DNA of 64,000 nt from Mustelus asterias (GCF_964213995.1 NW_027590135.1:930001-994000); one strand, 5' to 3'. Positions 1 to 64,000 are shown, numbered from the stretch's first letter. A program made the numbers and translations. The notes: generated by a model from the sequence alone, not told the origin.

Positions 1-243
1 ATTCGGCCCTTTGCCTGTATGCTGGGCTATACAATAACACCTCAGCTCATCCCTTTCCAAGTCCTTGCCTCAAAACCCTGGAAATCCTTTCACTTCAGGT
101 GCTGATCCCATTCTCCCTTGACAACCCGGATTTGATGCTGCCTCGACCACCCTCCCAGGCAGTGCATTCCAGGCTCTAAACACTCAGCACATTAAAAACC
201 ATCATTCTCTCTTCTGGCAATGAGAACAATATTTCTTCATCTC

Positions 244-570
244 CTCTTCTTAGACTGCACCCACCAACCCACCACCTCTACCATCTCGAAGGACTGCAGC
301 AGTAAATACATGGGAACACCAGCACTGCAAACTCCCCCTCAAGGCACTCACCGTCCTGACTTGGAAATACATTGCGGCTCCTTCACTGTCGCAGTGGCAA
401 AATCCTGAAAGACTGTTTGGCTAACAGCACTGTGGCTGTAGCGACTCCTCAGGGACTGCAGTAGTTCAATAAAGCAGCAAACCACCACCTTCTTAAGGTC
501 AGTTAGAGATTGGCAATGAATGCTGGCTCGTCAGTGATGCCCTCTCGAAATGAATAAAACAAAAAAAAAA
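244..570 (+). mobile_element. LINE 3'-end fragment (tail shared with the SINE at 51255)
   Basis: Ends in ...GGCAATGAATGCTGGC...TGAATAAAA plus an A-rich tail; homologous to 29574-29703 and 55685-56090. Confidence 0.6.
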
Positions 571-1286
571 CTCGCAACTACAACTGGAGACAGACAGATA
601 CAGAACAAATCTCACTCACGTGCCTTTGTTGGATACAATATGAATCCGCAAATCACATTCACTAACAGAGGGTAAAATGCAGTCGAAATTGGGCGATCGT
701 TATCCAGTTGCAGTTTAACCAGTGTTTTATACAAGAACAGAAAACATCTTCACACAACATGCGACATTTTAACCCAATATGGAACATCATGAGACCAGAT
801 AATTAACTTGCTGCCGAACAGAAAACATCTTCACGGAGAATATTTTCACACAACAGGGAACACGTTTACAGAGCAGGGCATATATTAACAAAGCATTTTT
901 TTAAAATTACACAAGATGGACCGTATTTATACAATCAGAAAGACATTGACAGCATCAGGGAAGCATTTTGCACAACAGCAGAAAACACCTCTCAACAACA
1001 GAGAGCACAGTTACACAGGAGGAAATATATTTACAAACATGTATTTGCAACAGAAAATTCCTTGAAATATAGTGATAGATTCTCCAATTCAGTGTCATGC
1101 GGTTTCCCATCACCTTTGTCTGTCGTTATATGTCCAGACAATTTAGCTTACTGCTATTGTGTGTTTTTCTCTGTTGTATTCTGGGTGTGATGCAGGGGCT
1201 GAGCCTCCTGACACTGGAACTCGTATTAAACGATACAGGGGCGAAAATCTGCCTGACTACATTGATAGACAGACAGCCTTTGGTGT

Positions 1287-1358
1287 AGCAGAGTGGCGCA
1301 GTGGAAGCGTGCTGGGCCCATAACCCAGAAGTCAATGGATCGAAACCACCCTCTGCTA
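1287..1358 (+). tRNA. tRNA-iMet(CAT), probable pseudogene
   Basis: 72-nt match to vertebrate initiator tRNA with 4 substitutions; T-stem AATGG/CCACC has two mismatches. Confidence 0.85.
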
Positions 1359-2161
1359 TTCCTATTATCACTGATAATGAAACGACTTGACAACAACGTT
1401 TGAGACTTTTCGGTGCAGGATGCAGACAGGTATTTACATCGGCTTCTCTTTTCCCCAAAAAACCTCGATCTGCAGTGAATCACTTTTATATGCAAGTGTT
1501 TTACACTAAACAGGGAAAATCTTAACACAACATACAACAATTTACTGACAGAAACATCTTCACGGAGAATCTTCTTACACAATAAAGAACACGTTTGCAG
1601 AGCAGGGGACATATTAAAAGAACATAAAAAAACATTTAAACAGCCTGAAACACATTTACAACAACAGGGGTGAATTTTGCGCAACAGCAGAAATCATCTC
1701 TCAACAACAATTGAGACAGTTACATGGGTAAGATGGGTGTGGAGGGATATGGGGCAAACATGAGCAATGGGAATAGCTCGGTGGTAAAAAAACCCGACGG
1801 CATGGACAAGTTGGGCCGATGGGGCTGTTTCCATGCTTTAAACCTCTAAGTCATAGAGCACAGCAGGAAAAAGAGTGAACATCTTTGAACAACAGAGAGC
1901 ACAGTTACAAAGCAGGAATTATATTTACAAACATATTTACACGAGAAAACGCATTTAAAACATCAGTGATCAATTCCGTGACCGTCCATACACGTGTACA
2001 AACCACCTCTTTTGCTGTTTTTGCGCGTGTATTTCTCTGTCCCTTCAGTCTTGGTGCTATGCAGTGGAATTTTGTGTCCAGACTGAGCCTCCTGACACTG
2101 GTGCTGGTGTTAAACTACAACGTGGAAGTTAATATCTGACTGGCTACATTGAAAGGCAGCG

Positions 2162-2750
2162 GAGATGGGGAGGAGAGGGAGGGGGAGGGGGAGGGGGAGG
2201 GGGAGAGGGGGGAGGGGGAGGGGGAGGAGAGGGGGAGGGGGAGGGGAGGGGGAGGGGGAGGCGGAGAGGGAGGAGGGAGGAGGGGAAGGGGGACGGGGAG
2301 GGGGGANNNNNNNNNNNNNNNNNNNNNNNNNNNNNNNNNNNNNNNNNNNNNNNNNNNNNNNNNNNNNNNNNNNNNNNNNNNNNNNNNNNNNNNNNNNNNN
2401 NNNNNNNNNNNNNNNNNNNNNNNNNNNNNNNNNNNNNNNNNNNNNNNNNNNNNNNNNNNNNNNNNNNNNNNNNNNNNNNNNNNNNNNNNNNNNNNNNNNN
2501 NNNNNNNNNNNNNNNNNNNNNNNNNNNNNNNNNNNNNNNNNNNNNNNNNNNNNNNNNAGGGCGAGAGGTGAGGGGGAGCGGGGGGAGGGGGGACAGGGGA
2601 GGGGGAGGGGGAAGGGGAGGAGGGGGGAGGGGGAAGGGGAGGAGGGGGAAGGGGAGGAGGGCGGACGGGGAGGGGGAGGAGGGGGGAGGGGAGGAGGGGG
2701 GGAGGAGTGAGGGGAGCAGGGGGGAGGGGCGGAGGCGGGAGGTGGGGGGT
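2162..2750 (+). repeat. G-rich polypurine tract (GGGGA-like) spanning an assembly gap (N 2307-2557)
   Basis: Almost pure G/A sequence on both sides of the N run. Confidence 0.95.
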
Positions 2751-2771
2751 AGGTGAAGCTGGACTTGACGT

Positions 2772-2844
2772 GGCAGAAGTGGGGCAGTTGAAGCGTGCTG
2801 GGCCCATAGCTCAGAGGTCGATGGATCGAAACCATTCTCTGCTA
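2772..2844 (+). pseudogene. Degenerate tRNA-iMet(CAT)
   Basis: 3' part GAAGCGTGCTGGGCCCATAGCTCAGAGGTCGATGGATCGAAACCATTCTCTGCTA matches iMet; the 5' part is corrupted and next to the gap, so it may be low-quality sequence. Confidence 0.75.
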
Positions 2845-5219
2845 CTTCCTATTAACAATGATAACAAAACCACTTGACTACAATTCTGCAACATTTACGT
2901 GGAATATGCAGACAGGTATCTGCATTGGCTCCTCTTTTCTATTATAAGCCCCAAACCAGTTTGGTATGCACACAAGGTGTAGATACTGTGAACATGCACC
3001 AGGATCTATTAGTGACAGAGGTAATGGTGCACAGGGCACAATTTCAGAACTTGTGGATAATGTGAAACTTGGAAGCATTGTGAACTGTGAGAAGGATAGT
3101 GTGAAACTTCAAAAAGGACAGGGACAAGTTGACGTTATGAGTGGACAATTTATAGATGAAATTCAACGCTGAGAATTGTGAAGTGATTCATTCTGGTGGG
3201 AAAATTATAGAGAGACAATGAAAAGTAAAAGGAAAACAGTTCCAAAGTATCTAATCAATTTCATTAGTGTGTTTCACAGTCCTACAACTCTAAATGAGGT
3301 GCAACAGTACAACTCTAAAATAACACCAAATTACTGCGGTTGCTGTCATCTGAAACCAAAAGAGAAAATGCTGGAAAATCTCTGCCGGTCTGGCAGCATC
3401 TGTAAGGAGTGAAATGAGCTCATGTTTCGAGTCCAGATGACACTTTAACAAAGGGTCATCTGGATTGGTTTACTGCCAATTGGTAACTTCCTTAAAGTCA
3501 ATAATAATCAATTCAAAATATCAGCATGTGTGTTTTACAATCATAATTACTCGTTTGTATCAATTACTGCATCTCACATTGCTTCTTGTTAGCTCATAAA
3601 TGTATTTAAAAGTCATTTAACTGAACGCTGCTAGTTTTATCAATGCCTTCATGTCGACTGGTTTAAAAATCGTACCACCCCATCAGGGGTTCCACTTCCA
3701 GGTATTAAAAGTTATGAGACATCTGGACAGAATGGATAGGGACAAACTGTTCCCATTCGTGGAATGAAGAAGAATGAGAGGGAACAGATTGAACATCATG
3801 AGCAAAGGAAGGAATAGGAACACGAGGAAAACATTTTTCACACAGTGAGTGTTTAAAGTGTGGAATGCACTGCTGGAGAGTGTGGTGGATACAGATTCAA
3901 TTGAAACGTCCTCAGGGAATTAGACTGTTCTCCGAAAAGGAAGAATGTGCAGGATTACAGGGAGAAGGCGGAGATGTTGATTTTCTGTCACAACTCCTCA
4001 CATCATTTCTCATTCATCACTCATCACTGAATCGAGCGGGAACTGTTCTCTTGTCTTTGCTAAACAAGGAGAAGTGCAGCACTGATTAAATGACAAGACA
4101 GTTGGTGGCCTAAGTCAAATGGGAGAGTTAAAAAATTACAAATATGTTTCTACAAGGAGGTGAGGATGGCAGAGAGACGGAATTTGAAATAAAACAGAAA
4201 ATGCTAGAAACCTCAGCAGGTCTGGCAGCATCTATCGGGAGAGAAACAGAGTTAATGCTTCCAGTGCCTATGACTCTTCTTCAGAGCTGAGGAGGGGTTG
4301 AAATGTGACGGATTTAAAATGTTGAAGAGAATTCGGAGCACAATCTGGATTATTCATTAAAGCAATCACAAAAGCAAATGGCATGTTTGTTTTTATTGCA
4401 AGTAAATTGGAGTAGATGAAGAAAAGTGTCTTGCTACAATTGTACAGGAGTTTATGGAGACCACATTTGCAATGCTGTGAACAGCTTTGGTATCCACATT
4501 TGAGAAAATATAAGGTTGCATTAGAGGCGGTACAGAGAAGGTTCACTGGATTGCCCCCCGGAATGAGGAGGTTGTTCCATGTTGAAAGGCTGAGTGAATT
4601 AGGCTGAGAGATCCTAGAGCTCAGAACAATGTGAAGATGCTGAGTGAACGCTTCCATTGCTGTCCTCTGGGCAGAGCAGTGGCAGATAAAGTAAAAGTAC
4701 AGAAAAGTAAAGTTAACGGAAAGTTTATTAGCCACAAGTAAGGCTTACATTAACATTGCAATGAAGTTACTGTGAAATTCCCCAATTTGCCACAGTCGGG
4801 CACCTGTGCGGGTCAATCACCTAGCTAGATGAAGTTCAATGCAGAGAAGTGTGAGTTAATTCATTTTGAGATTGTGGAGAAGTAAATGGAGAGGAAATGC
4901 AGGAAAAAAGGGATCTCGGTTTCTAAGTACAAAAGTCATTAAAGGTGGCTGAGCATGTTGGGAGAGCAGTTAATAAAGCAAATGGCATCCTACATTTTAT
5001 TGGAGGATTAAATAGACGAATAAGAAGATCATGTTGAGCTTTTAAATACCCTAGACAGCTCTCTCCTGGAGCACTGAGTCCAGTGCTGGGCACCACACTT
5101 GTCGAAGTTTGGAGGGAGTGCAAAGGATATTCACATGAATGATTCCATTGGTAAAGGTTTGTAGCAATGAAGATCGATTGAGAAGTTGGGTATTTTTCCT
5201 TACGGGAAGAAGCCTGTGA

Positions 5220-6090
5220 GGACCTGCAGAGGGACAGGTAGCATTGAGGAAGCAGGTGTGCTGCAGAAGGATTTGTATAGGCTGGGAGAGTGGGCAGAGA
5301 AATGGCAGAAGGAAAACAATGTGGAAAAGTGTGAGGTTATGCAGTTTGGAAGGAGGAATGGAGGCGTAGATTATTTTCTAAATTGTGAAATGCTTAGGAA
5401 CTCAGAAGCACAAATGGACTTGGGAGTCCTTGTTCAAGATTCTCTTAAGGCAAACGTGCAGGTTCAGTCGGCAGTTAGGAAGGGAAATGCAATGTCGAGA
5501 GGGTCAAAATACAAGAGCACGGATGTCCTTCTGAGGCTGGCAAAGGCTCTGGTCAGACCCCAATTGGAGTAATGTGAGCAGTTTGGGCCCCTTATCTAAG
5601 GAAGGATGTGCTGGCCTTGGAAAAGGTCCAGAGGAGGTGCACAAGAATGATCCATGGAATGAAGAGCTTGTTGTATGAAGAATGGTTGAGGACTCTGGGT
5701 CTGTACTCGTTGGAATTCACAAGGATGAGTGGGATCTTATTGACGCTTAGAGGACATTGCGAGGCCTGGATAGTGTGGACACAGAGAGGATTTTTCCACT
5801 TGTAGGAAAAACTAGAACCAGAGGGCACAACCCCAGACTAAAGGGACGATCCTTTAAAACAGAGGAGGAGGAATTTCTTCAGCCAGAGAGTGGCGAATCT
5901 GTGGAAACCTTTGCCGCAAAAGGCTGTGGAGGCCAGGTCATTGACTGTTTCTAAGACAGAGATGGATAGATTCTTGATGAATAAGGGGATTAGGGGTTAT
6001 GGGGAAAAGACAAGAGAGTGAGAATGAGAAAAATGGCAGAGCAGTCTCGATGGGCTGAGTGGCCTCATTCTGTTCCTATGTCTTATGGTC
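5220..6090 (+). mobile_element. CR1-like LINE 3' fragment (degenerate)
   Basis: ORF pieces LQKDLYRLGEWAEKWQ..., ALEKVQRRCTRMI, RTRGHNPRLKG. Confidence 0.85.
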
Positions 6091-6117
6091 TTTTGGAAGA
6101 GAAAGAAGGGTGGCTTT

Positions 6118-6412
6118 CGCACTGCTGCTGCAGAATGACAGGGACTCGGGTTCAATTCAGGCCTTGAGTGACTTACGTATTTTCCACATTTTCTCTGTGT
6201 CCACGTGGCTTTCCTCCGGGTGCTCTGGTTTCCCCCCACACTCCATTGATAGGGTAAGTGGATTTACCATGCTAAATTTACCCTTATGTCTCCCAGGATG
6301 TTTAGATTATGAGGGTAAACAGGGTAAATATGTGAGGTTATGTGGACAGGTCAGAGAATCAGTGCAGACTCAATGGGCCGAATGGCCATCTTTTGCAATG
6401 CAGGGATTCATT
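6118..6412 (+). mobile_element. HE1-like V-SINE
   Basis: CACTGCTGC..GGGTTCAATTC head; GTGGCTTTCCTCCGGGTGCTCTGGTTTCC V-domain; CR1-like tail. Confidence 0.75.
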
Positions 6413-7127
6413 GATAGAGATTTTCATGTTCCAGTCATGAGTTCATCAAGAACGAGGAGAAAATTTCAAAGTAAGTGTAAAAACTGCAACGATTCAGAGC
6501 CTAATTTACACATCTTTGGAAATTAAAGGAACATTTAACATGGCCAATACACCTAACCTGCACATCTTTGAACCATGGAAGTGAACCAGAGCACCCAGAC
6601 GAAACTCATGGGGGAGAATGTGCAAAATCTGCACAGTCAGCAAAGGCCAGGACTAAACCCGGGTCTCTGGGGCTATGAGGTGGAAGAGTGGGATTGGACA
6701 GCGTGCAATTTTCAATACGGGAGTGTAGACTTGATTGGCCAAATGGGCTGTTACTGCTTTGTAAAGATTCTGTGGTTTGGGAATCTAAAACATAATCCTA
6801 TTGCATGGAGCAGCAGGCTTGAGGGGCCAAGTGGTCCACTTCTAATGCGATTTATTGTGCTGTTGTGTCCAGAAAGCTGCAAATTGAGTTCACATCATTA
6901 AATCTGAATTTGCTCCAAATACCGTTGATGCATCAACCCAGTGCTCAGTGACAAACACTGACCCGTGGTTAAACAATGTCTCAATTTTAATATTCTTATC
7001 CGTGTTTCCAAACCCCTCCATGTCCTCAGCTCTTCCTCCCTTTCATCACCTCCAGCCTAACAATCCTCTGAGATATCTGAGCTCCTCTGATTCTGCCCTC
7101 GTGAGCATCCCTGATTTGGTTCACTCC

Positions 7128-7327
7128 GTCAGAAGTCTCACAACACCAGGTTAAAGTCCAACAGGTTTAGTTGGTTGCAAATACCATAAGCTTCGTCAGA
7201 TCTGACGAAGGAGCAGTGCTCCGAAAGCTTATGGTATTTGCTACCAAATAAACCTGTTGGACTTTAACCTGGTGTTGTAAGACTGCTTACTGTGTTCACC
7301 CCAGTCCAACGCCGGCATCTCCACATC
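7128..7327 (-). mobile_element. Penelope-like palindromic element with hammerhead core
   Basis: Inverted arms centred on TTCGTCAGATCTGACGAA; near-perfect 12-bp TSD TTGGTTCA(C/A)TCC at 7116-7127 and 7328-7339. Confidence 0.8.
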
Positions 7328-7619
7328 TTGGTTCAATCCACCAGTGTTGGTCGCACTTTCAGCTCTCTGGGTCGCAGCTCTGGAATTCCCTCTCTAAACG
7401 TCGCTGCTCCTTGCTTGCCTTCCTCCCAGTTCTTTTTTGTCACCTGTTCCCTTCATTTATTTCCTCCTTCCTTTCCCGCGGGGTTCAGCTTTTGCATCCT
7501 CTGACTTTCCGCAGTCCTTTTGCCGCTTTAACTGCCATCAAAGAATTATAATTGTACAACCATAATTCTGTGAGCGGTTCCACTTTAAGGATTATTTCGG
7601 CCACAAGTTCTTTGATTTC

Positions 7620-8090
7620 TCATTGGTTTCAGCTCCGGATCGAATTGAATGACGCAATGACGCTGGGCTGGGAGTGACGTTGCACGAGTCGGACACGAGC
7701 TGCACATTCCGATTGGACAGTGCGTTACGATTGGCGAGAGAAGATGTCCATCTCATTGGGGGCGTGTGTTGTTAGCAACGCGGTCTGCGATTGGGTACAA
7801 TTGGAGCATCATTTATAATGGTCGCGAACTTCTGACTATGGAGCTCACGGATTGGATAACGTAGCTGTCACTCAGTGGGCGCAGAACGGCCACTGAATAA
7901 CCGCCATGTGTCGATTTCCGATTGGTTTTCCCAGCTGCCGGTCACAGGCCCATCAGACACCGCGCGGAGCGGCAGCGAATGTCCCGCCAGTGGCTTCAGT
8001 CCCCGGGCCCGGATTCTGAGCCCGCGGCGGGGCTCCGGATGGGGGAAGGGTTTCGGCAGCGGGAATCCCGTCCTGCCCGGCTGTGAATAG
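7620..8090. promoter_or_regulatory. CpG island / Pol II promoter with eight CCAAT boxes
   Basis: CpG-rich; ATTGG at 7622, 7712, 7730, 7755, 7790, 7800, 7851, 7921; TGACG CRE half-sites; RFX-like GTTGTTAGCAAC. Confidence 0.7.
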
Positions 8091-8219
8091 GGCGGCACGG
8101 TGGCACCGTGGTTCGGGACCCGAGTTCCGAATTATATTATATTATGTTATTATATAACCCTATATAATCTCTCCAGCCATGCAGTCATCTGCTCCACCTA
8201 TTCTCATTCATGTATTTCC

Positions 8220-8309
8220 CCTGAAGGTGCTGACTCTGACTGGGTTCAGTTCTACACTCACTGGTCCCTCTCGCTCCTCCCCTGAAGGTGATGTCTCTGG
8301 GTGGATTCA
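8220..8309 (+). repeat. 60-bp tandem repeat units, interrupted by the CR1 insertion (resumes ~12667-12693)
   Basis: CCTGAAGGTGCTGACTCTG.CTGGGTTCAGTTCTACACTCACTGG matches the units at 15711-15872. Confidence 0.75.
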
Positions 8310-11300
8310 TAGAAACATAGAATAACTACAGCACAAAACAGGCCCTTCGGCCCCACAAGTTGTGCCGAACATATCCCTGCCTTTTAGGCCTATCTATAAC
8401 CCTCCATCCTATTCAGTCCCATGTACTCATCCAGGAGTCTCTTAAAATACCCTATTGAGTTTGCCTCCACCACCACTGACGGCAGCCGATTCCACTCGCC
8501 CACCACCCTCTGTGTGAAAAACTTCCCCCGAACATTTCCCCTGTACCTTAAACCTGTGTCCTCTCGTAGCAGCCATTTCCACCCTGGGAAAAAGCCTCTG
8601 AGAGTCCACCCGATCTATGCCTCTCAACATCTTATATACCTCTGTTAGGTCTCCTCTCATCCTACGTCTCTCCAAGGAGAAAAGACCGAGCTCCCTCAGC
8701 CTATCCTCATAAGGCATGCCACTCAATCCAGGCAACATCCTTGTAAATCTCCTCTGCACCCTTTCAATCTTTTCTACATCCTTCCTGCAATGAGGCGACC
8801 AGAACTGAGCACAGTACTCCAAGAGGGTCTTATATAGCTGCATCATTAACCCCGGACTCCTAAACTCAATCCCCCAATTGATAAAGGCCAGCACACCATA
8901 CGCCTTCTTAACCACCTCCTCCACCTGCGGGGCTGATTTTAGAGCCCTATGGACCCGGACCCCAAGGTCCTTCTGATCCTCTACAGTACTCAGAGTCTTT
9001 CCCTTTATATTGTACTCCTTCATCCCATTTGACCTGCCAAAATGGACCACTACGCATTTATCTGGGTTGAAGTCAATCTGCCCCTTGTCCGCCCAGTCTT
9101 GCATCCTATCAATGTCCCTCTGTAACTTCTGACATCTCTCCAGACTATCCACAACCCCACCAACCTTCGTGTCGTCGGCAAACTTACCAACCCATCCCTC
9201 CACTTCCTCATCCAGGTCATTTATGAAAATGACAAACAGCAAGGGTCCCAGAACAGATCCCTGGGGCACACCACTGGTGACCGACCTCCATTTAGAAAAA
9301 GACCCATCTATACACACTCTCTGCCTCCTTTGGGCAAGCCAGTTCTGGATCCAAAGGGCAGCAGCTCCTTGGATGCCATGCCCTCTCACTTTTTCTAGAA
9401 GCCTTGCATGGGGGACCTTATCGAACGCCTTGCTAAAATCGATATAAACCACATCTGCCGCTTTCCCTTCGTCAATGTGTTTAGTCACATTTTTGAAGAA
9501 CTCCACCAGGCTCGTAAGGCACGATCTGCCTTTGACAAAGCCATGCTGAGTAGTCTTGAGCATACTAAACCTCTCTAAATGCTCATAAATCTTGTCCCTC
9601 AGGATCTTCTCCATCAGCTTACCGACCACTGAGGTTAGAATCACCGGTCGGTAATTTCCTGGGCTATCCCTATTCCTCTTCTTGAAAATAGGAACCACAT
9701 CCGCAATCCTCCGGCACCTCTCCCGTCTCCATCGACGACGCAAAGATCATCGCCAAAGGCTCTGCAATCTCTTCCCTCGTCTCCCACAGTAACCTGGGGT
9801 ACATCCCATCCGGACCCGGCGACTTAACTATCTTGATGCCATTCAAAGATTCCAGCACAGCCTTAGATCATAGATCATAGAATCTTTTTGTTAAAGCCCA
9901 CATACTCAATCTTTTCAGTCCACCGCAAGCCCGCAGTACATCCACCCAGGTCCGTCTCCTCTGTGAAAACCGATGCAAAATACTCAGGAAGCACCTCCCC
10001 CATTTCTCCTGGTTCCGTACAGATTATCCCACCTTCACCATTTATAGTCCCTATTCCTTCACGTCTCATCCTTTTACTCTTCACATATTTATAGAGAACG
10101 CCTTAGGGTTTTCCTTAATCCTACCTGCCAAGGCCTTCTCGTGACCCCTTCTTGCTCTCCTAATTTCCTTCTTTAGTCCCTTCCTACAAGCCATATACTC
10201 TTCTAAATCCCTATCTTCGCCAAGCTCTCTGAACCTTTTGTACGCTTTCCTTTTCTTCTCGACTCGGTCCCGCATAGCTTTCGTGCACCACGGTTCCTTT
10301 AACCTACAAACTCCTCCCTGTCTGCTCGGAACGTTGTCCTGTAGAACTCTAGACAGACATTCCTTGAAAAACTGCCACCTCTCTTCAGTACATTTCCCCG
10401 AGAATACCTCCTTTCAATTTACTCCACGTATTTGCTGCCTTATGTCTTCATATTCCCCCTTACTCCATATAAACGCTTTCCTAGCTTGCCTGATCCTCTC
10501 TTTTTCCAATGCAAGCATAAAGGAGATAGAGTTATAATCGCTATCCCCAAGATGCTCTCCCACTGACAGATCTGACACCTGTCCAGGTTCATTGGTCAGT
10601 ATCAGATCAAGTACAGCCTCTCCTCTTGTCGGATTGTCCACATGCTGTGTCAGGAAACCCTCCTGAACACACCTAACGAACTCTTCCCCATTCAATCCCC
10701 GTACCCTCAGGATATTCCAATGTATGTTTGGGAAATTAAAGTCTCCCATCACAACAACTCTGCTATTATTGCAACTCTCCAGGATCTGTTTCCCTGTCGG
10801 GCTCCTCCACCTCCCTGTTACAATTGGGCGGCCTATAGAAAACTCCCAGCAAAGTGATCGACCCCTTCCCACTCCGAACCACCCACAGAGACTCTGTAGA
10901 CAATCCCTCCACAGCATACACCTTCTCTGCAGCTGTGACACTGTCCCTGATCAGCAGTGCCACTCCACCCCCTCTCTTGCCTCCCTCCCTGTCCTTCCTG
11001 AAACATCTGAATCCCGGCACCTGGAGTATCCAGTCCTGTCCCCGAGACACCCAAGTCTCCGTAATGGCCCTCCACATCACACTTCCAGGCATCGATCCAC
11101 GCTCTGAGCTCATCCCCTTTATTCACTATACTCCTGGCATTAAAGTAAACACATCTCAATCCTTTGGTCTGAGCTCTCCCCTTCTCTATCCCCCGTCCAT
11201 CCTCCCTCTTGCACCGTCTATAACCCTTCTCTGTTTGCGAGCTAACTTCCTCGCTCCCAGTCACCTTGTCTCAATCCTCTCCCCCCAACCTATCTAGTTT

Positions 11301-12590
11301 AAACTCTCCCCAGTAGCCTTAGCCAACCTTCCCACCAAGATATTGGTCCCCCTGGGATTCAAGTGCCACCCGTTTAGTGTGTACAGGTCACACCTGCCCC
11401 TAAAGAGGTTCCAATGGTCCAGGAACCTGAATCCCTGCCCCCTGCACCAGTCCCTCAGCCACACATTCATCCTCCACCTCACTCCATTCCTGCCCTCACC
11501 TTCCTGTGGCACAGGCAGCAATCCTGAGATTACTACCTTTGCTTTCCTCCTTCTCAGCTGTCTCCCTAATTCCCTATACTCTCTTTTCACGACCCCCTTC
11601 CCCCTTCCTTCCCACATCAGCGGTACCAACATGTACCGCTACCTCTGGCTCCTCTCCGTTCCCCCTCAGGATTTCTGGGAGTCGACCAGCGACATCCTAG
11701 ATCCCGGCCCCAGGAGGCAAACCACCATCCGAGACTCCCGCCTGCCTCCGCAAAAACGCCTGTCTGACCCCCTTACTGTTGAGTCCCCGATTAACACTGC
11801 CTTCATCCTCTTTTCCTTAGCCCTCTGAGTTACAGAACTGGACTCCACTCCGAAGACACGGCCACTGCTGCTTCCCCCAGGCGGGCTGTCCCCCCCAGCA
11901 GTACTCAGGCAGGAGTACTTGTTGTGTAGGGGCACATCCACCGGGGTGCTCTCAATCACCCGAGCTTTACCCTTCCTGGCCGTCACCCACTTGCCCTCCA
12001 CCCGTGGCCCTGGTGTGACCACCTGATGATAGCTCTTGTCTCTCACCTCCTCATTCTCCCTTAACAGCCTAAGATCCTCGAGCTGCAGTTCCAGCTCCCT
12101 AACACGGTCCCTCAGGAACCACAGCTCGACACAACCCTCACAGATGTGGATGTCCGGGAGGCCAGGTGCCTCCAGGACCTCCCAAATCCGACACTGGGAA
12201 CAACACACTGGCTTCACACTCATATTTGACACTTTATACCAAGGTACACAGAAAAGTAAATAAGAATTAAAACTCACCCCTGCTCGCCCTGGCCCCCGAA
12301 GCCCTGTGAGCCAAAGCGCTTATAGCTCACACTCTGCTTCCCAATCACTCCCCTGACCGCTCCCGACGCTGCCCGCTGTGTACTGCAGCCTACCTTTTGG
12401 ACTTTGCGCGCTTTAAAAACCCTTCCCAGACTCCTTAGCAGCCCACTTCCGATTTTCAGTTTAAAATTAAGAAAAGAAAAATAGTACTCTAAATAAAGGC
12501 CAAAAAACACACTAACTAACAAAATAAATAATTAAATAAATCTCTCACCAGCACTCCTGCCACAAATCACTCCCTCTCTGCTTGCTCCAG
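8310..12590 (-). mobile_element. Full-length CR1/HER1-like LINE (frameshifted)
   Basis: ORF1 with CxxC..CxxC, coiled coil and SGNH-esterase motifs (IGDSTVRG, HLNPRG); ORF2 APE endonuclease (FNARSI, TETW, GDFN, SDYN) and RT ([19 protein letters not shown]); short-repeat tail (CATAGAAA on +). Confidence 0.95.
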
Positions 12591-12618
12591 TGGAACAATG
12601 AGCAAACGAAACCCTACT

Positions 12619-12653
12619 GGGCTCGTCCGGGATTTGAACCCGGGACTTCTCGC
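12619..12653 (-). pseudogene. 3' half of tRNA-Pro
   Basis: Reverse complement GCGAGAAGTCCCGGGTTCAAATCCCGGACGAGCCC equals tRNA-Pro from the 3' anticodon-stem strand to the discriminator with one change; 5' half absent. Confidence 0.85.
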
Positions 12654-12699
12654 GTTTTAATGCTCATTCCACAAATTCTGGTTCCTTTCTCTCATACAT

Positions 12700-13160
12700 A
12701 GAAAAATGTTGCCTGGTCTTGAGGGTGTTGACTCTGAGGAGAGGTTGAATAAATGCGGATTGTTTTGACTGAAAAGACAGAGGCTGAGGGGAGACCTGAT
12801 AGAGGTGTACAAAATTGTGAGAGGCACAGACAGGGTGGATAATCAGAGGCTTTCTCCCAGGGTGGAAGTGTCAATTACAAGGGGCACATGTTCAAGGTGG
12901 GAGGGGGAAAGTTTAAGGGAGATGTGTGGGGGCGATTTTTCATGCGGAGTGGTGGATGCATGGAACATGCTGCCACAGGAGGTGGTGGAAGCAGGCACAT
13001 GAACAACATATAAGAGACATCTGGATTGGTCCATGAATAGGGAGGGAACAGAGAGATACGGACTAAGTCAGGTTTTTTAAGTCTAGTTCGGGCATCATTT
13101 CGATACAGGCTTAGAGGGCCGAAGGGTCTGTTCTTGCGCTGCACTTTTCTTTGTTTTCTT
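12700..13160 (+). mobile_element. CR1-like LINE 3' fragment
   Basis: GDLIEVYKIVRGTDRVD motif and CR1 3' UTR. Confidence 0.85.
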
Positions 13161-13885
13161 TAAACAGCGAATAGAAGCAAGAGTAGGCCATTCGGCCCAT
13201 TGAGCCTGCTCTACCATTCATTATGATCATCTCTGATCAAATTCTCTTTCCTGATCCCACCTTCCACCCATATCCCTTAATCCCTTCAGCCCCAAGAGCT
13301 ACATTTAATTCCTTCTTGACATCACACATTTTGGCCTCAGCTATTTTCTGCATGAGTGATTTCCACAGATTCACCACTCTCTGGTGGAGAAATTTCTCCT
13401 CACCTCGGTCTTAAAAATTTACCCTTTATCCTTACACAAAGGATATCGGTAACATTCTTCCTGAATCTACCCTTTCTCGTCCTGTTAGAATTTTATAAGT
13501 TCCTATGAGACCCCTCTCAATCTTCTAAACTCCAGTGAACATAATCCTAACTAACTTCATCTTTCTTCATATGACACTTGCCATCCCAGGAAGCAACCTG
13601 GGGAACCTTCGCTGCACTCCCCCTGTAGCAAGGACATCCTTCCTCAGATAAGGACACCAAAACTGCACACAATACTCCAGGTGTGGCCTCATCATTGCCC
13701 TATACAACTGCAGTAAAACATCCCTATTCTTCGACACAAATCCTCTCCCTCTCAAGGCCAACGTACCATTTGCCGTCTTTTTGTCTGTGTACCTATGCAC
13801 TTACTTTCAGGGACTGAACAAAGAAGAGTACAGCACAGGAACAGGCCCTCTCACCCCCCAAGTCTGTGCCGACGCAGATGCCTCT

Positions 13886-14120
13886 TGTAATGACTTCAAT
13901 CAGGCCATTGAGGTTGGCCGATTGGAGAATGAACTCCCTGAATAAGGATCCAATTGATGGGCCAATCAGTGAGTCTTTGCCTTGTACTAAACTGGGAGTG
14001 TCAATTCCTCTAACACCCCTGGAGGTAGACTGCTAACTGTAAGCACTCGGTGTACTGCTGTTAGAGGTGTAAATAAGGGCATTTTGATGAAGGAACTTCT
14101 GCCTCCGCAGACTTATTACA
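13886..14120 (+). mobile_element. Solo LTR (235 bp)
   Basis: TGTAAT...ATTACA termini; 5-bp TSD CCTCT at 13881-13885 and 14121-14125; internal CCAAT and AAATAA; splits a CR1 3' UTR. Confidence 0.85.
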
Positions 14121-15103
14121 CCTCTCTCATCTAATATTTTCTTGCCTCGATGTGGTCCATATCCCTCTGTTCCCTGCTGATTCATGTATCTATCCAGATG
14201 CCTCTTGAACGTTGTTACAGAATCTGCTTCCACTACTTCCTCTGACAGCACGTTCCAGGCATTCACCACTCTCTGTCTGAAAAACTTGCTCCTTACATCT
14301 CTTTTAAACTTTCCCTCTCACCTTTGTCTCGAGTTATTGACTGCTCGACCCTGGGAAAAAGACTCTGACAATCCACTCTATCCAACCCTGTCATAATCTT
14401 GTAAACCTCTCTCAGGTCCCCCCTCGTCCTCTGATGCTCCAAAGAAAACAATCCACGTTTGTTCAACCTTCTTCATAGTCCATAATCCTCCAAACCAGGC
14501 AACATCCTGGAAAATCTCTTCTGCACCCTTTCCAATGTATCAACATTCTTCTGGAAGTGTGGCGACCAGAATGGTACACAATACTCCAAATGTGGCCTAA
14601 CCAAAGTCTTATGCATTAAGACTTGATTGTACTGATTGATGCACAAGGACACCGAGGTCTCGCTGAGTATCCACCTTCATCAATTTACACCCATTCAAAT
14701 AATAATCTGCCTTCCTATTTTTGCTACTGAAGTGAAGAATGAAGTGGTCACCGCATATTTATCCACATTATACTACATCTGCCATGCAGATGCCCACGCA
14801 CTCAGCCTGTCCAAATCGCGCTGAAGGATCTCTGCATGCCCCTCACAGCTCACCCTCCCACCCAATATTGTATCATCTCCATATTTGGAGATAATACATT
14901 TAGTTCCCACGTCCAAATCATTCATATATAATATGAACAGTTGGGGTCCTAGCGCTGATCCCTGCGGTCCTCCACTAATCACTGCCTTCCAATTGGAAAA
15001 AGACCCATTTATGCCATGTTTTTACTTCCTGTCTGTTAATCAGCTTTCTATCCATCTCAAGACGCCACCCACAATCCCATGTACTTTACCTTTACATAGT
15101 AGA

Positions 15104-15392
15104 GGGGCGGCACAATGGTTACTACTGCTGTCTCACAGCGCCAAGGACCCAGGTTCGATTCCCGGCTTGGGTCACTGTCTGTGTGGAGTCTGCACGTTCC
15201 CTCCGTGTCTGTGTGTGTTTCCTCTGGGTACTCCAGTTCCTCCCACAGTCTGAAAGACGTGCTGGTTCGGTGCATTGGTCATGCTAAATTCTCCCTCAGT
15301 CTACCTGAACAGCCGCCGGGGTATGGCGACGAGGGGATTTTCACAATACCTTCATTGCAGTGTTAATGTAAACCTACTAACAAACAAACTGT
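15104..15392 (+). mobile_element. HE1-like V-SINE
   Basis: GGGGCGGCAC..GGTTCGATTCCCGGC tRNA-like head followed by the V-domain. Confidence 0.85.
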
Positions 15393-15710
15393 AACCTTTA
15401 ACAATTAAAAACATTAGGAGCGACCCTGTCGAAAGTCTTCTGAAATTCTAAAGAAACAACATCCACCGGTTCTTCCTGGTCAACTCAACTAGTTACATCC
15501 TCGAAGAATTCCAGTAGTTTTATCAAGCATGATTTCCCTTTTGTAAATCCATGCTGACTTTATCTGATCATAACACTGCTTTCCAAACGCTTGGTAATGG
15601 GCTCGAGCAGCTGCCCTACGACTGACGTTCGGCTGACTGGTCATTGGTTCCCTCTTTCCTCTCTACCTCTGTTTTTGAATACAGGGTTTAGATTAGTTAC
15701 CTCTCTATCC

Positions 15711-15872
15711 CTTGAAAGTGCTGACTCTGGCTGGGTTCAGTTCTACACTCACTGGTTCCTCTCTCTCTCTCCTGAAGGTGCTGACTCTGGCTGGGTTCAG
15801 TTCGACACTCACTGGTTCCTCTCTCTCTCTCCTGAAGGTGCTGACTCTGGTTGGGTTCTGTTCAGACACTGG
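15711..15872 (+). repeat. 60-bp tandem repeat (~2.6 units)
   Basis: Units start at 15711, 15771 and 15831. Confidence 0.9.
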
Positions 15873-16282
15873 AAATCTGCAATAAAAGCAGAAAAGAAAG
15901 CTCAGCCGATTGGGCAGCATCTGTTTCGAGAGAGAAACAGAGTTAGTTTTTCAGGTTTGTGACCTTTCATCAGAACTTGAAAACAGAAACTGGGAAGATG
16001 TTTCGGCCATTCAGCCCTTCGTGTCTGTTCCATCATTCAATGTGATCATGGCTGATCCTCTATCTCAATTCCATATTCTGTTTTTTCCCAATACCCCTTG
16101 ATGCCATTAAAATCTAAAAACAATCTCTCTCTCCTTCTTGAACCTATGCAGTGACTTGGTCTTCACAGCTTCTTTGGCCGAGAATTCCATAGGTTCACCA
16201 CCCTCTGAGTGAAGAAATTTCCCCTCATCTCATTCCTAAATGGTGTTCCCCGTATCCTAAGACTGAGCCCCCTTGTTCAACA

Positions 16283-17731
16283 TTCAAAGAACAAAGAAAA
16301 TTACTGCACAGGAACAGGCCCTTCAGCCCTCCAAGCCTGCACCGACCATGCTGCCCGACTGAACTAAAACCCCCTACCCTTCCGGGACCATATCCCTCTA
16401 TTCCCATCCTATTCATGTATTTGTCAAGACGCCCCTTAAAAGTCACGACCGTATCCACTTCCACTACCTCCCCTGGCAACGAGTTCCAGGCACCCACTAC
16501 TCTGTGTAAAAAATCTGCCTCGTACATCTTCTTTAAACCTTGCCCCTGGCACCTTCAACCTGTGCCCCCTAGTAATTGACTCTTCCACCCTGGGAAAAAG
16601 CTTCTGACTATCCACTCTGTCCATGCCTCTCATTATCTGGTAGACATCTATCAGGTCGCCACTCAACCTCCGTTGCTCCAGTGAGAACAAACCAAGTTTC
16701 TCCAACCTCTCCTCATAGCTAATGCCCTCCATACCAAGCAACATCCTGGTAAATCTTTTCTGTACCCTCTCCAAAGCCTCTACATCCTTCTGGTAGTGTG
16801 ACGACCAGAATTGAACACTATATTCCAAGCGCGGCCGAACTCAGGTTCTATAAAGCTGCAACATGGCTTGCCAATTTTTAAACTCAATGCCCCGGCCGAT
16901 GAAGGCAAGCATGCCGTATGCCTCCTTGACTACCTTCTCCACCTGCATTGCCACTTTCAGTGACCTGTATGCCTGTACACCCAGATCTCTTTGCCTATCA
17001 GTACTCTTAAGTGTTCTGCCATTTACTGTATATTTCCTAACTGTATTAGACCTACCAAAATGCATTACCTCACATTTATCCGGATTAAACTCCATCTGCC
17101 ATCTCTCTGCCCATGTCTCCAACTGATCTACATCCTGCTGAATCCTCTGATGGTCCTCACCGCTATCCGGAAATCCACCAACCTTTGTGTCGTCTGCAAA
17201 CGTACTAATCAAACCAGTTACATTTTCCTCCAAATCATTTATATATATTACAAACAGCAACAGTCCCAGCACTGATCCTTGAGGAACGCCACTTGTCACA
17301 GCCCTCCATTCAGAAACACACCATTCCACTGCTACCCTCTGTTTTCTGTGACCAAGCCAGTTTTGTATCCACGTAGCCAGCTCACATCTGATCCCATGCA
17401 ACTTCACCTTCTGCACCAGTCTGCCATGAGGGACCTTGTCAAAGGCCTTGCTGAAGTCCATGTATACAACATCCACTGCCCTACCCTGATCAATCATCTT
17501 TGTTACTTCCTCGAAAAACTCGATCAAGTTCGTGAGACACAACCTCCCCTTCACTAATACGTCCACTTATTTCCAAGTGGGAATAAATCCTGTCTTGAAG
17601 AATCCTCTCCAATAATTTCCCTACCACTGATGTCAGGCTCACCGGCCTGTAATTACCTGGATTATTCTTGCAACACTTCTAAAATAAAGGAACAACATTG
17701 GCTGTTCTCCAATCCTCTGGGACCTCCCCTG
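16283..17731 (-). mobile_element. CR1-like LINE, 5' truncated
   Basis: RT ORF 16841-17566; C-terminal ORFs; CAAAGAA-type tail on +. Confidence 0.92.
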
Positions 17732-17899
17732 TAAGAGTTTTAACAGCACCAGGTTAAGGTCCAACAGGTTTATTTGGTAGCAAATACCATTAGCTTTCGG
17801 AGCACTGCTCCTTCGTCAGATGGAGTGGAAATCTGCTTTCAAACAAATGGAAATCCATTTTGAGAGCACTGTTTGAGAGCAGATTTCCACTCCATCCGA
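17732..17899 (+). mobile_element. Penelope-like terminal repeat with hammerhead core (core on the minus strand)
   Basis: Same family as 7128; TAGCTTTCGGAGCACTGCTCCTTCGTCAG; internal inverted arms. Confidence 0.75.
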
Positions 17900-17904
17900 C
17901 AATT

Positions 17905-20900
17905 TCTGACCTGGGAAAAAGCTTCCAACTGTTCACCCTATCCATGTCCTTCATAATTTTATAAACTTCTATTAGGTCGCCCCTCAACCTCCGTCTTTCC
18001 AGGGAGAACAACCTTAGTTTACTGAATCTCACCTCATAGCTAAAACCCTCCATACCAGGCAACATCCTGGTAAACCTTTTCTGCACTCTCACCAAAGCCT
18101 CCACGTCCTTCTGGTAGTGTGGCGACCAGAACTGGACGCAGTATTCCAAATGTGGCCGAAGCAACGTTCTATATAACTGCAACATCATATGCCAACTTTT
18201 AAACTCTATGCCCCGTCCAATAAAGGCAAGCATGCCATATGCCTTCTTCACCACCTTTTCCACCTGTGCTGCCTCCTTTAAGGATCTGTGGACTTGCACA
18301 CCCAGATCCCTCTGTGTGTCTATACACCTGATGGTTCTGCCATTTATTGTATAGCTCCCCCCTGCATTAGATCTACCAAAATGCATCATTTAGCATTTAT
18401 CTGGATAAAGTTCCATCTGCCATTTCTCCGCCCAATTTTCCAGCCTATCTATATCCTGCTGTATTCTCTGGCAATGTTCATCACTATCCGCAACTCCAGC
18501 AATCTTTGTGTCGTCTGCAAAGTTACTAATCAGACCAGCTACATCTTCTTATAAATCATTTATATATATATCACAAACAGCAGAGGTCCCAGTACAGAGC
18601 CCTGTGGAACACCACTAGTCACAAACCTCCAATCAGAAAAAGAACCCCCCACTGCTACCCTCTGTCTTCTATGGCCAAGCCAGTTCTGTACCCATCTCGC
18701 TAGTTCACATTTGATCCTGTGAGATTTAACCTTTTGCACCAGTCTGCCATGAGGGACCTTGTCAAATGCTTTACTAAATTCCATGTAGACGACATCCACG
18801 GCCCTTCCCTCGTCAATCATTTTTGTCACCACCTCAAAAAACTCAACCAAATTTGTGAGGCATGCCCTCCCTCGTACAAAACCATGTTGTCTATCGCTAA
18901 TGAGACTATTCAGTTCTAAATGTGCATAGATCCTATCTCTAAGAATCTTCTCCAACAATTTCCCTATCACGGACGTCAAGCTCACTGGCCTATAATTCCC
19001 GGGTTATCCTTGCTACCCTTCTTAAATAACGGGACCACATTTGCTATCCTCCAATCCTCTGGGACCTCAGCTGTGTCCAATGAAGAAACAAAGATTTCTG
19101 TTAGAGGCCCAGCAATTTCATCTCTTGTCTCTCTCAATAATCTGGGACAGGTGCCATCTGGCCCTGGGGATTTGTCTACCTTTATGCTTCCTAAAACACC
19201 TAACACTTCCTCCCTTGTAATTGCGATTTGTTCTAACGGGTCTACACATCCCTCTGAGACACTACCAATCAACATGTCCCTCTTCTTTGTGAATACTGAT
19301 GCAAAGTATTCATTTAGGATCTCACCTACTTCCTTGGGTTCTCAGCATAATTCCCCTCCTTTGTTCTTGAGAGGTCCGACTCTTTCTCTGACAACCCTCT
19401 TGTTCCTAACATATGTATAAAATGCCTTGGGATTCTCCTTAATGAAGGGGCAGCGCTCCGAACCTAGTGGCTTGTGCTACCAAATAAACCTGTTTGACTT
19501 TAACCTGGTATTGCGAGACTTCTTGCTGTGTTTATCCCAGTCCAACGCCGGCATCTCCACATCATATTCTCCTTAACCAGTAGTGCAACTCCCCCACCCC
19601 TTTTACATCCCCCTCTATCCCGCCTGAAACATCTGTATCCTGGAATGTTAAGCTGCCAATCCTGTCCTTCCCTTAACCAAGTCTCTGTAATGGCAACAAC
19701 ATCGTATTTCCTAGTACTAATCCAAGCTCTAAGTTCATCTGCCTTACCTGTTACACCTCTCGCATTGAAACAGATGCACTTCAGTCCACCAGACCCTCTT
19801 TGATTATGAACCCCACCCTGCCTGCTGTTTCTCTGGGTCTTACTGGTCCTACTCTCTGGTTCTCCTTCAGCTAATTCACCTTTGCTTTGGTTCCCACCCC
19901 CCTGCTAAACTAGTTTAAATCCTTCCATGTGACATTGGCAAACCTCCCGGCCAGAATATTTATGCCCTCCCAGTTTAGATGCAACCCGTCCTTCTTGTAC
20001 AGGTCCCATCTGCCCCGAAAGAGACTCCCATCGTCCAGATATCTGAAACCCTCCCTCCTGCACCAGCTGTTTAGCCACATGTTGAGCTGCACTATCTTTC
20101 TATTCCTAGCCTAACTGGCATGTGGCACAGGGAGTAATCCTGAGATTACAACCCTTGAGATCCTGCTTTTTAACTTTCTACCTAACTCCCTAAACTGCTG
20201 CTGCAGGACCTCATCACTCCTCTTACCTATGTCGTTAGTACCAATATGTACCACGACCTCTGGCTGTTCACGCTCTCCCTTCAGAATGCTTTCTGTTTGT
20301 TCAGTGACATCCTGAACCCTGGCACCAGGGAGGCAACATACCATCCTGGAGTCTCTTTCACGTCCACAGAAACGCCTATCTACACCCCTAACTATAGAAT
20401 CCCCTATAACTATTGTTCTAGTGCTCTTTGTCTCTCCCTGCTTAACAACAGCCATGGTGCCACTGCTTTGGCTCCTGCGGCTGTTATTCCCTGATAGCCC
20501 ATCTCCCCCAACAGTATCCACAACGGTATACTTGTTACAGAGGGAGATGACCACAGGCACTGACTGCCTGCCCCTTCTGGCGGTCACCCATCCATCTGCC
20601 TGCACCTTGGGTGTGACCACGTCTCTAAACTCCTATCTATGATGCTTTCCGCCTCCTTCATGCTCCTAAGAGCATCCAACTGCTGCTCCAACCTATCCAT
20701 GCGGTCTGAAAGGAGCTGCAATTGGGTGCACTTCCTGCAGACATAGTTGTCCGAGATGCTGGAAGCCCTGGATCTCCCACATCCCACAAGTGCAACACTT
20801 AACCCCACCAACCGACATTTCGAGCACCAATTAAATTATTTGAGAAAATTTATAAAACTCTTACCTTCACTTTTACCAACTCACAGTGCCCTTTTTTTTT

Positions 20901-20990
20901 GGTTAGAAGGGGGAGGGAGGGAAACACTAATGTAGTGTTCTGGGCTTACCGCTCCTTGACACCAGATCTTCAGCTTCCCACTTCTTGGTA
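17905..20990 (-). mobile_element. CR1-like LINE with ORF1 and partly deleted ORF2; Penelope-like piece at 19443-19563
   Basis: ORF1 esterase motifs IGDSIVRG, VHIGTND, DGLHLN; RT motifs 17905-19440. Confidence 0.92.
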
Positions 20991-22088
20991 AATGTTGCTG
21001 GTCTGCCCAGCCCTGTTTGAATTTTATCTGTTTTAATCAGATCTCATCTGATCCTTTCCTTTCTGTTTTTCACACCAAAGTGTATAACTTCACATTTAGC
21101 TGCGTTGTGCTGCATCTGCCATGTGTTTGTTCACTCACTCAACTTGTCCAAATCACCATGAAGCCTCCATGCATCCTCCTCACAACTTACAATTCTGCCC
21201 AGTTTTGTGTTGTCAGCAAACGTGGAAATGTTACGTTTGGTTCCCTCATCCAGGTCGTATATGTGAACAATGGGATTAGAATAGATAGATGCTGATGGCC
21301 GGCACATACACGAGGGGCTGAATGGCCTCTGTCTGTGCTGTAAAATTCGATGACTCTCTGACCTCCGAAAGAAGTCATTCATTTGGGAACTCCTGAGATA
21401 ATGATTGGTTCGATAGAAATAAAGATCTCTTGTCTTTTCTCTGGTGTCTTACACTTTGTTCCTTGCTTCCTGACAGGAATCTCCAAACTGGGGGAATTGT
21501 GGATCCTGGTGACATCACCCTGTTGGGGATGAAGCTATTGTCACAGGGTCCTGTGTTGTCAATGTACCGACCCGTTACCATAGTTACCCAGTTTCACTGG
21601 ATGTTGGCAGAATGTTTACCATCGGTTTGGTGGTCGACCTGCCAGCTGTTCATACAGAATACAGATGCTGTGAGTGAGCATTGTCCGCCTCCCACTTACA
21701 GCAATGACAGTGACAACCTGCATCGTTTCCTATTGGGACTAGAGTCATAGTCAGAGTCACAGAGATTTACAGCTGGAAACAGGCCCTTCAGCCCAACTCG
21801 TCCAAGCTGCCCTGATTTTGCCATTAAACTAGTCCAGGTGCTTGCGTTTGCCCCATATCCCTCGATACCAATCTTACCCATGTAACTATCTAAATGCTTT
21901 TTAAAAGGCAAAATTGTAACCACCTCTACTACTACCTCTGGCAGCTCGTTCCAGACACTCACCACCGTCTGTGCAAAAATTGCCCCTCTGGACCCTTTTG
22001 TGTTTCTCCCCTCTCACGTTAAACCTATGCCCTCCACTTTAAAACTCCCCGATCTTTGAGAAAAGACATTGACTATCGAGCTGATCTA

Positions 22089-23398
22089 TAGAACCATAGA
22101 ACCATAGAAAATTACAGCTCAGAAACAGGCCTTTTGGCCCTTCTTGTCTGTGCCGAACCATTTTATGCCTAGTCCCACTGACCTGCACTTGGACCATATC
22201 CCTCCACACCCCTCTCATCCATGAACCCGTCCAAGTTTTTCTTAAATGTTAAAAGTGACCCCGCATTTACCACTTTATCCGGCAGCTCATTCCACACTCC
22301 CACCACTCTCTGCGTGAAGAAGCCCCCCCTAATATTCCCTTTAAACTTTTCTCCATTCACCCTTAACCCATGCCCTCTGGTTTTTTTCTCCCCTAGCCTC
22401 AGCGGAAAAAGCCTGCTTGCATTCACTCTATCTATACCCATCAAAATCTTATACACCTCTATCAAATCTCCCCTCAATCTTCTACGCTCCAGGGAATAAA
22501 GTCCCAACCTATTCAATCTCTCTCTGTAACTCAGCTTCTCAAGTCCCGGCAACATCCTTGTGAACCTTCTCTGCACTCTTTCAATCTTATTTACATCCTT
22601 CCTGTAACTAGGTGACCAAAACTGTACACAATACTCCAAATTCGGCCTCACCAATGCCTTATATAACCTTACCATAACACTCCAACTTTTATACTCGATA
22701 CTCCGATTTATAAAGGCCAATGTACCAAAGGCACTCTTTACGACCCTATCCACCTGTGACGTCACTTTTAGGGAACTCTGAACCTGTATTCCCAGATCCC
22801 TCTGTTCAACTGCACTCTTCAGAGTCCTACCATTTACCCTGTACGCTCTTCTTTGGTTTGTCCTTCCAAAGTGCAATATCTCACACTTGGCTGCGTTAAA
22901 TTCCATTTGCCATTTTTCAGCCCATTTTTCTAGTTGGTCCAAATCCCTCTGCATGCTTTGAAAACCTTCCTCACTGTCCACTACACCTCCAATCTTTGTA
23001 TCATCAGCAAACTTGCTGATCCAATTTACCACATTATCATCCAGATCATTGATATAGATGACAAACAACAATGGACCCAACACCGATCCCTGCGGCACAC
23101 CACTAGTCACAGGCCTCCACTCAGAGAAGCAATCCTCCACAACCACTCTCTGGCTTCTTCCATTGAGCCAGTGTCTTATCCAATTTACTACCTCCCCATG
23201 TATACCCAGCGACTGAACCTTCCTAACTAACCTCCCATGAGGGACCTTGTCAAAGGCCTTGCTGAAATCCAGGTAGACAACATCCACCGCCTTCCCTTCA
23301 TCCACCTTCCTGGTAACCTCCTCGAAAAACTCTAATAGATTGGTCAAACATGACCGACCACGCACAAAGCCATGTTGACTCTCCCTCATCAGTCCCTG
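22089..23398 (-). mobile_element. Young 5'-truncated CR1 with an uninterrupted RT/C-terminal frame (22169-23389, 406 aa)
   Basis: No stops from SQHGFV to GQWD; (TATGGTTC)n tail. Confidence 0.95.
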
Positions 23399-23440
23399 AA
23401 AGAAGAAGCAAACCGTTTGCTACTAATCTGATCCAAAATC

Positions 23441-23531
23441 CGACTCTGGTGGGACTCGAACCCACAACCTTTGAATGGCTAACTTGCCCTTATTTAGAAA
23501 TCCAACGCGCTATCCATTGCGCCACAGAGCC
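23441..23531 (-). tRNA. tRNA-Arg(TCT) with 18-nt intron (23477-23494), apparently a retroposed pre-tRNA copy
   Basis: GGCTCTGTGGCGCAATGGATAGCGCGTTGGA-TTTCTA-[AATAAGGGCAAGTTAGCC]-ATTCAAAGGTTGTGGGTTCGAGTCCCACCAGAGTCG; U32 instead of the usual C32. Confidence 0.93.
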
Positions 23532-24749
23532 TCATTATTTTATAGGTCTCTATAAGATCATCCCTAAGCCTCCTGCACTCCAGGGAAAAAGTCCCAGTCT
23601 ATTCAGTCTCTCATAACTCAAACCATCAAGTCCTGGTAGCATCCTAGTAAATCTATTTTGCACTCTTTCAAATTTAATAATATTCTTTCTATAATAGAGT
23701 GACCAGAACTGCTCACGGTATTCCTAGTGTGGCCTTACCAATGTCTTGTGCAACTTCAACATGACGTACAAAATCCTATGTGAGGATAAATGGGCCAATA
23801 CATTGCATTGCCATTCCTACAGTTGTTAATGAAGTGAAAAAGCCTGTGTTTAATGAACTGCCCCATGTGGAAATCTGCTCGAATGTAACAACACTGCAAA
23901 ATCCTCAATTATTGTTGTTTCTGATCAACCAGCCCTGGAAGCCCCGATTGGTCTGAAGTTGGAGATGAAGAGGAGCCAAATCTCAACAACTTGCTGACAG
24001 ACATAAAATTCAGCTGCTTTGGAGCAAGGTGATCCTCGAACAGGCCATTCAGAGTAGCCAATACCCTGGAACGTCACCGCTGCTGGAGAACAGAGATGGA
24101 GTGAGCAAGGCCAGATTCTCGAGTGGTCAAAATGGGACCTCAGTCATTGATGGAGTCTCCTACTCCAGTTCTCACTCCTTTTGACATTGTTGGATGGGTT
24201 GAAGTGGAGGAAATTAGTCAGGATGGAAGTGGTGACGAGATTCACAGTCACTCCGTTAGCTTAGAGACCATTTTTAAGGCAATATGTGCAGCGACTCCAC
24301 TCTGGGGTGGATGTCAGATCAGCTCACCAGGTGGAAGGAGACCGAGAGCACAGACGAGGCCATTCAGCCCCAATACTTTCTTAAATGCTCCGTTGTGCAG
24401 TTCAAAAACTAGAAGTCTGGGATTCGAGCCAAGTTACGCAGGTGACTGGGAAAAGCACCATCGGATTAATCAGACCACTGGCCCATACCGGAAAGACTAA
24501 AAGCCCAGCACAGGGACGTCAACAGGTATTTTCACTTTTAATGTTTCTTCTTTACTCTAAATAACTTCTTGTGTTTGTATAATTATCATAAATGTTTCGC
24601 ATTAAAACAAATACTCTGAATATTTAGCATTGCTGGAGAAGTGTAACTGGGAACAATGCCCTGTTCATTCAGTTTGAGGAACACTTCCTGACAGAGGAAG
24701 ACTGGGACATGACAGCTTCTCCCTATCAGCTCCTTCCAATTCCCCCCAC

Positions 24750-38237: not shown

Positions 38238-39650
38238 TGTGTGTGAGTGTGGGATTTACTCACTCTATGATGCAGTGTGTGAGTGTAGGATTTACTCACT
38301 CTCTGATACAGTGTGAGTGTGGGATTTACTCACTCTCTGATACAGAGTGTGAGTGTGGGATTTACTCACTCTCTGATACAGTGTGAGTGTGGGATTTACT
38401 CACTCTCTGATACCGTGTGTGAGTGTGGGATTTACTCACTCTGATACAGTGTGAGAGTGTGGGATTTACTCACTCTGATACAGGGTGTGTGTGTGTGGGA
38501 TTTACTCACTCTCTGATACAGTGTGTGTGTGTGTGGGATTTACTCACTCTCTGATACAGTGTGTGTGTGTGGGATTTACTCACTCTCTGATACAGTGTGT
38601 GATTGTGGGATTTACTCACTCTGATACAGTGTGTGTGTGTGTGGGATTTACTCACTCTCTGATACAGTGTGTGAGTGTGGGATTTACTCACTCTCTGATA
38701 CAGTGTGTGTGTGTGGGATTTACTCACTATCTGATACAGTGTGTGTGGGATTTACTCAGTCTCTGATACAGTGTGTGAGTGTGGGATTTACTCACTCTCT
38801 GCTACAGTGTGTGTGTGTGGGATTTAGTCACTCTCTGATACAGTGTGAGAGTGTGGGATTTACTCACTCTCTGACACAGTGTCAGTGTGGGATTTACTCA
38901 CTCTATGATACAGTGTGTGAGCGTGGGATTTACTCACTCTGATACAGTGTGAGAGTGTGGTATTTACTCACTCTGATACAGTGTGTGTGTGTGGGGGATT
39001 TACTCACTCTCTGATACAGTGTGTGTGTGTGGGATTTACTCACTCTCTGATACAGTGTGTGTGTGTGGGATTTACTCACTCTCTGATACAGTGTGTGAGT
39101 GTGGGATTTACTCACTCTGATACAGTGTGTGTGTGTGTGTGATTTACTCACTCTCTGATACAGTGTGTGAGTGTGGGATTTTCTCACTCTCTGATACAGT
39201 GTGTGTGTGTGGGATTTACTCACTCTCTGATACAGTGTGAGAGTGTGGGATTTACTCACTCTCTGATACAGTGTGTGTGGGATTTACTCACTCTCTGATA
39301 CAGTGTGTGAGTGTGGGATTTACTCACTATCTGATACTTTGTGAGTGTGGGCTTTACTCACTCTCTGATACAGTGTGAGTGTGGGATTTACTCACTCTCT
39401 GATACAGTTTGTGTGTGTGGGATTTAGTCACTCTCTGACACAGTGTGTGAGTGTGGGATTTACTCACTCTCTGATACAGTGTGTTTGTGTGGGATTTACT
39501 CACTCTCTGATACAGTGTGTGTGTGGGATTTACTCACTCTGATACAGTGTGTGTGTGTGGGATTTAGTCACTCTCTGACACAATGTGTGAGTGTGAGATT
39601 TACTCACTCTGATTCAGTGTGTTTGTGTGGGATTTACGCACTCTCTGATG
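38238..39650 (+). repeat. Minisatellite/satellite, ~31-35-bp unit GTGGGATTTACTCACTCTCTGATACA(GT)n
   Basis: Roughly 40-45 tandem units varying in (GT)n and (CT)n length. Confidence 0.97.
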
Positions 39651-39734
39651 CTGTCTGTGCGATTTATTTTATCATTCTCAGTACCTTGGAATCTTTCAAA
39701 CCAATTCTGCATCTGATTATCCTCTGTGCTGTCT

Positions 39735-40085
39735 GGGAGAGTGGGATTCAATCTGTCAGTCGGTGGTACTCTTTCTGAGAGTGGGATTAATTCTGTCAAT
39801 TGGTGATACTCTATGTGAGAGTGGGATTCATAATTTCACATGGTGGTACTGTATGTGACATTGGGGGTACTGTATGTGACATTGGGATTAATTCTGTCAG
39901 TCGGTGGTGCTGTGTGTGACATTGGGATTAATTCTGTCAGTCGGTGGTGCTTTGTGTGAGAGTGGGATTAATTCTGTAAATCGGTGGTGCTGTGTGCGAG
40001 AGTGGGATTAATTCTGTCAGTCGGTGGTGCTGTATGAGAGATTGGGATTAATTCTGTTAGTTAATGGTGGTGTCTGTGAGAGTGT
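39735..40085 (+). repeat. Related ~40-bp tandem repeat GAGTGGGATTAATTCTGTCAGTCGGTGGTGCTGTGTGT
   Basis: About 8 diverged units sharing the GTGGGATT core with the adjacent satellite. Confidence 0.85.
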
Positions 40086-41754
40086 AATTAGAACTGGGCC
40101 CTATTCCTGTGAATTAATAAAAAAACTCATCTCCTGCAGCCACCAGTGATCACTGACCCTCTGGATGTTTGTCCAGGATTTACATCCTGAATTTGGAAAA
40201 TGATGTTTGAATCCAAGCAAACCACAGCAGCTCCTCAGAATTAAAAGAAGGAAACTGAACCCAAACTTGTGAATTGCTCATTTCAGAAGTTGAATCAAAT
40301 GAAAACACTTATATTTCAATCGGAGAATTGGATTGGGGACCAGACAGCTCAGGACAACTAAATCTGAGAATGGAAAGGGTAATGAAGAAGAGAATTGGAG
40401 CTGACTGCAGTGGGATAGATCCTAAGATACAACAAAGGATTGATTAAAGCTGTTTTGTAACAGTGTTGCTGAATGAAGCTGATGTCGAGTTATCAATATT
40501 GTTTTTGAAACAAGCTGTCAGCAGCATTGCCTTAGACAATGAACCCTGCGAAGCATTGATTTTGAGGGGATATGATTGGTGTTTATGAAGGGAACACATT
40601 CTTTCCGTGTGGATCGATTATTTTAGTTTGATGGGCACGAGAGACACAGAAAAAGGAGAAATTAACAGAAAAGAGAAATAAAAACAAGGCTCTAGGGACG
40701 TGATGGGTGAGTGGGAGTAGCTGAGTTGCTTTTGAATAGGGTAGGTACAGATCAATGGGCAGACTGGTCTCTTTGTGTGCTTTACCCATTCTATAACTGC
40801 TAAACAAAAAAGAGACAGCCTGTTGAAGCTTCTGATTTTGCACTCAAAAGAACAAATGCAAGAATGCCAAATGTCAAAGGGAGGAACAAGTGCTGGAAAA
40901 AAAGGATGCTGATCGTTGACAAGTGAACTCTAATTGGTCAAGACGTTGTCATGGGGAGGGCACAAAGAAAACTTAGCCCTGTATATTTCTGTTCAATTCA
41001 ACATAGGCACAATGCCTGGACACGTTCTAATTTTAATTCTAATTTTTGCCTTGTATTAAATCACTTTCTGTGTGAGCACAATTGTGGAGGATCATGCATC
41101 TTTTCATCTAACACGCCATTGTTAAGTAAAGGTAAGTGTAATTCACATTTTAATAATCAAATTGATGCCTTCATCATTCACTCTGTTTGGGAGAACTTTA
41201 TACTTGAATGTTGAACTCAGTTTGACTGAGAATTATTACAATTTCTACCCTCCGCGTATAAGTCAGGTATGTGATCTGTATCTCAGTTTGCACCAATTTA
41301 TATGTATCCTTATTACAATAATCAGTGTGTGTCTCAGATTATACTATCATTCAGTTCTATCTGGTATTCAATTGAATTGCAACTAAGGCTACAATATTGT
41401 AGGACTGACACACTGACAATCTGATAGCGGGTGAGAATTTGGACTGGGATTTATGTATCTACCTGTCAGTGGTACTGACTTGGGATGACATGGAAACAAT
41501 GTCTGTCTCTCCTGCTCTGATTGATTGTTGGATTGAAAATGTGTCTCTGCAACCGGTTCTGCTGCCTGAGACTGTGGAACTGATGCACTCTGAGAGAGAA
41601 CAGACATACTGTGTGTGAGGAGCTCGCTGCACTGTTCATTGCGACTCAGGTGAGGAAACTTCAAACTAACCTTGATTGATTCAATGATTTGCCAGTCAGG
41701 AATAATTTACTCATTGTAGCCCAATTACAGGTGAGGGAATAATACACAGCCCTT

Positions 41755-44700
41755 TTTCAATTTGATTTACTGTTGTCACATGTATTGGCATACTGTGAAA
41801 AGTATTTTTTTTTGTGCGCTATACAAGCAAAGCATACCATTCATAGAGTACATGGGGAGAAAGAAATGACAGAGTGCAGAATGTAGTGTTACATTCATAA
41901 CTAGTCTGTAGCGAAAGATCAATATAAGGCAGGTCCATTCAAAAGTCTGATGGCAGCAGGGAAGATGCGGTTCTTGAGTTGGTTGGTACATGATCTCAGA
42001 CATTTGTATCTTTTTCCTGCTGGAAGAAGGTGGAAGAGAGTATGTCCGGGGTGCGTGGGGGTCTTTGATGATGCTGGCTGCTTTTCTGACGTGATGGGAA
42101 GTGCAGACGGAGTCAATGGATGGGAGGGTGGTTTGTGTGATGGACTGGGCTACTATAAGAACTGTTCGTAGTGTTAGGCGGTCTTGGTAAGAGCAGGAGC
42201 CATACCAAGCTGAGATACATCTGGAAAGGGTATTTTCTTTGGTGCATCTGTAAAACCTGGTGAGAGTCAGAGCGGAAATGCTGAATTTCCTCAGTCTCCT
42301 GAGAAATTAGAGGTCTTACTTAACTATAGTGTCAGGGTGGAAGGACCAGGACAAGTTATAGGTGATCTCAACACCCAGAAACCTGAAGCTCTCAACAATT
42401 TCCATTTCATCCCCATTGATGTAGACAGGGGCATGTCATCCACTATGCTTCCTGAAGTTAATGACAATCCCCTTTGTCTGGTTGACATTGAGGGAGAGAT
42501 TATTGCCGTCTCACTAATTTACCAGATTCTCTGTCTCATTCCTGTAGTCCGTCTCATCATTGTTTGAGCTCCGATCCACTATGGTGGTATCATCAGCAAA
42601 CTTGAAAATAGATTTGAAGCGGAATTTGGCCACACAGTCATAAGGGGAGAAGGAGCATCGTAAGGGGTTGAGGATACAGCCTTGTGGGGCACTGGTGTTG
42701 AGAATAATCGTGGAGAAGGTGTCGTTGCTTATCTTTACTAATTGCGGTCTGTGGGTTAGGAAGTCTAGGATCCAGTCACAGAGGGAGGAGCCAAACCCGA
42801 GCCATGGAGTTTGAAGATGGGTTTTGTGGGAATAATGGTGTTGAAGGCTGAGCTGTAATCAATAAATGGGAATCTGACATGAGTCTTTATTATCCAGGTG
42901 TTCCAGGGTTGAGTGTACGGTCAGGAAGATGGCATCGACAGTGGACCTGTTGTGGCAGTAGGTGAACTGTAGTGGATCCAGGCAATCTGGGAGGCTGGAG
43001 TTGATCCGTGCCATGACTAACCTTTCGAAGCACTTCATAATGATGGATGTCAGAGCTACCAGGCAATAGTCATGAAGGCACTATGCCTGGCTTTTCTTTG
43101 GTACACGGATGATGTCATCTTCTTGAAGCAGATAGGGACCTCAGATTGGTGGAAGGAGAGGTTAAAGATGTCTGCGAATACCCCTGCCAGCTGGTCCACG
43201 CAGGATCCGAGTGCCTGTCCCCGTACCCCATCCAGGCCAGTCGCTTGCCGTGGGTTGACTTTCAAGAAGGCTGATCTGAAGTCTGTGATGGTGACCTCGG
43301 ATACAGGTTCGGCCAAGGCTTTCAGAGTGGAGGGCATCCTCTCTCTTCCTCAAAACAGACATAGAATGCATTGAGCTCATCAGGGAGAGGGGCATTGTCG
43401 CTGGCAATTCTACATTCCTTCATCTGGTAGCCTGTTATGTCTTTCAGACCTTACCATAAACGGTGGGAGTACATGTGGCGAGCCAAGGACTCTAGCTTGG
43501 TCCGGTACTGGCACTTGGCATCTTTGATGGTTCCCTGTAAATCATATCTGGATTTCTTTACAGTTCAGGGTCCCCTGACTGGAACCCCTCGGACCTGGAC
43601 TTCAGGAAGCAGTGGATATCCCTGTTCATCCATGCTTTCCGGTTGGGAAAAACATGGATTTGCTTCTTTGGCTCAGTCTTCTATGCAATTACTAATGAAG
43701 TCAGTTACTGTAGTGACGTACTCATTCAGGGTGCTTGCAGAGTTTTTAAATATTGACCAGTGCATTGACTCGAAGCAGTCACGTAGGAGATCATCCGATT
43801 CCTCAGACCAACAATGCGTGACTTTCTTTAATCGGATTCTCCTGCTTCAGTTTTTTGCTTGTAAGCTGGGAGCAGGAGCACAGCCTTGTGATCTGATTTG
43901 CCAAAGTTTGGGCGGGTGATAGAACGATAGGCATGTTTGACTTTTGTGTAACAGTGGTCGAGGATGTTTGGGCCTCTGGTGGGACAGGTGACATGTTGGT
44001 AGTACCTTGGTAAGACACTCTTGAGATTGGCCTGGTTGAAGTCCCCGGCCTCGATGAACAAGGCCTCGGGATATTTTGTCTCAAGGCTGTTTGTGGTGGT
44101 AGATATTTCATCCAGCGCGACCTTCATGTCTGCCTGGGGTGGAATGTAAACTGCTGTCAGGATAACAGAGGTGAACTCCCGTGGAAGGTTGTCGGGGCAG
44201 CATTTCAGCGTCAGGTATTCTAGGTCCGAGGAGCAGAAACTCGCCAGTGTTGTGACATCGGAGCACCAAGAGGTGTTGATTAGAAGGCAGACGCCACCTG
44301 CGCAAGCCTTATCTGAGGCCGCTGTACGGTCCATTCGGTGGATGGAGAAGCCCTGAGGTTGTAGGGCACTGTCCGGTGAAGCAGGTGTGGTCTGTGTCTC
44401 CGTGAAACAGAGCACACAGCAGTCTCTCAGTTCCCTTTGAAAAGTGAGTCTGGTTTTAAGTTCATCGAGATTGTGTTCCAGAGATTGAACATTTGCCAGG
44501 AGTAAGCTGGGGAGGGGGGCCTTGGAACCACATTGTTTCAGTCTCACCTGCAAGCCTGCGCGTTTCCCACGCTTCCTGGGGTGGCTGCTTCCTGTCGTGC
44601 CTGTGAGACGGTGTTTAGTCTGTGGGATCAAGGGTGTAGCTGTATCCTGTTTCCGCTTTGGTTGGTGTGTGGGTGGAGGATTTGTTGCCATGGTCACGGT

Positions 44701-44800
44701 TCCTGCGTCGGCAGTCGGGTCTGAGCGGTCGGGAGTTCCGGGTCGCTGTCGGGCTGCGGTTTGAGTTTGGACGGTGTTCACACCACACTCCGGCATGGAC
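41755..44800 (-). mobile_element. Rex1/Babar-like LINE, near full-length, degenerate
   Basis: LLLANVQSL, LCFTET, AVYIPP, GDFN, SDH endonuclease; KVNPRQATGLDG RT; AAATCAAAT-type tail. Confidence 0.85.
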
Positions 44801-46085
44801 GGGTTGAAGGCCGGTTAGTGGATGGGGTCTCTGGAGTCACAGCTGGGTCCACGTGTTCGGGTTCTCCGGGTCACCGCCAGGTCAGGGTCTTCCTTCCGAG
44901 GTCAGAGGATCTCTGGCCTTGCAAATAAATTTAAAAGAGCAGTTTTAGTAATTTATAAATCTCACTACATAATCATAATGAACAGCCACAAAGGAACCCC
45001 AGTGATACAAACATTGTCAATGTGTGACTGCAGTCCTTAGTGTCTGCGTACGAGATGCATGATCAGTGGCGGTAGGCGCTACAACAATTCAATGACATTC
45101 AGATAGAACTGAAACCCTGCACTGCTCCATGAATGGGATAACCGGATGGAGCAGGGACATTTGTAATGTTCATGTTTCCATTCATTGCTCCGGTGTGATT
45201 AACCAGATCGTAATCAAAACCAAACAGTCTCTGTTTAAAATGTGTCCATCCTCGTTCTCACCTGGTGCCTGCAAGAGCTGCTCTTTGTCTAACTCCCCAC
45301 ATCCTGACTGTCTGCCTCTGCTTCCAATCTTCACTGTCCAATAACAACAAACCAGGGGAGACTGGAATTAGAGTCATTACCGTATGGAAGGAGGCCATTC
45401 GCCACATCCAGTCCATGCTGGTTCTCCGTGGAGCAATCCAGTCAGTCCCATTCTCCTGCTCTATCCCCATCGCCCGACAAGTTTATTTCCCTCAAATGTC
45501 CCTCCAAATTCCTCTTTGAAATAATTCATCATCTCGGCTTCCAACCTCAGAGACAGCAACTTCCAGGTTGTCACTCGCTGCATGAGAAGTTCTTCCACAC
45601 ATCCCCCCAGTGTGTCTTCCAAAACCTTCAACTTGTGCCCCCTAGTCCTTATACTATCAGTGAATGGAATCAGCTTTTCTTTGTCTACCTGAACCACACC
45701 AGCCATAATCCTGTCCACCTCTATCAGACCTCTCTCTCAATCTGCCTTGCTCCAAAAAGATCAACCCCAGCTTCTGTAACCTAACTTTGTGGCTAAAATC
45801 CCTCATTGCTGAAACCATTCTGGTCAATCTCCTCTGCACCCGCTGAACCACCGTCACATGTTTCCTCAAGTGTGCTGAGCAGAACTGGACTCAATGCTTC
45901 AGCTGTGATCCAATCAGAGTTTTCTAAAGGCTCAGCATAACTTGCATGATTCTGTACTCAATGCCTGTGTCCTCATGGAGAGGGTCACTCATGTGGACGA
46001 GGAGGGTTTGAACTAAACTGGCACGGGATGGGCACCATTATATAGAAGTGGAAAAGAGGAATATCTGGAGAAAGAAAAAGAAAAT

Positions 46086-47720
46086 CACCGGCTCCAACGC
46101 ACGCCTCCCTGATGAGCTCAATGCATTCTGTGCCCGCTCTGAGCAAGAGGTCAGCGAGAGCACGCCCTCCACCCTGGAAGCCTGAGATGAATCTGTATCC
46201 GAGGTCACCATTGCAAATGTCAGAGCAGCTTTCTCAAAGGTCAACCCAAGGAAAGTGACTGCCTTGGATGGGGTACCCAGACGAGCACTCAGATCCTGCA
46301 TGGATCAGCTGGCGGGGGGATTCGCAGACATCTTCAACCTCTTTTTACAACAATCTCAGGTCCCTACCTGCTTCAAGACGACGACCATCATCCCAGTACC
46401 AAAGAAAAGCTAAGCAGCGTGCCTCAATGACCATTATCCAGTGGCTCAGACATCCATCATTAGGAAGTGCATCGAAAGATTAGACATGGCACAAATCAAT
46501 TCCAGCCTCCCAGACTATCTGGATCCACTACAGTTCGCCTACCAGCGCAACAGTACACAGCAAACACCATCTCCCTGCACCTGCACTCAGCCCTGGAACA
46601 CCTAGATAACAAAGAGACTTACAGCAGACTTCTATTTATTGACTACAGCTCAGCCTTCAACACCAATATTCATCTCCAAACTCCGTGGCCTGGACCTCGG
46701 CTCCTCTCTCTGCGACTGGATACTGAACTTCATAACCCACAGACCACAATCAGAAACGATAAGAACAACACCTCCTTCACGATCATCCCCAACACTGGTG
46801 CCCCACAAGGCTGTGTTCTCAGCCCCCTACTATACTCCTGAGACACCTGTGACTGTGTGGCCAAATTCCCCTCCAATTCGATTTTCAAGTTTGCTGACGA
46901 CACCACCGCAGTGGGCCAGATCGCAAACAATGATGAGAGAGTTCAGGAACGAGATAGAGAATCTGGTGAACTGATGCGGTGACAATAATCTGTCCCCCAA
47001 TGTCAACAAAATGAAGTAGATTGTCATCTACTTCAGGAAGCATAAGAGAGAACATGCCCCTGTCTACATTAACGGGGACGAAGTAGAAATGGTGGAGAGC
47101 TTCATGTTTTTAGGTGTCCAGGTCACCAACAACCTGTCCTGGTTCCCCCCCCCCATGCCGACACTATAGTTAAGAAAGCCCCACCAACACCTCTACTTTC
47201 TCAGAAGACTAAAGAAATTTAGCATATCAGCTACGACTCTCACCAACTGTTAGAGATGCACCATAGAAAGCATTATTTCTGGTTGTATCACAACTTGGTT
47301 TGGCTCCTGCTCTGCCCAAGACTGCAAGAAACTACAAAATGTTGTGAATGTAGCCCAATCCATCACGCAAACCAGCCTCCCATTCATTGACTCTGGATAC
47401 ACTTCCTGCTGCCAGCCAGCAGAATTCAGGACCCCACTCACCCCGAACATTATCTCTTCCACCTTCTTCCATTGAGAAAAAGATAGAAAAGTCTGAGGTT
47501 ACGTACCCACTGACTCAAGAACAGTTTCTTCCCTGCTGCTGCCAGACTTTTGAATGGACCTACCTTGCATTAAGTTGATCTTTCTCTACACCCTAGCTAT
47601 GACTACATTCTGCACTCTCTCCTTTCCTTCTCTATGAAAGGTATGCTTTGTCGATATAGCGCGCAAGAAACAGTAATTTTCACTGTATACTCATACACGT
47701 GAAAATAATAAATCAAATCA
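46086..47720 (+). mobile_element. Rex1/Babar-like LINE 3' part
   Basis: [33 protein letters not shown]; ends AATAAATCAAATCA. Confidence 0.88.
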
Positions 47721-47804
47721 TATAAGGTAGGAGTATATGAAGAAGGAATCTCAGTGGAATACAAGGATAGGTTTGGAAAGCATGTGTGTAATCACACAAA
47801 GTGT

Positions 47805-48709
47805 CATAGAGTCAGAGGTTTACAGCAGGGAAACAGGCCCTTTGGCCCAACTGGTCCATGCCACCCCGTTTTTTAACCCCTAATCTCGTCCCAATTGCCT
47901 GCATTTGGTCCATATCCCTCTATACCCATCTTACCCATCTAACTATCTAAACACTTCTTAACAGACAAAATTGTACCCACCTCTACTACTACTTCTGGCA
48001 GCTTGTTCCAGACACATACCACCCTCTGGGTGAAAGAATTGCCCCTCTGGACCCTTTTATATCTCTCCCCTCTCACCTTAAACCTATGCCCTCTCGTTTT
48101 AGACTCCCCTACATTTGGGAAAAGATATCGACTATCTAGCTGCTCTTTGCCCCGCATTATTTTATAACACTCTATAACATCACCCCTCAGCCTCGTACGC
48201 TTCAGAGAAAAAAGTCCCAGTCGATCCAGCCTCTCCTTATAACTCAAACCATCAAGTCCCGGTAGCATCCTATAAATTTTTTCTGCACTCTTTCTTATTT
48301 AATAATATCCTTTCTATAATGTGACCAGAACTGTACACAGTATTCCAAGTGTGGCCTGATCAATGTCTTGTACAACTTCAACAAGACATCCCAACTCCTG
48401 TATTCAATATTCTGACCAATGAAACGAAGCATGCTGAATGTCTTCTTCACCATTCTGTCCACCTGTGTCTTCACTTTCAAGGAGCTATGAATCTGTACCC
48501 CGAGATCTCTTTGTTCTATAACTCTCCCCAACGACCTACTATTAACAGAGTAAATCCTGCCCTGGTTCGATCGACCAAAATGCATCACCTTGCATTTGTC
48601 TAAATTAAACTCCATCTGCCATTCGTCAGCCCACTGGCCCAATTGATCACAATACTGTTGCAATCCTAGATAACCTTCTTCACTGTCCACTATGCCAGCA
48701 ATCTTGGTA
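47805..48709 (-). mobile_element. CR1-like LINE 3' fragment
   Basis: ORFs 47939-48268 and 48295-48744; same subfamily as 27011 and 49270. Confidence 0.9.
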
Positions 48710-49269
48710 GCATAGTGGACAGTGTAGTGAATACATAGGAACACAAGAGAGTGTCAATGTTGTAAATGCGGTCTGGAAATGGAGAACACCGGGCAATTAT
48801 TATTCAATACAATGTGAACAGAATAGAGAGAAGGGTAAAAGGTAGGTGTGGTGAGAAGGAAATAGAGCAGCAAATCTATGGGCAGATCATTCATTGTAGA
48901 TACAGAATTAATTCCATTCTCACACAGACTGACAGGGAGCTTGACCACATGATCCAAGTGTCTGGAGGTGGTCACTTGAGTAACAGTGATCATTGTATCA
49001 CAAGCTTGATATTAGCAAGGAACAATCTAAAGTAGCACTTCTGAATGGGAAGAGGACTAACCTCAATGGGAGGAGCTGGGATTGAGCCAGAGTAAACTGG
49101 AGCCAAAATCTGACAGGAAAAACTGTAACAGAACAATGGGTGATCTTTCAGGAGATGTTTCAGGTACAGACTCGGTACATTCTAATCAGGGTGAAAGGGA
49201 GGGGAACCAAAGCCAGGGCTCCTTGGAGGATGAGGAAGATAGAAAGTATAATGAAACAATGAAGAGGCC

Positions 49270-50450
49270 ATTTGATTTAGTTTTTTGAAGGGGTAACCAA
49301 GAAGGTAGATGAGGGCAGTGCAGTTGATGTTGTCTACATGGACTTTAGCAAGGCCTTTGACAAGGTACCACATGGTAGGTTGTTGCATAAGGTTAAATCT
49401 CACGGGATCTACGGTGGTTGCAGAGAGTTGTTTTTCAAACTGGAGGCCTGTGACCAGCGGTGTGCCTCAGGGATCTGTGCTGGGTCCACTGTTATTTGTC
49501 ATTTCTCTTAATGATTTGATGAGAATATATGAGGAATGGTTAGTAAGTTTGCAGATGACACTATGATTGGTGGCAGAGTGGACAGTGAAGAAAGTTATCT
49601 CCAATTGCACGGGGATCTTGATCATTGGACCAGTGGGCTGACGAATGGCAGATGGAGTTTAATTTACACAAATGTGAGGTGATGCATTTTGGTAGATTGA
49701 ACCAGGGCAGGACTGACTCAGTTAATAGTAGGGCGTTGGGGAAAGTTACAGAACAAAGAGATTTAGGGGTACATGTTCATAGCTCCTTGAAAGTGGAGTC
49801 ACAGGTGGACAGAGTGGTGAAGAAGGCATTCGGCATGCTTGGTTTCATTGGTCAGAACACTGAATACAGGACTTGGAATGTCTTGTTGAAGTTGTACAAA
49901 ACATTGGTAAAGCCACACTTGGAATACTGTGTACGATTCTGGTCACCCTGTTATAGAAAGGATATTATTAAACTCGAAAGAGAGCAGAAAATATTTACTG
50001 GGATGCTACCGGGACTTGATGGATTGAGTTATAAGGGGAGGCTGGATAGACTGGGACTTTTTCCTCTGGAGCGTAGGAGGTGATCTTATAGAGGTCTATA
50101 AAATAATGAGGGGCCCAGATCAGCTAGATAGTCTATATCTTTTCCCAAAGGTAGGGGAGTCGAAAACTAGAGGGCATAGGTTTAAGGTGAGAGGGGAGAG
50201 ATACAAAAGTGTGCAGAGGGGCAATTTTTTCACACAGAGGATGGTGAGTGTCTGGAACAAGCTGCCACTGGTAGTAGTAGAGGCGGGTACAATTTTGTCT
50301 TTTAAAAAGCATTTAGACAGTTACATGGGTACAATGGGTATAGAGGGATATGGGCCAAATGCGGGCAATTGGGATTACCTTGAGTTTTTTTTTAAAAAGG
50401 GCGGCATGGACAAGTTTGGCTGAAGGGCCTGTTTCCATGTTGTAAACGTC
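49270..50450 (+). mobile_element. CR1-like LINE 3' fragment
   Basis: [21 protein letters not shown], ORFs 49625-50083 and 50106-50423. Confidence 0.9.
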
Positions 50451-51254
50451 TCCAATTTAAGATGGAGATTAGGAGGAATTACTTATTTTAAGGGAACCTT
50501 AATTTTTGTCATTGAATAGATTCAATCTTGAGTTAGACAGATTTTTGAGCTACAAGAGAATCAAGGGTTATGGGGACAGGCACTGAAGTGGAGTGGAGGC
50601 CACAATCAGATCAGCCATGATCTTACTGAATGGCAGAACAGGCCTGATGGGCTGAATGGCCTTCTCCTGCTCCTTTTTCTTATGTTCTGATAGTGTGTGT
50701 GTGGGACTAACTCCTTTTCTCAGTCTCTGTTACAGTTTTCAGTGTGGAATTAACTCAGTCTGATCCTGCATTTCAATGTGGAATTGATTCTCTGTCCAAC
50801 ACTTATTGTATGTGAGTGTGCAATGTTTCTTTAACTGTACAAGACACAGTTAATGATCTTTGATCAGAAGTGTTTTGACCCTACTGCTCTCAAATTTACT
50901 CAGAATTAAACCCATCACTTTCTCCTGCTACTACACACCAAAGTCACCCAAACAAAAACATACCTTCACAGAAACTGAGGGGCCGAATTCCAAAACCAAC
51001 ATCCAGCTTGATTCAAAATCGCTCTTAATTTGTCTATTTCAGGCCTCAGTTTTCTGAGCAACAGCTGCAATAATTCACAGGTGAAATCATGTGGACGCTG
51101 GACATCTGAAACAAGGTGTAAATTCTGGAATACACAACAGGTCAGGCAGCATCTGTGGAGAGAGAAACAGAGTTCATGTTTCAGCTCACTGACAATCAGC
51201 CTACAATAAACTACTTGCTGATATCTGCTCGTGGCAGCCACAGTTCCCACATGA

Positions 51255-51606
51255 GGAGGTAATGGTGTAGTGGTATTGTCACTGGATGAGTGACCCAGAG
51301 GTCCAGTGCAATTCAATGGGAACTGATTATCACCTCAGCACAGTGTGCAATTTGAGCTCAATTAAAATCTGGAATTAAAGGTCTAATGATGGCCATGTTG
51401 TAAAAACCCATTTGGTTCACTGATACCCCTTTAGGAAACGAAATCCACCCACATTACCTGTTCTGGCCTACCTGTGACTCCAGACCCACAGTATGTTTTT
51501 GACTCTTTAATGCCCTCTGAAATGGCCTAACAAACCACTCAGTTCAAGGGAAATTAGTGCAATAAATGCTGGCCAAGCCAGTGATGAACACATCACATGA
51601 ATGAAA
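51255..51606 (+). mobile_element. tRNA-headed SINE of a second family
   Basis: TGGTGTAGTGG A-box head; AAAAACCCATTTGGTTCAC..GTGACTCCAGACCCACAG body; GCAATAAATGCTGGCC tail. Confidence 0.7.
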
Positions 51607-51976
51607 ACAATTCTCTGCGCCCCAGAAAGCGCTCTATCCAACACACTGACTTGCCCAGGCACTGAGAGTGGGCACGCTCCCCAGGGGCACCCGCGGGGCA
51701 ATCGGTGCTGGAACTTTCCCCACTGCCATTTCTCTCCCATTCCACCAAGCTGCCTGTGTCCTTTTGAAGTTTCCCACTTTCCTCCTCACAGTTGCCAATG
51801 CCTCCAAGTTTGCTGGCGTGTGGAAATGTTGAGCTTGTGGCCTGTACACCAAGGTGTGTGTCATTAATATATATCAGGAAGAGCAGGGCTCCGAACACCG
51901 AGCCCTGGGGAACTCCACTGGAAACCTTCCTCCAGTCTGAGAAACAACCATTAAGCACTGCTCTCTGTTTCCTCTC

Positions 51977-52235
51977 ACTCACACTGTTCCATATGGGGCG
52001 GTGAGGATGGCCTCGCTGCACCATCCGCTTCATGGTGCCGTGCTCTCGCCGCCGGGCGCCTCTGCTCCGGCCTCTGACTCGGAATTACTGCGTCCACGCG
52101 CGACGCCGCTGAACTTCCGGGAAGCGCACCGCGCATGCTCCGCGCAGACTTTCGGTATCCGAGGACGCGGCCGAACGGCAGCTGCGCCGTGCGGACCATT
52201 CTGAATGAGATAGACCGTATTCACCCGCGCGCTGT
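51977..52235 (-). promoter_or_regulatory. CpG island with candidate first exon of an unidentified gene
   Basis: NRF1-like GCATGCGC and ETS CCGGAAGT on the minus strand; Kozak GGCACCATG (52031-52033); donor GTGAGT at 51977-51982. Confidence 0.55.
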
Positions 52236-52249
52236 ATCCTGGGTTAATT

Positions 52250-52832
52250 ATGATGTTGAAATGCCGGCGTTGGACTGGGGTAAACACAGTAAGAGTTTTA
52301 ACAACACCGGGTTAAAGTCCAACAGGTTTATTTGGTCACAAATGCCATTAGCTTTCGGAGCGCTGAAAGCTAATGGTATTTGCTGCCAAATAAACCTGTT
52401 GGACTCTAACCTGGTGTTATTAAAACTCTTCCTGGGTTAGTTACACAGGTTAGTTGCACTGATAGCCAAGTTCCGCACACATGAGGATGGCCTAAACCGG
52501 GATGTTGGATTTATGTCACATTATCAGTAACCCCCACAGCTTGCCCCTGGTCTTACATAATCTCACCAGCTGTTCTGTCTGGAGACAATACACATCTCAT
52601 TAACCTGTGTTAAATGTTCCCTCCAACCACATTATCTGTACCTTTTAAGACCTGGCTGGCTGTAGAGATTTGCATTCTAATTAGTATTCTGGAACTTGAT
52701 TTCTGTGTCTGTGCACTGTTGGAGAGCAGAGACCACACCATCTGACGAAGGAGCAGCAAGCTCCGAAAGCTTATGGTATTTGCTACCAAATAAACCTGTT
52801 GGACTTTAACCTGGTGTTGTGAGACTTCTTAC
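52250..52832. mobile_element. Two adjacent Penelope-like pieces including GIY-YIG C-terminal remnant and hammerhead core
   Basis: LIAKFRTHEDGLNRD codons at ~52459-52503; CTGACGA..GAAA at 52742-52768; duplicated TAGTTACACAGG. Confidence 0.8.
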
Positions 52833-54513
52833 TTAGTTACACAGGCCACCATTACATTGAATAAAACAGCACAAGGAATTAAATTTAAACCCATCAGCAT
52901 TCCGAAAGAGATTTCCTCTCCCTTTCGTGCAATACTTCCTCTTATCTAAAATACAGCCTCAAAATGTATTCCTATCCTTATTTGTCCAATGACATTTTGA
53001 ATTTACTTTTCATTCTAGGCATTACAGGCACCATATTCAAGATCACAGCAATTTGCTGCCCAATGTAACGACAACTGTGTTCCCTGACGGTTTTCTTTGT
53101 TCTTTTATATCATTCACAATGAACCCGTGCCAGTGGTTCACAGAAACATTTTCTTTCAATTTACTCCATTGAAACTGATCACGATTTTACTCACCTCTCT
53201 GAAAACTCATCTCAACCTTAGTACTGACTTCAAACGGTATGAATGCAGGAAGTATGAATTTAGTTTCGAAGTTCTGTAATTACATAACAAGTGAGCTGCT
53301 GCAGAGACAAACAGTTAATAGCAAATATTTCAGATCAACATCTGCCCATCAGAACTGTCTGAAGTTAGAAATGTAATACATTACAGGCAAATGGAGAGGA
53401 GAGGGGCTCATGTGAAAAAGAACGAAATGGAATATCTGTGACATGCACAGATGCATTAAATAATAAGAATTAGTTACACAGTGAAAGGGATAATCACCAG
53501 ATACATAAAGTAAGAAAAATCTGAATGGAGGAGAGGTGCTCTGAACACCAGGAAAGACCCAGGACAGAATGATCCATGTGAGAGTGAGATGCAGAATGAA
53601 AATGGCAGGTGACTAGAAACTTTTAGCAGAAATTCAATCATCATTGTGAACTGATTGGAAATGTTCAAAGTGTGGGACATGGGAGCGACACACTTGAGAA
53701 CCCTGCCAACCACACAGCGGTGAGAGGATTGGTTGAGGAAAGGGAAGAACTATCAGAAGTTCCTGAATGGAAGGCCGCATTATCTTTCCTCACAGTTCAG
53801 TGTCTACATGCAGGAGAATTAGCTTTTGCAACATTATATTTTTTCTAAAATTTCACTGCTAATGATGTGCTCTGCATTGGTAGATTGAATGACTGCTTTG
53901 TGGAACATCTCCCATCAGTCCAGAAGCATGATTCAGATCCAATCCTGAACGAGAATCCCAAACCTAAATAAAGTAAACTAGGAAGTTATGAGAGGTGAGT
54001 TTGCTAAAATAGATTACGGATCAATAGATTCATAAAATGGCATAACGGTCGATAGGAAATGGCTAATATTTAATGTTTAATATTTAAGGCATAGTTGTAT
54101 GTAATGAAAGAGTTATACATTCCTTTCTGGCACGTAAACATAACTGGAAAGTGGCCCAATCATGGCTTACAAAATAATTAAATAGTATTGGATCCAAAGA
54201 AGAATATGAGATTATAAAAGCGTGGAGCATCAGTCGGCCATTTGTCACCTCGAGCCTGCACCGCCATTCAACAAGATCATGGCTGATCTCTTCATGAACA
54301 CTTTGCACAAATGATCAGTCGGTCCATTCTCCTTTGTCTGTGCCTCCTGTCAGTCTCTTGCTGCTTTTATGTGTGTTCCATTCTTGGTGTGTTAAGCATG
54401 GAATTGTGCCGCCAGGCGGAGCTGCCTCATTTTCTGACATTAAACAGCAATGCAACAGTGACATTTTGTCCTACTACAGCTCAACAATAATAAGCAGGAA
54501 GCTGTTAGCTTAT

Positions 54514-54585
54514 AGCAGAGTGGCGCAGCGGAAGCGTGCTGGGCCCATAACCCAGAGGTCGATGGATCGAAACCATTCTCTGCTA
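54514..54585 (+). tRNA. tRNA-iMet(CAT), likely functional
   Basis: One change from the canonical sequence (G-U pair in the T-stem); T5 terminator at 54591-54595. Confidence 0.96.
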
Positions 54586-54738
54586 TTCACTTTTTCAGGA
54601 GCAATTTGAAAAAAAACATATTTTGCAGTTCCCCACAAGTGTCTCTTCTATTTCTTTGCAGGAAACAGTTATTTTCATCAACTCTCGCTTGCAATAAACA
54701 ATTTGATCTGCAACAAGCTCACTGCTGTAAATGCTACA

Positions 54739-55214
54739 TGATGTGGAGGTGCCGGCGTTGGACTGGAGTAAACACAGTAAGAAGTTTAACAACACCAGGT
54801 TAAAGTCCAACAGGTTTATTTGGTAGCAAAAGCCACACAAGCTATGAGCAGAAACTGATAGCCAAGTTCCGCACACACGAGGACGGCCTCAACCGGGATA
54901 TTGGGTTCATGGCACACTATTTGTAACCCCCACAGAGTTTCACTGGCTGTCTTGTCTGGAGACTATACACATCTTTTTAGCCTGTCTTGATGCTCTCTCC
55001 ACTCATGCTGTTTTGTTTCTTAAAGACTTGATTCGTTGTAAGTATTCGCATTCCAACCATTATTCATGTAAATTGAGTTTGTGTCTTTATATGCTCTGTT
55101 TGTGAACAGAATTCCCACTCACCTGAAGAAGGGGCTTGCAGCTCCGAAAGCTTGTGTGGCATTTGCTACCAAATAAACCTGTTGGACTTTAACCTGATGT
55201 TGTTAAACTTCTTA
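54739..55214. mobile_element. Penelope-like element (inverted pLTR arm + GIY-YIG C-terminus + pLTR)
   Basis: EQKLIAKFRTHEDGLNRD codons; hammerhead-like core at 55123-55149; 14-bp TSD CTGTAAATGCTACA at 54725-54738 and 55215-55228. Confidence 0.87.
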
Positions 55215-55684
55215 CTGTAAATGCTACAAACAGCTTTCCCACTTTCCTCAGGGCCGTTCTGACAGTCAAATGACCTTTAAATCAGAGAATCCCTACAGTG
55301 CTGAAGGAGACCATTTGGCCCATTGAAACTGCACTGACTCTCCGACAGAGCATCCCATCCATGTCCTATAGCCAGAGCCCCACGCACCCACCCCGCTAAT
55401 CTACCTAACCTTCACTTTTTAACCACACAAAGGGCAATCTAGAATGACCAATCCACCCAACCTGCACATCTTTGGACTGTGGAAGGAAGCCGGAGTACCC
55501 GGTTTCCAGATGTAACTTGCCTGGGTGAATGTCGCTCCAACAACACTAGACGTTTGACACTATCCAGTACAAAGCATCTGACTTAATTCATTTCCCATCC
55601 ACAAAGAGTCACTCCCTGCACCATAAGTTGAAGTTAAAGAGTATTTATTAGTCACAATAAGGCTTACGTTACCATTGACAGACA

Positions 55685-56090
55685 GGGTCAGCAGTGCACA
55701 CCATCTACAAGATGCATTGCCAGAATTCACAAAGGTATATTTGACAGAACTTTCCAAACCCACCATGACTACAGCCGAGAAGGAAAAGGAAAAGCAGATG
55801 CATCAGAACAACATCACCTGGAAATCTTCCTCCAAGCCACTCATCATCAGGGCTTGGAAATATATCGCCATTCCTTCAGTGTCAGTAGGTCAGAGTCCAG
55901 GAACTTCCCACTCTCCAACATCCCCCCCCAAAAAAAGAAAACGCACTGTGGGTGTACCTATATGGCATTGGCAGCAGCAGTTGAAGATTGCAGTTCAGCA
56001 CCGCCTCCCCCAGGCGAATTATGGGTGGCAATAAATCCTGGCCGAGCCACTGATGCCCTCATCCCATGAATGGATAAAGTAAAAAAAAAC
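55685..56090 (+). mobile_element. LINE 3'-end fragment
   Basis: CCATCTACAAGATGCA..GGCAATAAAT..CATCCCATGAATG plus A tail. Confidence 0.65.
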
Positions 56091-56209
56091 AACTGATCAA
56101 AAAGGTTCCTCCTCACCTCTGCCTTAAAGGAGAGGTCACATCTTTCAAAAAAAAACTCTGCTCTTCTGGTCACATTTTCAGTGTAATTCTGAGCACAATC
56201 AGGATTATT

Positions 56210-59076
56210 TCAAAGAACAAAGAACAGTACAGCACAGGAAACAGGCCCTTCGGCCCTCCAAGCCTGTGCCGCTCCTTGGTCCAACTGGACCAATCATTTG
56301 TATCCCTCCATTCCCAGGCTGCTCATGTGACTATCCAGGTAAGTCTTAAACGATGTCAGCGTGCCTGCCTCCACCACCCTACTTGGCAGCGCATTCCAGG
56401 CCCCCACCACTCTCTGTGTAAAAAACGTCCCTCTGATATCTGAGTTATACTTCGCCCCTCTCACCTTGAGCCCGTGATCTCTCGTGATCGTCACCTCCGA
56501 CCTGGGAAAAAGCTTCCCACTGTTCACCCTATCTATACCCTTCATAATGTTGTACACCTCTATCAGATCTCCCCTCATTCTCCGTCTTTCCAAGGAGAAC
56601 AACCCCAGTCTACTCAATCTCTCCTCATAGCTAAGACCCTCCATACCAGGCAACATCCTGGTAAACCTTCTCTGCACTCTCTCTAACGCCTCCACCTCCT
56701 TCTGGCAGTGCGGCGACCAGAACTGGACGCAGTACTCCAAATGTAGCCTAACCAGCGTTCTATACAGCTACATCATCAGACTCCAGCTTTTATACTCTAT
56801 ACCCCGTCCGATAAAGGCAAGCATACCATATGCCTTCTTCACCGCCTTCTCCACCTGTGTTGCCACCTTCAAGGACTTGTGGACTTGCACACCTAGGTCC
56901 CTCTGTGTTTCTATACTCCTGATGACTCTGCCATTTATTGTATAACTCCTCCCTACATTATTTCTTCCAAAATGCATCACTTCGCATTTATCCGGATTAA
57001 ACTCCATCTGCCACCTCTCCGCCCAATTTTCCAGCCTATCTATATCCTGCTGTATTGCCCGACATGCTCTTCGCTATCCGCAAGTCCAGCCATCTTCGTG
57101 TCATCCGCAAACTTGCTGATTACACCAGTTACACCTTCTTCCAAATCATTTATATATATCACAAATAGCAGAGGTCCCAGTACAGAGCCCTGCGGAACAC
57201 CACTGGTCACAGACCTCCAGCCGGAAAAAGACCCTTCGACCACTACCCTCTGTCTCCTATGGCCAAGCCAGTTCTCCACCCATCTCGCCACTTCTCCTTG
57301 TATCCCATGAGCCATAACCTTCTTAACCAACCTGCCATGTGGGACTTTGTCAAATGCCTTACTGAAATCCATATAGACGACATCCATGGCCCTTCCTTCA
57401 TCAACCGTTTTTGTCACTTCCTCAAAAAACTCCACCAAATTTGTAAGGCACGACCTCCCTCTTACAAAACCATGCTGTCTGTCACTAATGAGATTGTTCC
57501 GTTCTAAATGCACATACATCCTGTCTCTAAGAATCCTCTCCAACAACGTCCCTCCCATGGACGTCAAGCTCACCGGCCTATAATTTCCTGGGTTATCCCT
57601 GCTACCCTTCTTAAACAACGGGACCACATTCGCTATCCTCCAATCCTCAGGGACCTCACCCGTGTCCAAAGAAGCGACAAAGATTTCCGTCAGAGGCCCA
57701 GCAATTTCATCTCTCATCTCCCTGAGAAGTCGAGGATAGATGCCATCAGGCCCTGGGGCTTTGTCAGTTTTAATGTTCCCTAAAAAACCTAACACTTCCT
57801 CTCTTTTAATGGAGATTTTCTCTAACGGGTCAACACCTCCCTCCGAGACACTCCCGGTTAACACGCCCCTCTCCTTCGTGAATACCGATGCAAAGTATTC
57901 ATTTAGGATCTCCCCTATTCCCTTGGGTTCTAAGCATAATTCCCCTCCTTTGTTCCTGAGAGGTCCGATTTTCACCCTGACAACTCTTTTGTTCCTAACG
58001 TATGAATAGAATGCCTTAGGATTCTCCTTAATCCTGCCTGCCAAGAACATCTCGTGACCTCTTTTTGCCCTTCTAACTCCCCGTTTGAGTTCTTTCCTAC
58101 TCTCTCTGTATTCCTCCAGAGCTCCATCTGTTTTCAATTGCCTGTACTTAACGTACGCCTCCCTTTTCATTTTAATCAGATCCTCAATTTCCCTGGTTAT
58201 CCACGGCTCTCGAATCCTACCTTTCCTATCTTTCCTTTTTACAGGCACATGCCTATCCTGCAGCCTTATCAATAGTTCCTTAAAAGACTCCCACATGCCA
58301 GATGCGGACTTACCCTCGAACATCCTCTCCCAATCAACATCCACCAATTCCTGCCTCATCCGGCTATAGTCAGCCTTCCCCCAATTTAGCACCCTGCCCG
58401 TAGGACAGCACTCATCCTTGTCCATTACTATCCTAAAGTTAACAGAGTTGTGGTCACTATTTGCCACATGTTCCCCGACCGAAACTTTGACGACCTGACC
58501 GGGCTCATTTCCCAGAACTAGGTCCAGTATAGCCCCCTCTCTAGTCGGGCTATCTACATACTGTTCCAAAGAACCTTCCAGTACGCATTTTACAAATTCC
58601 TCGCCGTCCGGACCCCCTGCTCTAAGCACTTTCCAGTCTGTGCCAGGGAAATTAAAGTCCCCCACTACAACAACCCTATTTTTTCCGCACCTATCCAGAA
58701 TCTCCTGACATATCCTTTCCTCCACTTCCCGTGGGCTGTTGGGTGGTCTGTAGTACAACCCCAGCATAGTGACTGCACCCTTCCTGTTTCTGAGTTCCAC
58801 CCACAGCGACTCAGTACATGACCCCTCTAAGTTGTCTACCCTCTGCACCACGGTAATATGCTCCTTAACTAATATCGCTACTCCCCCACCTTTTTTAGCC
58901 CCTCCTCTGTCTCGCCTAAAAACACTTATACCCCGGAATATTCAGCTGCCAGTCCTGTCCTTCTTTTAACCAAGTTTCCGTCACCGCAACCACATCCAAA
59001 TTCCGCATAAGCATTAAGGCCCTAAGTTCGTCTGTTTTACCCGTTATGCTCCTCGGATTGAAGCAGATGCACTCCA
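56210..59076 (-). mobile_element. Young CR1-like LINE, almost complete ORF2 with few disruptions
   Basis: 603-aa ORF 57040-58851 (endonuclease to RT); starts at CICFNPRSI; CAAAGAA tail on +. Confidence 0.95.
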
Positions 59077-59121
59077 CTTTCGTATGTGTTGCCCCATTGC
59101 AGAATCACATTGTGCAGCAGC

Positions 59122-59322
59122 GATCAAAAGAGAAAATGCTGGAGAATCTCAGCAGGTCTGGCAGCATCTGTATGGAGAGAAAAGAGCTGACGTTTCAATT
59201 CCAGACGACCCTTTGTCGAAGACCTTTGTCATCTTACAGATGCTGCCAGACCTGCTGAGATTTTCCAGAATTTTCTCTTTTGATTTCAGATTCCAGCATC
59301 CACAGTCATTTGCTTTTATTTG
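59122..59322. mobile_element. Palindromic repeat of a second Penelope-like family
   Basis: Inverted arms AAAAGAGAAAATGCTGGAGAATCTCAGCAGGTCTGGCAGCATCTGT; relatives near 3340, 4185, 15870, 32250 and 51090. Confidence 0.65.
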
Positions 59323-60915
59323 TGCAGTAGCAACCTGCCTGGTGATGTGTATGGTAGGATTTGTCGTCATGATCCACCATATCCCCGTAGGTATGGGCTA
59401 CCCAAGCCACACAATCAGTGTTGGAATCAATTCACATGTTTCAGTCTCTGGTTCCATTCTGTATCTGAATTTGTCTGGTGTTATTTCTGAAGGTGCCAGT
59501 TATATATATCTGGCAGACACTTATAAAGTGTGTGAGTGTCGGATCATTCTAGACCTGTCAATGGCCTCTATATCTGTGAGCATTTTATATAAGTGTGGCA
59601 AACATCAGTAATTTTAAATCCCCTGCTGCTGTTTATGGAACATATGCTTTAATTCCCCTGGTACTGTTTGCAGAACATCAGCTTCATGCTGTTCCTGTCA
59701 GTGGAATTAATCATGTATGTAAATCTATGGTGCTGTTTAAAATTGTGTGTCTCATTTGGGATTTTTCCCTCACGTCTCTCTCTATCTAATCTTCCATTTG
59801 TTTCCGTTACTCTGTGTGAGCCTTTGGTTGTTTCCAAATCACTCAGTGATACAATTGGTGTGTGTGTGATTGATTTCATATCACTCAGACTCAGCTCCTG
59901 TGAGTGAGTGCAGTAAACAGCCTGTACTTTTCAGCTGTTGATGCTGAACATGTGATTCAGAACTATTCTCTTATTTATCAGTCTTTGGTATTCAGTGTGA
60001 ACATGGGACTAATTAAATAACCTTCAATCTTTGGGACAAGTTATCTATTTGGATTAATTCCAAATAACTTTCCAACACAGAAATAGGCCACTGATGCAGT
60101 AGGTTTGAAGCAAATAATGTGAGTGAGTTTCGGCCCAGCAATAAATCTCTGATACTGTGAACACAATTGTGAAAGATAATGTATCCTTCAATCTGATACT
60201 GGATTGCTATGCAAGTTTCACTCAGATTGTTCACATTGATTTGATCTGTGACAGTCTGATTCTGAGTAAGAATTTTGACATGAGTGTAAAATGGAGCTCA
60301 GTCTGGAATTGGTACAGTGTCTTCCATCCGGCTCAGTGTGAGTGAGGATTAGTTTATAATTTATGGTTCAGTTCATAGTCATCAAACTGATATTGTAACT
60401 TTTAGTTTCATAATCTGGGTGAGTTTTCAACTGGAACCTGAGTTTGTATCTCAGGTCATACTCGCTTTCAGAATATCTCAATCTGAGATTGTCCTTCAGA
60501 TTTGTATCTAATGTATTTGTGAGAACTCACCATGGCGATTAGTACTGCCAGTTCCAAACCCCTGATGTGGGTGATATGACTGGTATTTAACTGGAATCTC
60601 AAAGTACATTATTAAGGTTAATTGTGTAACATTTACCCAAAAAACCATTTTACGGTTTTATCAGATACTTAATTTGGAGCTCAGGCTGCTCTATTGTGGG
60701 ATTGACACAGTGATGATCTGATAATGGTTTGGACTGGGATTTATGGATCACCCTTTCAGCGGTATTGAGATTGATTTGATTTCTTATTGTGACAAGAAAT
60801 AATTACTATGCTGTGAAAACTCTGGTTTCTTGCGCACTCTACAGACCGAGCATACCGTTCGCAGAGTATATAGGGGAGAAGGAAAGGGTGCAGAACGTAG
60901 TGTTAAAAATCCTTC

Positions 60916-60998
60916 TACCAGGAGTGGGGTTCGAACCCACGCGGACATATGTCCATTGGATCTTAAGTCCAACGCCTTAACCACTCGGCCATCCTGGT
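60916..60998 (-). tRNA. tRNA-Leu(TAA)
   Basis: ACCAGGATGGCCGAGTGGTTAAGGCGTTGGACTTAAGATCCAATGGACATATGTCCGCGTGGGTTCGAACCCCACTCCTGGTA; T5 terminator at 60905-60909. Confidence 0.98.
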
Positions 60999-62230
60999 AC
61001 GAAAACTAGATGTGATTGGGACACATTCCTGCTGTTTGATTGCTGGATTGAAAATGTGCCTTTGGAATCATTTCTGTTCTCGGAGACTGTGGAATTGTGA
61101 GAAGGAGCTGGGACATTCTTCCCTGTAACTCCTGTGGAGGAAATATCTGGTTTCTTCAAATATTTATCTGTGGAAACAAAGTACATTTAATATCTCAAAT
61201 ACAGATTCCGTCAGTTTAATCTCTATTAATAACCAGTGTGAGCGGTTTGTGAGGCTGCAGCCAGACTCCAGCTCTGATTGGTCACTCTCATGTCAATCCA
61301 ATTCTTCACCAATCGGAGAGCAAGGGAGAAGAAATGGGAGGTTTTGATTGGTTCACATTTTCAAACTGGAAAAACCCGCCAATTTCAGTGCAGGAAAAAT
61401 ACAAAATAACGGAACGCCTGAATGTTCAGGAAACTATTTCAATCTCAAACTTTATAATCTGTTTATTGTATTTTCCCTCACAGAATCCTGGCGCTATTTT
61501 AGGAACAGTTTGAATTTCTCAATCTCTTATCTGTAACCCGCGGTAATCAGACCCCGTTCAGCAATTTAAAACGGAGCAAATCTCACCTCAGTGGAAAAGC
61601 AGAAACATAGAGATCACCAACCAGCCCCTTCACACAGACTTCACAGGGACAGAGGGAAACGGCTGATTTCTGATCCTATCCCCTGAAAGCGGCCGGGAAT
61701 GTTACAATGGAAGGTGTGGAGAGAATTCCTGACTCAATCCCCCCGGTGGAACAGGCAGCTTTGTGTCCTGAGAGTAGCGAGGGCAGGGGGGAGGCAGATC
61801 TTAAAGCGCTGCAATGGACTCAGGCGCTGCTTGTGCGCAGATCTCGCTGATTCCGTCCTCTGGGAAAACTGCGGAATAAACAGATCAGCCCGCGAATAAC
61901 CTCTTCATTCCCGCCTTTACTCTGCTCCGGGAGCAGTGCCCAGATAACTCGAGTGAAAAAAAAAACCTTATTCTGAAACTGAATATAGTTATCATTAAAT
62001 GTAAATAATTACGTCCTGATATTATGCTGGGCCTCATTGTCCGTCACAAATCCCAGACTGGGTTTAAAATCTGCTCTCAGTTCAGTTTGATTGTTCCTTC
62101 AATCTGAGTGTGTGTGTGAGGGGCGGGTATGAAGTCCCATTCACAGCATTCCGGAACGGGACAAATCTCTATCCTCCAGAAAGAGATTTCTCATTCACTC
62201 AATAAGGGAAAAGATGGCGCAGATTTTTCA

Positions 62231-62284
62231 GATTGTGGGTGGCTCTTAAAAGAGCCGTTGAGTTCGGGGTGCTTTTCAGCCATC
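62231..62284 (-). pseudogene. Orphan H2B-type 3' UTR with stem-loop (CDS missing)
   Basis: GATTGTGGGTGGCTCTTAAAAGAGCCGTTG identical to 37421-37450; no histone codons upstream. Confidence 0.8.
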
Positions 62285-62580
62285 AATCTTTGATGCTGTT
62301 TCTCACTCTGGGGCAATTGTGTACCTGTATTTAAATAATTACCTCAGACATGGTGCTGGAAATGATATTTCCTACATATGTAAAATGTTCTCCAATAAAT
62401 AGCATAAATTTACATGCATTAAAACACGTATGTCAATAATGTGCACAGGGCGAACTACGGATTGATAAAGCAAAGCGAGAAACAGCTCTACTGTGAATAG
62501 CAGTCCAGTGTCTGACGGTTAGACAACAGATCACCCTTTTACAGATAAAGTGAGTGGCTCTGAAAAGAGCCTTTGGGTTA

Positions 62581-63051
<471 letters not shown>

Positions 63052-63254
63052 TTATAGCTCCGGGAGGAATGGAGGTGCGGACATTGCTGATTGGTCACTT
63101 TGTTGCTACCTCTCAGCATCTTGTTCATATGGCCAATCAGAAATCTGCTTAACTCACCAATCCGGAGAGCCCACGGAGTGAGGGCGGAAAATAACGGCGC
63201 CAAAATCTCAGATTCCAACCGATTTCATTTCAAACTGTAAAAGCACTCCGCTTT

Positions 63255-63420
63255 CTTCACACAGCCCAAAGATATGCGGGTTGGGTGGATTGGCTATGCT
63301 AAATTGCCCCAGTATGAGAGGGATATCAGGGTAAATATGTAGGGTTAGGGGGATGGGTGAGGGATTGTTGTAGGTGCAGACTCGATGGGCCAAATGGCCC
63401 CCTGTACTGCAGGGATTCTG
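63255..63420 (+). mobile_element. HE1-like SINE 3' half
   Basis: CCAAAGATATGCGGGTTGGGTGGATTGGCTATGCTAAATTGCCCC...GGGATTCT. Confidence 0.75.
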
Positions 63421-64000
63421 AGACATTTGCTCCATTCGCTCTCTCTCTCTCAAGCCTGGGAAAGGGGCCGAATATCAACGCGTCTGAGATCTAAACCCAG
63501 AGGGTCAGGAACCAGTTAATTAATTTTAAACATTAATAAGACCCAATGATCCACCGGGCGATTGACTTACATTACTCCGTGTCTATCATTGATAACCTGA
63601 AAAACAACAATTATCATTGTTCCAGACGCTGCGTCGTAAAATATTAATTGAAACTAAATGGATGAGACAGCCTCTCCCGCACCAGCGCATTCTCTCTGCT
63701 GCTAATCCCACATCACTCTATCAGACTGCTGATACTGTTCATACATTTCCCCTTCCTCACCAGCACCAACTGCTCTGGTTTACTTCCGCCCATCACCGGG
63801 AGCTGGCAGTGCAGAATATCTGGGCTCAGACAGGGGATAATGCGAGCTCTGCTGTGCGTGTTAAAGGGGAATATGTTTGATAAGCAGCAGCCACAAATTG
63901 TGCAAATGGTATGCAATTTATAGCTCTGTGAATGGTAACATTTGGATACATAACCTGGTAATTAATTACTGCAGTTTGTAGGAACAGATTTGTCATTGCA

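Follow-up and report, generated by a model that had tools for sequence, protein, structure and literature searches.

The window analysed here is a 64,000-nucleotide stretch (G000:C103:930001-994000) of the 3.68-Gb Mustelus asterias genome that contains seven tRNA genes and five histone stem-loops. A minus-strand insertion of 4,356 bp occupies positions 8310-12665. It consists of a full-length CR1-type LINE and, immediately upstream of its 5' end and in the same sense, a fragment of a tRNA-Pro with the end of its intron and a 3' trailer (Table 1).

Table 1. Features of the insertion and its flanks, in window coordinates.
Feature	Position	Strand	Basis
Left flank: degenerate units of the host 60-bp repeat, ending at the 3' junction	8160..8309	+	98% identity to empty paralog L175 (contig C223)
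Full-length, inactivated CR1-type LINE, from the fixed family 5' end to the short-tandem-repeat tail	8310..12602	-	ORFs, domains, 5'-end comparison
ORF2 remnant with APE endonuclease and RT domains; multiple frameshifts; approximate start	8442..11200	-	PF14529 (E 4e-09), PF00078 (E 3.6e-32)
Later insertion within ORF2: CR1-tail-like repeat of ~20 bp, boundaries approximate	9864..9885	+	4/9 copies compared
ORF1 remnant: Cys-rich N-terminus, GDSL/SGNH esterase, frameshifted	11294..12223	-	PF13472 (E 4e-08) on 11297-11638
Linker: single G at the trailer/CR1 joint	12603..12603	-	G also in 7/41 other CR1 copies
3' trailer, 15 nt, ending T-rich	12604..12618	-	Comparison of copies and source family
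tRNA-Pro 3' exon, 36 nt; B box present, A box and anticodon absent	12619..12654	-	Full-length relatives are tRNA-Pro by ARAGORN
Tail of the tRNA-Pro intron, 11 nt; 5' end of the insertion	12655..12665	-	10/11 nt match introns of intact genes
Right flank: remainder of the interrupted 60-bp repeat unit	12666..12693	+	Joined to 8309 in empty paralogs

The boundaries were placed by means of empty paralogous sites. A search for such sites returned eight matches spanning the junction at 88-100% identity, and in six empty paralogs (L175, L188, L190, L194, L195, and L196) position 8309 is continuous with 12666, with no base gained or lost; L175, for example, follows the left flank and then runs straight into 12666 onward. 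The first-pass annotation had placed the end of the host 60-bp repeat correctly at 8309, while its restart, given there as ~12667, lies at 12666 and is in register. Its proposals that the tRNA piece belongs to the insertion and that the two flanks form one repeat unit are confirmed by the empty paralogs, which read straight across. Neither a CR1 nor any tRNA sequence is found at the empty sites among the paralogs examined, and we therefore rejected the idea that a CR1 landed downstream of a tRNA-Pro gene already in place, whose 5' half then disappeared.

In the same comparison the target-site duplication amounts to 0 bp, with a 2-nt microhomology at the 3' end, where the final two bases of the left flank (8308-8309) are also compatible with the CR1 tail repeat. 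The TCA(T) formerly read at both ends had to be abandoned, as base 12666 is a G in seven of the nine filled copies and in the empty sites, and the A of the window copy is derived, i.e. a later substitution. Target duplications of CR1 elements are often short or absent, and what such a duplication would show is shown here by the empty site. The junction rests on nine assembled copies from two contigs; when sequencing runs were queried with sequence words, none contained half of the words, and no RNA run was listed. Two further features of the surroundings are an older CR1 3' fragment adjoining the insertion (12706-13155, plus strand), which is present in the empty paralogs too, and ~3 kb that are found in paralogs between window positions 8128-8159 and are missing from the window copy.

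The earlier view that the insertion contains a full-length CR1 is upheld by the position of the family 5' end. Across the 41 other distinct copies compared, conservation fades out 2-3 nt upstream of 12600, and since the family 5' end is so sharply fixed there, the window copy can be regarded as full length (the exact motif is held by 43 of the 51 loci in this comparison). Within its 5' 1.3 kb it shares a median identity of 92.4% with dispersed copies (38 of 51 aligned over >800 bp). The 3' end is a short tandem repeat without poly(A), as described for CR1 elements (PMC4316615), and an ORF1 with esterase and Cys-rich N-terminus corresponds to type IVB (CR1 subgroup 7), with the esterase also reported from L2 subgroup 9 (PMC4120745). 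This anatomy fits CR1, and the element is labelled CR1 on that basis. The copy is dead and the locus inert, with no evident function. The short insertion in ORF2 is present in the window copy, L071, and L075 and absent from the most divergent copy, L070 (four of the nine copies compared). Five paralogs (L071, L072, L073, L076, and L077) carry later, paralog-specific insertions of 308-776 bp (CR1 tails, a SINE) near window positions 10440-10590 that are useful for ordering the segmental duplications. Five CR1 copies (L010, L244, L248, L254, and L255) share at least ~35 nt of extra sequence upstream of the 5' motif that partly resembles the CR1 5' UTR, a variant with a tandemly repeated 5' UTR that agrees with three spaced motif matches at C8:16376029-16376531.

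The tRNA-Pro part was initially described as a 35-nt 3' half (12619-12653); its sense orientation directly 5' of the CR1 stands, but the exon is one nucleotide longer and is preceded by 11 nt of intron. In transcript order, intron tail, exon, and trailer are followed by the single G and the fixed CR1 5' end; there is no 5' leader. Positions 12655-12664 equal the last 10 nt of a 13-nt intron in a tRNA-Pro family on contigs C85, C103, C130, and C141 (e.g. L101, L104, L108), and the piece breaks off within ~2 nt of the 5' splice site of that intron. The break may represent either a splicing intermediate or a truncation. In the most divergent copy (L009/L070), the trailer ends in seven unbroken T, resembling a pol III terminator and the terminators of the source family. 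The intron tail indicates that the donor was unspliced, and, combined with a trailer stopping at a T run, that it was a precursor; an unspliced precursor in turn suggests capture inside the nucleus. The linker G may be untemplated or derived from either the trailer or the CR1.

An exact 26-mer of the tRNA piece occurs 137 times in the genome. Most of the intact tRNA-Pro genes that were fetched have an intron after the anticodon, and ARAGORN names the relatives of the piece tRNA-Pro, one with an 18-nt intron, while the fragment itself was not called by ARAGORN or Rfam. The exact trailer, sought behind tRNA-Pro genes as the first-pass annotation had proposed, follows no intact gene in the assembly; the nearest three genes differ at 2 of 23 positions. 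Intron-containing tRNA-Pro and tRNA-Arg(TCG) genes are unusual for vertebrates. Introns of ~13-19 nt are present in most of the fetched tRNA-Pro genes (L059-L069, L078-L097, L101-L144; contigs C71, C85-C141, and others), which form several families with all three anticodons represented, and one locus (L274) is a tRNA-Arg(TCG) with an intron.

The junction is found in nine copies, five on contig C103 and four on C130, with flanks common to all of them (the contig ends within L074). When ~420 bp of flank are compared, divergence is 0-3.6% among eight filled copies, 2.2-3.2% for the nearest empty site, and 11-14% for the empty site L188. The shared flanks show the nine copies to be segmental duplicates of one event. 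Among 243 exact CR1 5' ends, these nine are the only ones preceded by a T-arm motif at a distance of 8-38 nt; no other tRNA was thus detected at full-length CR1 5' ends with this exact motif, which decayed pieces would escape, and a relaxed ARAGORN run flagged two of 41 regions upstream of CR1 5' ends. The combined tRNA-CR1 unit did not retrotranspose again, and its tRNA piece lacks an A box. A tRNA-headed SINE or LINE subfamily was rejected on the same absence of an A box and of dispersed copies with different flanks.

Fusions of this general kind are found beyond the locus. We inspected 28 tRNA-Pro loci on contigs C1-C70, comprising 19 among the 26-mer matches listed and nine recognized by intron likeness, a selection that is no census. 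By eye, ten are gene-like, 14 run into a SINE start within ~30 nt, three into a 5'-truncated CR1, and one into neither (L126, the single untailed dispersed copy). Hence 17 of the 28 are fused to a SINE start or CR1, mostly with leader, intron, and trailer retained, and the probability of meeting an exact SINE start at such a distance by chance is ~3.5e-4 per locus (arithmetic from 83,831 exact SINE starts). Most of the fused SINEs end in a CR1-like tail, except for L058 and L122 with another tail. Genome-wide, the T-arm motif occurs 194 times just ahead of a SINE start, compared to 89 matches in a control with the gap shifted by 100 nt, the latter being mostly a second SINE with one or two tRNAs by eye. 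The first 30 of the 194 loci comprise 12 tRNAs (Pro, Leu, Cys, Arg; eight with introns), 16 heads of the second SINE, and two unrelated sequences.

For 29 loci we asked whether a host repeat joins across the fusion: 19 have no upstream repeat, and the ten testable ones include four clear joins (L046, L048, L049, L128), two resting on a single doubtful pair (L260, L261), and four without a join (L123, L125, L138, L277). The four clear cases interrupt a host repeat in register, with the join at the tail end. In a comparison of 24 loci, one of them unplaced, with their best source among 49 gene-like loci, ungapped extension puts the end of the likeness 0-14 nt upstream of the mature 5' end in 22 of the 23 loci that could be placed, and such a boundary suggests a transcript-like donor; gapped alignments reach further in L128 (-19), L269 (-21), and L125 (-49). 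In the fusion L049, the match to gene L108 extends from -14 as far as the terminator. No spliced copy retaining the trailer of an intron gene was seen among the fusions examined. Upstream of the tRNA in L048 and L125, the 5' part of the tRNA and its leader are in part tandemly duplicated ahead of the full copy, which suggests repeated jumps or slippage at the 5' junction.

The window itself holds a second, independent chimera (22090-23531, minus strand), in which an intron-containing tRNA-Arg (23441-23531) with a trailer of ~40 nt heads a 5'-truncated CR1; this fusion interrupts a host CR1 in register with a gap of 3-5 nt (14 pairs). A tRNA-Leu(CAG) at 31982-32110 (minus strand), followed by a short T-rich trailer and then SINE-like sequence, is possibly another.

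Taken together, the locus holds one insertion with a sense order of tRNA and CR1, intron and trailer sequence in the donor, and a full-length CR1, followed by duplication and decay. The interpretation we favour, and consider probable, is that part of an unspliced pre-tRNA was joined in sense to the full-length CR1 by a template jump of the reverse transcriptase. Having copied its own RNA to the end, the CR1 reverse transcriptase would have switched to the oligo(U) at the 3' terminus of a primary pre-tRNA-Pro and gone on to copy the trailer, the 3' exon, and most of the intron, whereupon the cDNA would have been joined bluntly to the target. The tRNA/histone cluster was later segmentally duplicated to nine copies and the CR1 decayed, both of which are documented by the paralogs. 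The first-pass annotation had already proposed a jump to a pre-tRNA-Pro after completion of the CR1, followed by truncation; none of the refuting conditions that it set was borne out among the paralogs, and the intron tail fits a pre-tRNA as the donor. We infer the RNA donor and the end-to-end jump from the DNA structure, the end chemistry, and the variable trailers. End-to-end template jumps have been proposed for R2 and L1 (PMC2912911), and the same route likely also gave rise to the numerous fusions of pre-tRNAs with SINEs and CR1 at other sites of the genome.

A possible but unlikely alternative is that the two RNAs were ligated by RtcB before reverse transcription with 5' truncation, a route demonstrated for U6/L1 chimeras (PMC6789731). 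The sense orientation is as expected of ligation, a cleaved 5'-OH end could account for the sharply fixed 5' end of the CR1, and RtcB, being the tRNA-splicing ligase, meets intron-containing pre-tRNAs; however, intronless tRNAs were captured as well (L056, L260, L277, L279). Cyclic phosphates at the 3' ends of pre-tRNAs and 5'-OH groups at the 5' ends of pol III SINEs are not expected. According to PMC6789731, RtcB requires exactly these two groups and a triphosphate blocked ligation, whereas most SINE partners here retain their 5' start, and trailers range from none (L052) to ~55 nt (L091), unlike U6/L1, where 4-5 T are constant. Trailers of such varying length and SINEs with complete starts thus fit RtcB ligation poorly.

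Two insertions at one point, i.e. a stand-alone pre-tRNA retrocopy with a CR1 inserted at its T run, or the reverse order, seem decidedly unlikely. It is common for a SINE to begin right at a T-rich stretch within another SINE, and pairs with the second SINE also fill the shifted control (194 vs 89), so that SINEs evidently do insert beside T-rich sites; an untailed dispersed copy is known as well, but at a ratio of one to 17 tailed ones among the 28 loci. No intermediate exists among the sites seen, with all nine near-exact trailer matches carrying the CR1 and the empty sites having neither part, and no host base separates the tRNA piece from the CR1.

Even less can be said for a repair patch copied at the 5' junction from the genomic DNA of a nearby tRNA-Pro gene, which we hold to be very improbable. 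The insertion lies within a tRNA cluster, its contig also carries members of the donor gene family (L078, L134), intron and trailer exist in DNA too, and a piece without leader makes a DNA donor possible at this locus, but the piece stops in sense at a terminator-like T run, and the dispersed fusions have transcript-like boundaries far from clusters. Both the two-step insertion and the DNA capture are less likely readings. The last alternative, a tRNA piece that is a fixed, tRNA-derived component of a CR1 subfamily's 5' UTR, could appeal to the existence of nine copies but was rejected, given that these carriers are segmental duplicates sharing both flanks and that 234 of 243 exact 5' ends lack the motif, in line with the first-pass expectation of a subfamily 5' end without the tRNA piece.

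Chimeric retrocopies of small RNAs and LINEs are already known, and what appears to be new is the sense-oriented, unspliced pre-tRNA/CR1 form. In the literature searched, with few subscription papers among it, neither such a chimera nor an intron-containing tRNA-Pro in sharks is reported. Chimeras of U6 snRNA are described for L1, L2, and RTE elements, along with one unresolved CR1 case in turkey (Doucet 2015, PMC4476161). As characterized there and by Moldovan 2019 (PMC6789731), they resemble our locus in placing a pol III RNA, in sense orientation, on the 5' side of a LINE or its SINE within one insertion, and each event is unique and not self-propagating. They differ in donor and partner, which are here a primary pre-tRNA with intron and trailer and a CR1 or CR1-tailed SINE, respectively, and the CR1 at our locus is full length without the target duplication typical of L1 chimeras. 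The 21 human tRNA/L1 loci reported by Law and Burns (2025, PMC11838501) likewise contain roughly half-length tRNA pieces co-inserted with a LINE. Those, however, are mostly antisense halves (positions 1-37) with duplications of 9-19 bp and are ascribed to twin priming, in contrast to the unspliced 3' half in sense with trailer found here. Mammalian pre-tRNA and tailless tRNA retropseudogenes (Schmitz 2004, as cited in PMC4476161 and PMC2912911) also show tRNA precursors serving as templates for a LINE reverse transcriptase, but they are L1-made, and the tailless form is 3'-truncated and has no LINE part.

The interest lies in the fusion class rather than in the inert locus itself; the locus gives, thanks to its empty sites, a clean example of cellular RNA captured by a CR1-type element. 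Whether the CR1 reverse transcriptase of this genome routinely captures nascent, wholly unprocessed pre-tRNAs, so that dozens to hundreds of retrocopies with leader, intron, and trailer have come to be joined to CR1 or SINE bodies, appears to us an evenly balanced question. If so, pre-tRNA retrocopies would account for an appreciable fraction of the intron-containing tRNA loci described as "expanded" in sharks, where an excess of such loci has been reported (10.1101/2025.06.08.657570), and the fusion class offers a testable partial explanation for this excess. The retrocopies would also preserve a record of where pol III starts and of transcription in the germline from the unusual intron-bearing Pro and Arg genes, and the fusions would represent raw founders of tRNA-headed SINEs. 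The wider class provides direct examples of a step long proposed for the birth of such SINEs. For PittSINE, a switch from a CR1-tailed SINE to tRNA-Asp was proposed (Suh 2017, PMC5729268), by the same route of the CR1 reverse transcriptase moving from its template to a tRNA. Its founding chimera is hypothetical and became a family, whereas the events described here are individual and unamplified with empty sites, this one lacking an A box. SINE families of sharks have been catalogued (PMC3747384). In 16 of the 30 loci L258-L287, a second tRNA-derived SINE is represented by its head, which breaks off at a T-rich stretch and is joined to the start of the common SINE, and these joints may reflect either SINE-SINE jumps or an insertion preference.
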